Below, in pieces: positions 1 through 64,000 of a stretch of 64,000 bases of DNA (positions within the stretch are counted from its first letter, which is position 1; each line of letters opens with the position of its first letter). The notes beneath the pieces were generated by a model, which saw only the letters and a list, made by a program, of their open reading frames with translations, made no database searches and was not told the origin of the DNA. This DNA is from Alphaproteobacteria bacterium (GTDB taxonomy: Bacteria > Pseudomonadota > Alphaproteobacteria > SP197), in the NCBI GenBank assembly GCA_964291265.2, contig OZ219746.1, forward strand, positions 288,001 through 352,000. Reading direction: 5' to 3'. The position numbers and the translations under genes were made by a program.

Positions 1-978
1 AATGTCACCATCAGGGATGACACCTGCCACATCGCCATCGACAGCCCTCCGCAGATTCCCTATTTCATCAATTCCTACGAGGGCAACTCCTACTCCGGCG
101 TCTATCTCGGTCTGATGATGTTCGCGCAACTGCCGCCACCCTACAACGAGGGGCTTTATCGCTGTGTCAGCGTCGACATGGGCCCCAAGGGCACGCTGTG
201 CAACGCTCAAGAACCCGCACCGCATGCCAACTGCACGACGACACCTATGGAAACACTGACCGATGCGGTGCGGCTCGCCTTCGAAAGGGCAGCGCCCGAC
301 AGGGTGTCGGCGAGTTGGGGGCACGCCAACGGCTGCACGATTTCGGGCTGGGATGCACGGCACAACGAGGAATACGTCACGATGGTGCTTGCCACGATCA
401 TTTCCGGTGCCGGGGCCACACCCAGCCAGGACGGCTGGCACGCCGTAGGACCGGAGTGTTGTTTCGGAGCCCTGACGTCAGGTGACATCGAACTTCTCGA
501 ACATGCCTATCCGGTCATCATCCACGGCTATTCTCTGATGACCGATTCCGGCGGTGCGGGAAAGTTCCGCGGCGGCTCCGGAACGCGCTGGGAAGTGGAG
601 CCGCTCGAAGGTGAGATGACCTATGTCACCTTTGGCGAGGGCCGCCGCATTCCGGCGATGGGCGCTTCCGGCGCGGCCTCGGCCTTGATCGAACCCAAGG
701 TTGGCAAGCTCGAGATCACCCGCAACGGCGAGACCGTCACCATCAAGGAGAACGTCATCGAGACGATTCGTCCGGGAGAACGGGCGGCCAACAAGAATCC
801 CGGTGGCGGTGGATACGGAAATCCCTTCGAGCGTGATGTCGAGAAGGTGCTCCAGGATGTGAAGAACGGTCTTGTCTCGGTCGTCGGTGCACGTGAAGAC
901 TACGGTGTCGTTATCGCTGATGATCGGGTGCTGACGGTGGACCGCACCGCTACCGACGCACTGCGCGCCGGCTGCTGA
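1..978 (+). CDS. Hydantoinase B/oxoprolinase family protein (5'-partial)
   Basis: Frame is open from base 1; motifs DSGGAGKFRGG and PGGGGYGNPFERDVEKVLQDV typical of HyuB/OplA C-terminus; followed by a HyuA-like gene. Confidence 0.9.
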   Translation, partial: NVTIRDDTCHIAIDSPPQIPYFINSYEGNSYSGVYLGLMMFAQLPPPYNEGLYRCVSVDMGPKGTLCNAQEPAPHANCTTTPMETLTDAVRLAFERAAPDRVSASWGHANGCTISGWDARHNEEYVTMVLATIISGAGATPSQDGWHAVGPECCFGALTSGDIELLEHAYPVIIHGYSLMTDSGGAGKFRGGSGTRWEVEPLEGEMTYVTFGEGRRIPAMGASGAASALIEPKVGKLEITRNGETVTIKENVIETIRPGERAANKNPGGGGYGNPFERDVEKVLQDVKNGLVSVVGAREDYGVVIADDRVLTVDRTATDALRAGC

Positions 979-990
979 GGGCGCTCCGGG

Positions 991-3069
991 ATGGCGACAT
1001 ACAGACTCGGCATCGACGCCGGCGGGACCTTTACCGATTTCGTGCTGGCCTCTCGGGGTGGTGGTGTTCGTCTCTTCAAGGCGCTATCGACACCCGGTGA
1101 TCCGACGGCCGCGATCCGTGCTGGCCTTTCCCTGATGGCCGAAGCGACCGGCGAGAGTCCGGAGAGTCTGGTCGCGAACGCGGACCTCTGCATCAACGGC
1201 ACGACCGTCGCGCTCAATGCACTCATCCAGCACCAGGGGGCCTCCACAGGACTGATCTGCACCGCCGGGCACGAGGACAGCATCGAGATCCGCCTGGGGC
1301 ACAAGGAGGATGGCTACCGCTATGACACCGAGTATCCGCCGGCAACCATGCTCGTGCCCCGCTACCTGCGCCGAGGTGTTCGCGAGCGGGTGATCTCCGA
1401 CGGTTCGATCCACACGCCCATGGTCGAGGATGATGTCCGCGCCGCCTGCGAGCTCTTTCTCAAGGAGGGTATCCGCTCGGTCGCCGTCTCCTTCGTCTGG
1501 TCGGTGCTCAATCCCGTCCACGAGCGGCGTGCCGCCGCCATCGTGACCGAGATGATGCCGGACGCCCTCCTGACCATCGGTTGTGAACTCTATCCGCAGG
1601 TGCGCGAATACACGCGGACATCGACGGCGGTGGTCAATGCCTATCTCGGTCCGGTACTGCGCTCTTATGCGAATGCGGTCGACGATTATTTTCGGGAACT
1701 CGGTGCAAGGAACCCCGTGCGCTTTTTCCAGTCGAACGGAGGACTCGCCACCGGCAACGTGCTCTCGGACCGCTCCGTCTATGCGATCAATTCCGGTCCG
1801 GCTTCGGCACCGCAGGCGGGGCTCCATGTAGCGGCGCCGTTCGGGGAGAACAACATCATCACCGTTGACATGGGCGGAACGTCCTTCGACATCACGCTCA
1901 CCAGGAACGGTGTTTCCAATATCACCAAGAACATCGACTTCCTCCGCTACCGTCTCGGCGTACCGATGATCCAGGTCGAGACACTCGGTGCCGGTGGGGG
2001 ATCCATCGGCAGGATCGATGAACTCGGACTCCTGCAGGTCGGACCGGAGAGCGCCGGTGCCGATCCGGGACCTGCCTGCTACGCTCGGGGCGGGCACCGG
2101 CCGACGGTGTCCGATGCCAACCTCGTGCTCGGCTACCTCAATCCCGAGGGTCTTGTCGGTGGCATCCTGCCGCTGGACAGACGACAGGCGATGGAGGCCA
2201 TCCGGACCCACGTGGCCGAGCCGCTCGGCATCAGCGTCGAGACCGCAGCCTTCGGCATCTACACCATCGTCAACGCCAACATGGTCAATGGCATCCGCCG
2301 GGTGTCCGTGGAGCGCGGCGACGATCCCCGGGACTTCACGCTTGTCGGCGCCGGCGGTGCGACCGCGGCGCACATCACCGCACTGGCTCGCGAGATGGAG
2401 ATCCGCAGGGTCCTGATCCCCAAGCTCGCTTCGGGCCTGTGCGCTTTCGGACAGATCATTTCCGATGTGAAGTACAACTACATGGCGCCTTTCCCGGCGC
2501 GTTTCGAAGGAGAGGCAACCGCCGGAGAACTCGCCCGGACCTTCGCGGCGATCGAGGCGCGTGGTCTGCGCGACCTCGAGGAAGATGGTTTCTCGCGCGA
2601 CCGGATCGACATCCAGCGTTCACTCGACATGCGCTATGTCGGGCAGGTTCACGAATGCATGGTGGAGATTGGCGACATGGCAATCACGTGCGAGTCCCTC
2701 GAAACCATCCGTGACGCCTTCCACAGACGCCACGAGGAGCTCTACACCTATTCCGAGCCTCACAGCGTTGTTGAGGTGGTGAATATCGAGAGCGCGGTTT
2801 TCGGCCGCATTGACAAGCCGCAAGGTGTGGAACTGCCGGCATCCGACGGGCCGGAGGCTGCAGTGAAGGGGGCGCGGGACCTGATCCTCTCAGCTGATGG
2901 CGGCGTCCACGGTGTTTGCGTCTTCGATGGCAACAGGCTCGGAGCCGGTGACAGGATCACGGGCCCGGCCGTCATCGAGGAGGACACGACGACCATCCTC
3001 CTCACGCCGGGTTGGCGGGCGGAGCTTCACCCTTCGGGTGTCTACGTCCTCACCGATCATGGTGCCTGA
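991..3069 (+). CDS. Hydantoinase A/oxoprolinase family protein
   Basis: LGIDAGGTFTD, GTTVALNAL, VDMGGTSFD, GAGGGSI, GPESAGADPGPACY. Confidence 0.93.
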   Translation: MATYRLGIDAGGTFTDFVLASRGGGVRLFKALSTPGDPTAAIRAGLSLMAEATGESPESLVANADLCINGTTVALNALIQHQGASTGLICTAGHEDSIEIRLGHKEDGYRYDTEYPPATMLVPRYLRRGVRERVISDGSIHTPMVEDDVRAACELFLKEGIRSVAVSFVWSVLNPVHERRAAAIVTEMMPDALLTIGCELYPQVREYTRTSTAVVNAYLGPVLRSYANAVDDYFRELGARNPVRFFQSNGGLATGNVLSDRSVYAINSGPASAPQAGLHVAAPFGENNIITVDMGGTSFDITLTRNGVSNITKNIDFLRYRLGVPMIQVETLGAGGGSIGRIDELGLLQVGPESAGADPGPACYARGGHRPTVSDANLVLGYLNPEGLVGGILPLDRRQAMEAIRTHVAEPLGISVETAAFGIYTIVNANMVNGIRRVSVERGDDPRDFTLVGAGGATAAHITALAREMEIRRVLIPKLASGLCAFGQIISDVKYNYMAPFPARFEGEATAGELARTFAAIEARGLRDLEEDGFSRDRIDIQRSLDMRYVGQVHECMVEIGDMAITCESLETIRDAFHRRHEELYTYSEPHSVVEVVNIESAVFGRIDKPQGVELPASDGPEAAVKGARDLILSADGGVHGVCVFDGNRLGAGDRITGPAVIEEDTTTILLTPGWRAELHPSGVYVLTDHGA

Positions 3070-3206
3070 CCGCAAGCATCCTCCCAGAGGAACGTGCACC
3101 GACAGGGTGCAGGCCCCTCGCAGGGTTTGCTCGACAACCTTCGGAGCACCGGCGATTCAGCCATCGGTGGTCGGCCGCATGCGCTTCCGGCCAGGGTGAT
3201 CCTGCG

Positions 3207-4208
3207 TCAGTCCCGCTCCGGGCGGCTCGTAGCGGCCAGAAATCGTTCAAGGGAACCGCGGATCACCTTCTCCTCGAGGCCACGGGTGATGAAGACGATT
3301 CGCGACGAACGATCCCCGTCCGGCCAGCGCCTGAGGTGCATCGGTGGGTGCACGACATGCTGAACACCGTGGAGCACCACCGGTGTTTCCGAGTCCTCGA
3401 CATTGAGGATGCCCTTGACGCGGAGCACCCGTTCTCCATGGGCATGAAGGAGCATCGTCATCCACACGCCGAAGGCGGTCCAGTCGATGAGGCCTTCGAA
3501 ACGCAGCACGAAGGTCCCAGTGGAGGTCGCGTCGAGATGGTGGTCGATGGTCGAGGCACCGGCGAGCCAGCGGGCGACTTCCGTCTCGCGGCGCTCTGCA
3601 GCGGCGACATCGTCCGAGAACAGGAAGTCCGCGTCGAAGGCGCGTCCCGACCCGTGGTGAAGGCCGGCCATCGGCGAGACGGCCCTGACCTGCGCCTCGA
3701 GGGTCTCCACGGCCTCGGCTGTGGCAAGGTCGCACTTCGTGATGAGTACCCGGTCGGCCATGGCGAGCTGCTTGACGGCCTCGTCCTGGCGGGCCAGCGT
3801 GGATTTGCCGGCCACGGCCTCCACCGTGCAGATGGTGTTGCCGATGCAGAAGTGGTTGCGGATCACGGGTTCTGCAGCGACGGTCGAGACAATGGGTGCC
3901 GGGTCGGCGAGACCGGTCGTCTCGACCACGACCCGGCTGAAAGCCGGGATCGCACCCTTTGCGGCCTTCGCCTGCAGCGATTTCAGGGTGTCTCTGAGGT
4001 CACTGCGAATGGTGCAGCACAGGCAGCCCGATTCCAGCAACAGGACTCCTTCCTCGACCTCCTCGAGGAGAATGTGGTCGAGTCCGACCTCGCCGAACTC
4101 ATTGACGATTACGGCGGTATCGGCGAACGCCGGACGCGAAAGGATGTCGCGCAACAGCGTCGTCTTTCCCGACCCCAGGAAGCCTGTGACGATGTTGACA
4201 GGAATCAC
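3207..4208 (-). CDS. CobW/COG0523 family GTPase metallochaperone
   Basis: TGFLGSGKTT, NEFGEVGLD, GCLCC, ETTGLADP, C-terminal LRVKG..HGVQ; GTG start overlaps the upstream stop (GTGA). Confidence 0.92.
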   Translation of the reverse strand: MIPVNIVTGFLGSGKTTLLRDILSRPAFADTAVIVNEFGEVGLDHILLEEVEEGVLLLESGCLCCTIRSDLRDTLKSLQAKAAKGAIPAFSRVVVETTGLADPAPIVSTVAAEPVIRNHFCIGNTICTVEAVAGKSTLARQDEAVKQLAMADRVLITKCDLATAEAVETLEAQVRAVSPMAGLHHGSGRAFDADFLFSDDVAAAERRETEVARWLAGASTIDHHLDATSTGTFVLRFEGLIDWTAFGVWMTMLLHAHGERVLRVKGILNVEDSETPVVLHGVQHVVHPPMHLRRWPDGDRSSRIVFITRGLEEKVIRGSLERFLAATSRPERD

Positions 4209-4528
4209 GTTCCGATGTCGCCGATTGCCCTGAGCCAAGCCGGATCGCACGGGTCAGCGGGGGCGCCGCGAAGCCGTTCCACGGCCCCCCAGACGGCCTG
4301 GATGTCGTCGACGATTTCCTTCTTCCCCGTCGCCGTGGAGACCACATAGGCGGTGGCCTGGAAGTCGGCAACCGTTATCCTGAACGGTGCCAGTGCGCGA
4401 TTGACCACGGCCATGCGGTTCAAGCGTTCCGAGCGAATGGTGCGCCTGCGAGATCCCGTGAAGGTGTCGGGATGTGCCGACATCTCCGTCCAGTGGGTGA
4501 TTCCCAGAAGCCCGCAGAGTCCGCACAT
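4205..4528 (-). CDS. Small hypothetical protein with N-terminal MCGLCG..HW motif (putative metal-binding)
   Basis: 107 aa; starts 4 nt after the deacetylase stop and its stop overlaps the CobW start. Confidence 0.75.
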   Translation of the reverse strand: MCGLCGLLGITHWTEMSAHPDTFTGSRRRTIRSERLNRMAVVNRALAPFRITVADFQATAYVVSTATGKKEIVDDIQAVWGAVERLRGAPADPCDPAWLRAIGDIGT

Positions 4529-4532
4529 GGCG

Positions 4533-5408
4533 TCAGCGCGGAAAGCGCCTGTCGTAGTCGTTCGCGATCTCGTCGAACGTGGTGAATGTCACGCCCGGAT
4601 GGCTGCTGACATGGGCATAGATGCGTTCGAGCATCAACAGCACCTGGGGCTTGCCCGAGACGTCGGGGTGGATCGTGAAGGTCACGACCGCATAGTCCAT
4701 CTCGCGATAGACCCAGTCAAACTGATCGCGCCAGATCTCCTCGAGGTGGCGGGGGTTGACGAATCCGTGACTGTTGGGGGCGGCCTTCATGAACATCATC
4801 GGCGGCAAGTCATCGAGGTACCATGATGCCGGAATCTCGATGAGATCGGTCTCCGTACCGCGTACCAGAGGCTTCATCCATTCCTCGGCCTTCTTCGAGT
4901 AGTCGATCTTGGTCCAGGTGTCACCGACACGCACACGGTAGGGTGTGAAGTCGTCGTGCATGAGCGAGTGGTCGTACTTGATGCCCTTCTTGAGAAGGAG
5001 TTCGTTGGACACTGCGGAAAACTCCCACCACGGTGCAACGTAACCCGTGGGTCGGCGACCGCACAGCCGCTCGATCAGTTCGATGGACTTGTCCATGACC
5101 GTTTCTTCCTGTTCGGGAGTCATGGCAATGGGATTTTCGTGGCTGTATCCATGCATGCCGATCTCGTGGCCGGCATCGGCAATGGCCTTCATCTGATCGG
5201 GAAAGGTCTCCAGGGAATGGCCGGGGATGAACCATGTGGCCTTGATGCCGAAGCGCTCCAGAAGCTGAAGAATGCGCATCGAGCCGACCTCGCCGGAGAA
5301 CATGCCGCGGCTGATGTCGCAAGGGCTGTCCTCGCCCCCGTAGGATCCGAGCCAGCCGCCGACGGCATCCACATCGATTCCGAATGCGCAGAAAATTTCC
5401 TTGGTCAT
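4533..5408 (-). CDS. Polysaccharide deacetylase (CE4, PuuE/HP0310-like) amidohydrolase
   Basis: [53 protein letters not shown]. Confidence 0.9.
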
Positions 5409-5488
5409 GACCGTGTCCCTTGATTCTGGGCGCCATGCTAACCGCTCGATGGAGCGGAGTCACCATGAAGGATGCACCGGGGCCCGTG

Positions 5489-6595
5489 TCAGTCGGCCTC
5501 AATGACGATGGTCGCCCTGTCCCTTCGCCAGCTCAGATCGACATTCGACCCGGGAACGATCGTGCCGTCCTCGATCTTGGTGCGGTGGGCCTCGAGGCGA
5601 ACGGACATCCGTTCGTCGAGGCGGACACCGACGTGAACGATCTGTCCCACGCGGTCGAGTGCCGTGACAACACCCTGGACATGATCATGGTCCGCGGTGT
5701 GTGCCGTCGCAACTGCAGAGGAGATATGAACGTATTCGGATGGAACCACGACCATGGCGCGCGATCCTGCCGCTGCGCTGCCATCGAATCCCGGCACGCC
5801 GTGAAGCCTGCCAAATCGTGTGTCGACCACCGCCGCTTGCGGCGGCGAGGAGACGAGGGTGCCTTCGATGATCTTGTTGCGGCCGATGAAGCGCGCGACA
5901 AATGGAGACGCAGGGCGGGTGTAGAGTTCGAACGGGTTGGAGATCTGCTCGATCCGTCCGGCGTTCATGACGACCACTCGGTCACCCATGCTCAGCGCTT
6001 CCGACTGGGCATGGGTGACGAAGACAAACGTGATTCCGAGATCACGCTGGAGAATCTTCAGTTCTTCCTGAATCGACTTCCGCAGATTGGCATCGAGTGC
6101 GCCAAGCGGTTCGTCGAGAAGGAGGATGCCCGGTTCGGTCACGAGTCCGCGACCGAGCGCGAGGCGCTGCTTCTGCCCGCCCGACAGGGAACTTTCGTTC
6201 TCGTCGGCGACATTGCCGAGTTCGAGTTTGTCGATCATGGTGTCGACCCTGCGTTTCATGTCGTCAGGGGGCACCTTGCGGACCCTCAGCCCGTACTCGA
6301 TGTTCTGCCGCACGGTCATATGCGGGAAGATGGCGTAGTTCTGGAAGATGGTGGCGGTGGGCCGCCGCTCCGTGGGGACGCGGGTGTAGTCCTTGCCACG
6401 GATCAGGAGATGGCCGGCCGTTATGCTCTCAAGTCCGGCGATCATGCGCAGCGTCGTCGTCTTGCCGCATCCGGACGGTCCCACGAACGAGATGAACTCC
6501 CCGCGCTCCACGGCGAGATCGAACGCCTCCACGGCGACGGTGCCGCCGGGATACACCTTTCTCAGGCCGATGAGTTCGAGGTCGATGTCCGCCAT
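5489..6595 (-). CDS. ABC transporter ATP-binding protein (PotA-like)
   Basis: GPSGCGKTT, LSGGQKQR, LLLDEP, VTH; C-terminal TOBE-like region; start reassigned to MADIDLEL. Confidence 0.92.
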   Translation of the reverse strand: MADIDLELIGLRKVYPGGTVAVEAFDLAVERGEFISFVGPSGCGKTTTLRMIAGLESITAGHLLIRGKDYTRVPTERRPTATIFQNYAIFPHMTVRQNIEYGLRVRKVPPDDMKRRVDTMIDKLELGNVADENESSLSGGQKQRLALGRGLVTEPGILLLDEPLGALDANLRKSIQEELKILQRDLGITFVFVTHAQSEALSMGDRVVVMNAGRIEQISNPFELYTRPASPFVARFIGRNKIIEGTLVSSPPQAAVVDTRFGRLHGVPGFDGSAAAGSRAMVVVPSEYVHISSAVATAHTADHDHVQGVVTALDRVGQIVHVGVRLDERMSVRLEAHRTKIEDGTIVPGSNVDLSWRRDRATIVIEAD

Positions 6596-6681
6596 GGGCC
6601 GGAATCTTCTCAAGGTCCTTGTTGCTGAAACGATGGAACGGGAGGATGCCCGAGCGGACAACCTCCCGCCGCCGGTGCCGT

Positions 6682-7902
6682 TCAGGCGCTCAGGAACTCG
6701 TCCCACTTCATGATGAGGTGGTCGTATTCGTCCGGCCACTGGTGCCAGTACTTGATATGCGCCGCCCGGGTCTCGAGAGAACCGCCATCACGCAGGTCGC
6801 CTTCCATGATGCCGCGATCGGGTGCGCCGACCCATGGCATGCCCTCATACCAGAAGCCGTACCTGTCAGGGTCCATGACGTCCTTGATGTTGGTCGTCGG
6901 CGAATAGTAGCCCTGTTCGGACACGGTGATGGCCGGCGGACCCGACAGCCAATAGTCGCAATAGGCGATCACGGCCTCCGTATTCGGGGAGTTGGCGATG
7001 AGAGAGTTGCCGATGGACCAGGCGCGGTAACCCTCGCGCGGCACCGCATAGGAGCACTCGATACCCTGGGCCTTGACCGCCATGACGGCCGGCTGCCAGG
7101 CGTCGGCGAGGATCATCTCGCCCGAAGCGAGGAGGTTCACCAGTTCGCCGAAGTCACCCCACAGTGAACGGAACTGGCCATCCTTCTTCTTCGAGACAAG
7201 GAACTTCGCAGCCTCGTCGATTTCCTCGGTCGAGGGGTTGCCCGGGTTCTCGTTCTCGAGCATGCCCATCGAGGTCATGGCCAGCACCGCCTGGCCGAAC
7301 GCGATGAGCGGGTCGACGTTGAGACCTGTCTTGCCCTTGAACTTGGGATCGAAGATCGATGTCCAGGTGTTGGCTTCTTCGGCGTCCACAAGGTCCGGGC
7401 GGTAGCCGATGGAGTCGAAGTTGTAGACGGTCGGCACCATCCACAGCTCGGTCTTGGCGTTATCGGCCCAGATCTGCCCCGAAATCTGTGCACGCGCCTC
7501 CATGCGCGTGTCCGTATCGATGAAGGTCGGGCGAATGTTGGCCCAGTTCTTCAGTTCAGATGTGGGAATCGGTTTGATCGTGTTGGTGATGGTCATCGCC
7601 GGCAAGCGCTCGCCGATGGTCTCCCAGACGTCATAGGCGTCGGATCCCGAGAGCAGTTCGGTCTGCGTGTTGGGGAAGATGTCGGCCTTGCCCGAAACCG
7701 AACCCACGCCCGATTTTTCCTTGAAGTCGTTGAGAATGCGTTCCTGTACCGTGACCGACAGCCCGACCGTGCGCAGTTCCTGGTCGGCGAGATGGTTATC
7801 GGCAAGCGCCATCTGCGGTGTCAACAGCATGGCCCCCGTACCGAGCGCAGTGCTGCCGGCGAGGAAGCCTCGCCGTGAAGTGGTGATGTCTTTCATTGTC
7901 AT
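6682..7902 (-). CDS. ABC substrate-binding protein (PotD/PotF-like), Tat-exported
   Basis: SRRGFLAG twin-arginine signal; PotD-like motifs (WTSIFDPKFKGK, VPREGY); adjacent to the ATPase. Confidence 0.85.
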   Translation of the reverse strand: MTMKDITTSRRGFLAGSTALGTGAMLLTPQMALADNHLADQELRTVGLSVTVQERILNDFKEKSGVGSVSGKADIFPNTQTELLSGSDAYDVWETIGERLPAMTITNTIKPIPTSELKNWANIRPTFIDTDTRMEARAQISGQIWADNAKTELWMVPTVYNFDSIGYRPDLVDAEEANTWTSIFDPKFKGKTGLNVDPLIAFGQAVLAMTSMGMLENENPGNPSTEEIDEAAKFLVSKKKDGQFRSLWGDFGELVNLLASGEMILADAWQPAVMAVKAQGIECSYAVPREGYRAWSIGNSLIANSPNTEAVIAYCDYWLSGPPAITVSEQGYYSPTTNIKDVMDPDRYGFWYEGMPWVGAPDRGIMEGDLRDGGSLETRAAHIKYWHQWPDEYDHLIMKWDEFLSA

Positions 7903-7944
7903 GGTTCTCCAGAGTTCAGAGTTTCGACCGCAAGCAGGAACGGC

Positions 7945-8697
7945 CTAGTAGCGGCCGACCAGTAGACCCCCATCCACTGTCACGACCTGGCCGGTCATAT
8001 ACCGGGCCGCATCGGATGCGAGGAACACAATGACGTCGGCAATGTCGTCCGCTTCGCCGACACGCCCCATGGGGATGAACTCGGCAGCCTTCTCAAGGCC
8101 TTCACGGCCGAGAGAATGTTCCTCCGACAGAGCCTGCGCGGTGCGGACGTAGCCGGGCGCCACACCGTTGACCCGGATTCCGTCGCCGGCAAGCTCGACC
8201 GCGAGCCCGCGCACAAGGCCGATGACCCCGGACTTGGCGGAAGAGTAGTGCACATGCTCGTCCCAGCCGTAGGCTACTCCCATGATCGAACTCAGACAGA
8301 CGATGCTGCCCCGGCCTCTCTCGCGCATCTTGGGTGCAGCGGCGCGAACGACGCGAATCATCCCCTTGAGGTCGATGTCGAAGGTCAGGTCCCATGCCTC
8401 GTCACTGAGTCGGGCGAGCGGCGTCCTGTGGGCGATTCCGGCATTGCAAACGATGGTGTCGAAGGCACCGTGACGGGCTTCGACAGCGGCCACGACGGCA
8501 TTCGCCTGCTCCGTCGAGGTCACGTCGAGCGCATGGAACTCCGCTTCACCTCCACCGGCGCCGATGGCGTCCGCCACCATGGTCCCTTCGCCCTCGAGAA
8601 TATCCGTGACAATGACCCGAAATCCGGCGTCCGCGAACGCATGGGCCGTTGCTCGGCCAATGCCGATGCCGGCACCGGTGATCATGACAGTCTTCAC
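7945..8697 (-). CDS. SDR family oxidoreductase
   Basis: TGAGIGIG, NAGI, YSSAK, IRVNGVAPG, MTGQVVTVDGG; GTG start after GGAGAGG. Confidence 0.93.
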   Translation of the reverse strand: MKTVMITGAGIGIGRATAHAFADAGFRVIVTDILEGEGTMVADAIGAGGGEAEFHALDVTSTEQANAVVAAVEARHGAFDTIVCNAGIAHRTPLARLSDEAWDLTFDIDLKGMIRVVRAAAPKMRERGRGSIVCLSSIMGVAYGWDEHVHYSSAKSGVIGLVRGLAVELAGDGIRVNGVAPGYVRTAQALSEEHSLGREGLEKAAEFIPMGRVGEADDIADVIVFLASDAARYMTGQVVTVDGGLLVGRY

Positions 8698-8823
8698 GGC
8701 GTCCTCTCCCGAACATCCCTCGCAACACCGCCCGGAGAGCCCTTGCACTCGTTGGCGAATGCCTGATCATGGGGATGCCGAGGCTGCACCGTCGGATAAC
8801 AGGAACGTTGAGGCGCCCCCGAT

Positions 8824-8867
8824 GTCATTCGGCGCCAATCGTAGGTGAAAGACGAATGACGTGTCAA
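8824..8867 (-). promoter_or_regulatory. Putative sigma70 promoter of the SDR operon with overlapping inverted repeat
   Basis: Minus strand TTGACA (8867-8862)-N18-TACGAT (8843-8838); inverted repeat GTCATTCG (8824-8831)/CGAATGAC (8853-8860). Confidence 0.6.
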
Positions 8868-8885
8868 GACGGGTGAGTGCGAACT

Positions 8886-9240
8886 TCAGACATCCTGACC
8901 GTCCAACGTCAGGCGAGACGATTGTGGGTGTTGCGCCGTCGATGTCGCAGACGGAGGCCTGTTCCCGGATGGACGGTCCCGGACCGGTTGAGTTGGTCGA
9001 TCAGCGCCAGCAGTGCTCTTGTCGTTGCGCTGCTGGCCAGGCCCGAGGATGTTGACCCTGAGGATGCCCCTCCCATGGTTCGGCTCGACGCCGGCGTCGG
9101 CGATGAGGGTGCGGACGATCTTGGGTCGGACCTTTCCCTGGATCACGGGGCCATCATGCGGGTTTCGGCGCGATGGCAGATCATGCGGACGAGGTCGACG
9201 AGGAGGCGCCTGCAAGGGGTCTCCGGGTCGTGGTCCAGGA
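8886..9240 (-). pseudogene. Frameshifted C-terminal transposase remnant
   Basis: Joining minus-strand frames gives RRLLVDLVRMICHRAETRMM / VRTLIADAGVEP..ILRVNIL / ALIDQLNRSGTVHPGTGLRL, resembling the C-terminus of a putative transposase family (IAYRAET...LN.T.T.YPGT.L.L, from memory). Confidence 0.6.
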
Positions 9241-9505
9241 TCTGTCCTTGTGCCGCAACGCGAACGCACACGGTGTTGCTTTCCGGCGGGCGGCGTGCGT
9301 TTCATGGAGCGTGTCGGTGGCGATCGGCACCTGTCGTGGAGAAACTCTCGATTCCCGTTTCAGTGGCGCCAGGATGTCCTGGCGCGTACAACCCCCGGGC
9401 CATGACAGGGACATGGTGCCGAACGTCCTGCCGGGAAGCAGGGCATCCGCCTGGGCAGGGTTCACAGGCAGTTCAAGCCTGCGTATGGCGCGTAGAGGAC
9501 GCACG

Positions 9506-9901
9506 TCAGTGATTCGGTAGCACCTCGATATCACCGCACCGCAACAGCCGCCTGTCCGCCGTCACAAGCGACAGGCCGTGCACCTTGGCAGTGGCGACGA
9601 TGAAGCGATCTGCAGGATCCTGGTGTTCGAGGTCGACAGTGCGGCTGGTGAACGCCACATCAATGGTCAGCGGAGCCTCTGCGATGGGGGTGATTGACAT
9701 CGCCTTGCGAAGCCAACGGCGGGGATCGGGGGCGAGCACCACCCGGCCGCGCTCGGCAAGAAGCAGAGTTTCCCACACGCTGATGGGGGAGAGATGGAGC
9801 TCGACCTCGCCGGACCGCAAGGCTTTTCTTGCTGATTTGCCGAGTCGGTCCGGGTCGAGGAGGCTCCAGAGCCAGATGTGCGTATCGAGCAGCAGCCCCA
9901 T
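9506..9901 (-). CDS. vapC: Type II TA toxin, VapC/PIN family
   Basis: LLLDTHIWLW, SPISVWE, HQDPADRFIVATA, LVTAD. Confidence 0.92.
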   Translation of the reverse strand: MGLLLDTHIWLWSLLDPDRLGKSARKALRSGEVELHLSPISVWETLLLAERGRVVLAPDPRRWLRKAMSITPIAEAPLTIDVAFTSRTVDLEHQDPADRFIVATAKVHGLSLVTADRRLLRCGDIEVLPNH

Positions 9902-10135
9902 CTACTTCAGAGCTTCCCATTCCGACAGGTCCACCACAGGTGCGACGAGGTCATCACGGATCTTGCCATCGTTCTGCATCGCGCCCAGCCATTCCCCGGT
10001 CGGACACGGCGGCGGCAGAATCTGGGCAACCGGCTTGCCGAAGCGGGTCACAAGAACAGGCTTGCGCGTCGTTCCCACCCGGTCGAGAACGGCCAGACAC
10101 GTCGCCTTGAACTTCGAAATCTGGATCTCTTCCAT
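9902..10135 (-). CDS. Type II TA antitoxin, Phd/YefM family
   Basis: ISKFKATCLAVLDRV..PVLVTRFGKPVAQILP; abuts vapC. Confidence 0.9.
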   Translation of the reverse strand: MEEIQISKFKATCLAVLDRVGTTRKPVLVTRFGKPVAQILPPPCPTGEWLGAMQNDGKIRDDLVAPVVDLSEWEALK

Positions 10136-10171
10136 GAGGCTGTATGTACCATGGTCCGAGTCCATGGTCAA
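10136..10171 (-). promoter_or_regulatory. Promoter/operator of phd-vapC (probably leaderless)
   Basis: Minus strand TTGACC-N17-TACATA-N7-ATG; two GACCATGG repeats with palindromic CCATGG core over the -35 and spacer. Confidence 0.6.
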
Positions 10172-10504
10172 CATTGAGTTTTCTGACGCGAGCCGCTGAA
10201 AGTCGTCGAACAATCTGCTCGCGGCACCTCCCGCGAACGGGGGGATTCATGGCGCATGTCGAGACGCCACCGCAAGATGAGCCAATGGCTGGCGGCCGCC
10301 TTTCTCAATGCCCGCCGGAATGTTCCGCTTGCCGGGACATCGGCCGACAGAACTGACGCCATGGCAGCGGAGTTGACGAGGTCTCCCTTGTGCTCCGGTG
10401 TGGCCCACAGCATCCATGTTGGTGGAGCCGGTCGCCCTCAATGCCGATGACCTGCGCCTGTTCATGGCTGCGCCCCTGGCGCAGCGATCAGCGTCGTGGT
10501 CCAT

Positions 10505-12058
10505 TCAACGCCGTATCAGGGCGGCAGCGATGAAGGCAAGGCCGGGCAGCAGGATGACCAGCAGTGTCCAGTTGCCGTATCGGGACCAGGGGGTGGGATG
10601 TCCGAGGGGGGCGGGCAGGGCGACATCGAGCATGCCGCGGTGACCGAGTGGCATGCTCGCCACCACCCGACCCAGGGGGTCGATGACCCCGCTGATTCCC
10701 GTGTTGGCGACGCGGACGACGGGAAGCCCCTGTTCCACTGCGCGCAGGCGGGGCGCCTGGAAGTGCTGGTAGGGGCCGCTCGATACACCGAACCAGGCGT
10801 CGTTGGTGATGTTGACGAGCCACCGGGGTGGATGATCCGGATCCGTGATTCCTGTGGGGAAGATGATCTCGTAGCAGATCAGCACACCGAAGTCCGGCAG
10901 GCCTGCCACCTGCATGGTGGCAGGTCCGGGGCCGCGTCCCATGTCGCGCCTGCCGGGCGCAATGGTGTCGATGGGCAGGATCCCGCGCAATGGCACGTAT
11001 TCCCCGAATGGCACCAGGCGATACTTGTCATGGAGCGTCACCGGTCCCTTGCCGGAGAAGACAAGGAGGCTGTTGCGTGCCTCGAGCGCGCCGTCGGCCG
11101 CGGGAACGGCACGGATGGCGCCCGACATGATGACCCCTCCCGGTGGGGCGGCGGCGGCGAAGGCCGAGAGAACGGCAGGTTTGCTCAGGAGCGCGGGAGG
11201 AATGGCCGCCTCGGGCCAGATGATGGCAACGGGGGGTTCTCCGGCCGGCGCCAGAGAACTCAGCGCGATATGGCGGGCAAAATGGTCCTCGAGAAGCGCC
11301 CTCTCCCACTTCAGGTGCTGTTCGATATGTGGCTGAACAAGCCGAACGACAGGGCCAGACGAGATATCCCGATGCTGAAGACGCAGTTCTCCGCCGACCC
11401 AGGCAAGGGCGATGACGGCAATCGATACCATGAGGCCGCCAGCCGCCCTGCGCGGAGTGAAGCGGCCGGCGGGCGCCACGGCAGCGGGCGCCAGTCCTGC
11501 GACAAGGACGATGGCGCTGAGAAGCCAGGGTCCACCCAGGGCGCCTCCCTGGATGAGGCTGTCGGAGAGCGTCAGCGAGGTACCCACGAGATTCCATGGG
11601 AATCCGGTCAGAATCCAGCTGCGGACCCATTCCAGGACCAGCCAAGCCACGCCGAGAGAGACGATCCGTGCGCGCCTGCCCGGCACCATGCCGGCGATGC
11701 CCGAGGCCAGCGCCGGAAACAGGCCAAACCCGGCGGCGATGGCGAGAAGGGCCAGGGGATAGAGCCAGGCGTGCCTGAGCGGGTCCACCAGGAGGGCGTT
11801 GGCGATCCAGTAGAACGCCGCAGCCGAGAAGCCGCAGCCGAACCACCAGCCATCCAGGAAGGCGCTGGCACCGCGCCGGTGACCGGAGATCATCCAGGCC
11901 AGTCCGCTGAAGGCGATCACGGCGCCCGGCAACAGGTGGAAGGGAGGAAGCGCTGCCGCCAGCAAGGCACCCAGGCCGGCCAGCAACAGCCGGCGGCGCC
12001 AGCCGGTGAGGGCGGTCAGCCGCGCGATGCCGTCGCTGTCAGCCGCGCTGGCTGGCAC
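10505..12058 (-). CDS. lnt: Apolipoprotein N-acyltransferase
   Basis: TGFPWN, IWPE, KYRLVPFGEYVP, ICYEIIF, NITNDAWFG, RVANTGIS. Confidence 0.96.
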   Translation of the reverse strand: MPASAADSDGIARLTALTGWRRRLLLAGLGALLAAALPPFHLLPGAVIAFSGLAWMISGHRRGASAFLDGWWFGCGFSAAAFYWIANALLVDPLRHAWLYPLALLAIAAGFGLFPALASGIAGMVPGRRARIVSLGVAWLVLEWVRSWILTGFPWNLVGTSLTLSDSLIQGGALGGPWLLSAIVLVAGLAPAAVAPAGRFTPRRAAGGLMVSIAVIALAWVGGELRLQHRDISSGPVVRLVQPHIEQHLKWERALLEDHFARHIALSSLAPAGEPPVAIIWPEAAIPPALLSKPAVLSAFAAAAPPGGVIMSGAIRAVPAADGALEARNSLLVFSGKGPVTLHDKYRLVPFGEYVPLRGILPIDTIAPGRRDMGRGPGPATMQVAGLPDFGVLICYEIIFPTGITDPDHPPRWLVNITNDAWFGVSSGPYQHFQAPRLRAVEQGLPVVRVANTGISGVIDPLGRVVASMPLGHRGMLDVALPAPLGHPTPWSRYGNWTLLVILLPGLAFIAAALIRR

Positions 12059-12911
12059 GTCTCACGCGCAGACGCTTGATATGCCGCGGGTCGGCGTCGA
12101 CGATTTCGAACTCGAGTCCTGACACGTGGGCGATGATCTCGCCGCGCATCGGGATGCGGCCAACCATCGTGTGGACGAGCCCGCCGACGGTGTCGATGTC
12201 CTCGTCTCTCGATTCGTCCTGGAGTGTCGAGCCGGTCATGGCCTCGAGTTCGCTGACGGGCGCACGGGCATGGGCGTCAATCACGCCGCCGGGCTGCTCG
12301 ACAAGAAGAACCCCGTCGTCGGCATCGTGTTCATCCCAGATCTCGCCGACGATGGGCTCCACCAAGTCCTCGATGGTGGCGAGGCCATCGACGCCTCCGA
12401 ATTCATCGACCACAAGCGACAGATGCGTGCGGGCCGTGCGCATCTTGATGAGAAGGTCGATCACCGGCATCGACGGGGGAACGAAGAGGACATCCCGCAC
12501 CAGGCTGGCAAGGTCGGGCGCCGGCTCCTCCTCGGGCAGCCCCCAGTGATCGAGGAAGTCCCGGACGTGCACCATGCCGATCGGGTCATCGAGGGTCTCG
12601 CGATAGACCGGCAACCTGGAATGACCGGACTTGCGCATGATCTCGACGACCTCGGTGAGCGAGGTCCTTTCCTCGACGGCGACAATGTCGGCATGGGGCA
12701 CCTTGACATCGTCGACCGTGAGTTCGCCAAAGCGCAACAGGTTGGAAAGCATCGAGCGCTCGGCGTCGGAGAACTCCGTCTCGCTGCCATCGTCAGCCTT
12801 GAGAAGTTCCTCGACGGACTCCCTCACGGTGTCGCCGTTGCGGCCGCTGATCAGGCGGCGCAACCAGCTGGCAAGGCCTGAGACCGGGGTCTGTGGCAAT
12901 CGGCCGTTCAC
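12039..12911 (-). CDS. corC: HlyC/CorC family CBS-domain protein
   Basis: GHSRLPVY, VVDEFGGVDGLATIEDLVE, C-terminal CorC domain; ybeY-corC-lnt synteny. Confidence 0.9.
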   Translation of the reverse strand: MNGRLPQTPVSGLASWLRRLISGRNGDTVRESVEELLKADDGSETEFSDAERSMLSNLLRFGELTVDDVKVPHADIVAVEERTSLTEVVEIMRKSGHSRLPVYRETLDDPIGMVHVRDFLDHWGLPEEEPAPDLASLVRDVLFVPPSMPVIDLLIKMRTARTHLSLVVDEFGGVDGLATIEDLVEPIVGEIWDEHDADDGVLLVEQPGGVIDAHARAPVSELEAMTGSTLQDESRDEDIDTVGGLVHTMVGRIPMRGEIIAHVSGLEFEIVDADPRHIKRLRVRRASQRG

Positions 12912-13453
12912 GCTGTGTCCACGAGGTAAGGGTCGGGAATGCCAAGGGTCTCGAGCACGATGCGCTCCATGTTCTCCATCACACGGGCGTCCACTTCCGT
13001 CTCGTGGTCGTAACCCAGCAGATGAAGAGTCCCGTGCACGACGATGTGGGACAGGTGATCGGTGAGCGCCAGGGTCCGGCGGCGCGCATCGTCAACGATG
13101 GTCTCCCGGGCGATGACGATATCGCCCAGGGCAATGGCGCCGCCGGGAGGAGAACCGGCGGGGCGCTGCAGTCGTGTCCCCGGGGCGCGGTCTTGGCTGG
13201 GGAACGACAGAACGTCGGTCGGTCGGTCGATGTGCCGCCAGCGCCTGTTGAGCTCGGCCAGCATGCGGTCGCTTGCCATGACAACCGACATCGTGACCGC
13301 TTCTCTGGAACATGCCACCTGGAGAGCGCTTGTACAGGCCCGCTTCACGATGTCGTCTGCGCCCGGCAGGTCGTCTTGCCAGGCGTCGTCCTCGACCGTG
13401 ACGTCGATATCAACCACCCCGCATCGACTGCAGGCGCCATCGCCTCCCGTCAT
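12908..13453 (-). CDS. ybeY: rRNA maturation RNase YbeY
   Basis: DRPTDVLSFP, LGDIVI, HGTLHLLGYDH; ATGA overlap with phoH stop. Confidence 0.95.
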   Translation of the reverse strand: MTGGDGACSRCGVVDIDVTVEDDAWQDDLPGADDIVKRACTSALQVACSREAVTMSVVMASDRMLAELNRRWRHIDRPTDVLSFPSQDRAPGTRLQRPAGSPPGGAIALGDIVIARETIVDDARRRTLALTDHLSHIVVHGTLHLLGYDHETEVDARVMENMERIVLETLGIPDPYLVDTA

Positions 13454-14418
13454 GGTGGCTCCCGGCGGTCGTCCGCATCCCAAGCGCGGACGATCTTCGC
13501 CACCAGCGGGTGCCGGACGACGTCGACATCGGTAAACGTGACAACCTCGATGTCCTCGACGGATTCGAGAATGCGCACGGCATCGGCCAATCCGGACACC
13601 TGGCCTTCCGGCAGGTCGACCTGTGTCAGATCGCCGGTCACCACCATGCGTGCACTCTCGCCAAGGCGTGTCAGGAACATCTTCATCTGCATCCGCGAGG
13701 TGTTCTGGGCCTCGTCGAGAATGACAAAGGCGTTGGACAGTGTCCGTCCGCGCATGAAGGCAAGGGGCGCCACCTCGATGTCGTCGGACGCCAGCCGGCG
13801 ATTGGCCTTGTCGGCCGGCATGGTGTCGTAGAGTGCGTCATAGAGCGGACGAAGGTAGGGGTCGACCTTTTCCCGCAGGTCGCCCGGCAGGAACCCGAGC
13901 CGCTCTCCGGCTTCCACCGCCGGACGCGACAGCACGATGCGGTCCACGTCACCCGACTCCAGCATGGCGACAGCGACAGCGACGGCAAGATAGGTCTTGC
14001 CCGTTCCCGCCGGGCCAAGCGCGAACACCATGGACGACGTCGTCAGGGTCTTGAGGTAGCGCGCCTGGTTGAGTGTGCGCGGCGTGATGCGCCGCCGCGA
14101 GGTTTTCACCTCGGTGTTCGAGATCGATGGATCGCCTGCCATGCGGAGCATGGCCTCGACTTCGGCGGGTCCGACGGCAAGGCCGTCCTTGAGGCGGCCG
14201 TAGAGGCCGTTGAGAACCAGGACGGCCATTCCGGCCGGTTCCGAAGGCCCGGCAATGCTGACCTGATTGCCACGACAGGTCAGCGAGACGCCGAGTTCCT
14301 GTTCTATGCGCACGAGGTGGCGGTCATGCCAGCCATAGAGGGAAGCCAGCAGGCTGTTGTCTTCGAAGGCGAGGACGCGTGGCGCCGGGGTCTCGTCACG
14401 GACCGGGGGGGTGGTCAT
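13450..14418 (-). CDS. phoH: PhoH family ATPase
   Basis: GPAGTGKTYLA, RPAVEAGERLGFLPGD, AFMRGRTL, DEAQN. Confidence 0.96.
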   Translation of the reverse strand: MTTPPVRDETPAPRVLAFEDNSLLASLYGWHDRHLVRIEQELGVSLTCRGNQVSIAGPSEPAGMAVLVLNGLYGRLKDGLAVGPAEVEAMLRMAGDPSISNTEVKTSRRRITPRTLNQARYLKTLTTSSMVFALGPAGTGKTYLAVAVAVAMLESGDVDRIVLSRPAVEAGERLGFLPGDLREKVDPYLRPLYDALYDTMPADKANRRLASDDIEVAPLAFMRGRTLSNAFVILDEAQNTSRMQMKMFLTRLGESARMVVTGDLTQVDLPEGQVSGLADAVRILESVEDIEVVTFTDVDVVRHPLVAKIVRAWDADDRREPP

Positions 14419-15752
14419 CAGGCAGCCAGCATCCCGGCCATGCTGTTGGCCCGGGCCTCGGTGAGGGTGACATCACGCAGTGATCCGAGGTGATGTTCAC
14501 CAGCGTCGACGTGGACCGCCTGGAGCCAGGGGCTGCGGCCGACGAGTTGGTGGGAATATCGGCCCCTTCGCTCAAGGAGCACCGGAACCGTGTGGCCGAC
14601 GGTGGCGCGATTGAACGCGTCCTGCTGGTCCTTCAGCAGGTGCTGCAGGATGCCGAGCCTCTCCGCCTTCACCTCGTCCGGCACCTGTCCGTCTGCCGTC
14701 GCCGCCGGAGTTCCCGGGCGCGGGCTGTACTTGAAGGAAAAGGCCGAGGCATAGGAAACCTCGCGCACCAGGGAGAGCGTGGCGGCGAAGTCGGCATCGC
14801 TCTCACCGGGGAAGCCAACAATGAAATCGCCTGATATGGCAATGTCGGGTCGTGCCTCGCGAACAGCCGCGATCACCCCCAGGTAGTCGGCCGTGGTGTG
14901 ACGCCGGTTCATCGCCCTGAGAATCCGGTCGCTGCCCGACTGCACTGGAAGGTGCAGGTAGGGCATCAGGCTGTCGATCTCGCCGTGGGCGCGAATGAGG
15001 TCGTCCGACATGTCCAACGGGTGGGATGTCGTGTACCGGATGCGTCGGAGGCGATCGAGCGATGCCAGTTCGCCAATGAGACGCGCCAGGGTCCATGGTT
15101 TGCCGTCGGCGCCCTCGCCGTGCCACGCATTGACGTTCTGCCCGAGGAGGACGACCTCCACCATGCCCGATGCCAGCAGCGCCTTCGCTTCGTCGAGAAC
15201 ATCGCGGGCAGGTCGTGAAAACTCCGCACCGCGGGTGTAGGGAACGACGCAGAAGGTGCAGAACTTGTCGCAGCCCTCCTGGATCGTAAGGAAGGCGACA
15301 CGACCTGCGCCGTGACGCCGTGAGGGCAGGCCGGTGAAGCGGTCCCGTGCCGGAAAGTCGGTGTCGATCACCGTGCCGCCTTCGTTGGCGTGGCGGGTGA
15401 TCAGGTCGGGCAGACGATGATAGGTCTGGGGTCCGACGATGATATCGACGACGGGCGCCCGGCGCGCCATTTCCTCGCCCTCGGCCTGGGCGACACATCC
15501 TGCCACGGCGATCATGAGATCATCGCCGGCCTTGCGTTTGCGCTCCTTGAGTGTGCGCAACCGTCCCAACTCCGAGTAGAGCTTCTCGGCGGCCTTCTCC
15601 CGGATGTGACAGGTGTTGAGGACGATCATGTCGGCGTCCTCGACCGTTTCCGTCTGCCGGAAATCCAGGCGCGCCAAGACATCCGCCATGCGACCGGAGT
15701 CGTAGACGTTCATCTGGCAGCCGTAGGTCTTGACGAAGAGTTTCTTGGACAA
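14418..15752 (-). CDS. miaB: tRNA methylthiotransferase MiaB
   Basis: [26 protein letters not shown] radical SAM motif, [13 protein letters not shown] domain; TTG start inferred. Confidence 0.96.
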
Positions 15753-15843
15753 GCGCGTCCGGATGTTCCGCTGGCTGTCGTCGGGCGGGGGCCCGTGGCG
15801 GTTGTGCAACCTCGTTCAATCTTCGCCGCATCCCCGATCGCTG

Positions 15844-16698
15844 TCAATGACTTCGTGCGCGGTTCTCGGGACTGCGCCTGGAACGCCTGGTGAGCTTGCC
15901 GAGGCGCCGTCTTCGGCGCGGTGGCAGCCGGCCCGCGAGCGCCAGCGAGTGGCCTTCCCGAACGGCCATTTCGCAGTGACGCGCCAGGGAGCGCCGGTTG
16001 CCGCCGCATCCGGTTATGGACGTGACCGGATGGAACTGGACGACAACCGTCACGACTCCTGCCTTCAGCATCTCCCACATGTGGGGCAGCAGTTCCATGT
16101 CCCCGTACCAGGCATAGAGCGGACGCATGTCACGGTCCATCGGCAGGTTCGAGAAGCCGGTGTAGGAAACAGACACGGGCTGCACGGTCACTTCCCTCCC
16201 CTTCACCTGAGTCTGGGCCGAGGCGAAGAGCGCACTCTTGAACGGAAGAATCCGGTTTCCGTCGCTGGTGGTGCCTTCTGGAAACAGGATCAGCTGCTCC
16301 CCCGCTTCGAGGCGCTCGCTCACCGCGTCCATGTGCTGGCCGATCCGGGTCCGGCGACGGTCGACAAAGACGGTACGTTGCAGTCTGGCGAGCAGACCGA
16401 AGAACGGCCACGTCCCGACTTCCGCCTTGGCGACGAAGCTTCCCCGGATCAGGGCGCCGAGAATGGCAATGTCGAGATATGAGGTGTGGTTGCACACGTA
16501 GAGACAGGGCCTGTGACGGCAGGGCCCCCCCCTGACGTCGAGGTTGATGCCGATCAGCCGCAGGACGATGCTGTGATAGAATTGGGGAAAGGCATGCCGA
16601 GCCCGCCGTCCCGCCGCCAGCAACACGAACTGCACCGGCATGCAGACCAGAGTCCAGCCGACATAGAGTGCCGCGCGGGCGAGACCGACAGAGATCAT
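15844..16698 (-). CDS. olsA: Lysophospholipid/lyso-ornithine lipid acyltransferase (OlsA-like)
   Basis: NHTSYLD, FPEGT, FVDR; ATGA overlap with olsB stop. Confidence 0.82.
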   Translation of the reverse strand: MISVGLARAALYVGWTLVCMPVQFVLLAAGRRARHAFPQFYHSIVLRLIGINLDVRGGPCRHRPCLYVCNHTSYLDIAILGALIRGSFVAKAEVGTWPFFGLLARLQRTVFVDRRRTRIGQHMDAVSERLEAGEQLILFPEGTTSDGNRILPFKSALFASAQTQVKGREVTVQPVSVSYTGFSNLPMDRDMRPLYAWYGDMELLPHMWEMLKAGVVTVVVQFHPVTSITGCGGNRRSLARHCEMAVREGHSLALAGRLPPRRRRRLGKLTRRSRRSPENRARSH

Positions 16699-17525
16699 GC
16701 GCCTCCAGGCCCCGCCTCGGCCTCTCCGCTGCTGCGGTAGCGCCGGCCGTAACGGCCTTCCACCACCGATACGTCCAGCAGGACGCATACGTCCGTGGTA
16801 TTGAACTGTCGATCGATGACCGCACCGTCGCCAAACCGGCAGCCGGCCCGTGCATAGCCCTTGATGAGCGGTGGCAGGCTGGCCAGTCCCTCGGCAGCGT
16901 CGAATGACCCGGGGGCCATCCGTTTCATGTCGACGTAGAGATGATCGAGTGCGCGGGGGCGAAGGACGGCAGGCGCCGCTAGATGGTAGGCCATGTGGGA
17001 GAGCGGCATAGCGAGACTATCAGGGTCGGTGCCATGGAGACTGGCGCAGCCGAACATGTACGAGATGCCGTGCTGCACCACATAGACGCCGAGGCCCCGG
17101 AACAATGCCTGGATGGCGGCCCCCGCTCGATAGTTCATGTCGACACAACTGCGTCCGAGTTCCACGAGTTCACCATCGAAGGCAAGAAGGCGGGAGATGT
17201 CGAACTCGCCTGCGGTGTAGAACGTGCAATCGCGCCCCAGAACCGAGCGACGCAGCAGTCTCATGGTGGCGACAACGGCTGCGTCACGACCTTGTGTCGT
17301 GTCGCGCACGATGAGGTGTTCGCAGATGTCGTCGAAGGCGTCGAAGTCCCGTTCCAGTTCCGTCATTCGGGAAGTGGGGCGGGCCTTCATTTCCTTGTAG
17401 AACACGCGAAAGCGCAACTGCTGCACGGCGTGGAGTTCCGCCTCGCTGTCGACGAGGCGCAGTTCCAGGGGGCCGAGCCTGAGCCCTTTCGACAGTGCGC
17501 CCTGATCGCGGGGCCCGGTCACCAT
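16695..17525 (-). CDS. olsB: Ornithine-acyl-ACP N-acyltransferase (GNAT, OlsB-like)
   Basis: QQLRFRVFYKEM, DAFDDICEHL, ELGRSCV, LPPLIKGY, DRQFNTTD. Confidence 0.88.
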   Translation of the reverse strand: MVTGPRDQGALSKGLRLGPLELRLVDSEAELHAVQQLRFRVFYKEMKARPTSRMTELERDFDAFDDICEHLIVRDTTQGRDAAVVATMRLLRRSVLGRDCTFYTAGEFDISRLLAFDGELVELGRSCVDMNYRAGAAIQALFRGLGVYVVQHGISYMFGCASLHGTDPDSLAMPLSHMAYHLAAPAVLRPRALDHLYVDMKRMAPGSFDAAEGLASLPPLIKGYARAGCRFGDGAVIDRQFNTTDVCVLLDVSVVEGRYGRRYRSSGEAEAGPGGA

Positions 17526-17547
17526 GGTGGAATCGGTGCTGCCGCAG

Positions 17548-17973
17548 TCAGGTCTCGGGATCGGGCTTCAGCGCCCGCCCGTAAAGCTCCATGCGATGAT
17601 CGATCAGATCGTAGCCCAGACGTCTTGCAACCTGGACCTGGAGTTCCTCGAGTTCGGGGTCCAGGAACTCGATGACCGTGCCGGTGTCGATGTCGATCAG
17701 GTGATCGTGATGCTCATCCTGGTCGGCGGACTCGTAGCGGGCCCGCCGGCCCCCGAAGTCATGGCTCTGGATGATCTCCGATTCCTCGAAGAGGCGCAGT
17801 GTGCGATAGACAGTGGAGATGCTGATGCGATCGTCAATTTCCGATGCGCGGCGATAGACTTCCTCGACATCGGGATGGTCGTCGGCATCCGATAGCACCT
17901 TGGCGATGACACGGCGCTGGTCCGTCATCTTGAGACCCTTGTCGATGCATGCGTGTTCGATCTGTGATGTCAT
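17548..17973 (-). CDS. fur: Fur/Mur family transcriptional regulator
   Basis: GLKMTDQRRVI, DHPDVEE, STVYRTLRLF, HHDHLID. Confidence 0.93.
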   Translation of the reverse strand: MTSQIEHACIDKGLKMTDQRRVIAKVLSDADDHPDVEEVYRRASEIDDRISISTVYRTLRLFEESEIIQSHDFGGRRARYESADQDEHHDHLIDIDTGTVIEFLDPELEELQVQVARRLGYDLIDHRMELYGRALKPDPET

Positions 17974-18150
17974 GGCGCGGCACGGACCGGAACGGCCTGT
18001 CATCGGTCCGCATGTGTCCTTCATCCTGTGTGGCTGTCGGGAAGTCTAGACCAAGGGACGTTGCAGCGCCATGCCTTGACATGTTGACCGTCAGCGTGAT
18101 TGACAGGACCTCTTGCAGATGTGCGATGGAAACGCAAGGAAAGCACCCCT

Positions 18151-18393
18151 GTGGAAACGCCCATCGACATGCGCCTCGACATCACCGGCGATGTCTGTCC
18201 GATGACGTTCGTCAGGACAAAGCTCATGATCGAGGGCATGCAACCAGGAATGGTTGCCGAGGTTCGTCTGAATGAAGGCGAGCCGTTGCGCAACGTGCCG
18301 CGCTCGGTCACGGAACACGGCCATTCCGTCCTGTCTCTGGAGCCGGAGGTTGGCGAGGCAGGCGTGTGGCGGCTGCTTCTGAGGAAGGAGTGA
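18151..18393 (+). CDS. TusA family sulfurtransferase
   Basis: LDITGDVCPMTFVRTKL, NVPRS. Confidence 0.85.
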   Translation: METPIDMRLDITGDVCPMTFVRTKLMIEGMQPGMVAEVRLNEGEPLRNVPRSVTEHGHSVLSLEPEVGEAGVWRLLLRKE

Positions 18394-18403
18394 GAGCCAG
18401 ATC

Positions 18404-18799
18404 TCAGGTGCAACCGCCATGGATCTCGCACAGACAGGCGTCCTCCGCGCCGCCGAGTACCACCGCGTGGCGCACGCCGTCGGGATAGAGAAAGACAAGC
18501 AGGCTGCAGGAACGGGCGTCGTAGCGCCACATCCTGGCGTTGCCCTCGGTCCACACGAAGTCCGGATCACCAAGCATGCCGGCCACTTCGCTGTCCTGCA
18601 GACCGGCGAAGATCCTGGCGGCCGGAGGCTTCGCGACGGGTGACACCTCGTCCGCCTCGATGGCCGGAGCGACGGTCTCGCTGACAGCCTTCGTGGGGTC
18701 GATTCCGGCAGGGGGGGAGCAGGCGGCCAGCGCCATGGCTCCGGCCAGCATGAGAGCCGACCACCCCGCCAGGACAGAGCTTCGTTCAGGCGATGTCAT
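18404..18799 (-). CDS. Hypothetical lipoprotein
   Basis: Hydrophobic stretch with lipobox LAAC; LGDPDF..WRY..C.L.VFLY motif; start uncertain. Confidence 0.6.
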   Translation of the reverse strand: MTSPERSSVLAGWSALMLAGAMALAACSPPAGIDPTKAVSETVAPAIEADEVSPVAKPPAARIFAGLQDSEVAGMLGDPDFVWTEGNARMWRYDARSCSLLVFLYPDGVRHAVVLGGAEDACLCEIHGGCT

Positions 18800-18866
18800 T
18801 CCGGTTCCTTCCGGCAGGCGCGGTCGACCACCTCGCAGGAGACCGAACCTGGCCGGCGGCTGGTGC

Positions 18867-19574
18867 TCAGGCCATCGCATCGTGGTCTCCGTGACAGAGA
18901 TGGGTCATGGCGATGGCGGCCATGACGGGCATGACGAGATTGAGAACGGGGACGCTCATGCCGGCCGTGATGACGGCCCCCGTGGCGAGCAGTCGCCAGC
19001 GGTTCCGCTTGCGCCAGGCGTCCGAGTCCTGGCGGGGCAGGCGCCGCAGCAACACGATCTCGGCATATTCCCGGGCGAAGAGAACGCTGTTGACGGTCCA
19101 GAGGATGATGATCGACAGGCCGGGGATGAAGATTGCAGCAAGATAGACTGGTGTGGCGGCGAGATTGACGAGCAGCAGCCAGCCGACGAAGCGAAGGGAC
19201 GCGGCGATGTCCCGGACCACTGTCGTTCCCCTCGCTTCGGGCAGGTGCGGATAGTCGGTTTCCTCGACGCGTGAGACGATTCCGTCGAGAAAGAGCGATG
19301 TCACGGTCTGCACGACCATGACAAACGTGAACCAGACGAGCGCGAAGGCGCCCAGCGTGGCCACGACGAAGACGACTCCGTCAGCCAGCCAGCCTGGCAT
19401 CCAGGTGACAAGGGATTCGAACCATGAACCGGGTTCGAGGCCCATGGTGGCGCCGATGATGAGGGCGGCGAGAACCGATGAGACAAGGGCACTCGCCAGG
19501 GCAATGAGAACCAGGCTGCGGCGAACCCTGCCATCCCCCAGGCTGACGGCAGTCCTGCGAGCGACGTCAAACAC
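18867..19574 (-). CDS. EI24/CysZ-like membrane protein
   Basis: Several TM helices, LFLDGIVSRVEETDYP, LFAREY, VPVLNLVMP; GTG start overlaps amidase stop. Confidence 0.75.
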   Translation of the reverse strand: MFDVARRTAVSLGDGRVRRSLVLIALASALVSSVLAALIIGATMGLEPGSWFESLVTWMPGWLADGVVFVVATLGAFALVWFTFVMVVQTVTSLFLDGIVSRVEETDYPHLPEARGTTVVRDIAASLRFVGWLLLVNLAATPVYLAAIFIPGLSIIILWTVNSVLFAREYAEIVLLRRLPRQDSDAWRKRNRWRLLATGAVITAGMSVPVLNLVMPVMAAIAMTHLCHGDHDAMA

Positions 19575-21033
19575 GATGGCGGCCGTCGGGCGGCTCGGGA
19601 TCGGGGTAGCGCCCGGGGGTGCCGCGGGGGTCGATGGGCAGACTGCCGGCGATGCCAAGAGCGCGTTCGGCGACAGCAGCCCAACCCAGGACCCGTCCGT
19701 CGCTGTGTGACGGACCAACCAGCTGCAATCCGACAGGCAGTCCTTCATCGGTGAAGCCGCAGGGAATCGAGATCGCGGGGGATGATGTCAGCGTGATCAC
19801 CGAGGTGATCATGATCCAGTCCACGTAACTGTTGAACCGGTGGCCGTCAAGCTCGCCGAGGTAGCGCTCGTGGGTGGCGATGGCGGGTACGATGGTCGAG
19901 GGAAGGGCGAGAAGGTCGAAGGTCTCGAAGAATTCTGTCATCCTCTGATAGAGAGAATTCCGGATCCGTGTCGCGCGGATGATGTCGCCGACGCCAAGAT
20001 CGAGTCCCTTGCGGATGTTCCAGACATTCTCCTGCTTGAGCATCCCGCGACGGTGGACGAGATCGTCCTCGTGGCCGGTGGCGAAGCCGATGGCCCGCAG
20101 GGTATGGAAGGCTTCCGGCGCATCGGAAAAGTCGATGGCGGCTTGCGCGATCTCGCTTCCCAGGGATGCAAGGCGATCCAGAGCTTCCCGGCACAGGCGG
20201 TCAACGTTGCGGTCCACCGGCGTGATGCCGAGATCCGGCGAATAGCCGATGCGACGCGGGGTATCTCCCCGGTCGAGGGCGAGGCGGACCTGGTCCAGCC
20301 GGGAGACAGGCGGTGCCGCACGCGCCAGTGGATCGCGTTCGTCGATCCCCGACATCGCATCGAGCAGGAGCGCCGCGTCGGCGACGTTGCGCGCCATGGG
20401 ACCTGCGACCGAAAGGTCCTGGAAGGCGTCCGGTGCCGGACCGCGGACGACGACACCGGGGCTCGGTCGAAATCCCGTCACCCCGCAGAAGCTCGCCGGA
20501 ATGCGCAGACTGCCGCCGAGATCGGAACCGGTCGCCAGAGGCACCTGTCCGCTGGCCAGTGCGGCCGCCGACCCGCCGGAGGATCCGCCAGCCGATGCCG
20601 CCATGTCCCAGGGGTTGGTCGTCACCCCGAGAACCTCGTTGAAACTGTTGCCGCCGGCACCGAACTCCGGAACGTTGGATTTGCCGACGACGATGGCGCC
20701 CCGGCTCTCCAGGCGCTGCACCATGAGATTCGAGGCCGACGGCACGTGGTCGGCCCAGATCGGGGAACCATAGGTTGTCCGCACACCGGCGACATCCTCG
20801 AGATCCTTGATGGCGACCGGAAGTCCATGGAGTGGCCCCGGAGCATCACCGGATTCGAGCCGCCGGGCATGATCCCTGGCCCGGTCGAAACAACGGGTTG
20901 GCATGGCGTTGAGGCCGCCGTCCGTCGCCTCGATGCGGGCGATGCAGTCCTCGACCAGTTCGAGCGGGGAAACCTCCCCTTGGCGCAGCAATGCGGCGGC
21001 CTCGGTGGCCGTCATCTTCCAGAGGTCTGCCAT
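19567..21033 (-). CDS. Amidase signature family protein
   Basis: PVAIKD, GKSNVPEFG, GGSSGGSAAAL, GSDLGGSLRIPASFCG; start reassigned to MADLWK. Confidence 0.94.
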   Translation of the reverse strand: MADLWKMTATEAAALLRQGEVSPLELVEDCIARIEATDGGLNAMPTRCFDRARDHARRLESGDAPGPLHGLPVAIKDLEDVAGVRTTYGSPIWADHVPSASNLMVQRLESRGAIVVGKSNVPEFGAGGNSFNEVLGVTTNPWDMAASAGGSSGGSAAALASGQVPLATGSDLGGSLRIPASFCGVTGFRPSPGVVVRGPAPDAFQDLSVAGPMARNVADAALLLDAMSGIDERDPLARAAPPVSRLDQVRLALDRGDTPRRIGYSPDLGITPVDRNVDRLCREALDRLASLGSEIAQAAIDFSDAPEAFHTLRAIGFATGHEDDLVHRRGMLKQENVWNIRKGLDLGVGDIIRATRIRNSLYQRMTEFFETFDLLALPSTIVPAIATHERYLGELDGHRFNSYVDWIMITSVITLTSSPAISIPCGFTDEGLPVGLQLVGPSHSDGRVLGWAAVAERALGIAGSLPIDPRGTPGRYPDPEPPDGRHRV

Positions 21034-21162
21034 CGTTGCGTCCCGCCCGTTGAGGTCATGAGGGCGCGAGTATGGAGTCGTCACGCGTCGCCCGGCAAGG
21101 CTTGCCAGAATGTGCGCCACATCTATACTCGCACGCATCGGCAACAGGTGCCTTCTTCTCAC

Positions 21163-22149
21163 ATGAACCAGCCACGCATCGATGTTCTCGGCATCGGCAA
21201 CGCGATCGTTGACATTGTCGCCGAGGTCGAGGAGTCCTTTCTCGCGGACTTCGACCTTGCCAAGGACGGCATGCATCTTGTCGATCACACTCTGGCGGCG
21301 AGGCTTCTCGATGCCTGCGAGCCCGTCGTGATGATGTCCGGAGGCTCCGTGGCCAACACCATTGCCGGCCTTGCGGCCATCGGCAGCAGTGGCGGGTTTG
21401 TCGGCAGGGTGAAGGATGACACGCTCGGGCAACGCTTCGCCGGTGACCTGAATTCCCGGGGAGTTGTGTTTGCTGGCCGTGCAGCGGCCGACGGACCGGA
21501 AACCGGACGATCCCTCATACTCGTGACGCCGGACAGCCATCGCACCATGTGCACATGGCTCGGTGCCTCTCTCGATCTCGGTGTTGCGGATCTCGCGGCG
21601 GACGCCATGTCCGCACGGGTCGTCCTTCTCGAGGGCTACCTCATGGATGCGCCCGAAGGACAGGGTGTCTTCAGGGAGGCGGCCGGAATGGCTGCCGAAT
21701 CCGGTTGCAAGGTCGCGTTGTCACTCTCCGATTCTGCGTGCGTGGATCGTCATCGAGGCGATCTCGTCAGCTTCCTGCACGATCACGTCGACATCGTGTT
21801 CGCCAACGAGGCCGAAACACTGTCCTTCTTTCCAGGGGCGGATTTTGCGACAGCGTCCCGCAGTCTCGCAGATGAGGTTTCCATCGCCGTCATCACGCGA
21901 AGCGAGAAGGGATCCATAGTCTTCTCGCCTGGTTCGGTCTTCGAGATCGAATCCGTCATGACCAAGGTGATTGACGCCACGGGTGCCGGAGACCTCTATG
22001 CCGCCGGTTTCCTCTACGGTTACACTCAGGAACTCAGTCTTGACCGGGCGGCACGCATTGCCAGTGTCTGCGCCAGTGAGGTGATCGGCCAGTTCGGTGC
22101 CCGGGTCGCGAGTGACCTTCGCGCCTCCATCGCGAGGACACTGGGATAG
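21163..22149 (+). CDS. PfkB family kinase (adenosine kinase-like)
   Basis: GIGNAIVD, SGGSVANT, FANEAE, DATGAGDLYAAGF. Confidence 0.92.
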   Translation: MNQPRIDVLGIGNAIVDIVAEVEESFLADFDLAKDGMHLVDHTLAARLLDACEPVVMMSGGSVANTIAGLAAIGSSGGFVGRVKDDTLGQRFAGDLNSRGVVFAGRAAADGPETGRSLILVTPDSHRTMCTWLGASLDLGVADLAADAMSARVVLLEGYLMDAPEGQGVFREAAGMAAESGCKVALSLSDSACVDRHRGDLVSFLHDHVDIVFANEAETLSFFPGADFATASRSLADEVSIAVITRSEKGSIVFSPGSVFEIESVMTKVIDATGAGDLYAAGFLYGYTQELSLDRAARIASVCASEVIGQFGARVASDLRASIARTLG

Positions 22150-22176
22150 ATGACGCACGAGAAGGGGAGTGTCTCC

Positions 22177-22827
22177 ATGACGACCATTGAACTCATCACG
22201 TCCCACGTCTGCCCCTTCGCTCAGCGAACCCACATGACGCTGATCGAGAAGGGTCTGGACTTCACGGTTCGCGAGGTCGATCTCTCCGACAAGCCCGCCT
22301 GGTTCGAGGAGCTCTCGCCGACGTCGAAGGTCCCGGTGGTGAAGATTGGCGACGAGATCGTCTGGGAATCCGCGATCGCCAACGAGTACATCGAGGACAA
22401 GTTTCCGAATGTGCCCCTGTTGCCCGACGATCCCTGGTTGCGTGCCCGGGCGCGTATCTGGATCGACTACTGCAACACCCGCTGGATCGAGGACTTCTAC
22501 GCGCTGCTGGGGGCGAAGGACGCGGAACGCCGCAACCACCTCGGCGACCGCGTCGTGCAGGATCTCCGCCACATGGAAACGAAAGGCATGGCGGCCCTGT
22601 CATCGGGGCCCTTCTGGCTGGGTTCGTCGGTCAGCCTTGTCGATCTCGCCTTCTGGCCATTCTTCGAGCGCTTCCCATTGCTCTCCCATTACCGCCAGGT
22701 CACCGTTCCGGAAGACTGCCAGCGTCTTCACCGGTGGTGCGACGAGATGGCGGTACGTCCATCGGCGCGCCGCACCATGCACGAAGCTTCCTGGTACATC
22801 GAGCGCTACAAGGCCCGGGCAGCGTAG
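22177..22827 (+). CDS. Glutathione S-transferase (omega-like)
   Basis: CPFAQR, KVPV, ESAIANEYI, SLVDLAFWPFFER. Confidence 0.9.
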   Translation: MTTIELITSHVCPFAQRTHMTLIEKGLDFTVREVDLSDKPAWFEELSPTSKVPVVKIGDEIVWESAIANEYIEDKFPNVPLLPDDPWLRARARIWIDYCNTRWIEDFYALLGAKDAERRNHLGDRVVQDLRHMETKGMAALSSGPFWLGSSVSLVDLAFWPFFERFPLLSHYRQVTVPEDCQRLHRWCDEMAVRPSARRTMHEASWYIERYKARAA

Positions 22828-22846
22828 ACGGCGATCGAGAACGCCC

Positions 22847-23446
22847 ATGTTCTATGAACCGGGGAAGGGGCACGGGCTCGAACGTGATCCCTTCAAGGCG
22901 CTCGTGGCACCGCGTCCCATTGGCTGGTTCACCACGCTCAATGGCGACGGGTCGGTCAACCTGGCGCCCTACAGCTACTTCAACGCCATGGCTGATGACC
23001 CTCCTGTGGTGTGTTTCTCGTCAGGTGGTTCGGAACACCTCAAGGACACTGCCCGCAATGCGGCCGACACCGGAGAGTTCGTGCACAACCTGGTGACCAT
23101 GTCGCTGCGCGACGCCATGAACATCACGGCGCGCGAAGTTCCTGCGGGGGTTGACGAAACAAGGCTCGCGGGACTGGATCTGGCGGCCTCGGTTCTGGTG
23201 TCGCCGCCCCGCGTGGCGGCAAGCCCGGTTGCCTTCGAGTGCCGATACCTCAAGACACTGGAGATTCCGCAGAACGGCACGCCGAACCTGGTGGTGTTTG
23301 GCGAGGTGGTCGGCATTCACGTCGACGATGATGCCATCGCCACAGGGCGCTTCGATCCGGAGGCCCAGGGGGTGATTGCCCGCCTGGGCTATGCCAACTA
23401 TGCCGTCGTCGGTGGCACATTCCGCATGGAACGGCTGGAGCCTTGA
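22847..23446 (+). CDS. Flavin reductase family protein
   Basis: VAPRPIGW, NLAPYSYFN, KDTARN, ECRY, ARLGY. Confidence 0.9.
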   Translation: MFYEPGKGHGLERDPFKALVAPRPIGWFTTLNGDGSVNLAPYSYFNAMADDPPVVCFSSGGSEHLKDTARNAADTGEFVHNLVTMSLRDAMNITAREVPAGVDETRLAGLDLAASVLVSPPRVAASPVAFECRYLKTLEIPQNGTPNLVVFGEVVGIHVDDDAIATGRFDPEAQGVIARLGYANYAVVGGTFRMERLEP

Positions 23447-23510
23447 GAATCCGGCACATCTGATCGTGATCCGACCGCGTGGTCTTCCTGCTTCAAGATG
23501 GAGTTGATCG

Positions 23511-24623
23511 ATGCTTCTCGGAGTACCCAGAGAGATCAAGAATCACGAGTACCGCGTTGGCATGACGCCGGCCTCGGTGAGGGAACTCACCGGACGCGGT
23601 CATGCCGTGCTCGTCGAGAAGGGCGCCGGTCGTGGCATCGGACTGACCGACAGCATGTACGCACGCGCCGGTGCGGACATCGTCGGCACCCCGGAAGAGA
23701 TCTTCGCCCGGGCGGAGATGATCGTGAAGGTCAAGGAGCCGCAACCTGACGAGTGTCGCATGTTGCGCCAGAGCCAGATTCTCTTCACCTACCTTCACCT
23801 GGCGCCGGACCCGCTGCAGACGCGGCTCCTCGTCGAATCGGGTTGCACCGCCATCGCCTACGAGACGGTTTCCGATATGAATGGCGGTCTGCCACTCCTT
23901 GCGCCGATGAGTGAGGTCGCAGGACGCATGTCCGTCCAGGCCGCCAGTCACTGCCTCGAAAAGGCCCAGCATGGCTCCGGTGTCCTGCTGGGTGGTGTCC
24001 CGGGCGTGGCGCCCGGGAAGGTGGTCATTGTCGGTGGCGGCGTGGTGGGCACCCATGCGGCGCGCATGGCGATCGGCCTCGGTGCGGATGTCACTGTCTT
24101 CGACCGCTCTATCGCCCGCTTGAGGCAGCTCGATGAACTGTTCGAGGCACGGGCCAGGGTCATCTATTCGACGACCGATGCCCTGGAGGAGCATGTCCTG
24201 GCCGCAGACGCGGTCATTGGCGCCGTTCTCGTTCCCGGCGCCGCAGCGCCGAAACTCGTGACCGAAGACCAGATCCGCAGGATGCGCCGTGGATCGGTGG
24301 TGGTCGACGTCGCCATAGACCAGGGAGGTTGCTTCGAGACAAGCCGGGCGACGACCCATGCCAGACCCACCTACCGGGTCCATGGAGTCGTCCACTACTG
24401 TGTCGCCAACATGCCGGGCGGCGTCGCTCGAACATCGACCTTTGCCCTCAACAACGCGACACTGCCCTTTGTCATCAAGCTGGCGGACACGGGCTGGCAG
24501 CGCGCCTGCAGGCTCGATCCCTTCCTGTGTGACGGCCTCAACATCCACGACGGAAAGGTAGTCTACAAGGCGGTGGCGGAGGCCCTCGACTATCCGTTCG
24601 TCGACCCAGCCGACATCCTCTGA
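23511..24623 (+). CDS. ald: Alanine dehydrogenase
   Basis: [52 protein letters not shown]. Confidence 0.97.
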
Positions 24624-24660
24624 TGCTGCCTTGCGAAGGAAACGCTCCGGGTATCCGTGA

Positions 24661-25578
24661 TCAGCCGCGGCGTGGCGGCTTCTTGAGCCCTTCGAGCATC
24701 ACTGCCAGGTTCTCGTCGCGCCAGCGTTCGAGATCATCGATGTCGAGATGGCCGTACATGGCGTCGACGGCACCGACGAGTTCCATCCGCGCTCTCTCGC
24801 TGCGCTTCCAGCCGAAGTGGTCGATCATGTGGCGAACGCCCCCCTTGCCACCACCGAGGTGATAGCACGTCACCGGACCGGCGAAGGCCCATCTCAGCCC
24901 CGGGCCTGCCGTCATGGCCGTATCGATGTCCTGGTAGGTGCAGACTCCCTCATCCACGAGGGCCGCTGCCTCCTCGAAGACGACGTGCTGAAGGCGGTTG
25001 GCGATGTAGGCTTCGATCTCGCGGCGGAGAGTAAGCGTCTTCTTGCCGACGGATTCGTAGAATGCCGCAGCCCACGCCACGACATCACCGGCTGTCCCGC
25101 TGCCCGCGACCACCTCCACGAGAGGCACGAGGTAGCTGGGCGCGAAGGGGTGGCCGATGATGACCCTTTCGGGGTGCCGGCAACGCGACTGGAGACGTGA
25201 CGGCAGGAAGGCCGATGACGAACTCGCCAGCACCGTTTCGGCCGGAGCGGCAGCATCCATGGCCTCGAACAGCGCAATCTTGAGATCCTCGCGATCGGGT
25301 GCGCTTTCCTGGACGAAGTCGGCGCTCTCCACCGCTTCCTCCATGGAACCCGCGAAGCGGAAACGTTTCCTGGATGCGCCCTCGGCCAGTCCGAGACGTT
25401 CAAGAAAGGGCCAGGCCTGGTCGATGATGCGCCGCGCGCTGGCTTCACCCTCGGGTGCAGGATCGCTCATCACCACGTCACGGCCTGCCGCCAGAAAGGC
25501 GGCGGCCCATCCGGCACCGATGTAGCCGCCACCGACGCAGGCGATGTTCGTGGTTCTCTCCGGAGCGGGTCGTGTCAT
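24661..25578 (-). CDS. 3-hydroxyacyl-CoA dehydrogenase family (L-carnitine dehydrogenase-like)
   Basis: GGGYIGAGWA, VQESAP, GHPF, YIANRLQ, GPGLRWA, HLGGG. Confidence 0.85.
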   Translation of the reverse strand: MTRPAPERTTNIACVGGGYIGAGWAAAFLAAGRDVVMSDPAPEGEASARRIIDQAWPFLERLGLAEGASRKRFRFAGSMEEAVESADFVQESAPDREDLKIALFEAMDAAAPAETVLASSSSAFLPSRLQSRCRHPERVIIGHPFAPSYLVPLVEVVAGSGTAGDVVAWAAAFYESVGKKTLTLRREIEAYIANRLQHVVFEEAAALVDEGVCTYQDIDTAMTAGPGLRWAFAGPVTCYHLGGGKGGVRHMIDHFGWKRSERARMELVGAVDAMYGHLDIDDLERWRDENLAVMLEGLKKPPRRG

Positions 25579-26570
25579 CGCTGTCCTCCTTGGTGGCTGG
25601 CCGGCGCGCCGGCCAGACTGATTGCGACGTGATCGGCGATGCCGTCTTCGAGAGACGTGAACGGCTTCGTGTACCCGGCTTCACGGAGCCGGTCCATGCG
25701 GGCCCGGGTGCAGTACTGATAGCGCCCATCGAGTGCCGCTGGCATGTCGACGAACGTGATTCTGGCTGGACGGGCGAGCGCCCTGAACATGGCATGGCCG
25801 AGATCCAGCCACGTCCTTGCCTCGCCGGTCCCGAGATTGAAGATGCCGCTGACGGTCGGGTTGTCGAGCAGCCACATGACCACATCGACACAGTCCCTGA
25901 CATAGATGAAGTCGCGTTTCTGGCCGCCATCGGCATAGTCCGGATGACGGGACCGGAAGAGCCTGAGCGGCTTGCCGGCAGCGATGTCGGGAAGGGTTTT
26001 CGAGACCACGCTTGCCATGGCGCCCTTGTGCTCCTCTCCAGTTCCATAGACGTTGAAGAAGCGCAGGCCGGCCCATTGCGGCGGCATCGTGCGGCCGGCG
26101 TCACGCTCGCGGATCAAGAGCCGGTCGAACAGCAGCTTGCTGGCCCCGTAGGGGGTGATGGCGGTAAGGGCCTCCATGGCGACAGTGCTTTCGTCGTCGT
26201 CGAATCCCCGCGCGCCGTCGCCGTAAACCTGTGCCGAGGAAGCGTAGATGAACGGCACGCGACGGGCGACGCACCAGTCCATGAGCCGGAGCGTCAGCAG
26301 GACATTTGTCTTCATGAGGAGATCGACATCCGTCTCCGTGGTGGCCGATATGGCTCCCATGTGGATGACGGCATCCAGCGAACGTCGGCCATCGAGCCAG
26401 GCGGCGAGGGAGTCGGGACCGATCATCTCCAGGACCTGGGCGCCGGCGATGTTGCCGAGCCTGGGGTCGTCGAGGTGGCGGTCGCACACGACAAGCGGCA
26501 CACTTGCCGCAGCGAGCGCCCGGACGATGTTGGAGCCGATGAAGCCGGTGCCGCCGGTAACAAGGATCAA
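25575..26570 (-). CDS. hldD: ADP-L-glycero-D-manno-heptose 6-epimerase
   Basis: GGTGFIGSN, HMGAISATTE, YGASK, LRFFNVYG..E.HKG.MAS, QKRDFIYV; TTG start overlaps gmhA stop. Confidence 0.9.
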   Translation of the reverse strand: MILVTGGTGFIGSNIVRALAAASVPLVVCDRHLDDPRLGNIAGAQVLEMIGPDSLAAWLDGRRSLDAVIHMGAISATTETDVDLLMKTNVLLTLRLMDWCVARRVPFIYASSAQVYGDGARGFDDDESTVAMEALTAITPYGASKLLFDRLLIRERDAGRTMPPQWAGLRFFNVYGTGEEHKGAMASVVSKTLPDIAAGKPLRLFRSRHPDYADGGQKRDFIYVRDCVDVVMWLLDNPTVSGIFNLGTGEARTWLDLGHAMFRALARPARITFVDMPAALDGRYQYCTRARMDRLREAGYTKPFTSLEDGIADHVAISLAGAPASHQGGQR

Positions 26571-27160
26571 GGCGAAGGTTCCCGGGCGTGGCCGAGCTCG
26601 CTTTCGATGGCGCCGCACAACATCTGCCCCAGCATGATGTGAACCTCCTGGATGCGTGCGGTGACGGTGCCGGGCACCAGAAGGAGAGGGTCGGCAAGGT
26701 GTGGCAGGGCGCCTCCGTCGCCGCCTCCGAGTGCCGCGGCGACGAGTCCCTGGGCCTTCGCCTGTTCGAGGCCTCGTATGACATTGGCGCTTCTGCCCGA
26801 GGTGGAGAGTGCGATGGCCACATCCCCGGGCCGGCCCAGGGCCTCGATCTGGCGTGAGAAGATTCTCTCGAAGCCCATGTCGTTTCCCGCGGCCGTGATG
26901 GCCGAGGTGTCGGTGGTGAGCGCCAGGCCGGCGATGGCGGGCCGGTCGCCGACGTAGCGCACGGTGAGTTCCGTGGCGAGGTGCTGGGCATCCGCCGCGC
27001 TGCCGCCGTTGCCGAAGAACAGGATCTTGCCGCCGCCCTTCAGGCCCAGGGCGCAGGCCTCCACCAGCCTGGCGAAGGGCACGGCGAGCGCATGACGGGC
27101 CTCTTCTGCCACCGCCAGGTGCTCGTCGATTTCACGTTCGAAGTAGTGCCTGAGGTCCAT
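26567..27160 (-). CDS. gmhA: D-sedoheptulose 7-phosphate isomerase
   Basis: GNGGSAADAQHLATEL, GNDMGF, STSGRS, RIQEVH. Confidence 0.95.
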   Translation of the reverse strand: MDLRHYFEREIDEHLAVAEEARHALAVPFARLVEACALGLKGGGKILFFGNGGSAADAQHLATELTVRYVGDRPAIAGLALTTDTSAITAAGNDMGFERIFSRQIEALGRPGDVAIALSTSGRSANVIRGLEQAKAQGLVAAALGGGDGGALPHLADPLLLVPGTVTARIQEVHIMLGQMLCGAIESELGHAREPSP

Positions 27161-27809
27161 GGTCAGGGGTGTCGGGGTGTCGGACTCGAGAGTTGACGAG
27201 AAACGGCAGGTGGGCGACCGCATCGGCGGGTGCGCTCACGGCGTGGACCTGGTAGCAGGGGCCCGGTTCACCGAACCCGAGGGCGCGTTGCCGCTCTCCT
27301 CTGCTGTAGCCGTCGCCCACCATGAAGCCTCCGGCGAGGCCGGCGGCGTGTCCGGCCTCGATGTCGGTTTCGCGGTCACCGATGATCCAGCTGGCTGCCC
27401 GATCGATGCCCAGCGCGGTGGCTGCCGCCAGCAGCATGCCGGGGCGTGGCTTGCGCATGAGCGAGTCCCCTGGCCCGAACGGTGACGCGAGGACACCGTC
27501 CCAGTGAACTCCTGCACGACTGAGACGTCGCGCGATTTCCACCTGGACCGCGGCGAAGTCCTCCCAGCGGAAGAGGCCACGGCCTATGCCCCCCTGGTTG
27601 GTGACGACAATGACGGCGACGCCACGGGCATTCGCGCGGCCCATGATGTCGGTGATCCCGGCGACGAGGCGCACCTTGTCCGGCTCGTGGAGATAGCCTG
27701 TTTCCTCGACGATGACGCCGTCGCGGTCAAGGAAGAGGGCGGGTCCGGAACTCCTGCGCAAGGCGTACTCGCGCCAGGTTCCGTCCTCGTGGAGGGGCCA
27801 GGGACTCAT
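27132..27809 (-). CDS. gmhB: D,D-heptose 1,7-bisphosphate phosphatase (HAD IIIA)
   Basis: LFLDRDGVI, TNQGGIGRG, RKPRPGML, IGDRETD. Confidence 0.88.
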   Translation of the reverse strand: MSPWPLHEDGTWREYALRRSSGPALFLDRDGVIVEETGYLHEPDKVRLVAGITDIMGRANARGVAVIVVTNQGGIGRGLFRWEDFAAVQVEIARRLSRAGVHWDGVLASPFGPGDSLMRKPRPGMLLAAATALGIDRAASWIIGDRETDIEAGHAAGLAGGFMVGDGYSRGERQRALGFGEPGPCYQVHAVSAPADAVAHLPFLVNSRVRHPDTPDHGPQALLRT

Positions 27810-28525
27810 GGCGTCTGGAGGAGTTCCGCTTCCCCGCGGGCCAGGACCAGGGCCGTCAGCACGTCTGTGATGACGGCCCCCGTATCGATGCCGATCCTGT
27901 TGGCCCGGATGTCGGGCCCTTCCCACGAGATGGTGTGGCCATGCACGACGAGCCATCCGTGGTCTTCAGACGACTCGAGAAATTCCTCGCGGATCCACAG
28001 GAGATCCTCGGGATCCTGGTCGTGGAGCGCGACACCTGGACGGATTCCCGCGTGCACGAAGAGGACGCCATCGATGATCTGGTGGAGTTTCAGCGCATGA
28101 AGGAAGGTGCGATGGTGTTCCGGCATGGCGTGGCGCAGCTGGCATCCGGCGCCCGCTCCGGGTTCGACGTTGTAGGAGAGCAGGGTCTGGGCGCCGCCCA
28201 GACGATGGATCCACCACAAGCCGTCGTCCCAGCCTTCCATGAAGTCGATCACACAGGCGTCGTGGTTGCCCATGAGGAAGACCCGTTCGAATCCGTCATC
28301 GTCCCCGGTTGCACGGGAGAGGAAGTCGATCACGCCGGCCGAGTCGGGACCACGGTCCACGTAGTCACCGAGGAAGACGATGTAGCGCCGCCGCTGCGTC
28401 CTCGTCGCAGCATCCTCGAGGATCCTCCGGTGAAGGCGAAGCAGAAGATCCAGGCGTCCGTGAACGTCCCCAACGGCGTAGACGAGCGTGTCGGGACCGA
28501 TGGATGCGGCAGGCGGCCAGGTCAT
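27806..28525 (-). CDS. Metallophosphoesterase (Ser/Thr phosphatase-like)
   Basis: GDVHG, GDYVDRG, GNHD, VHAG, HGHT, IDTG. Confidence 0.92.
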
Positions 28526-30393
28526 CTCTTCGTCCCGCCGGACTCATCGAGGTGCCCGTGCTCGACGAGCCAGGACATCACCATGCCGGCGAGTTCGTCG
28601 GGTTGGTGTTCCGCCGACTTCAGCACGATCTCGGGGTCTTCGGGAGCTTCGTAGGCGGATCCGATACCGGTGAAGTTCTGCAGGTTGCCGGCGCGGGCCT
28701 TGCGGTAGAGACCCTTGGGGTCGCGCGCCTCGCACACATCGAGGGGCGTGTCGACGAACACCTCGACGAACTCTCCTTCGTCGACGAGTTCACGCGCCAT
28801 CTGCCTTTCGGCCCTGAAGGGCGAGATGAAGGAGACGAGGACGATGAGTCCGGCGTCGACAAAGAGCTTGGCGACTTCGGCAATGCGGCGAATGTTCTCC
28901 ACCCTGTCGACATCGGTGAACCCGAGGTCCCGGTTCAGTCCGAAGCGGATGTTGTCTCCGTCGAGCAGGTAACTGTGACGCCCCATGGCGGCGAGCCGGC
29001 GTTCGACGTGATTGGCGGTGGTCGACTTGCCGGAACCCGACAGTCCGGTGAACCACAGGATGCAGGGTTTCTGGTGTTTCTGGGCGGCGCGCCGGTCCTT
29101 GCCGACATCGATGGCCTGGCGTTCCAGGTTCGTGGCCCGCCGCAAGCCGAAATCGATCATGCCGGCGGCCACGGTGCGGTTGGTGAACCGGTCGATGAGG
29201 ATGAAGCTCCCCGTGTCGCTCACCTCGCCATAGGGGTCGCAGGCAATCGTCTGGTCCAGGGCCAGGTTGCAGTAGCCGATGTCATTGAGAGAGAGCGTCC
29301 TCGCCGCCACGTGTTCGAGAGTGTCGACATGGATGAGGTGGCGCAGATCGGTGACTCTCGCGGTCGTCGTCCGGGTGCCCGACTTCAGGAGGTAGAGCCG
29401 CTCCGGCAGCAGGTCATTTTCGTCCATCCAGACGACATGGGCGGCGAACTGGTCGGTTGTCTGGGGTGGCCGATCCGCCGCGGCAAGGACATGCCCCCTT
29501 GCGATGTCGATGTTGTCGGCGAGTTCCAGGGTGACCGATTCGCCGGCCCCGGCCGACTCGAGATCGCCGTCGAAGGTGATGATGCGGGAGACGGTCGATG
29601 ACCTGAGAGAGGGGGCCGCCACCACGTCCATGCCCGGCGTTACCGTTCCCGAGACAATGAGGCCGCTGTAGCCCCGGAAGTCCTGGTCGGGCCGGTTGAC
29701 TCTCTGGACCGGCATGCGGAAGGGACCGGCCGCCGCGTTTCTGCCGGTGGCCGCCGATTCCAGGACCTCCAGCAGGGTTCGACTGCGATACCAGGACATG
29801 TCCGGCGACCGTTCGAGCACGTTGGCGCCGGTGACGGCCGAGATCGGCACGGCATCCACGACTGCGAACCCGAGCCGCGCGGCGTGGTGTCGGAATCTCT
29901 CTTCGATCTCCCTGAACACTCCTTCCTCCCAGCTGACGAGATCCATCTTGTTGACTGCCAGGAGAACGTGGGGAATGCCGAGCAGGCTGGCAATGGCGGC
30001 ATGGCGGAAGGACTGCGTGAGGACGCCTCTCCTCGCGTCGACAAGGATGAGGGCGAGGTCCGCGGTCGAAGCGCCGGTCGCCATGTTGCGGGTGTACTGG
30101 ACGTGCCCTGGCGTATCGGCGACGATGAAGCGGCGCCGGGAGGTCCGGAAGCAGCGATAGGCGACATCGATGGTGATGCCCTGTTCGCGTTCGGCCTCGA
30201 GACCGTCGACAAGGAGCGCCAGGTCGATCCCATCGCCACGGGTGCCCCAGATGCGGCTTGCCGCCTCGATGTCGGCGAGTTCGTCCTCGAAGATGAGCGC
30301 GGTGTCGTGGAGCAGGCGTCCGATGAGTGTCGACTTGCCGTCATCGACACTGCCGCATGTTACGAAGCGCAGGAGATCGACAGTGTCTTTCAT
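28522..30393 (-). CDS. cysNC: Bifunctional sulfate adenylyltransferase subunit 1/APS kinase (CysNC/NodQ type)
   Basis: [23 protein letters not shown] and C-terminal [15 protein letters not shown]. Confidence 0.95.
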
Positions 30394-31290
30394 CTAGAAG
30401 TAGCCCTCTCGCTTCTTCCTTTCCATCGAACCCGACTGGTCGCGGTCGATCAGCCGTCCGGTTCTCTCGGAGGTTTTCAGCGCCCGCATTTCGTCAATGA
30501 CCGCCGGAACGCTGTCGGCCGCCGACTCGATGGCGCCAGTGAGAGGCCAGCAACCCAGGGTGCGGAATCTCACGCGCCGCATGGAGACGGTCTCGGTCCC
30601 CTCCAGCGCCATGCGGTCGTCGACGCGCATGATGAGCATGCCGTTGCGTTCGACGACGGGGCGCGGTGCCGCGAGGTAGAGAGGCACGATGTCGATTCCC
30701 TCGCTCTCGATGTAACGCCAGACATCGGCTTCGGTCCAGTTCGACAGGGGGAAGACACGCATCGATTCCCCGGGTCCGACACGGGTGTTGTAGAGGTTCC
30801 AGAGTTCCGGCCTCTGGTCGCGGGGCTCCCAGCGATGGGCCGCGGAACGAAAGGAAAAGACCCGTTCCTTGGCCCGGGAGCGCTCCTCGTCCCTCCTGGC
30901 CCCCCCGATCGCGGCGTCGAAGCCATGCCGGGTGAGCGCCTGCTTCAGTGCCTCGGTCTTCATCACCTCGGTGTGAAGGGCCGACCCGTGGACGAAGGGG
31001 GAAACGCCTCGATCGAGTCCCTGTCGGTTGACGTGGATGAGGAGTTCCATGTCGAGGTCGCGCGCCGTGCGGTCGCGAAAGTCGTACATCTCCGGGAACT
31101 TCCAGGTGGTGTCGACATGGAGCAGGGGAAAAGGCGGCCTCGAGGGATGGAAGGCCTTGCGCGCCAGGTGCAGCATCGCCGAGGAATCCTTGCCGATCGA
31201 ATAGAGCATGACCGGGCGGCGGAACTCGCCCGCCACCTCGCGCATGATATGGATGGATTCCGCCTCGAGCCGGCGCAGATGTGAAAGCAT
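30394..31290 (-). CDS. cysD: Sulfate adenylyltransferase subunit 2
   Basis: [40 protein letters not shown]. Confidence 0.96.
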
Positions 31291-31453
31291 GCCGCGAACC
31301 CTTACCCTGCAGTCACGTCCCGGGGCAGGGAGATGAGGACCATGACGCTATCCCGTGCCGCCGATCAGTTCAATCGCATGTCGCGCAGGCCTTTCAGGTT
31401 TCGGGAGGTGTGATGTAGGGTGAGCGCGTGGATCGTAGCCAGGCGGCAATCCG

Positions 31454-32389
31454 ATGACGACACGTTTCTACACGCACGACGCGTGCCTTGCCCACGATAC
31501 CGGTCCTCATCATCCCGAGAGGGCGTCGCGGCTGCAGACGATCCTCGCGACCCTTGATGACGGGAGATTTGCGGCCCTTGAGCGCGTCGTTCCGCATCCG
31601 GCGACACCCGATCACATCGCTCTCATGCACCCGGCGCCCTGGGTCGAGGCGGTACTGGGCGCCATTCCTTCCGCCGGTCACGGCCATCTCGATGCCGATA
31701 CGGTGGTCTCGAGCGGTTCAGGTCATGCCGCCCTCGTCGCCGCCGGCGCTCTTGTCGAGGCGGTCGATGCGGTGGTGGCCGGGGAGGTGTGCAACGCCTT
31801 CTGTGCCGTTCGACCGCCAGGCCATCATGCCGAACAGACCCGCGCCATGGGTTTCTGCCTCTTCAATTCCGTTGCCGTCGGTGCTGCCCACGCCCGTGCC
31901 GCCCACGCCCTCCACAGGGTCGCGGTCGTCGACTTCGATGTCCATCACGGCAACGGCACCCAGGCAATGTTCTGGGACGAGGAGGGAATGTTCTACGCCT
32001 CGACCCACCAGTATCCCCACTACCCTGGAACCGGCAGCGAAGAGGAGACCGGTTGCCGGGACAACATCGTGAACGCCCCGCTTCGCCCGGGGTCGGGGAG
32101 CGATGCCTTCCGTGCCGCCATCGAGAATCGCGTCATCCCGGCTCTTGACGCCTTCCGTCCCGAGATGGTGTTCATTTCTGCGGGCTTCGATGCCCACGAG
32201 CGTGATCCGCTGGCCAGCATCAATCTGGTGGAAGAGGACTTCGCCTGGGTGACGGAGCGCCTGCTCGAGGTCGGCCGCCTTCACGCGGGAGGGCGTGTTG
32301 TGTCGGTGCTGGAAGGCGGGTATGACCTTGATGCGCTGGGGGCGAGCGCCGCCCGGCACATCGAGACTCTCATGGAGGCAGGGGAATGA
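31454..32389 (+). CDS. Histone deacetylase family protein
   Basis: HPE, RPPGHHA, GFCLFN, DFDVHHGNGTQ, SAGFDAH, LEGGY. Confidence 0.93.
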   Translation: MTTRFYTHDACLAHDTGPHHPERASRLQTILATLDDGRFAALERVVPHPATPDHIALMHPAPWVEAVLGAIPSAGHGHLDADTVVSSGSGHAALVAAGALVEAVDAVVAGEVCNAFCAVRPPGHHAEQTRAMGFCLFNSVAVGAAHARAAHALHRVAVVDFDVHHGNGTQAMFWDEEGMFYASTHQYPHYPGTGSEEETGCRDNIVNAPLRPGSGSDAFRAAIENRVIPALDAFRPEMVFISAGFDAHERDPLASINLVEEDFAWVTERLLEVGRLHAGGRVVSVLEGGYDLDALGASAARHIETLMEAGE

Positions 32390-32643
32390 CAGGCGTGGAT
32401 GCGGAAGATGACATGGCCTCGATGAGTTTCGAGACCGCCATGGCGGAACTCGAGACCATTGTCGCGCGTCTCGAGAAGGGCGAGGCGAAGCTCGACGAGG
32501 CGATCGGCGACTACGAGCGGGGCGCTCTCCTGCGGCGGCACTGTGAAGCCAGGCTGAGGGAAGCCCGGGAGAAGGTCGAGAAGATCCGTCTTGGAGCCGA
32601 CGGCAGCATCGCTGCCGAACCGGAGTCTGTCGGAGAGGAGTGA
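32386..32643 (+). CDS. xseB: Exodeoxyribonuclease VII small subunit
   Basis: MSFETAMAELETIVARLE..YERGALLRRHC. Confidence 0.94.
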   Translation: MTGVDAEDDMASMSFETAMAELETIVARLEKGEAKLDEAIGDYERGALLRRHCEARLREAREKVEKIRLGADGSIAAEPESVGEE

Positions 32644-32647
32644 GACA

Positions 32648-33526
32648 GTGACCGGCCTGCCGGACATGCTGGAAAGGGGCGCGCGGAGCGTCGACCGGAC
32701 ACTCGAGGAACTCCTGCCCCGGGCCTCCGGACCGGAGGGCAGGTTCCACGAAGCCATGAGGTATGCCGTTTTCAACGGCGGCAAGCGCCTTCGCCCGGTG
32801 CTCGCGACACTCTCTGCCGCGGTGTTCGGAATCACCGGGATCCGGGCCCTGAGGACGGCCGCCGCCGTCGAACTGATCCATTGTTATTCGCTGATTCACG
32901 ACGATCTGCCCGCACTCGACAACGACGACCTGCGCCGCGGCCGGCCGACCTGTCATCGGGCCTTCGACGAAGCGACGGCGATCCTCGCTGGAGACGGATT
33001 GCAGTCGCTGGCCTTCGATGTCCTGGCGCATCCGGCGACGCACGAGGATGCGGAGGTGCGCATCGGCCTTGTTCGCGCCCTTGCCCATGCCTCCGGTTGC
33101 ATCGGCATGATAGCCGGTCAGGCGATCGACATGGCGGCCGAGCACATAACCCTCGATGTGCCCGGCATCAGGCGCCTGCAGGCTCTCAAGACCGGTGGGC
33201 TCTTCGTGTTCGGCGCCCGGGCCGGCGCCATCCTCGCCCGGGCCGATGAAGCTGCGATGATCGCCTTTGGCAGGGATCTCGGAACGGCCTTCCAGATCAC
33301 CGACGACATCCTCGATGTCGAGGGCGACGAGCAGAAAGTGGGCAAGGCAACCGGCAAGGATGCGGGCGCCGGCAAGGCGACCCTGGTCGAGGCCCTGGGA
33401 CTGGAGGCGGCACGCCGCAGGGCGGTCGAACTCTCCGAACGGGCGATCGATGCCCTCGAGACGTTCGGGGAGACGGCCGACGGCCTGCGTGACATGGCGC
33501 GGTTTGCTGTTCATCGACAGGTCTGA
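32648..33526 (+). CDS. ispA: Farnesyl diphosphate synthase
   Basis: GGKRLRP, HDDLP..DDLRRGRPT, KTG, FQITDDILD. Confidence 0.93.
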   Translation: MTGLPDMLERGARSVDRTLEELLPRASGPEGRFHEAMRYAVFNGGKRLRPVLATLSAAVFGITGIRALRTAAAVELIHCYSLIHDDLPALDNDDLRRGRPTCHRAFDEATAILAGDGLQSLAFDVLAHPATHEDAEVRIGLVRALAHASGCIGMIAGQAIDMAAEHITLDVPGIRRLQALKTGGLFVFGARAGAILARADEAAMIAFGRDLGTAFQITDDILDVEGDEQKVGKATGKDAGAGKATLVEALGLEAARRRAVELSERAIDALETFGETADGLRDMARFAVHRQV

Positions 33527-33535
33527 ATCTCCTGC

Positions 33536-34285
33536 ATGGCACGAACCGGCCGCCAGCGTGTCGATCAACTTCTGGTCCATCGGCAGCTGGCGCCGAGTCG
33601 GACACGGGCGCAGTCGCTGGTCATGGCGGGCGCAGTCTTCAGCGGCTCGAGACGGATCGACAAGCCCGGTGACCTGGTGTCTGTCAACAGCGTCATCGAG
33701 GTGCGCAGGCCGGACCATCCCTGGGTGTCGCGGGGAGGCCTCAAGCTCGAGCATGCGCTCGATCACTTCGCCATCGATGTCCAGGGTGTCCTCGCCCTCG
33801 ACCTTGGAGCATCCACCGGCGGGTTCGTGGATGTCCTGCTCGCCCGACATGCGGCGCGCGTCTGGGCCGTCGATGTCGGCAAGGGACAGCTTGCCTGGCG
33901 ACTGCGCCAGTCTCCCCGCGTCACCGTGTTGGAAGGCGTCAACGCTCGTGCCCTCGATGCGACACTCATCCCCGAACCGCCCGGCATCCTCGTCGCCGAT
34001 CTCTCGTTCATTTCGCTGATGACCGCGCTGCCGGCGTCCCTGTCGCTGGCGGCTCCCGCCTCTCACCTCATCGCTCTCATCAAGCCCCAGTTCGAAGCCG
34101 GCCGGGAACGTGTCGGCAAGGGCGGCATCGTCCGCGATCCGGAGGTGCACCGGGAAGTCTGCACCAGCATCCGCACCTGGCTCGCCGACACCATGGGCTG
34201 GCACGCCCTCGGCATCGTCGAGAGTCCGATCACCGGCCGCAGCGGCAACCGCGAATTTCTCATCGCCGCCCGCAAGCCCGGTTGA
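33536..34285 (+). CDS. tlyA: TlyA family RNA methyltransferase
   Basis: N-terminal S4 domain, SRGGLKL, GASTGGF, DLSFISL, KPQFE, GNREF. Confidence 0.95.
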   Translation: MARTGRQRVDQLLVHRQLAPSRTRAQSLVMAGAVFSGSRRIDKPGDLVSVNSVIEVRRPDHPWVSRGGLKLEHALDHFAIDVQGVLALDLGASTGGFVDVLLARHAARVWAVDVGKGQLAWRLRQSPRVTVLEGVNARALDATLIPEPPGILVADLSFISLMTALPASLSLAAPASHLIALIKPQFEAGRERVGKGGIVRDPEVHREVCTSIRTWLADTMGWHALGIVESPITGRSGNREFLIAARKPG

Positions 34286-34652
34286 CCCCTCCCGGTGATC
34301 AGTTCCGCATCGCAGTTCGGCCAGACATGCCAATGGGTGTCCGAGGGATGAGCCGCCCTCGGTGAAGGCGACACCGGCATGGGCCGCCATGCCAAGAGCG
34401 CCCGAACCGCCACCACCGATGTCGACAAGACCCTCGGAGACCCTCGGTCGCCTCCAGGCCATTGTCATTCAAGAACGTCGTGTCCTGGACGACAAAAGAA
34501 AAGCCCTGCATACGAACGCGCGACGTCAAGAGACTCGAACGGAGTTCAGCGTGGGATCACCCTGAACAAGAGCCGAGTTCCGTTGACGGTCACGGGATCC
34601 ATCCTCATACTCGCGCAAACAGGAGTTTTCCGGGGTGCGGTTCAAGATCGCC

Positions 34653-35111
34653 ATGCAAGAGCGTTTCGTGGACGACGTAGCGGCCCGAGATAAGTATTCG
34701 TCGTTCCATCGTCATCTCCTTTCCATGCGTCCGGAACCGGAATGGCGGACAACCTTCGGCGCGCTTGAAGCGGTTCTCGGCAGCCGACTGCCTGTTTCGA
34801 CACAACCGCGCCGGCCCTTGTGGTCCAACCCGAGGATGGACAATGATCATTCGCTGGCGCAGCAGGCGGCGAGATGGCGTTTGCAGAACGGGGGCATCAA
34901 AACGAGGACGACTGTGCTCGCGTTCCAGGAGATGCCGCCGGAACCGAACACGGTGCCCGTGCGACAGCAGGGATTCTCTATCCGGGAGATTCTGCCTCCC
35001 TATGATCCCGGACCCTGGCCCGACGGCTTCACGATGAGCCGTGAGCAAATCTACGACGACATGGGGCGCTTGACCGGAGGACACGAGGACATGCCCGGTG
35101 ACAACCACTGA
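34653..35111 (+). CDS. Putative antitoxin/DNA-binding protein (DUF7662-like N-terminus)
   Basis: KY..F..HL..WRTTF.ALEAVLG..LP.S....WSN pattern; C-terminal PGPWPDGFTMSREQIYDD typical of PIN antitoxins; 5 nt upstream of the PIN gene. Confidence 0.6.
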   Translation: MQERFVDDVAARDKYSSFHRHLLSMRPEPEWRTTFGALEAVLGSRLPVSTQPRRPLWSNPRMDNDHSLAQQAARWRLQNGGIKTRTTVLAFQEMPPEPNTVPVRQQGFSIREILPPYDPGPWPDGFTMSREQIYDDMGRLTGGHEDMPGDNH

Positions 35112-35116
35112 CCGGC

Positions 35117-35551
35117 ATGTTCGTTGACACCAATGTTCTCGTTGCGGCCCGTTTCGTGAACGCGCCTTGTCATGTGATTGCCTGCCGGTGCCTCGACCAC
35201 GCCGGCAATAGCGAAGAACCCCTGCTCATCAGCCGCCAGATTGTCCGCGAGTATCTCGTTGTGGTTACGCGCCAGCAAAGCTGGGCCAAACCGCTCGCCA
35301 TAACCGACGCTTTGGATGACGTGACGAGGCTGGTATCCCCGTTCATCCTCCTGGAAGATGGTCCGAACGTCATGGAGATGCTGGCCGTGCTTTGCCGCGA
35401 GGTTCCCGTCGGGGGCAAGCAGGTCCATGACGCGAACATCGCGGCAACCATGCTGGCGTATGGTGAGCGACGACTCCTGACACTCAACATCAAGGACTTC
35501 CGGCGTTACGGAAATCGAATCGAGCTGGTGGATCTGAAGGTGGCAGGGTGA
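35117..35551 (+). CDS. PIN-domain (VapC-like) ribonuclease
   Basis: FVDTNVL, QIVREY, GKQVHDANIAATM, LTLNIKDF. Confidence 0.9.
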   Translation: MFVDTNVLVAARFVNAPCHVIACRCLDHAGNSEEPLLISRQIVREYLVVVTRQQSWAKPLAITDALDDVTRLVSPFILLEDGPNVMEMLAVLCREVPVGGKQVHDANIAATMLAYGERRLLTLNIKDFRRYGNRIELVDLKVAG

Positions 35552-35844
35552 GTGGGCGACCTAGTGAACCCGAACGAGTGCTCTGGCCAAGAATTAGGTC
35601 TGGAGCCGTTGCGCGTTGGAATCACCCACTGCCTCTGCGGGCATATGCATGACGGCCACGGATCCCAACCGACACAACGCCAGTCATGCGTGTGTTTCAT
35701 CATCGATGGTTGATGATGCAGTGGTGGCTGGGTCGCTCGAACCGTCCTTTCGGACGGTCGATGAATATTGTTCCCAAACGCTTGACACCAACCCTCGGAC
35801 CACCGACAGCTGAGAACGAGTGTCCGCCCGGAGAAAACGCCACA

Positions 35845-38800
35845 ATGACTGAACCTTCCCTGTCAGCTCTGGCCTCCGTTCTGCGACCGTTCACCACGAT
35901 CGTTTTCCAGCATGTACGCCGTTTGTCCGCGGAGCGTCAGGCTGGTCAAGAGCCGTTAATCCGAACATCCACAGTCATGGATGGCTTGCTAAACAATACG
36001 CTGGACAGAATTCGCAACGGACGCATTGACTCAAGCTGGTGGCAAAGCTTGCTGCATCGAGTCGGTCACCAGTACATTGCCCCCGATTTTCTGAAAAAGC
36101 CCGTGTTACGGGGATGGCTTGCGGAGGAGTCCGTCGCTAAGGACCTTAAGATGATTGCGACGTGGCGTATAATGGACAGTGCTCAAGATGAGGCCGTCCC
36201 TCGCGATCGCCTCGCCCAAAGCTACTCGCACCGAACCGGAGAAGTCCCCTACCTGGCTGCCAGACCTATCGATGTGGTGGTAGCCGTCCTGGTTGCGGGC
36301 TACTTTGGAGCGAGTCGATCCGATGATCGAGCGATTACGGGCATCATGCAAACCGGATTTTTGCAGATCAGTGAACGCCTAGATCAGCTAGGCCAAGCCT
36401 TACCGCTGACCACCGATCCAGTCACCTGCAAAGCGCATACGCAAGATGCAGAGAAGCGGCTCGCACAAATCCTCTCTCTTCGCGGCATCAATCCTGCAAG
36501 AGCGCGACACGACACTCAAGAACTGCTAAAGCGACTTGACTCTGGTGACCTGTCCGCCGCCGCAGCAAAGATCAAGCATGACGTTCGTTACTGGACGGCA
36601 AGGTTGAGTGCGAGTGATGTCAAAACACTCGAGATTGCCAAAGAGCTCAGGGTGCAGATCAACAACGATGACCCGGACAGGGATCTGTCCATCATCGATG
36701 CACTGATATGCGAGACGCAGGACAACCCCGATGAAGCCGTCCGACTTCTTCGCGACCGTGACGACCCTGATTCTCGAGCCGTTTTTTTCGGCCTGCTTGC
36801 CCGATCACGTGACGCCGGCGCCGCACTGGCCGAATTTGCGGAAAGAATGGTTACCGCACATGCCGAGTTCTTTACCTCTATTGGATGGAGGAACTGGGCC
36901 CATTGCATGATCAAGGTGGGTCGATGGATGGAAGCAGCGGAGGTTCTCGTTCGGATCGGCGACAAGAAGTCCGATTCCCCGATGTTGGCTCTTATTGAAG
37001 GAATCATCAACGCGCAGTTGCTGCTTCCCACGGAGTTGCGAAACGCTACTGGAGACCTTCCGATATCTGCCGGCATCAGACCAATGCAGGGAGAGGATGC
37101 AGAGAACATTCATGCGCGAGCAGCGGCCTGCCTTGAAATGGCTCAGGCTGGATTTGGGGAGCTTGAAGCCAGCGCTCTCGAGCGATATGTGGCTTTCTGG
37201 CGTCAATGGCTCCGGTTGATGGATCCGAAGGATGAGAACGCAAGAGTTGCTCGGGAGCAAGTTCGACAAGATCTCGACCGTGACGAACCGGACATCAGGG
37301 CGGTACCGCTCGCATGGGCATTTGAAATTTCATTCAATCGGGAGCCGATACGACGCTACCTGTCTGGTCGAGAGAAACTCGGTGGGTTGGACGACGATGA
37401 GCTTCGGGCTCAGTGCCTTCTGTTGTTGATTGACATGGACTCCGGAGCCTTGAGTGGCCGGAACTTCCTGCGTTATCTGAATGCACATCGGAAGAGGCTT
37501 GATCGCGTGATGTCGAACGGCCTCCTCAAGTCCGCGAATATCAGGGCTCTGGTAGTGGACAATCAGACGGCGAGAGCTCGCAAGCGTTTGGAGGAGATGC
37601 GCGGTGACCTTGACGACGAGGGAGTAAGGCGTCTTTCTGCGATGATCGATTCTCACGCGGGTCTCGACCCTCGACAGAAGCTTGAAAGGGCATACCAAGA
37701 GACTGGAAGCATCACAGATCTTCGCAATCTTGTTGAGTGTGTGAGGAATGCGGATGACAACGAGGCTCTCCTACCTCTTCTCCGGGAGTTGGTGGGGCGA
37801 CACCGGACCGTCGCGAATGTGACGGACTTGGCGGTTTGCCTGAGCGGTCGACCTTTCTCGGATCACCGTCAGATAGTCGAACTTCTCGATTCCAACGAGG
37901 CCTACGCGGATCTTGTCGAACAAAGCGTCGACCTCAAGGTTGTAAAGGCGTGGGCGCTCTTTCACTCCGGTCAGTTGTCGAAAGCCAAGGTACATAGCGA
38001 CGAGATCTTGAACAATCGGTCTTCAGTGAACATGAACTTGTCTGAAGCGAGCGTGATTGGCCTCGACATCAACATCGCATTGGCATCCGGTGACTGGGAG
38101 CGTCTCCCGGCAATCGTCGAGCGTGAATGGCCAAGGCGAGATGAGCACACCGCCAATACGCTACTTGGTCTGGCCCAGATTTCACCTCGTCAAGGCAAGA
38201 ACCCAGACCGGGCGCTGATGCTTGCCAGGCTGGCCGCAGAAAAGGCCCCCGATGACCCGCACGTCCTGGCAGCGTCGTATTGGTTGCATTTCCAGCATGG
38301 TCGAGACGGAGACGCTGATCGGGATTGGTTGTCACGCGCCTTGGAGCTCTCGTCGGACGAAGATGGGCCCGTGTGGTCCGTTGATCTGCAAACAGTTGCT
38401 ACCAACTGGATGCCCACGCGTCGGGAACGACTGGCCGAAATCAGGAAGCAATGGCTGGCTGGTGAGATCCCGACTGGATTGGCTGCGTCTCTATGGGACG
38501 TCTCCCTGACACGCCTCCTTGTACAAATTCCCGAGACCAACGCAGATGAGCCCGATCGACGCCTGACGGAAGTCGTGCCGGTGGGTCTTGGCAAGCGGGC
38601 GGCCGTGGAACTGCAAACGGACTGGGCTATTGGGCTGGATATCACCTCCATTCTCGTCTTGCACTACCTCGGTTTTTTGGAGTTTGTTTTCTGTGTGTTC
38701 AAGCGTGTCAAGCTCGCTTCTGACGTGATGCTGAGCCTGTTCCGGGAGCAGGACAGAGTCCGCTTCCATCAGCCATCGCGCATCAGAGACGGACAGCAGG

Positions 38801-41800
38801 TGCAGAATTTGTGCAACCTGCAGCGACTTCGCGTTGCTGATGGTATTGAGGCCCCACCCACAGACGCTGTCGACGAGCTAGGGAGGGAGTTGGCTGAATT
38901 ATTGCACGCAGCAAGACAAGGCGGCGGCAAGGTGGTTTGCGTCTTTCCAATCCACCAACCCAAGTCGATGATGGAGAAGGAAGCCGACACCACGGCGTGG
39001 AACGACCTCCTCGTTTCAGTGTTCGATCTGTGCAGGTTGCTGCATATGCGGGGCGATATCGATGCCGACACACACGAGCGGGTTCAACTGTTTCTTCGAA
39101 CCCAAGGCCAGGCAGCACGAGGGGATGCGGAAACGTCGATTCTGGACGGAGCGATCTATCTGGACGATCTCGCTCTATCCTACCTTCAGAGTGCCAAGGT
39201 TCTGGACCAGGTTGCTACGTCCAACCTGGATCTCCGCATCCATTCCAGGGTTCTCGATCGCATGGAGGCACTCGTCAGAGCGGGTCAATCGGGTGAAGAC
39301 CTTGCAGTGAAGATAGACGAGATTCGTCATGTCCTACGCAGCGCAGTGGAGTCCGGAAGAGCATCCTATCTGCCTCGCAGTGTGGATCAGGAGGAGTCGG
39401 TTCCGAATCGCGACGATCCGTTCGCCGCCACCCGATCGCTGTTGGCAGCCGCTGCTGAATGTGACGCCCTCTGCGTCGATGACCGCTTCATCAACAGCAG
39501 TGAAAGCATCACAGTCACTGAGAAAGCGGAACGCACCATCCCCATTGTCTGTGTACTTGACGTATTGGACTGCCTTGTCGAGCAAGCTCATCTCCGTCCG
39601 GTGCACCTTTGGACGGCACGGCACAAGCTGCGGTCTGGTGGATTTGTCTTCATTCCTTTGGAGGTGGACGAATTGGTCCATTGGCTGAAGACAGCCCCTG
39701 TGGAGAACGGACTGTGGATCGAGAGCGCTGAGCTTCGTGCCATTCGCCAGTCCATGGCACAGACAAGTTCTGTGGGCTTGTTCAACCCCGATGAGACTTT
39801 TGTATTGTCCGATGAGGTAACCCAAACGAGCGTTTGCGCCCTTCGGTCATTGTGGAGAAATCAGTGCTTGGCCGTGGAGACCGTCGTCACGATGTCGACT
39901 TGGGTCTGGCGACACTTGATTGCCAACGCACCTGGTGGGCACGGAGATGACGAAGAGAAAAGACGCAAGACTTGGACTCGAGAGTCAGTGCTACGGCGGG
40001 TCAGTGCGGTTCTTCTCCCACCAGGCATTGAATCGTCCGATCGCCGAGACAGCTTTGCCCGGTGGGTGGACGAGTCGGTTCTTCAACCTTTCCGGCCAGC
40101 AAATGTAAATCTGATCGACGATGCCCTGACTCTCATAGCTGATAGCATTCCGGATGAAGATTGTGAAGACTCAGTGTTTGTTAATTTTTTTCTTTCTCAC
40201 TTGCCGGATTCTTGCCGACAGTATCTGCTGAAGAAGTATCCTGATCGAGCCCGTCGGTGGGGCTTCGAGACACGAACAGTGTTCGGTCTCGAAGCTGGGA
40301 TCAAGATCCTTGATAAGGAGCTGTTTGCGGCTGCAAGGCATGTTTTGTCGGGGAAGGGGGAACGATCGATACGATCCATCATGGGCGACGATATATTGGT
40401 TGATCTCGATCCGGGAGACTTGACCGTGGTCCTGGTGAACCCCGACACCGGGCCAGGAAACAGGGAGAAAATTCCGGATCTCTCGGTTTTTTCTCCTGAT
40501 TCACAAACACGGGTAGCGGCACTGGGTTCCATGCTTGATCGTCTTGGGCCGACGGCACCTGATTTCGGACGCCTTCTTGCCGACCTGGAATTGGGCGAGC
40601 CGGACGATTCTGAATTGACGGATGTCTTTCGTGAGGCTGCCGATGGTGTGGCAGCCTTGCAAGGTTCGTTGCTCAGGAAGATCTGTCCTGGTCAACCTCT
40701 CGACGTCGTTGACGTGGTTCCGGAAGACCTCGCTTATTACGAAAAATTCGTGGGGCCGCAGCCCGAATCGAGGGATCCCGATCAGTACATTTCCCGTACT
40801 CTGATCCCCTATCGCAGAGCACTTCTGGATCGAGACCTGAGCCGCGGCCTTGATATCTGCTGTGTTGGGGCCTTGCGCGAAGATCTTTGTCCTGGACAGT
40901 GGACGTTCCACATCGACGACAATGAGATGTGGGATGCTCTCAACGCCTGCGATGCTGACAAGACGCCGGTTTCACTGCTGGGCGCTCTCGACGTGGCGCT
41001 GTATCGGCAGCACGACGATCGATTTCGGGACTATGCTGCACGAGCGATCATCAAGCTCTGCAGCGATGGGTTCGATCCGCAGCAGAGCACCGAATTCTAC
41101 AAGCTTTTTTGGATATTTACATTTCTCACGTTCAATCGCGTAAGCCTCATCGAAAACGGTTCGAAGCAGCCTGGTTTCTGGAGACGGATGTGTGCGTGGA
41201 TGCAGGCTCAGTTCATTGTCCGTGCCTTGTCAAGAGAATCTGTTTCAGTCGACTTGGACAAGCTGGAGGGTTGGGCCATGTCAAACATGGCGCTCGTGGG
41301 GGCTTATGCCGAGCTTGTCAGCGCTCGGGAAGAGCCGATGCTGTTGTTTGCGGAACGCCTGCCGCCCAGCGATTTACGTTGTGAAGTACTTGGTCGCCTT
41401 GTGGGGCTGAGGTCGCGCCACGCGAGCGAGGGAAGAAGCATTCCCCAGTCGGAAACAATCGACCAGGCACTGGAACGGGCACAGGAGAGCGGGAATTGGC
41501 TGAAGTGCTTCTTTCCCGGGCCGCTGGAAGGCCACCGACGTCCTACTGAACCTGCATCGGAGCAGCTTGTGGGGACGTTGAAGGAATCGGTGCCGGATGG
41601 CTCCCTTCCTGCATCGTGGCACTTCATGGCGAACCTTTCGCATCTGCATGCGTTGGGCGAATGCGAACTTGGTGTCGCACGTGAGGCAGTGGTTCGAGTA
41701 GGCGACGGTTCCGACGAAGGGGAAATGAGGAATACCCTCCTCTCCTTGGAAGCCGCGAGTATGGTAGCGAAAACAAGCAGGGACACGTTGCTGGCGGACG

Positions 41801-42096
41801 CGATCGCAGATGCGGTTGCAAGCATCGCCAGGAGGGTTTCGAACGAGAACGACATCTGGCTTATTCTTGTAATCTGCTTGCAGGCTGCAGCTGCCTTCGA
41901 AGAACACGATGCGTGGTTTGATTGGCTGGAAGAAAGACTGGCGAGAATTGCAAGCTCTCTTCCTGGTCCCCCCAACCGATCCGTTCCGATGTTCCTGGAG
42001 CATCTCGACGCGATGGAAACGATCCTGCCCATCGGCTCCTGGTTTCATCGCCGGGCGAGATCCATAGCATCGATGGGTACTGTGCGCCGGCCGTAG
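35845..42096 (+). CDS. Very large helical-repeat protein with tandem PIN-like motifs (candidate conflict/defence protein)
   Basis: Uninterrupted ~2080-2136 aa ORF; TPR-like helices in the N-terminal half; IGLDITSILVLHYLG, IYLDDLALSYL and ALCVDDRFIN PIN-like acidic motifs; no Walker A seen; start uncertain (35686 or 35845). Confidence 0.7.
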   Translation: MTEPSLSALASVLRPFTTIVFQHVRRLSAERQAGQEPLIRTSTVMDGLLNNTLDRIRNGRIDSSWWQSLLHRVGHQYIAPDFLKKPVLRGWLAEESVAKDLKMIATWRIMDSAQDEAVPRDRLAQSYSHRTGEVPYLAARPIDVVVAVLVAGYFGASRSDDRAITGIMQTGFLQISERLDQLGQALPLTTDPVTCKAHTQDAEKRLAQILSLRGINPARARHDTQELLKRLDSGDLSAAAAKIKHDVRYWTARLSASDVKTLEIAKELRVQINNDDPDRDLSIIDALICETQDNPDEAVRLLRDRDDPDSRAVFFGLLARSRDAGAALAEFAERMVTAHAEFFTSIGWRNWAHCMIKVGRWMEAAEVLVRIGDKKSDSPMLALIEGIINAQLLLPTELRNATGDLPISAGIRPMQGEDAENIHARAAACLEMAQAGFGELEASALERYVAFWRQWLRLMDPKDENARVAREQVRQDLDRDEPDIRAVPLAWAFEISFNREPIRRYLSGREKLGGLDDDELRAQCLLLLIDMDSGALSGRNFLRYLNAHRKRLDRVMSNGLLKSANIRALVVDNQTARARKRLEEMRGDLDDEGVRRLSAMIDSHAGLDPRQKLERAYQETGSITDLRNLVECVRNADDNEALLPLLRELVGRHRTVANVTDLAVCLSGRPFSDHRQIVELLDSNEAYADLVEQSVDLKVVKAWALFHSGQLSKAKVHSDEILNNRSSVNMNLSEASVIGLDINIALASGDWERLPAIVEREWPRRDEHTANTLLGLAQISPRQGKNPDRALMLARLAAEKAPDDPHVLAASYWLHFQHGRDGDADRDWLSRALELSSDEDGPVWSVDLQTVATNWMPTRRERLAEIRKQWLAGEIPTGLAASLWDVSLTRLLVQIPETNADEPDRRLTEVVPVGLGKRAAVELQTDWAIGLDITSILVLHYLGFLEFVFCVFKRVKLASDVMLSLFREQDRVRFHQPSRIRDGQQVQNLCNLQRLRVADGIEAPPTDAVDELGRELAELLHAARQGGGKVVCVFPIHQPKSMMEKEADTTAWNDLLVSVFDLCRLLHMRGDIDADTHERVQLFLRTQGQAARGDAETSILDGAIYLDDLALSYLQSAKVLDQVATSNLDLRIHSRVLDRMEALVRAGQSGEDLAVKIDEIRHVLRSAVESGRASYLPRSVDQEESVPNRDDPFAATRSLLAAAAECDALCVDDRFINSSESITVTEKAERTIPIVCVLDVLDCLVEQAHLRPVHLWTARHKLRSGGFVFIPLEVDELVHWLKTAPVENGLWIESAELRAIRQSMAQTSSVGLFNPDETFVLSDEVTQTSVCALRSLWRNQCLAVETVVTMSTWVWRHLIANAPGGHGDDEEKRRKTWTRESVLRRVSAVLLPPGIESSDRRDSFARWVDESVLQPFRPANVNLIDDALTLIADSIPDEDCEDSVFVNFFLSHLPDSCRQYLLKKYPDRARRWGFETRTVFGLEAGIKILDKELFAAARHVLSGKGERSIRSIMGDDILVDLDPGDLTVVLVNPDTGPGNREKIPDLSVFSPDSQTRVAALGSMLDRLGPTAPDFGRLLADLELGEPDDSELTDVFREAADGVAALQGSLLRKICPGQPLDVVDVVPEDLAYYEKFVGPQPESRDPDQYISRTLIPYRRALLDRDLSRGLDICCVGALREDLCPGQWTFHIDDNEMWDALNACDADKTPVSLLGALDVALYRQHDDRFRDYAARAIIKLCSDGFDPQQSTEFYKLFWIFTFLTFNRVSLIENGSKQPGFWRRMCAWMQAQFIVRALSRESVSVDLDKLEGWAMSNMALVGAYAELVSAREEPMLLFAERLPPSDLRCEVLGRLVGLRSRHASEGRSIPQSETIDQALERAQESGNWLKCFFPGPLEGHRRPTEPASEQLVGTLKESVPDGSLPASWHFMANLSHLHALGECELGVAREAVVRVGDGSDEGEMRNTLLSLEAASMVAKTSRDTLLADAIADAVASIARRVSNENDIWLILVICLQAAAAFEEHDAWFDWLEERLARIASSLPGPPNRSVPMFLEHLDAMETILPIGSWFHRRARSIASMGTVRRP

Positions 42097-42183
42097 ATTG
42101 CCCGGCTCCCGGTGGGCATCAGCGAGAAGTCAATTGACGCCCGGATCATGCAGTGAGCCGATGTGGGGGCACCTTCCCGGAAC

Positions 42184-43398
42184 CTACACGGTGGTGATCG
42201 TCCGTGGCAGTGTCGAGAGCACCTCGAGCCCGTTGTCGGTGACAAGGAAACTCTCGATCCAGGCGGCGCCGGAGCCGCCGGGCCAGTCTTCCCAGACATC
42301 GAACTGGTTCTCCAGGTTGAACACCTGGCCTGGCTCCAGGGTGCGGTCACCGAGGTTGTGGCGGGGCCTGAGCCAGTGGTTGCCGCACCAGTCCGGAGGC
42401 ACGGCGATGCCGAGGGAGTAGCCGCCGACAAACCAGACCCATTGTCTCAGTCCGGCACGGTCGGTGTAGTCGTCCGCCACCTCCTGGACCTTCGTGACCG
42501 GGTCGCCGGGACGGCATGCCTCGACGACGGCATCCATGCAGCCGGCTGACGTCGTCATGAGCTGCGTCCAGCGTCGATCGGGTTCCCCCAGGGAGAACGT
42601 GCGGTTGAGGTTGACGTGGTAGCGGTGGAGGCAGCCGCAGAAATCGAGAAACACCAGGTCTCCATAGCGGATGCGGCGGTGCTGCGCGGGACTGTGGTGG
42701 GTGCCGGCGCGCGGGCCCGAGGCCACCATGGTGCGGATTCCGGGGTAACCGCCGCCCGCCTTCATCATGGTCGACGCGATGACGGCCTCGATCTCGGTCT
42801 CCATCACCCCCTCGGCAATGGCGTCACGGGCTGCGGCCATGGCCTCGTCGGCCATGGCGGCCGCCCGCTTCATCACGGCGACCTCCGCCGGCGACTTCAC
42901 GAAGCGCAGTTCCTCGACGAGGAACGAGGCGTCCTCCACCACCGCTCCGCCGGCTTCGAGAGCACCTTCGAGGGCGTGACTCGTCCGGCCGTGGGGGGCG
43001 TAGGCCCAGGGCTGAATGCCGACCCGTGCCGAGACGAGTCCGAATTCGGCCAGGGCGCCGGCGATCTGGCGGCATTCGCTCTCCGTGGACCCGTGATCAA
43101 GCCAGCACACGTCACGGATTTCCGGCGTCGTGGAAACGATCGTCGTGTGGCCGCGGCCGTCAAAGAACAGTGTGTCGTCGCTTCCGGCGCGCACCATGAG
43201 TCCCGTCAGGCTCTCGAGGTGGTACCAGATCATGTCATAGCCGGTGAGCCACGTGAGATCGGCCGGGTTGGTGACGAAGAGGGCATCGAGACCGGCCTCG
43301 GTCATCGCCTGCCTCGTGCGCTGCCGACGCCGAGCGTACTCCTCGCCGGTGAAGGGCTGCTCCCAGTCGATCTGGTCGCGCAGGTAGGTCTGGATCAT
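42184..43398 (-). CDS. M24 family hydrolase, ectoine hydrolase (DoeA/EutD)/creatinase-like
   Basis: FTGEEYARR..R.AM...LTWLTGYD, VKSPAE, GCLHRYHVNLNRT, GYSLGIAVPPDW; start reassigned to MIQTYL. Confidence 0.8.
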   Translation of the reverse strand: MIQTYLRDQIDWEQPFTGEEYARRRQRTRQAMTEAGLDALFVTNPADLTWLTGYDMIWYHLESLTGLMVRAGSDDTLFFDGRGHTTIVSTTPEIRDVCWLDHGSTESECRQIAGALAEFGLVSARVGIQPWAYAPHGRTSHALEGALEAGGAVVEDASFLVEELRFVKSPAEVAVMKRAAAMADEAMAAARDAIAEGVMETEIEAVIASTMMKAGGGYPGIRTMVASGPRAGTHHSPAQHRRIRYGDLVFLDFCGCLHRYHVNLNRTFSLGEPDRRWTQLMTTSAGCMDAVVEACRPGDPVTKVQEVADDYTDRAGLRQWVWFVGGYSLGIAVPPDWCGNHWLRPRHNLGDRTLEPGQVFNLENQFDVWEDWPGGSGAAWIESFLVTDNGLEVLSTLPRTITTV

Positions 43399-43442
43399 GG
43401 TGTTCTTCCCGGTGCTGCCGGCAATGGTCGGCGGTGGAGGGG

Positions 43443-44279
43443 TCAGTCGGAGCGCCAGCCCCACATGGCGCCGCCCTTCATGGCTCTCAAGGGCACGCGG
43501 CCGTGGTCGCTCGGATAATGCCCGAGCAAGCCGTCGTGCACATTGTAGCCCATGAGTTGCTGAAGGTGCTCCGGCAAGGCGGCGGCGGTTTCGCGGGGAA
43601 CGGAAAGGAAGTGATTGACCTCCTGGCGCAGCCAGCCGAGGCAGTAGGTGTTGATGAGTCCGGCACGGGGTCGGCGGTCCCGGTTGGCTCCGCCACCGTG
43701 CCATGCTGATCCGAGATAGAAGAGCGCCGATCCCTTCGGCATGTCGGCCGACACCACCCCATCATCAGGCCCGGGCGATCGCGACGGCGGCCAGCGATGG
43801 CTCTTCGGAACGAGCCGGGTGGCCCCGTTGACGTCGGTGAACGCCTCAAGGGCCCACATGACCGAGACCTGCCACTCGACGCCGGGGACCTGCACGGGGT
43901 AGATCGTGTCGTCGCGGTGGAGAACCTGCCCGGTTTCGCCTGGATGGATCTCGATGGCCGTGCAACTGCCGATGAGATAGGAGGTGCAGTGGTCAAGGAG
44001 AATGGCGTCGAGCACACGCATCATGCCGCGGTGACCGATCATGCCGGCGGATGCCGGCGAGATGTCGAGAACCGAATTGACGCGCAGGGTGGTGTAGCCG
44101 TTGAAATCGCTCACGGTGGACCGGCCCACCCGGTCAAAGGGCTCCCTGAGGTCGCTTCGCACCTCGTCGGCCATGGCATCGTCGACATAGTGCTCGACGA
44201 TGGCCGCACCATCGCGCCGGATCGCTCCAACGATGTCGGGAACCGGTGCATCGCTCCTGAACCGTTCGATCCCCGGCAT
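43443..44279 (-). CDS. Phytanoyl-CoA dioxygenase (PhyH) family Fe(II)/2OG enzyme
   Basis: Q.LHRDD, NGATRLVP.SH, WHGGGAN, LGWLRQE. Confidence 0.9.
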   Translation of the reverse strand: MPGIERFRSDAPVPDIVGAIRRDGAAIVEHYVDDAMADEVRSDLREPFDRVGRSTVSDFNGYTTLRVNSVLDISPASAGMIGHRGMMRVLDAILLDHCTSYLIGSCTAIEIHPGETGQVLHRDDTIYPVQVPGVEWQVSVMWALEAFTDVNGATRLVPKSHRWPPSRSPGPDDGVVSADMPKGSALFYLGSAWHGGGANRDRRPRAGLINTYCLGWLRQEVNHFLSVPRETAAALPEHLQQLMGYNVHDGLLGHYPSDHGRVPLRAMKGGAMWGWRSD

Positions 44280-44294
44280 GTGCCTCCCGTCACG

Positions 44295-44924
44295 TCATCG
44301 GCGAGGATACACAATGACGGAAAGAAACCTGACCGGCAACCGAATCAGTGTCTCGGGCCCGTGCGGGGCATCGGCATCGAAGAAGAGGGAATCGCCGACC
44401 TCCATGCGGTAGCTGCTTCCGGCATGGCGGTAGACCATGGCGCCCTCGACGACATAGAGGAACTCCTGGCCGTCGTGCTGGAACAGGGGGAAAACCTCGG
44501 ATTCGTGGGTCAGCGTGATCATGTAGGGTTCGACGGCGACTTCCTTGTGAACACCGTGTCCGAGCAGGGCGTACTGATGGCCGGCGCGCGTCCCGCGGCG
44601 TTCGATCTTGAGGCCCTCTCCCGCCCTGACATGACTGGCATCGCGCTGTTCCTCGAATCTCTGGAAGAGTGTGTTGAACGGAACGTTGAGGGCTCCGACC
44701 AGGCGCTGCAGGGTGCTCAGGGAAGGCGATGTATGGCCGTTCTCGATCTTCGAGAGCATGCCGGAGGATACTCCGGCCTGAGCCGCAAGTTCCGTCACGG
44801 TCATGTCGAGTCGACGCCGGTGGCGGCGGACCTGGTTGCCGATGGCAGCCTCGAGGTCACGGTCTCCCCGGGCCATGGCGTGGGGATCCTGGTCGAGGAC
44901 CGCAGGAAGCTCATGGTCCGGCAT
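44295..44924 (-). CDS. XRE-family HTH-cupin transcriptional regulator
   Basis: SSGMLSKIENGHTSPSL; FQHDGQEFLYV..FDADAPHGP. Confidence 0.9.
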   Translation of the reverse strand: MPDHELPAVLDQDPHAMARGDRDLEAAIGNQVRRHRRRLDMTVTELAAQAGVSSGMLSKIENGHTSPSLSTLQRLVGALNVPFNTLFQRFEEQRDASHVRAGEGLKIERRGTRAGHQYALLGHGVHKEVAVEPYMITLTHESEVFPLFQHDGQEFLYVVEGAMVYRHAGSSYRMEVGDSLFFDADAPHGPETLIRLPVRFLSVIVYPRR

Positions 44925-44935
44925 GGAATCGGATC

Positions 44936-45157
44936 CTACATCGTGTCGTCATCGAGGTGCCCGGCTCCGAGGATCACCGCCACGGGCCCCCTGCCGTCAT
45001 GATGGACCAGGAAGTGGACGGCCATGCCGGGAGCAACGGCGCCCAGTCTGGCGCGGGTTGTTCCGTCGACATCGAACACCATGTCGCCACCGCCGTCGAC
45101 CGGGCGCACGAAGCCGTAGGACCGTTCCGGCCTGAGCCAGACGATGTGACCATTCAT
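44936..45157 (-). CDS. Divergent cold-shock domain protein
   Basis: G.IVW....SYGFVRP.DGG.D.VF..V.F...GRGP.A; 73 aa. Confidence 0.7.
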   Translation of the reverse strand: MNGHIVWLRPERSYGFVRPVDGGGDMVFDVDGTTRARLGAVAPGMAVHFLVHHDGRGPVAVILGAGHLDDDTM

Positions 45158-45218
45158 GACGGAGACACATGCCGGGGCGGCGTGCCGGGTGTCAAGAGGC
45201 AGGCTGTGCGGAAATCGC

Positions 45219-45246
45219 TTGCCCTTGGCGGCATTCTCGCTACACT
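45219..45246 (+). promoter_or_regulatory. Putative sigma70 promoter of the rimP operon
   Basis: TTGCCC-N16-TACACT about 130 nt upstream of rimP. Confidence 0.45.
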
Positions 45247-45379
45247 CTCCTCACCTCGGGGACGTGATTCTCCGGAGTGACCGGGGTGTGGGCCAAGGGT
45301 GTCCGCGCGCATACTCGACCGAGAGTACTTGAACCAGGGAATGGAACGGCGTCGAGACGCCCAGGCGCGTCCCTGACGT

Positions 45380-45913
45380 GTGGCGATTGTGGAGGGCACG
45401 ACACTGGAGGACAGGCTCGAAAGTCTGATCTCACCGACCGTGGTGAGCATCGGTTTCCGCCTTGTGCGGGTGAAGATGTTCAACCACCAGGGCAGGGTTC
45501 TGCAGGTCATGATCGAGCGCGCCGACGGCGACAGCGCGACCATCGACGACTGCGCCATGGTGAGTCGCCTCGTGGGTGCCCATCTCGATGCCGAGGATCC
45601 GGTTTCGGGATCCTATGACCTCGAGGTGAGCTCCACCGGCATTGACCGTCCTCTGGTACGCCGGGAAGATTTCAGCAGGTTTGCCGGGTTCGAGGCGACG
45701 GCGTTCATCGATCCGCCGCTCGACGGCAGAAGGAAGTTCGAGGGCCGACTCGCGGGCATGGCCGACGGCAACGTGCAGATGGAGCAGTCTCCCGGCTGTA
45801 TCGTCAGTCTGCCGTTTGCCCATATCGTCGAAGCGAAACTTGTCCTCAACGACGAACTGATCAGGGGAACGGCGCAGCCGGCCGACGGACCGGTGCGGGT
45901 CGAGGCAGGATAG
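45380..45913 (+). CDS. rimP: Ribosome maturation factor RimP
   Basis: LQVMIER, IDDC, YDLEVSSTGIDRPL; precedes nusA. Confidence 0.94.
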   Translation: MAIVEGTTLEDRLESLISPTVVSIGFRLVRVKMFNHQGRVLQVMIERADGDSATIDDCAMVSRLVGAHLDAEDPVSGSYDLEVSSTGIDRPLVRREDFSRFAGFEATAFIDPPLDGRRKFEGRLAGMADGNVQMEQSPGCIVSLPFAHIVEAKLVLNDELIRGTAQPADGPVRVEAG

Positions 45914-45917
45914 GATC

Positions 45918-47495
45918 ATGGCGGCCGTAACGAACGTGGCGCACAGGGATCTGCTGCAGATCGCGGCGACCGTGGCGACAGAAAAGGGCATCGAGCACGA
46001 AACCGTGATCGAGGCGCTCGAACAGGCGATCCAGAGCGCCGCGGTGAAGAAGTACGGTGAACTCGACATCAGGGTCGAGATCGACCGCACGTCCGGTGTG
46101 GTGACGCTGCTGCTCTATCGCGAGGTCATTGGGGATGATGTCGAACTGCAGCCGGGCCGGCACATCACTCTCGAGGAGGCGCGCCGGAAGAACCCCGTCG
46201 CCGAGGTCGGGGACTTCATCACCGAGGATCTGCCGCCGGTCGAATTCGGACGGATCTCGGCCCAGGGCGCCAAGCAGACCATCATGCAAAAGGTCCGCGA
46301 GGCCGAGCGCGATCGCCAGTACAACGAATTCAAGGACCGTGTCGGGGAGATCATCAACGGAATAGTCAAGCGCGACGAGCGTGGCAACCAGATCGTCGAT
46401 CTCGGACGTGCCGAGGCGATGCTGCGGCGCGACGACTGCCTGCCGCGCGAACCCCTGCGCCGTGGTGATCGGGTGCGGGCCTACGTCTACGACGTGCGCC
46501 AGGAGTCCCGCGGACCGCAGGTCTTCATCTCGCGCGTGCACCCCGACTTCATGCGCAAGCTCTTCGAGATGGAGGTCCCGGAGATCTACGACGGCATCAT
46601 CGAGGTTCGCGCCATCGCCCGCGACGCCGGGAGCCGGGCCAAGATCGCCGTGCGGACCAATGACGACTCCATTGATCCTGTCGGAGCCTGCGTCGGTATG
46701 CGGGGCAGCCGTGTTCAGGCCGTCGTCAACGAACTCGGCGGCGAGAAGATCGACATCATTCCCTGGTCGCCGGACACAGCCACCTTTGTCGTGAACGCCC
46801 TGCAGCCCGCGGAGGTGGCCAAGGTCGTCATGGACGAAGCGGAACGGCGCATGGAGGTCGTGGTGCCGGATGACCAGTTGTCTCTGGCGATTGGCCGGCG
46901 TGGCCAGAATGTGCGACTCGCCTCGCAGCTCGTGGGCTGGGACATCGACATCATGACCGAAAGCGGTGAATCGGAGCGCCGCACCAACGAAATGCGCGTG
47001 CAGTCCGAGCACTTCATGGAAGCGCTCGATGTCGACGACGTGCTCGCCCGACTTCTCGTGACCGAGGGATTCTCGGAGGTCGAGGAGATCGCCTTCGAAT
47101 CCGCCGAGGAACTGCTTTCCATCGAGGGTCTCGACGAGGGGATCGCCCAGGAACTGCAGAATCGGGCCATCGCATTTGTCCAGGAACGCGACCTTCAGTT
47201 CGATGCCAGGCGCCGTGAACTCGGTGTTGCGGACGATGTCGCCTCCATTGATGGACTGACGCCGGCCTTTCTTGTCGAACTGGGCGAGAAGGGAATCAGG
47301 ACTCTCGACGATCTGGCCGATCTGGCAGCCGACGAGCTGTTGCAGGACTACCTGCCCGGTACGTATCTGACACCGGACGATGCCAACGCCATCATCATGG
47401 CGGCTCGCGCCCACTGGTTCGAGGGTGAACAAGACGGCCACGCGACCGGGTCGTCCGCGCAAGATGACAACGCTGATGCCCGGTCCGAACACTAA
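45918..47495 (+). CDS. nusA: Transcription termination factor NusA
   Basis: FGRISAQGAKQ, EVPEIYDG, DPVGACVGMRGSRV, SLAIGRRGQNVRLAS. Confidence 0.97.
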   Translation: MAAVTNVAHRDLLQIAATVATEKGIEHETVIEALEQAIQSAAVKKYGELDIRVEIDRTSGVVTLLLYREVIGDDVELQPGRHITLEEARRKNPVAEVGDFITEDLPPVEFGRISAQGAKQTIMQKVREAERDRQYNEFKDRVGEIINGIVKRDERGNQIVDLGRAEAMLRRDDCLPREPLRRGDRVRAYVYDVRQESRGPQVFISRVHPDFMRKLFEMEVPEIYDGIIEVRAIARDAGSRAKIAVRTNDDSIDPVGACVGMRGSRVQAVVNELGGEKIDIIPWSPDTATFVVNALQPAEVAKVVMDEAERRMEVVVPDDQLSLAIGRRGQNVRLASQLVGWDIDIMTESGESERRTNEMRVQSEHFMEALDVDDVLARLLVTEGFSEVEEIAFESAEELLSIEGLDEGIAQELQNRAIAFVQERDLQFDARRRELGVADDVASIDGLTPAFLVELGEKGIRTLDDLADLAADELLQDYLPGTYLTPDDANAIIMAARAHWFEGEQDGHATGSSAQDDNADARSEH

Positions 47496-48072
47496 TGTCC
47501 AGCGGCGCTGCATAGCCACCGGCAGGTCCGTCGACAGGACGGGGCTGGTACGGTTCGTGCTGGCGCCGTCCGGGGACATCGTGCCGGACCTGGCGGAACG
47601 CCTGCCCGGTCGGGGCGTGTGGGTTTCCGCCCGGCGCGAAGCCATCGACCGCGCGGTTGCCAGGAAGCAGTTCAGTCGCGGCCTCAAGAGGCCCGTGGCT
47701 GCCCGGTCCGATCTCGCCGACTCCGTGGAAAGCCTGCTTGTCCAACGGATTGTCGAGCTTCTGGGATTCGCCCGCCGGGCGGGCGAGGCCGTGTGTGGAT
47801 TTGAGAAGTGCCGCGCCTTTGCTTCGAGGGACGGAAGTCTTCTGCTGCACGCCCGTGACGGCTCGGCCGCAGGCCTCGAGAAGCTGACCGGACGGTCGTC
47901 CGTCACGGTGTTGCGGGTCCTGGATCGCGTGGAACTCGGGGAGGCGTTTGGCCGGAGCGACGCGGTGCACGTGGCTCTTCGCTCCGGTGGTCTCGCCACC
48001 GGAATCACCCGGGAATGTGCCCGCCTCGCGGGTTTTCGAGGACTCGACGAACCTGGCATGGAAGGAACCTGA
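47464..48072 (+). CDS. ylxR: YlxR/DUF448 RNA-binding protein with L7Ae-like C-terminus
   Basis: QRRCIATG, LVRFV, PGRGVWV; lies between nusA and infB. Confidence 0.88.
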   Translation: MTTLMPGPNTNVQRRCIATGRSVDRTGLVRFVLAPSGDIVPDLAERLPGRGVWVSARREAIDRAVARKQFSRGLKRPVAARSDLADSVESLLVQRIVELLGFARRAGEAVCGFEKCRAFASRDGSLLLHARDGSAAGLEKLTGRSSVTVLRVLDRVELGEAFGRSDAVHVALRSGGLATGITRECARLAGFRGLDEPGMEGT

Positions 48073-48075
48073 AGG

Positions 48076-50670
48076 ATGGCAACCACGGACGAAGGCCCAC
48101 GCAAGCCAACGCTGAGTCTCGGCGGGCGCAGGCAGGTCGAGCGCAAGACGACCGAAGTCAGCGGCTCCGTACAGCAGAGCTTCAGCCATGGCCGCAAGAA
48201 GAACGTCGCTGTCGTGGTCAAGAAGCGGCGCACCTTGCGTGCCGGCCGCCAGGAGAGCGCCGAATCCAGGCCCGCCACGCCTGCACCGGAGGCAAGCGAG
48301 CCCGCCCGGGAGCAGGAGACCGCAACTCCCGAGAATGAGGACGTCAGCCGGCGGTCGTCCCTGGTTCTGCGGCATCTCAGCCCCGAAGAGCGTGAAAGCC
48401 GTGCGCGTGCCCTTGAACAGGCGCAGAAGGCCGATGAGGAGGCCCGCGTCCTGGCAGGTGAACAGGAGCGTCTGCGGGCCGAGGAGGAGGCGCGACTCAA
48501 GGTCGAACGCGAGGACGCAGAGCGCCGCGCTCGTGAGGAAGCGGAAAGCCGCGAACAGGAGGAAGAGGCCCGTCGGCGGGCCGAGGAACAGGCCAGGCGC
48601 CAACTCGAGAGACAGCGCGACTCGGCCGGACAACGCGAGGGTCCTTCGGCGCCCGGGCCAACCGCACCCGCCTCCGTTGCCGAGGAAGAGAACCGGCGTG
48701 GCAAGCGCGACCAGAAACGTTCCGCCTTGGCTCCGGGCAAGCGCGCCTCCGGCCGACGCCGGAGCGGCAAGCTCACCGTTGCCCAGGCCCTGAACGAGGA
48801 GGATCGCGAGGAGCGGGCGCGCAGCCTCGCGGCGGCAAGGCGGGCCCGCGAAAAACTGCGGCAGCAGCAACTCGAGCGCAGGGCGGTCACGGGGTCGATC
48901 AAGAAGGTCGTGCGCGAGGTTATCGTGCCGGAGGTCATTCTGGTCAGCGAACTGGCCAACCGCATGGCGGTGCGTGGCAGCGAGATCGTCAAGAAGATGA
49001 TGGAAATGGGTCAGATGGTGACCATCAACCAGACCATCGACGCCGACACGGCCGAGGTCGTCGTGGCGGAGTTTGGACATCGGGCGCGGCGTGTCTCGGC
49101 GGCCGATATCGAGGTCGGGCTGAAACAGGATGACGATCCCGACGACTTGAAGCAGGAACGTGCGCCGGTGGTCACGGTCATGGGCCACGTGGATCACGGC
49201 AAGACGTCCCTGCTCGACGCCCTGCGCCGCTCCGACGTGGTGTCCGGCGAGGCCGGAGGCATCACGCAGCATATCGGTGCCTATCAGGTGCGCCTCGATG
49301 GTGGCCAACGGATCACGTTCCTGGATACGCCTGGTCATGCCGCCTTCACGTCCATGCGTGCCCGCGGTGCCAGTGTCACGGACATCGTGGTGCTGGTTGT
49401 GGCTGCCGACGACTCGGTGATGCCGCAGACACGGGAAGCGATTGACCATGCCAGAGCCGCCGAAGTGCCGATCATCGTTGCCATCAACAAGTGCGACCTT
49501 CCCGGCGCCGAACCCGACAGGGTGCGTCAGGACCTGTTGCGCAACAGCCTGGTGGTCGAATCGTTGGGCGGAGACATACTCGATGTCGAGATCTCGGCGC
49601 TGAAGGGCGATGGCCTCGACCGTCTTGAGGAGACCATCCTGCTGCAGGCCGAGGTCCTTGAACTCAAGGCGAACCCGGATCGTGAAGCCGAAGGCGTCGT
49701 TGTCGAGGCCAAGCTCGACAAGGGCCGCGGCCCGGTCTCCACGGTGCTCGTGCAGCGCGGAACGCTTGATGTCGGGGACACGGTCGTGGTCGGCAATGTC
49801 TGGGGCCGCGTCCGCGCTCTGATCGATGACCGGGGCAGCAACGTCAAGAGCGCCGGTCCCGCCCTGCCGGTCGAGATTCTCGGACTGTCGGGAGCGCCGC
49901 TGGCCGGTGACGAGTTTTTTGTCGTGGAGAACGAAAGGCGGGCGCGGGAGGTGGCCGCCTACCGTACGGCACAGGAGCGCCAGAGGAAGATCACTGCCAC
50001 GGGTCGGGGTTCCTTCGATCAGATTCTGGCCGGCATCAAGGCGGGCAAGGCGACCGAACTCCCCATCGTCGTCAAGACGGATGTCCAGGGTTCGGCGGAG
50101 GCCATTGCCGACAGCCTCCAGGCCTTCGGCACCGAGGAAGTCAAGCCCCGCATCCTGTTGTCTGCCGTCGGCGGCATTACCGAAAGCGATGTGACTCTGG
50201 CCAGTGCGTCCAGCGCGGTCATCCTGGGCTTCAACGTGCGGGCCAACAGCCAGGCCCGCCGTCTCGCTGTCCGGGAGGGCGTTGAGATCCTCTATTTCCG
50301 GGTGATCTACGAGCTTCTTGATCAGGTGAGGGACATGCTGGCGGGCCTGCTGAAACCGGCAACGGAGGAGGAGGTCCTCGGTGCCGCCCAGGTTCTGGAA
50401 ACCTTCGACATCTCGGGCGCCGGGACGATCGCCGGCTGCCGCGTGATGGACGGCTACATCCGTGCCAGTGCGCGGGTCAGGTTGCTGCGGGGCGGACGCA
50501 CCATGTTCGATGGTGCGATCCGATCGCTGCGCCATCACAAGGATCAGGTCCGGGAGGTCCGCCAGGGCAGCGAGTGCGGCATCCAGCTTGCCGAGCACCA
50601 GGACATCGAAATCGGTGACGAGATCGAGGCCTATGAGCTGAAGCAGGTTGTCCGAACGCTGGATGCCTGA
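48076..50670 (+). CDS. infB: Translation initiation factor IF-2
   Basis: [35 protein letters not shown]. Confidence 0.98.
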
Positions 50671-51034
50671 AGTGAAGCAGCGCAACCACCAGCGCCGGTT
50701 GAGAGTGGGCGAGGAGATTCGCCACGTGCTGTCGGACATGTTTGCCCGGGACGAAATTCATGACCCGGCGCTGTTCGGCCGACCGATTACCGTCTCCGAA
50801 GTCCGCATGAGCGCTGATCTCAGACACGCCGCCTGCTACATCATGCCGCTTGGCGGGGAGAATGTCGGCGATGTGGTGGAAGGTTTGCAGCGGGCCACGC
50901 CGTGGTTGCGTGGCGAGGTCTCGCGCCGGGTGCGTCTGCGCGTGGCGCCGGAACTTGTGTTTCACGCGGACCGCGGATTTGACCATGCCCAGCGCATCAG
51001 CACACTGCTTGAGACGCCCGGCGGACCTTCATAG
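50663..51034 (+). CDS. rbfA: Ribosome-binding factor A
   Basis: RLRVGEEIRHVL, VSEVRMSADLRHA, PELVFHAD. Confidence 0.95.
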   Translation: MPEVKQRNHQRRLRVGEEIRHVLSDMFARDEIHDPALFGRPITVSEVRMSADLRHAACYIMPLGGENVGDVVEGLQRATPWLRGEVSRRVRLRVAPELVFHADRGFDHAQRISTLLETPGGPS

Positions 51035-51040
51035 GCCCTC

Positions 51041-51955
51041 ATGAGCCATGGCATTCATGGCTGGCTTGTCTGTGACAAGCCGGCCGGTCTGACATCAAGG
51101 CAGCTGGTGGGACGGGCACGCAGACTGACCGGCGCCGCCCGCCTCGGACACGGTGGCACGCTCGACCCACTGGCCACCGGCATCCTTCCGGTGGCCCTGG
51201 GCGAGGCGACGAAGACCATCGCCTGGTGCCAGGACGCCCTCAAGACCTATCAGGTCACGGCGCGCTGGGGGATCTCGACGACCACCGACGACGCCGAGGG
51301 GGATGTCACCGGAACGTCCCAGGTCCGGCCGTCGGCAGAGGGGATCAGGGCCATCCTCGCGTCCTTTGTCGGTGATGTCAGCCAGACGCCTCCGGTTTTT
51401 TCGGCCGTCAAGGTGGGGGGCAGGCGGGCCTACGCGCTCGCGCGAAAGGACATCATTCCTGACCTGCAACCCCGCCTGGTGAGGATCGAGCGGGTTGCGC
51501 TCGTCGCTCTCGAGGACAGAGACCACGCATCGTTCGAGGTGGTGTGCGGCAAGGGGACCTACATGCGCGCGCTCATCCGGGATCTGGCAGCAAGCCTTGG
51601 CACCCTGGGCCATGTCCATTCCCTGCGCCGCACCCAAGTGGGACCGTTTTCGCTGCCTATGGCGATTTCTGTGGATTCCTGGCTGGAACATGGTAGGAAT
51701 GCACTCGCTTGCGGGGCGATCCATCCCGTGGAGACGGTGCTGGTCGACATCCCGGCGCTTGTCGTCACGACATTGCAGGCACGTCAGCTCAGACACGGGC
51801 AGACGGTCCGGATCGGTCAGACCAGCAAGGGTATCGTTCGCCTCCGGGACGACCACGGGCTTGTCGCGATAGCGAAATCCGACGGGGATCTGGTTCGACC
51901 GGTGCGTGTTTTCAACCATGACGGGACACGAGGTCACGATGTCGATCACAGCTGA
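51041..51955 (+). CDS. truB: tRNA pseudouridine(55) synthase
   Basis: [32 protein letters not shown]. Confidence 0.96.
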
Positions 51956-52208
51956 ACGCAAGAGCGAACTGATTCGCCAGCATGGCCGCACCGACGGTGA
52001 TACCGGATCGCCCGAGGTGCAGATTGCCATTCTGACGGAACGCATCACCAATCTTACCGAACACTTCAAGTTCCACCGCAAGGACAAGCACTCCAGGCGG
52101 GGCCTGCTCATGCTGGTCAGCAGGCGACGGGCCCTGCTGGACTACCTGCGTGGCCGGGACGAGAGTCGCTATCGCTCCATTATCGGTAGCCTGGGCCTGC
52201 GCCGCTGA
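51939..52208 (+). CDS. rpsO: 30S ribosomal protein S15
   Basis: [29 protein letters not shown]. Confidence 0.98.
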
Positions 52209-52381
52209 CACCTGCGGCGAGGCACGGCGGAAGCGCACGTCGTCAGGTGAGGCTCCTCCAGGGGAGCGCCTGGCTGGGACTGTCATGACCGGTTCGTCGC
52301 TGAATCCGGATCATGCCGGGGAATCTTCATATCACAATGGGCGGAGTGCGCTGATTCCGCCAATGTCGAGGGACAACATGC

Positions 52382-54565
52382 ATGTTTGACATTCACACGA
52401 AAGAAATCGTCTGGGGCGGCCGGACGCTGACGCTGGAAACCGGGCGTATCGCCCGCCAGGCGGACGGGGCTGTGCTCGCGACCTATGGCGCCACCACGGT
52501 GTTGTGCACGGTTGTGGCACAAAGGCAGCCACGAGAGGGCGTGGATTTCTTCCCGCTCACCGTGAACTACCAGGAAAAGGCGTTCGCGGCCGGCAAGATT
52601 CCCGGCGGGTTCTTCAAACGCGAAGGCCGGCCGAGCGAGAAGGAAACCCTGTCGTCACGCATTATCGACCGGTCGATCCGGCCGCTCTTCGCCTCCGGAT
52701 TCCGCAACGAGACCCAGGTCATCTGTACCGTGCTTGCCCATGACCTCGAGAATGACCCGGACGTCATTGCCTTGGTCGGATCCTCCGCCGCGCTGGCCAT
52801 ATCGGGCATCCCGTTCAACGGCCCCGTTGGCTGCGCCAGGGTCGGCTTCATTGACGGCGGCTATGTCCTCAACCCGTTGCTCAGGCAGATGGACGAGTCC
52901 CGCCTCGACCTCGTGGTTGCCGGACGTTCGGATGCCGTCATGATGGTGGAGTCGGAGGCGCGGGAGCTGAGCGAGGATGAAATGCTCGGTGCCGTGATGT
53001 TCGCCCAGCAGGAATTCCAGCCGGTGATTGACGGCATCAGTGACCTCGCCGCAACCTGCGGTCGGGATCCTTGGCGCGTGCCGGAGCCCGAGGATACGGG
53101 CGATCTCGAGCGCGCGGTGCGGGACCTCATCGGTGACGAACTCGCCGATGCCTACCGGGAGGCCGACAAGCAACGCCGCCAGGAAAGTCTTCAGGCGGCC
53201 AGAAACACCGCGAGTGAGCGGTTCGCCAAGGACGAGTCGGTGACCGATGACACCCTGGCCGGTGTTCTCAAGTCTCTCGAAAAGGCGACGATGCGCGATG
53301 CAACCCTGACGTCAGGCGTGCGTGTCGATGGCCGGCAGACCGACGCGGTCCGTCCGATTTCATCACAGGTCGGCGTTCTTGAGCGCTCCCATGGTTCGTC
53401 GCTTTTCACCAGGGGCGAGACCCAGGCTCTTGTCACCGTGACACTGGGAACGGGACAGGACGAGCAGATCATGGATGCCCTTGCAGGTGAGTACCGCGAG
53501 CATTTCATGCTGCACTACAACTTCCCGCCCTACTCAGTGGGTGAGGCGAGTTTCCTGCGTTCTCCCGGCCGCCGTGAGATCGGTCACGGCAAGCTGGCCT
53601 GGCGGGCCATTCACCCGCTGTTGCCGGAAAAGGAGAAATTCCCCTACACCATCAGGGTGGTCTCGGAGATCACCGAGTCGAACGGCTCTTCGTCGATGGC
53701 GACGGTGTGCGGCAGTTCACTGGCCCTGATGGATGCCGGTGTGCCGCTGGCGCGTCCCTGTGCGGGTATCGCCATGGGTCTCATCAAGGACAACGACCGG
53801 TTTGTCGTTCTCTCGGACATTCTGGGAGACGAGGACCATCTGGGTGACATGGACTTCAAGGTGGCGGGTACCGGACACGGCGTCACAAGTCTGCAGATGG
53901 ACATCAAGATCGCCGGCATCACCCGGGAGATCATGTCTGTCGCCCTCGCACAAGCACGGGAAGGTCGGCTTCACATTCTGGGTGAAATGGCAAGGGCGAT
54001 TGGCGCGACGCGTGACACGCTGTCGGATTTCGCACCGCGCATCACGACGATCAAGGTTCCTTCCGACAGGATTCGCGACATCATCGGGCCCGGTGGCAAG
54101 GTCATCCGGGAGATCACGGAGGTCAGCGGAACCAAGATCGATGTCGAGGATGACGGAACCGTCAAGATTGCCTCCTCGGACCCGTCGGCAACCGACACGG
54201 CCCTGACGATGATCAAGGACATCGTGGCCGAACCGGAGGTCGGGGTGGTCTATGAGGGAACCGTGGTCAAGTGCCTTGATTTCGGCGCCTTCGTCAACTT
54301 CATCGGCAAGCGGGACGGTCTCGTGCACATATCCGAACTGGCGCAGGGCCGCGTGGCCACCGTCGGTGACGTGGTCAAGGAAGGCGACAGCGTGAAGGTC
54401 AAGGTTCTGGGGATCGATGATCGCGGCAAGGTGAAACTCTCCATGAGGCTGGTCGACCAGGAGACCGGCGAGGACATCACGGAGCAGGTCGGCGAGCGCG
54501 AGAAGCCAAGGCGGCGTGAACGCAGGGATGACGGGCGCAAGCCCCGTCGGTCGCATCACGACTGA
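52382..54565 (+). CDS. pnp: Polyribonucleotide nucleotidyltransferase
   Basis: [44 protein letters not shown] and S1 domains. Confidence 0.98.
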
Positions 54566-54637
54566 ACGTGCCGCCGGATGATCAGGCACGATACACGATG
54601 GCATGGTGGCGTGCCTTAGCCAGGGGAGACCGGGTGG

Positions 54638-56035
54638 GTGAAGTTGCTGAACGCCATACGCATCTCGGGACGCGACGTTCTGCCCCTTGTCGAAGGCGGC
54701 AAGGGGATTTCGATCTCGAATGGCGAGAGTTCAGGTGCCTGGGCGAACTGCGGTGGTGTCGGCACTTTTTCCGGAGTCAACGCCGATCATCGCAACGAGA
54801 GCGGCGAACTGATCCCCCAGGTCTACAGGGGGCGAAGCCGCAAGGAGCGGCATGAGGAACTGGTGGCGTTCGGAATCAAGGGCGGTATTCACCAGGCACA
54901 GGTGGCGCACGAACTGGCCGACGGCGAGGGCGTCATCCATGTCAATGTCCTGTGGGAGATGGGAGGTTGCGAGAGGGTCCTGCATGGCGTCCTCGATGGT
55001 GCGAAGGGATTGGTCCATGGCGTCACATGCGGTGCCGGCATGCCCTACAGAATGGCCCAGATATGTTCGGAGTACGGTGTCTACTACTACCCGATCACCA
55101 GCTCTGCCCGAGCCTTCAATATTCTGTGGAAACGCGCCTATCATCGTTTTCCGGAACTCCTCGGGGGCGTCGTCTACGAGGATCCGTGGCGTGCCGGCGG
55201 GCACAATGGTCTCTCGAATGTCGAGGATCCGGAAGTTCCGGAAGACCCCTATCCGCGGGTTGTCGCATTGCGCAGGGTGATGCGGGGTGTCGGTCTTGAC
55301 GACACCCCCATCTTCATGGCCGGAGGTGTGTGGCGCGTCGACGAGTGGCTCGACTGGCTTGACAACCCTGAACTCGGCCCCATTGCCTTCCAGTTCGGAA
55401 CACGACCGCTGCTGACCGAGGAAAGCCCGATCTCGGATACATGGAAGCGGCGGTTGCTCACGCTGCGCAAGGGCGAGATCAGTCTCAACCGGTTCAGTCC
55501 GACCGGCTTCTATTCCTCTGCCGTGGAGAACAGCTTCCTTCTCGAGCTCAAGACACGCAATCGACGCCAGGTCGTCTATGCAACCGAACCCGTCGGTGAC
55601 CATGTGGTCGAGTTCGCCTTCGGCCCCCGGGGCCGCCTCGTCTACCTCACGGAGCCCGATCTCAAGGAGGTTCGTCAATGGGTCGCGGCAGGGTTCAGCG
55701 AACCCCTCAAGACTCCCGATTCCACCCTGGTGTTTGTCACGCCCGAGAAATCCCGGCAGATCCGCAACGACCAGATCGAGTGCATGGGCTGCCTGAGCCA
55801 GTGCCGGTTCTCGAACTGGAAGTGCAGTGACACCGGGACCACTGGCCGCAAGCCCGACCCTCGCAGCTACTGCATCCAGAAGACCCTGCAGGTCATCAGC
55901 CATTCCGACGACATCGAAACCCAGCTCATGTTCGCCGGCCACAACGCCTACCGATTTGCCAATGATCCCTGGTACTCCGACGGCTTCATTCCCACCGTGG
56001 CACAACTGATGGACCGCCTTCAGACAGGCCAGTAG
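54638..56035 (+). CDS. Nitronate monooxygenase/2-nitropropane dioxygenase-like flavin oxidoreductase
   Basis: EGGKG, GAGMP, AGGHNG, FQFGT, SPTG; C-terminal CMGCLSQC..YCI. Confidence 0.85.
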   Translation: MKLLNAIRISGRDVLPLVEGGKGISISNGESSGAWANCGGVGTFSGVNADHRNESGELIPQVYRGRSRKERHEELVAFGIKGGIHQAQVAHELADGEGVIHVNVLWEMGGCERVLHGVLDGAKGLVHGVTCGAGMPYRMAQICSEYGVYYYPITSSARAFNILWKRAYHRFPELLGGVVYEDPWRAGGHNGLSNVEDPEVPEDPYPRVVALRRVMRGVGLDDTPIFMAGGVWRVDEWLDWLDNPELGPIAFQFGTRPLLTEESPISDTWKRRLLTLRKGEISLNRFSPTGFYSSAVENSFLLELKTRNRRQVVYATEPVGDHVVEFAFGPRGRLVYLTEPDLKEVRQWVAAGFSEPLKTPDSTLVFVTPEKSRQIRNDQIECMGCLSQCRFSNWKCSDTGTTGRKPDPRSYCIQKTLQVISHSDDIETQLMFAGHNAYRFANDPWYSDGFIPTVAQLMDRLQTGQ

Positions 56036-56093
56036 GACGGCGCGGCCGGGCCAACGTGGAGTCTCGAGATGACCGGCACTACAGGGGGTTGTC

Positions 56094-56504
56094 ATGCGCC
56101 TCGACGATGATCACATCGCTGCTCTGCTGACCTCAAGAGGACTGCAGCTGACGCGTCAGAGACGTCAACTCGCCGAACTCCTCTTCAGGGGAGGCGACCG
56201 CCACGTGACGGCGGAGATGCTCGGACGGGAAGCGAAGCTGAACGGCATCCGGGTGTCTCTGGCAACCGTCTACAACACGTTGCACCAGTTCACCAGGGCA
56301 GGTTTGCTGCGCCGCATCAATGTCGACCCCGCGAGGACCTGGTTCGACACGAACACGACCTTCCACCATCACTTCTTCAACACCAGGAGTCTGGAGCTCA
56401 CCGACATTCCCGAGGACCGGGTCAGCGTCGACGTGTTGTCGGCGCCCCCGAACGGCACCACCATTGACCACATCGACGTGGTGGTCCGGGTCACTCCACG
56501 ATGA
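56094..56504 (+). CDS. irr: Iron response regulator Irr (Fur family)
   Basis: TRQR, DRHVTAE, SLATVYNTLHQF, FDTN..HHHF. Confidence 0.88.
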   Translation: MRLDDDHIAALLTSRGLQLTRQRRQLAELLFRGGDRHVTAEMLGREAKLNGIRVSLATVYNTLHQFTRAGLLRRINVDPARTWFDTNTTFHHHFFNTRSLELTDIPEDRVSVDVLSAPPNGTTIDHIDVVVRVTPR

Positions 56505-56511
56505 CGGCCGT

Positions 56512-56541
56512 TTGACAGGTTGGAATGATTCCAGATAGTTT
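56512..56541 (+). promoter_or_regulatory. Rubrerythrin promoter with iron control element (ICE)
   Basis: TTGACA (56512-56517)-N18-TAGTTT; spacer holds GTTGGAATGATTCCAGA (56519-56535), 15/17 match to ICE consensus TTTRGAAYNRTTCYAAA. Confidence 0.75.
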
Positions 56542-56619
56542 GTTCCCGGAGCGGCTGGCCGCTCCTTGTCAACAGCACCCCAGGGGCCCGCAGGGCCACA
56601 GAATTCCGAGGAGAGAATC

Positions 56620-57039
56620 ATGTCACTTGGCGGCACCAGGACCGAACAGAATCTGAAAGATGCCTTCGCCGGCGAGAGCCAGGCGAACCGCCGTTACCTT
56701 TACTTCGCCCAGAAGGCGGACATCGAAGGCTACAACGATGTGGCGGCCGTCTTCCGTTCAACGGCGGAAGGCGAGACCGGGCATGCCCATGGCCACCTCG
56801 AGTTCCTCGAGGAGACCGGTGATCCTGCAACCGGCGAACCGATCGGCTCCACCGACCGCAATCTCAAGGCGGCGATCGCCGGAGAGACCCACGAGTACAC
56901 GGACATGTATCCCGGCATGGCCAGGACAGCCCGCGACGAGGGATTCGACGAGATCGCAGACTGGTTCGAGACCCTCGCCAAGGCCGAGAAGAGTCACGCA
57001 GGGCGTTTCCAGAAGGCATTCGACACGCTCAACGACTGA
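56620..57039 (+). CDS. Rubrerythrin (short aerobic type, no rubredoxin domain)
   Basis: [31 protein letters not shown]. Confidence 0.95.
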
Positions 57040-57049
57040 TCCGGAACCG

Positions 57050-57103
57050 GGACGGGAGCTTGCCTGCGGCAGTTGTCCCGCCGCAGGCGAGCCTTTCCTG
57101 TCC
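57050..57103 (+). terminator. Long stem-loop after rubrerythrin (attenuator or mRNA stabiliser)
   Basis: GCTTGCCTGCGGC (57058-57070) pairs with GCCGCAGGCGAGC (57080-57092) with one G-U; outer GGACGGGAG/TTTCCTGTCC pairing; weak U tract. Confidence 0.5.
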
Positions 57104-57115
57104 GGACTGTGACCC

Positions 57116-58480
57116 ATGCGAGAAGGCAGTCTCGATGCGCCCACGCGCCACACCGTGGACTGGCGCCATCCCGATTTCGTCGATGCCGGGAGCATTGACG
57201 CCGAGTTGCGGCGTGTCTTCGACATCTGTCACGGATGCCGCAGATGTTTCAACCTGTGCGATGCCTTCCCCCGCCTCTTCGATCTCATCGACGCCTCGCC
57301 AACCGGTGAACTCGAGTCCGTGGACAGCGTTGCGTTCCCGTCTGTCACGGATGCCTGCACGTTCTGCGACATGTGTTTCATGACCAAGTGTCCCTACGTG
57401 CCGCCCCACGAATTCGATCTCGACTTTCCCCATCTCATGCTCCGCGTCAGGGCAGCCGAATTTAGCCGTGGCGAACGCAGCTTCATGGACCGGCGGATCG
57501 CGGACACCGACACCAACGGTCGTCTGGGAACGACCTTCTCGCCCCTCGCCAACTGGGCACTCGCCGGGAAGAACCGTCTGACCCGCTCCCTGATGCAGTC
57601 GGCTTGCGGGATTCATGCCGAGGCCGAACTCCCCCGGTTCAATGCGCGGAGCCTGGTTGCCATTGCTGCCCGGGGGCCTCTCGACGTCAACCGCGAGGCC
57701 CCGGCCTATCCTCGCAAGGCGGTCATCTATGCCACCTGTTTTTCCAACTGGAACGACGCAGGGATCGGTGACGCATTCCGGCGTATCCTGGCCCACAACG
57801 GCATCGAGACCGCGGTGGTCCATCCGGGTTGCTGCGGCATGCCGAAACTGGAACTCGGTGATCTTGCGGACGTGGCAAGGCGCGCCCGGCGCGTATCCGG
57901 GGAATTGCTGGGTTGGCACGAGGACGGGTGGGATATCGTCTCCCTTGTGCCCTCGTGTTCGCTGATGATGAAGTTCGAATGGCCGTTGATCGCCCCGGAC
58001 GATGGGTCCGTCACCCGCCTGGCTTCGGTGGCTCGGGATGCCAGCGAGTACATTGTCCAGATTGCCCGGTCCGAGGGTCTCGCCGAAGGCCTCGAACCGA
58101 TCGACGGGCCGGTGACCCTCCATGTTGCCTGCCACGCGCGGGCCCAGAACATGGGGGCGAAGGCGGCAGAGATGCTGCGTCTGATTCCCGATACGGCCGT
58201 CAACGTCATCGAGAGGTGTTCGGGGCACGGCGGAACCTGGGGGGTGCGGACCGGCACCTTCGAAACCGGCATGAAGGTTGGAAGGAACGTCATGCGCAAC
58301 GCTGCCAGGCACGATCCCTCGGGCGCCGGGGTGATCGTTTCGGAGTGCCCGCTGGCCGGTCCCCACATTGCTCAGGGGATCGCCCGCATGGAGGGTCGCG
58401 AGGCCCCGGCGCCTCAAACGTGCCATCCGGTGCAGCTGATGGCCCGTGCCTGGGGCCTCGATGGAGAACGTGCAGGATGA
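57116..58480 (+). CDS. Rubrerythrin-associated Fe-S oxidoreductase (GlpC/HdrD-like)
   Basis: CHGCRRCFNLC, CTFCDMCFMTKCP, CCG, CSG, ECP. Confidence 0.88.
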   Translation: MREGSLDAPTRHTVDWRHPDFVDAGSIDAELRRVFDICHGCRRCFNLCDAFPRLFDLIDASPTGELESVDSVAFPSVTDACTFCDMCFMTKCPYVPPHEFDLDFPHLMLRVRAAEFSRGERSFMDRRIADTDTNGRLGTTFSPLANWALAGKNRLTRSLMQSACGIHAEAELPRFNARSLVAIAARGPLDVNREAPAYPRKAVIYATCFSNWNDAGIGDAFRRILAHNGIETAVVHPGCCGMPKLELGDLADVARRARRVSGELLGWHEDGWDIVSLVPSCSLMMKFEWPLIAPDDGSVTRLASVARDASEYIVQIARSEGLAEGLEPIDGPVTLHVACHARAQNMGAKAAEMLRLIPDTAVNVIERCSGHGGTWGVRTGTFETGMKVGRNVMRNAARHDPSGAGVIVSECPLAGPHIAQGIARMEGREAPAPQTCHPVQLMARAWGLDGERAG

Positions 58481-59055
58481 AGCTTCACCGCGAGGACATC
58501 ATCGCGCCTGCCGATTACGCAGGGGCGCGCGAGGAACATCGGGCCCGCATCCGCGAGATCAAGCGGCACCGGCGCATCGAGGTTGGTCCCTTCGTCACCT
58601 TTTTTTTCGAGAACCGCCAGACGATGTGGCACCAGATCCATGAAATGCTGCACATCGAAAAGGGTGGCGAGGAACAGATTGCCGACGAGCTCGACGCCTA
58701 CAACCCGCTTGTTCCCGAAGGTCGTGATCTGCGCTCGACGATGATGATCGAAATGGACGACCCGATACGGCGCAACACGGTCCTGCGCCGTCTGGGGTGG
58801 ATTGACGAGACGGTGTCGTTCCGGGTCGGTGACCGGTCGATCCTTGCAGAACCCCTTCAGGACACCGAACGCAACACGCCGGACGGCAAGACGAGCAGTA
58901 TCCACTTCCTGGTGTTTCGCTTCGATGACGAAACCGTCGCCATGTTCCGTGACCCCGGAGTCCGCGTGGCCCTTGATGTCGGCCACGAGCACTATGGCCA
59001 CCAGGCGATACTCCCGCCGCGGACCCGCGAATCCCTCGCCGGCGACTTTTCCTGA
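58477..59055 (+). CDS. DUF3501 family protein
   Basis: KRHRRIEVGP, FEN, QIHEMLHIE, ELDAYNPLVP, SSIHFL; ATGA overlap; third gene of the known rbr-RFO-DUF3501 cluster. Confidence 0.87.
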   Translation: MKLHREDIIAPADYAGAREEHRARIREIKRHRRIEVGPFVTFFFENRQTMWHQIHEMLHIEKGGEEQIADELDAYNPLVPEGRDLRSTMMIEMDDPIRRNTVLRRLGWIDETVSFRVGDRSILAEPLQDTERNTPDGKTSSIHFLVFRFDDETVAMFRDPGVRVALDVGHEHYGHQAILPPRTRESLAGDFS

Positions 59056-59349
59056 AGCAGGCCGTGGCGCGCTCAACGTCTCCGTCCGAGCACCGTTCCC
59101 GTCAAGTCGAAATCGGTGCTCCCCGCGGCGAGGTGACCGGTCATCGCCATGCGCCCGGCAAACCGGAATTCGTCAGCATCCAGGTTGTCGTCTTCGACCG
59201 ACAGGGTTGCCGAGATGGGACTCCCTGCGCTCGTGACAGTCAATTGCCGACGTTGCGCAGCTCGGCGCCGTCGATCCACGACACCTGCTCCTCCTTGGTC
59301 GAAAACCGTTCAGTAACGGTGCAATCGAGGTCGCCGCGGGACTCGTTGC

Positions 59350-59567
59350 CGACGACCCAGGCCCAGGTGCGGACCGAGGTGGTGTGGTTCAACTTTGCTC
59401 CCGACCGGGTGCACTGGTCGCGCTACGCGGGGCGGAACTTCACCGCCCGCCAGTGCATCAAGCGCAAGGCGGCCAACTGGGGGCGGCGCTACGAGGCCAT
59501 GCCGCCGGGGGAACGTCTGGCCGTGCTGGCGGCGATCATGGCCGTCGAGGCCGGGGAGGGTTCGTGA
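59350..59567 (+). pseudogene. C-terminal remnant of a probable DNA adenine methyltransferase-like gene
   Basis: VRTEVVWFNF.PDRVHW..YAGRNFT.RQ.IKRKAANW..RY..MPPGERLAVL, recalled as the C-terminus of mobile-element DNA adenine methylases; N-terminus absent. Confidence 0.5.
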
Positions 59568-60109
59568 CAGTCTCGCGCTGGCGCGAGGACATCGCCGCCC
59601 AGGACGAGGCCTTCGTGGGCCTTCAGGACCTGTTCAGTCCACACTCCTTCGCCGTGACTGCCGTCAAGGCCCTCCGGGATTGGGGCCAGGGGATGTTGCG
59701 CCTGAGTGAGGCGCTGGTCGGGGAGATCGAGGCGCTGGAGCGGGAGAACACCGGCTTGCGCGAACGGATTGATGCACTCGAGCGCAGCGCCGCGCTCGAC
59801 AGCTCCACCAGCTCCAAGCCACCGGCCAGCGACGGTCTGAAGAAGAACGGAACCCGACAGAAGCGCGCCCGGAGCCAGCGCGGCAAGTCCGACAGGCCCA
59901 GTGGCGGTCAGCGCGGCCACGAGGGAGTCACCCTGAAGCAGGCCGAGAACCCGGACCACGTCGTCGATCATGCTCCGTCTGCCTGTAAGGGCTGCGGCGC
60001 GCCGCTGTCGGATGATGACCGTCACGCAGAACCCGTCTGTCGGCAGGTCTTCGACATGCCCGAGCCGCAGCCCCTCGAGGTCACCGAACATCTGTCGGCG
60101 GCGATTTAG
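59564..60109 (+). pseudogene. Truncated IS66-family (ISBst12-type) transposase
   Basis: Coiled coil, DSSTSSKPPASDG, GGQRGHEG, CKGCG, RQVFDMP..VTEH, then an abrupt stop before the DDE core. Confidence 0.85.
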
Positions 60110-60224
60110 AACGGCGGAATATTGGCGGAGAAGCGCTCTTTTGATCGCTGATCGTGTGAGTGGGTGACCACGGTAGGAGAACGTGCGGCATTGGATGAAG
60201 GTCCGCCCGGTCTTTGTTTTCTGC

Positions 60225-60500
60225 CTATTGTTGGATTCCATTGGTCTTGCGTTGACGTTGTGACGATGTTGTTCCGGTCGGCGTTTTGAGACATTGAAGT
60301 TGATTTTTGTTCTTGATTTCCAGATTGGCTTCAAGCCGATCGCAAAGTGCTATAATTTGGTTAATCTTGGCGACGATGCGGTGTTGTTCTTCGAGGGGTG
60401 GGAGGGGAAATGGCGAGTTTGCGAAATACTCCATCGGCACATGTTTGTGGCCAGCCGTTCCCGTCATTCTGGGGATAACACCTTCAATAAAGAATGAAGG
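60225..60500 (-). pseudogene. hsdS: Type I R-M HsdS C-terminal fragment (out of frame)
   Basis: MTGTAGHKHVP..PFPLPPLEEQHRIVAKINQIIALCDRLE. Confidence 0.8.
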
Positions 60501-61303
60501 CTGGTTTTGACCAGACGGTCCCGGATTTTTTCGCGCTTTTCCCGCGACGCTTGGAGCTGGTCGCAGAGCGCCAACATTTCGTGGGCCTTGGCGACGATAC
60601 GATGCTGCTCAGCAAGGGGCGGGAGAGGAAATGGTGCGACGATGGCGTCTTTGGTGCGTAGCCTCGGCATTTTTGTACCCTGTCCAAGCGTCGTGACATA
60701 TTCCACGAAGTCGGGGCGGCGTAAAGCGAGAGCGCAGTAATCGGAGCAGAAAGGCACATATGGACGGATCGCAACGATTTCGGTTGTGGAGTAACCCAAC
60801 TCATCAGCAAAGAGTGCCTTGTTTAGGTAGGGGCGTAGTTTTCCATACAGGATGTCATCGGGTTGAAATTCGGACTTTGTGCTTTTCGAATCACGCGCTG
60901 GGCTTCTCACCCTCGATGCGAATCGCCCTGTATCTTTTTCGATGTCTTCGAGTTCGAGGAGCCAGAGGGATGGATTGAGATCCTTGGGTTCTCGCTTGAT
61001 GCCTGCGTCATAAAGAAACGCTGTGCCGATGGAGACCCACACCCAGCTTTTCGGAAGAACGAACGGGATTCCTACAATCACGGGATCATTGGCAGTCTTT
61101 TTTCTCGCCCCCGCCTCGACCAGCCGCGCCTTCTCCGCTGCGATATTCTTCAGCAGTTTCGATGCCGGCTCGTCCGTCGGATCCTGCTCCACCAGCTTTC
61201 CCCGAACGGCCAGATCGAGCACGAAACGACGCAGGCGGGGAACGGCTTCGGGTGTGTCGGCCACGCGGTCGAGGAGAGCAAGCAAACGTTCGGCGTGTTT
61301 CAT
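60464..61303 (-). pseudogene. hsdS: Type I R-M specificity subunit, N-terminal half
   Basis: LDLAVRGKLVEQDP, LPKSWVW, ILYGKLRPYLNK, PFPLPPLAEQHRIV; terminates after the first TRD and conserved region. Confidence 0.85.
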
Positions 61304-61656
61304 GTCTTCGACGGTTCCAGCGCGTTCAGCATGGCCTGCACCACGGAACGCAGGGCTGGCAGATCGTTGCGGGCATAGTCCCAGACATCTTCGGGCACGA
61401 TGCTGTCGTAGCCGTGGGCAAGAACGTTCCGGAAACCGATAATCCTGGGCAGGTCCGGGATTTGATCCGCATGTTCGGGGTGGCTCCTGTACAAGCGGTT
61501 CAATGCCTCGCCGCTGATCTCGAACTTGCGCTCGACCGCGGCCCGGGTCCGCCGATCCCGAAGCCAGGCGTCGCGATCCATGTCCTCGATGAAGCGCTCG
61601 ATGTCGGCACCCGTTTGCTCGACATCCCACAACGGGACGCGAGGGTCACTGCGCAT
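61300..61656 (-). CDS. HepT-like HEPN ribonuclease (DUF86)
   Basis: AVERKFEISGEA, RNVLAHGY (Rx4H), VW....LP.L. Confidence 0.9.
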   Translation of the reverse strand: MRSDPRVPLWDVEQTGADIERFIEDMDRDAWLRDRRTRAAVERKFEISGEALNRLYRSHPEHADQIPDLPRIIGFRNVLAHGYDSIVPEDVWDYARNDLPALRSVVQAMLNALEPSKT

Positions 61657-61957
61657 AGACGAGCTCGCGGGACTTGTCGATGGCCGCGCGCAGATAAGGG
61701 TTGCCGATCGCGCGGGTTTCGAGAAGATCGACTGGACAGCCAAGCGTCTCCCGTAACGCCTCGGCGAGATCGAAACGACGGTGGAACGGCCGCAGGTTGC
61801 TGGCGGGATCGAATTCGACCAGGAAGTCGGCGTCGCTGGTGGCGGGATCGAAATCAACGCCCCGCGCTGCCGAGCTGAACACTTCCAGACGTACGACATC
61901 GTAGCGGCGGCACAGTTCCGCCAACTCGTCTTTCTTGTCAGCAATGGCGACATGCAT
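61646..61957 (-). CDS. MntA-like minimal nucleotidyltransferase antitoxin
   Basis: LCRRYDV.RLEVFSSAARG..SDADFLVEF, VDL, NPY; canonical GS reads SS. Confidence 0.85.
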   Translation of the reverse strand: MHVAIADKKDELAELCRRYDVVRLEVFSSAARGVDFDPATSDADFLVEFDPASNLRPFHRRFDLAEALRETLGCPVDLLETRAIGNPYLRAAIDKSRELVYAQ

Positions 61958-62002
61958 GACCAGTTCTCCTGCGCAGGCGGCAAACAAGACCCTTGCCCGT
62001 CG

Positions 62003-62958
62003 TCATCTCAGCAACGCTTCCGACAGGGCGTCCTTCAGCCGGTCGCGCAACGATGCGACTTCCGCCTCGGCGGCGTTCAACTCTGCGAGCAGCGTCTCCG
62101 GGTCGCCGAGGTCGGCACTCTCGGTGTGCGGGTTTCTGAGGTCGAGACTGTAGCCGCGTGCCTTGATGTCCCCGGCGCTCACCTTCCAGGCGTGCCCGCC
62201 TTCGGTGCGGCCCTTGCGTTCCTGTCCGCCCCACCAGCCGGCGCAATCGTCGAGATGCTCCAGCCGGATGGGACGCGTCATCGAATAGGCTTTCTGCCCC
62301 TCGGGCACAAGATGTTCCCAGAACCAGACCTCCCGCGTCGCCTCGCCCTTCTCGAAGAACAGCAGGTTGATCCCGATCGAGGCGTAGGGGCGGAAGACCG
62401 AGTTCGGCAAACTGACGATGGTGTGCAGATTGCATTCCTTCATCAGGCTCTCCTTGAGCCGGGTCTTGACACCTTCGCCGAACAGCGAGCCGTCGGGCAG
62501 GACCACGGCCGCCCGACCGCCGGGTTTCAACAGCCGGATGATGAGGGCCAGAAACAGGTCGCGGTCTCGCGCGTCTGGAAGTGCTTCGGGAAGTTGGACT
62601 CGATGCCGTCCTCTTCCTTGCCGCCTAAGGGCGGATTGGTCAGAACGATGTCCACGCGGTTGTCCCGTCCCCACGAAATCCGGGGACGCGCCAGCGTGTT
62701 GTCGTGGCGCAGGAAGGACGGATCCTCGATGCCGTGCAGCAGCATGTTGGTGGTCGCCAGCATGTGGGGCAGCGGCTTCTTTTCCACGGCGCGCTTCGCC
62801 TGCCCCCGCGTGACCAGTTTGCCCCGAACGATGATCCGGCCTCTGGTAAAGCTAACCTCCTCCCGGATCTGCAACATCTCGTCCCACCCTGCTCGGCGCA
62901 GAGCAGGGGTAATGAATTTGGTGCAGATACCGCGTTCGGATAGGCCGCGCTTATCCAT
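62003..62958 (-). pseudogene. Deleted hsdR-hsdM fusion of a type I R-M system
   Basis: HsdR N-terminus (LSERGICTKFITPAL..GRIIVRGK..KRA) runs directly into mid-HsdM (VEKKPLPHML..NPPLGG), frameshift near 62560, then HsdM C-terminus (LKPGGRAAVVLPDG..LDLRNPH). Confidence 0.9.
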
Positions 62959-62989
62959 GGCGCTCACCCATCTATCAACCCGATGTCGC

Positions 62990-63178
62990 TCATCGGCGTT
63001 CCTCCGGTGAAGGTGGGGTCTCGGACGCATCCAGTGACTTCAGCTGCTGATACTCCTCAACGGAGAGCACGACAACGACAGACCGTCCGTGCTTGGCCAC
63101 GGCGACGGGTTTGGTGCGGGCCAGATCGATCAAACGGCCGAAGCCGTACTTCGCATCCTTGGCGCTCAGGGTCTGCAT
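62990..63178 (-). CDS. Orphan Phd/YefM-family protein upstream of hsdR
   Basis: SAKDAKYGFGRLIDLAR..PV.V.KHGR.VVVVLSVEEY; no cognate toxin downstream. Confidence 0.85.
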   Translation of the reverse strand: MQTLSAKDAKYGFGRLIDLARTKPVAVAKHGRSVVVVLSVEEYQQLKSLDASETPPSPEERR

Positions 63179-63195
63179 GGGTCTTCCTGTTGACA

Positions 63196-63234
63196 CCTTT
63201 GTCATTCTGGCCAATTCGGCCAGAATGACAAAGG
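63196..63234. promoter_or_regulatory. Perfect 17-bp inverted repeat (putative operator)
   Basis: CCTTTGTCATTCTGGCC-AATTC-GGCCAGAATGACAAAGG, 17 nt upstream of the phd start. Confidence 0.75.
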
Positions 63235-63330
63235 GCAGACGCTGTCTCGCGTTTGCTGTGAAACATCTCCGATCCCTGCGGCTCCTTGTTGTTGAATCAG
63301 AGCGCGAGCGCCCTGTCGGTCAGGCGCATC

Positions 63331-63776
63331 CTAGCCCGAAGTTCCAGGTGATTTCCTGCTGATCTTCACAACAACTCGCTGATTTTGCGCTATTCATCGG
63401 ATTCATCAGGCCTCACAGTGTACCCATGTACGAATGCACTTTGTGTTTGACATATGTCTGTGGTGCGCCTATGCACGGTAGCCATGTGCATCAAAGCCTT
63501 CCTCAACCGACCCCCTCCACCCGCCATCCTGCTCTGCGAGCCCCCGGCGCGAAGTCGGAAAGGTCAAGAAGCGCACCATCACCCGCAACACCGTGGTGCT
63601 CCACCTTGCGGGCGCCGGGCCCTTCAGGTCACCACGCGGCCCACGCCGCTCCAGAGAAGAGCACTCAAACTCCTCGGCGTAAAGCCGTAGTGTACCCAGT
63701 CAGACGCCTCTGGGATCCATCGAATGTCATTCATATCAGATACTTGCGCCTGATCAGCCCTGGAATTTCGGCCTAG
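63331..63776 (+). mobile_element. Internally deleted IS1634-like element (MITE-like, 446 bp)
   Basis: Terminal inverted repeats CTAGCCCGAAGTTCCAGG and CCTGGAATTTCGGCCTAG (16/18); interior encodes transposase N-terminus (MCI..NR.PPPAILL..GKVKKRTI) joined to C-terminus (TITRNTV..TRPTPLQRRALKLLGV). Confidence 0.78.
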
Positions 63777-63946
63777 CGCCGCCAATCGGCCGGCATGCAG
63801 AGGCGGTCGGTTTCTTACGAGGCATCGAATCGCAAGTATGGCAGGAGAATTCGCGAGGCCGCCGACAAGGCCCTCGCCCCGGATCTGTTAGCAGGGCCAC
63901 CTTGACAATGGGCTTCTGGCATGCGGGCGTGATCGATGCTCCGGGC

Positions 63947-64000
63947 TCACTTCTGGCTGGAATGCTCCACGATGCCGGCGAGGATGCAGTGCCGGAACAT
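63947..64000 (-). CDS. Possible 3' end of a gene extending beyond the window
   Basis: Minus frame reads ..MFRHCILAGIVEHSSQK-stop with GC-rich codons; too short to identify. Confidence 0.35.
   Translation of the reverse strand: MFRHCILAGIVEHSSQK

Follow-up and report, generated by a model that had tools for sequence, protein, structure and literature searches.

A horizontally acquired giant TPR-double-PIN protein, a putative rearranged cousin of the TGP conflict systems

The TPR-GreA/B-C-PIN (TGP) class of conflict systems, with the Pfam family PF20698 for its PIN domain, was described by Kaur, Iyer, Burroughs and Aravind (2021, PMC8195603), who, in the available text, set out the logic of a variable N-terminal head and propose PIN cleavage as the first line. 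The accessible supplement of that paper lists 359 'TPR+PIN' strings that carry no Gre label, together with one TM+SIR2+TPR+PIN+PIN+TM protein (MBI4846278.1, 2,304 aa) that can be likened by its description to the protein considered here. The parent class is thus published, has been validated once, and two of the domains discussed below are already named in Pfam. In E. coli ECOR25, Agp is a TGP sensor that switches on a separate small helical killer, Bab; according to the available part of the preprint (bioRxiv 10.1101/2024.11.07.622273), Agp alone gave no protection and killing required the coupled effector, GreA/B-C and PIN mutations abolish Agp resistance, the D762N variant loses resistance with the protein also destabilised, and an N-terminal 'MEPIS' motif is tied to killing in Bab/Agp.

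The giant protein encoded in our window (the whole 64,000-nucleotide stretch that was analysed) reads, by its domain order, as a rearranged cousin of these systems and not as a standard member. It shares with TGP proteins a variable N-terminal effector domain (swapped in 12/176 members), a TPR region, a related pre-PIN helical segment, a PF20698-type PIN, the absence of an NTPase, and a mostly stand-alone gene with few conserved neighbours. However, TGP proteins measure 1,100-1,500 aa (vs ~2,080 aa here), carry GreA/B-C between TPR and PIN, where sequence tests find none in this protein, and end near a single C-terminal PIN, whereas here the PIN is duplicated with one predicted composite site and followed by ~830 aa including module B; unlike TGP, the family also often occurs in a two-gene form. 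Module B occurs in only 1/120 TGP matches, a chimera, a profile of 92 TGP GreA/B-C domains matched only three chimeras among 926 sequences, and PF01272 gave no match at the locus at E<=10. Comparing TGP segments with the family, profile against profile, was insensitive here, the PIN-to-PIN and TGP-Gre-to-GreA controls failing too. Kinship to TPR-GreA/B-C-PIN proteins, proposed in an earlier sequence-only reading, is nevertheless borne out by Pfam, which finds HTH_upstream_double_PIN and a TGP-type PIN.

Avs/STAND NLR-like proteins likewise join an effector head and a TPR sensor in one large chain, but they possess a P-loop NTPase. A pattern scan of the 2,083-aa protein for Walker A ([AG]x4GK[ST]) was empty and Pfam, PADLOC and NCBIfam returned no NTPase family match, so that a STAND identity, already judged not obvious from the letters, is dismissed. 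Neither NCBIfam nor PADLOC, a check suggested earlier, detects the giant protein at all. The family is widespread, the module-B profile by itself matching 1,274 clusters (50% identity, E<=1e-3). Literature searches retrieved no paper on the TPR-double-PIN family, and the architecture may already be in print. Because the names of PF24407 and PF24388 both describe parts of this architecture, the family or a sister has probably been profiled before, perhaps by Nicastro 2023.

The gene, its exchangeable head and its scaffold

A single open reading frame spans 35686-42096 (+). Homologue alignments begin with MTEPS at 35845, which rules out a start at 35686 and leaves one intact gene of 2,083 aa at 35845-42096 (+), the fused (A+B) form of the family; 176 homologues of comparable length match it at E<=1e-3. 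Its GC content of 0.561 lies below the average for the genome (0.647, sd 0.022), and values as low occur in 3/771 genome windows of equal size, in agreement with the initial description of an intact frame more AT-rich than its surroundings. The constant body comprises, in order, a TPR-like region, an HTH, two PIN repeats, a helical domain and module B.

The first ~190 aa (aa 1-190, 35845..36414, +), overlooked in the earlier reading, are an exchangeable slot for a predicted effector. This head starts with M-x-E-P followed by a moderately hydrophobic stretch, although the broader pattern M-x(0-2)-[DE]-P fits only 57/119 heads. The same head is found in 157/176 members with an intact core and a different one in 12, the alternatives being SIR2 (P0105), SMEK (L020), nuclease-like domains (L039, P0210), or a hydrophobic helix with a short beta-rich stretch (L003, P0095, others). 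Pfam, ESM Atlas and PDB sequence searches gave no usable match for the head, those against the PDB returning designed repeats only, and none of the Bell, HeLo and NACHT-N models matched it (best E 0.2, single members). In Bab/Agp, as far as the preprint text is available, the killer is a separate gene with amyloid-motif activation, whereas here the head is fused and shows no detected Bell homology. Because the slot swaps among SIR2, SMEK and nuclease-like heads, the head, rather than the PIN, is the likelier killer on this comparison of sequences.

The following scaffold (aa ~191-850, 36415..38394, +) matches TPR_14 (E 9e-4) and TPR_19 (E 2e-3) below cut-off, while matches in homologues reach E 4e-5, and it gives weak but positionally consistent matches to the TPRs of TGP members; the proposed TPR-like N-terminal half is thus retained, although its TPR character is weak in this protein. 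The HTH_upstream_double_PIN segment (PF24407, aa 854-918, 38404..38598, +) is recognised with E 1e-8 and 35.8 bits (cut-off 27) and aligns at E 0.002 with the segment that precedes the PIN in TGP proteins.

On balance, we lean towards a horizontally moving family of NTPase-free anti-phage receptors that would kill the infected cell through an exchangeable N-terminal head. By analogy with Agp and TGP, the body would recognise a phage protein or a phage-altered transcription complex, the composite PIN site would bind or cut RNA, and the body would then change shape or oligomerise, activating the head; the latter, with its M-x-[DE]-P-helix start, may act on the membrane and bring about abortive infection. 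The only pointer to RNA polymerase as a candidate trigger is a weak signal for a 'permuted GreA/B-C' domain in module B. The family opens the question of what TGP-like receptors sense without an RNA-polymerase-binding domain.

PIN repeats and a predicted composite site

Repeat 1 (aa ~925-1075, 38617..39069, +) carries D932 (38638) and E968 in its front half; in its back half the closing acid is missing and the sequence reads C1032-V-F. Repeat 2 (aa ~1100-1250, 39142..39594, +) carries D1107 in front and D1212/D1213 (39478, 39481) and D1239 (39559) at the back. The three motifs singled out earlier, IGLDITSILVLHYLG at 38629, IYLDDLALSYL at 39154 and ALCVDDRFIN at 39466, lie where that reading had placed them. 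The repeats align with each other over 141 columns at E 0.03, and PF20698 matches repeat 2 with E 2e-5 and 25.2 bits, just short of its cut-off of 27.8, which it exceeds in homologues (L055 34.1, L053 29.2, L039 28.8 bits).

The central region was modelled with pLDDT 86.9 and pTM 0.83. Among the structural matches listed, 29/50 run from model residue 77-84 to 391-448, most of them titled PIN/VapC-type domains, and none of those listed stays within one repeat. EST1A PIN aligns with Z 8.3 (rmsd 3.7, 132 aligned) and SMG5 PIN with Z 8.2 (rmsd 2.8, 108 of 111 aligned), Z ~8 being a range that the structure-comparison tool calls common, and Foldseek against the PDB returned nothing at E<=1e-3 for the central model. 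Together, the near-cut-off PF20698 match, the model and the structural matches uphold the PIN fold that had been proposed.

Across 174 non-redundant homologues, D932 and D1239 are invariant, D1212 is present in 172 (+2 E), D1213 in 170 (+4 E) and E968 in 166 (+8 D), so that all five positions, which fall inside the structurally aligned range, are acidic in 174/174. By contrast, D1107 is retained in only 154/174, and repeat 1 has Cys at the closing-acid position. Four natural variants of ~1,255 aa (mutual identity 41-77%) lack the inner half-pair, together with the head and the TPR region, but retain D, DD and D at a spacing of 102-105 aa vs 280; one intact PIN remains, as does module B. From the aligned ranges of the model and these natural deletions, the two repeats are predicted to fold across each other, the front of repeat 1 and the back of repeat 2 forming one predicted metal-binding site (D932/E968/D1212/D1213/D1239), while the inner unit, with D1107 and without a closing acid, is likely an inactive scaffold. 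The idea of two active tandem PIN RNases is consequently abandoned, as the three motifs are not equivalent and conservation, model and inner-unit deletion place D932 and D1212/D1213 in one predicted site. A deletion between tandem repeats would yield such a hybrid regardless of fold. Coevolution, at an effective depth of 125, placed 12/50 top pairs within repeat 1 vs 6/50 between repeat 1 front and repeat 2 back and, as a test of the swap, amounted to noise. There are precedents for a PIN site put together from parts that lie apart, or from an active PIN paired with an inactive one. They are DS-3 (DefensePredictor, PMC13092281), which differs, by the description in the available text, in having neither TPR nor module B, and the SMG5-SMG6 composite PIN site, which is formed by a two-protein eukaryotic pair.

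A more ambitious proposal, which we regard as possible and hold tentatively, is that the two-part A+B proteins, often fused, form a distinct class of NTPase-free immune receptors, in which a swapped PIN pseudo-dimer with one composite RNase site would be the switch, module B would be a restraining sensor of phage or RNA polymerase, the new helical head would kill at the membrane, and the single-PIN headless variants would represent a minimal PIN+B system.

Alternatively, the composite PIN RNase may itself be the defence weapon, cutting tRNA, mRNA or nascent phage transcripts once the scaffold senses infection and releases it, with the head structural or a back-up. The complete retention of the five acids, the intact PIN and module B of the headless variants, the first-line PIN cleavage proposed by Kaur 2021 and the lost resistance of Agp D762N (also destabilised), as far as these two sources are available, all speak in its favour. 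Yet we consider it rather unlikely, and the weaker reading, because, in the available preprint text, Agp did not protect by itself and killing depended on Bab. Moreover, the head slot of relatives holds known killing domains, as expected of an effector position. VapC proteins typically carry an acid on the helix that precedes the last core strand; none is evident there in either repeat, which also counts against the PIN as weapon. The family in any case allows one to ask whether a TGP-like PIN cuts or merely signals.

Module B and the split form

The post-PIN helical domain (aa ~1250-1435, 39595..40149, +), delimited by the model and by the end of gene A in split loci, has only generic helical-repeat structural matches. 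Module B (aa 1440-2083, 40162..42096, +) comprises a beta domain at aa ~1478-1545 followed by an all-helical part, and was modelled with pLDDT 89 and pTM 0.89. Among the best 150 module-B matches, 56 stand alone as a separate gene of ~635 aa; the last ~640 aa, also overlooked in the earlier reading, are a module often encoded separately.

PF24388 (Permuted_GreAB-C) is found in 10/49 aligned members at E<=0.5 (best 1.3e-6) and in 6/42 of the B proteins encoded separately (E<=0.05, each of the six below cut-off), with no match to the giant protein itself, and a permuted-GreA profile showed no gain over reversed sequences, its positive control being weak (3.4 bits). Foldseek of module B against PDB and viral structures returned nothing at E<=1e-3, ESM Atlas gave no usable match for the beta domain, and the structural matches were generic helical repeats over the last ~180 residues only, the other parts being barely probed. 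The predicted complex of the beta domain with a host RNA polymerase beta-prime region scored 0.00, the partner fold being uncertain.

Where A and B are split, the two genes share a few codons, always at the same junction (8 loci); they are fused in a large clade and repeatedly elsewhere, with 14 fused/split changes on the tree. The overlap, the mostly structural Arg/Trp/Tyr conservation of module B and the frequency of toxin-antitoxin neighbours (14/46 homologue loci) would suit a selfish TA-like module in which A is toxic through its PIN or head, B restrains it and the insert is stabilised, phage sensing being unneeded. We nevertheless judge such a module quite improbable, as repeated A+B fusion abolishes the differential decay that addiction needs, a 6-kb gene is costly, and interchangeable heads are left unaccounted for. 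Natural dissection tools are at hand in the two-gene form and in the ~1,255-aa single-PIN variants.

Insertion site and neighbourhood

The gene lies in a 7.9-kb low-GC insert (34290..42177) between FtsJ/S4 (tlyA-like) and M24 peptidase genes, a variable site in the genus. The insert flanks are 86-90% identical in close relatives, where the interior is unmatched with two exceptions, a vapC stretch found once (G017) and a dispersed repeat; at the same site nine relatives carry 0.9-20 kb of cargo, which in 4/9 includes R-M, IrrE, helicase-nuclease or transposase genes. The giant gene was not found in the 60 relatives searched (22 of the same genus), and the surroundings of the insert showed neither terminal repeats nor a target duplication. 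Upstream and co-oriented, a VapC-like PIN gene of 144 aa (35117..35551, +; PF01850, with TIGR00028 below cut-off) is preceded by a 158-aa ORF (34635..35111, +) that ends 5 nt before it, has no Pfam or PADLOC match and is, from its position, likely the vapC antitoxin; a sigma-70-like site lies at 34583-34611, before this ORF. vapC homologues stand upstream at three close homologue loci (L001, L002, L024).

Defence-type neighbours are found at 30/46 homologue loci (28 without two lax calls), at 7/46 none of the neighbouring genes scanned is of the defence, TA or mobile kind, and the enrichment amounts to 14/36 homologue loci vs 27/240 control windows, these windows coming from this one genome and the loci not being independent. 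The largest neighbour clusters occupy 17/56 and 14/56 loci, neither at this locus. The lack of the gene among the relatives searched, the variable site and this enrichment agree with the foreign gain and defence setting suggested from the sequence; the gene is horizontally acquired. By analogy, this horizontally moving family likely serves in anti-phage defence.

Homologue spread is patchy and cross-phylum, and many named homologues come, by record titles, from lineages that we take to be sponge-associated. This origin and the housekeeping genes immediately flanking the insert would fit a role outside defence, for example as a scaffold for RNA processing or host interaction in TPR-rich symbionts; such a role is very improbable given the patchy spread, the SIR2/nuclease heads, the variable site, the defence neighbours, and neither a signal peptide nor a recurrent housekeeping partner seen among the neighbour clusters. 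Three contig sets from one study hold the gene, with no RNA holder among the sequencing runs listed.

The other defence and mobile genes of the window had been described as decaying, which applies to only some of them. A type I R-M remnant is broken, with hsdS in two pieces (60228-61630) and hsdM 5'-truncated and frameshifted near 62555, as is an IS66 piece at 59384. On the other hand, two PIN genes (9509-9901 and 35117-35551) and the MNT-HEPN pair (61303-61987) cover the greater part of their Pfam models; the Phd gene at 9905-10213, counted with these, matches model positions 1-42 of 74.

A giant gene of foreign composition and its family

The sequence-only reading had described an intact, AT-rich giant ORF with three Asp motifs and no Walker A, a description borne out on each point: a single frame is open on the + strand from 35686 to 42096, its gene has a GC of 0.561 vs 0.647 for the genome (equally low in 3/771 genome windows of the same size), the motifs lie at 38629, 39154 and 39466, and the protein contains no Walker A. 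Full-length homologues begin their alignment at the first residue of the product starting at 35845, so the protein is taken as 2,083 aa (gene 35845-42096). Third-position GC is 0.60 vs 0.72-0.86 in the housekeeping genes used for comparison; this is a genuine ORF of foreign composition.

In Pfam, HTH_upstream_double_PIN (PF24407) matches aa 854-918 above cut-off, the PIN type of TPR-GreA/B-C-PIN (TGP) conflict systems (PF20698) reaches 25.2 bits on aa 1105-1218 vs a cut-off of 27.8, and both TPR matches are sub-threshold; PADLOC and NCBIfam gave no match to the protein. A protein search returned 176 relatives of similar length (38-72% identity among the 120 matches listed, the window protein itself excluded), and a species-genome scan gave 56 homologue loci, spread patchily over Gammaproteobacteria, Alphaproteobacteria, Acidobacteriota, Binatia, Spirochaetia, Desulfobacterota, Nitrospirota and one archaeal bin. 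None of the 60 relatives searched, including 22 of the same genus, yielded the giant gene, and its own genome holds no paralogue of it.

Although this TPR-double-PIN family appears to work like a TGP system, the window protein is not filed as a standard member because two defining features fail: GreA/B-C is absent between TPR and PIN (profile of 92 TGP domains), and there is no single PIN near the C-terminus. The 2021 TGP supplement (PMC8195603), as searched, lists many TPR+PIN rows without Gre, and one TM+SIR2+TPR+PIN+PIN+TM protein of 2,304 aa there probably belongs to the present family, judged by its listed architecture. Two Pfam names (PF24407, Permuted_GreAB-C) already describe parts of this architecture, and no paper on the family was found in the literature searched; the new material here is a set of natural single-PIN deletions together with a catalogue of heads.

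PIN repeats and the predicted composite site

Residues 920-1250 form a tandem duplication (141 columns, E 0.03) within a confidently modelled region (aa 845-1440; pLDDT 86.9, pTM 0.83). In a structure search other than Foldseek, 29 of the 50 matches listed run from model residue 77-84 to 391-448, are mostly titled PIN/VapC-type domains and align ~100-150 residues each; none of those listed is confined to a single repeat. Since so long a span holds so few aligned residues, the model would pair the front half of repeat 1 with the back half of repeat 2, and the aligned ranges suggest that the two remaining half-repeats are nested inside this composite PIN. The swapped fold is a model-based prediction, against which counts a match Z of only ~8; Foldseek with the PIN-region model found nothing, and a coevolution test of the swap gave noise, leaning slightly to the unswapped pairing.

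Conservation agrees with a single composite site: in a set of 174 non-redundant homologues, D932 and D1239 never vary, E968, D1212 and D1213 are acidic in 174/174, and the inner D1107 is retained in 154. Of the tandem PIN modules proposed earlier, the PIN-type fold stands in the model, but one composite site is predicted rather than two, repeat 1 having C1032-V-F at the position of the closing Asp pair of repeat 2. Four ~1,255-aa proteins (P0154, P0155, P0175 and that of locus L040; mutual identity 41-77%) have lost the inner halves and retain D, DD, D, with a D-to-DD spacing of 102-105 vs 280, a hybrid that deletion between tandem repeats would yield under either fold. Head and TPR are missing from these variants (the L040 one at L040:9407-13174), which consist of one hybrid PIN and module B, with a further C-terminal domain of ~120 aa; L040 adjoins SLOG, ThsB-TIR and CARF-like genes.

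Exchangeable heads, module B and candidate mode of action

Among the 176 members longer than 1,400 aa whose core begins by residue 260, 157 share a common head of ~190 aa and 12 carry a different one. The head region is an exchangeable slot, following the variable-head logic set out for TGP systems by Kaur et al. 2021 (PMC8195603). Alternative heads are SIR2 (P0105), SMEK (L020), nuclease-like with a weak LmuA match (L039, with a similar one in P0210), or a hydrophobic helix that leads into a short beta-rich stretch (L003, P0095, P0098, P0101, P0130, P0137, P0176). These Asn/Gly/Ile/Val stretches (L003:9686-10000 and the other six proteins, as well as P0105) include one type common to the SIR2-headed form and other alternative heads, and recall amyloid signalling motifs such as Agp's; no partner protein with the motif was found at L003, and at L009 (9693-9950) it lies immediately upstream of a B-only gene. 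The common head matched nothing in the searches made. Its start resembles the 'MEPIS' motif tied to membrane killing in the Bab/Agp preprint (bioRxiv 2024.11.07.622273), a lead rather than a result, M-x(0-2)-[DE]-P fitting only 57/119 heads.

In 8/56 loci a split at aa ~1435-1445 divides the gene into A and B, the stop of A overlapping the start of B; two of these eight carry further breaks. The module B profile retrieved 1,274 clusters, the best 150 comprising 56 stand-alone proteins (580-720 aa), 65 fused forms and 29 fragments or others. A FastTree of 125 B sequences places the window protein in a nearly all-fused clade of 70 rows (support 99), outside which split forms predominate; the tree requires 14 changes and, being unrooted, leaves the order of fusion and split unshown. 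The model of B (pLDDT 89.3) shows a small beta domain and then helices; its only matches are to generic helical repeats, and conserved positions in B are mostly Arg/Trp/Tyr. Permuted_GreAB-C matches 10/49 family members (best E 1.3e-6), weakly 6/42 stand-alone B proteins, and not the window protein; further profile tests gave no confirmation of a permuted GreA/B-C in B.

Swappable heads and the Bab/Agp precedent lead us, by a modest preference, to read the window protein as an NTPase-free receptor whose constant body would sense infection, presumably oligomerise, and have its head kill the infected cell, putatively at the membrane. In that precedent (bioRxiv 2024.11.07.622273), the TGP protein required its GreA/B-C and PIN residues and was inactive without a helical killer. 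The main rival, the composite PIN itself as the weapon, is favoured by the headless single-PIN variants and is possible, if distinctly less probable than the receptor with a killer head; an addiction module fits worse and is improbable, as, slightly more so, is a non-defence role.

Insertion site and neighbourhood

Together with an upstream vapC-like pair, the giant gene fills the 7.9 kb that separate an FtsJ/S4 gene from an M24 peptidase gene. The corresponding gap measures 0.9-20 kb in the nine relatives of the genus that have the two flanks on a single contig, four holding R-M, IrrE, helicase-nuclease or transposase genes and five metabolic or unassigned ones. One relative's site (L074, G011:C1:4069100-4083270) bears a C5 methylase-Vsr-EcoRII-like cluster, a DUF6339 gene next to an unassigned one of 652 aa, and HTH-IrrE together with a pair of ThiF and multi-ubiquitin genes. 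A ~145-bp dispersed repeat (34341-34495), possibly a miniature mobile element, sits at the insert's left edge; it has 14 further BLAST matches in its own genome (six identical to each other at 84.5%) and also occurs in relatives.

With neighbours labelled from scanned cluster representatives, a subset of the 653 called genes, a defence-type gene occurs at 30/46 homologue loci that offer 10 kb or more of flanking sequence (28 once two lax labels are dropped), and defence, TA or mobile genes are absent at 7/46. The defence enrichment that the sequence-only reading had proposed seeking around homologues was found under one yardstick, 14/36 loci vs 27/240 windows of the own genome, with a Fisher p of 1e-4 that overstates the significance, the loci being related and the control a single genome.

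Just downstream, and mostly convergent, a gene pair of 150 aa and 200 aa occurs in 17 and 14 of the 56 loci (L008:16249-17285, L012:16244-17304 and others), with no Pfam or PADLOC match; judged by eye from a motif, the 150-aa protein may be ADP-ribosyltransferase-like. The own genome carries this pair elsewhere (G000:C2:184670-185538) and lacks it at the giant-gene locus. Nearly identical modules B, each with a 1,093-aa HEPN-DUF499 neighbour, occur in records titled acidobacterium and gammaproteobacterium (L044, L052), reflecting recent transfer or a binning error. In the window, the type I R-M locus at 59384-63030 has decayed: its hsdS is broken into two pieces, and its hsdM has suffered truncation and a frameshift. 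An MNT-HEPN pair lies between these two genes, an IS66 fragment adjoins the locus, and a second Phd-PIN toxin-antitoxin pair lies at 9509-10213 (-) amid housekeeping genes.
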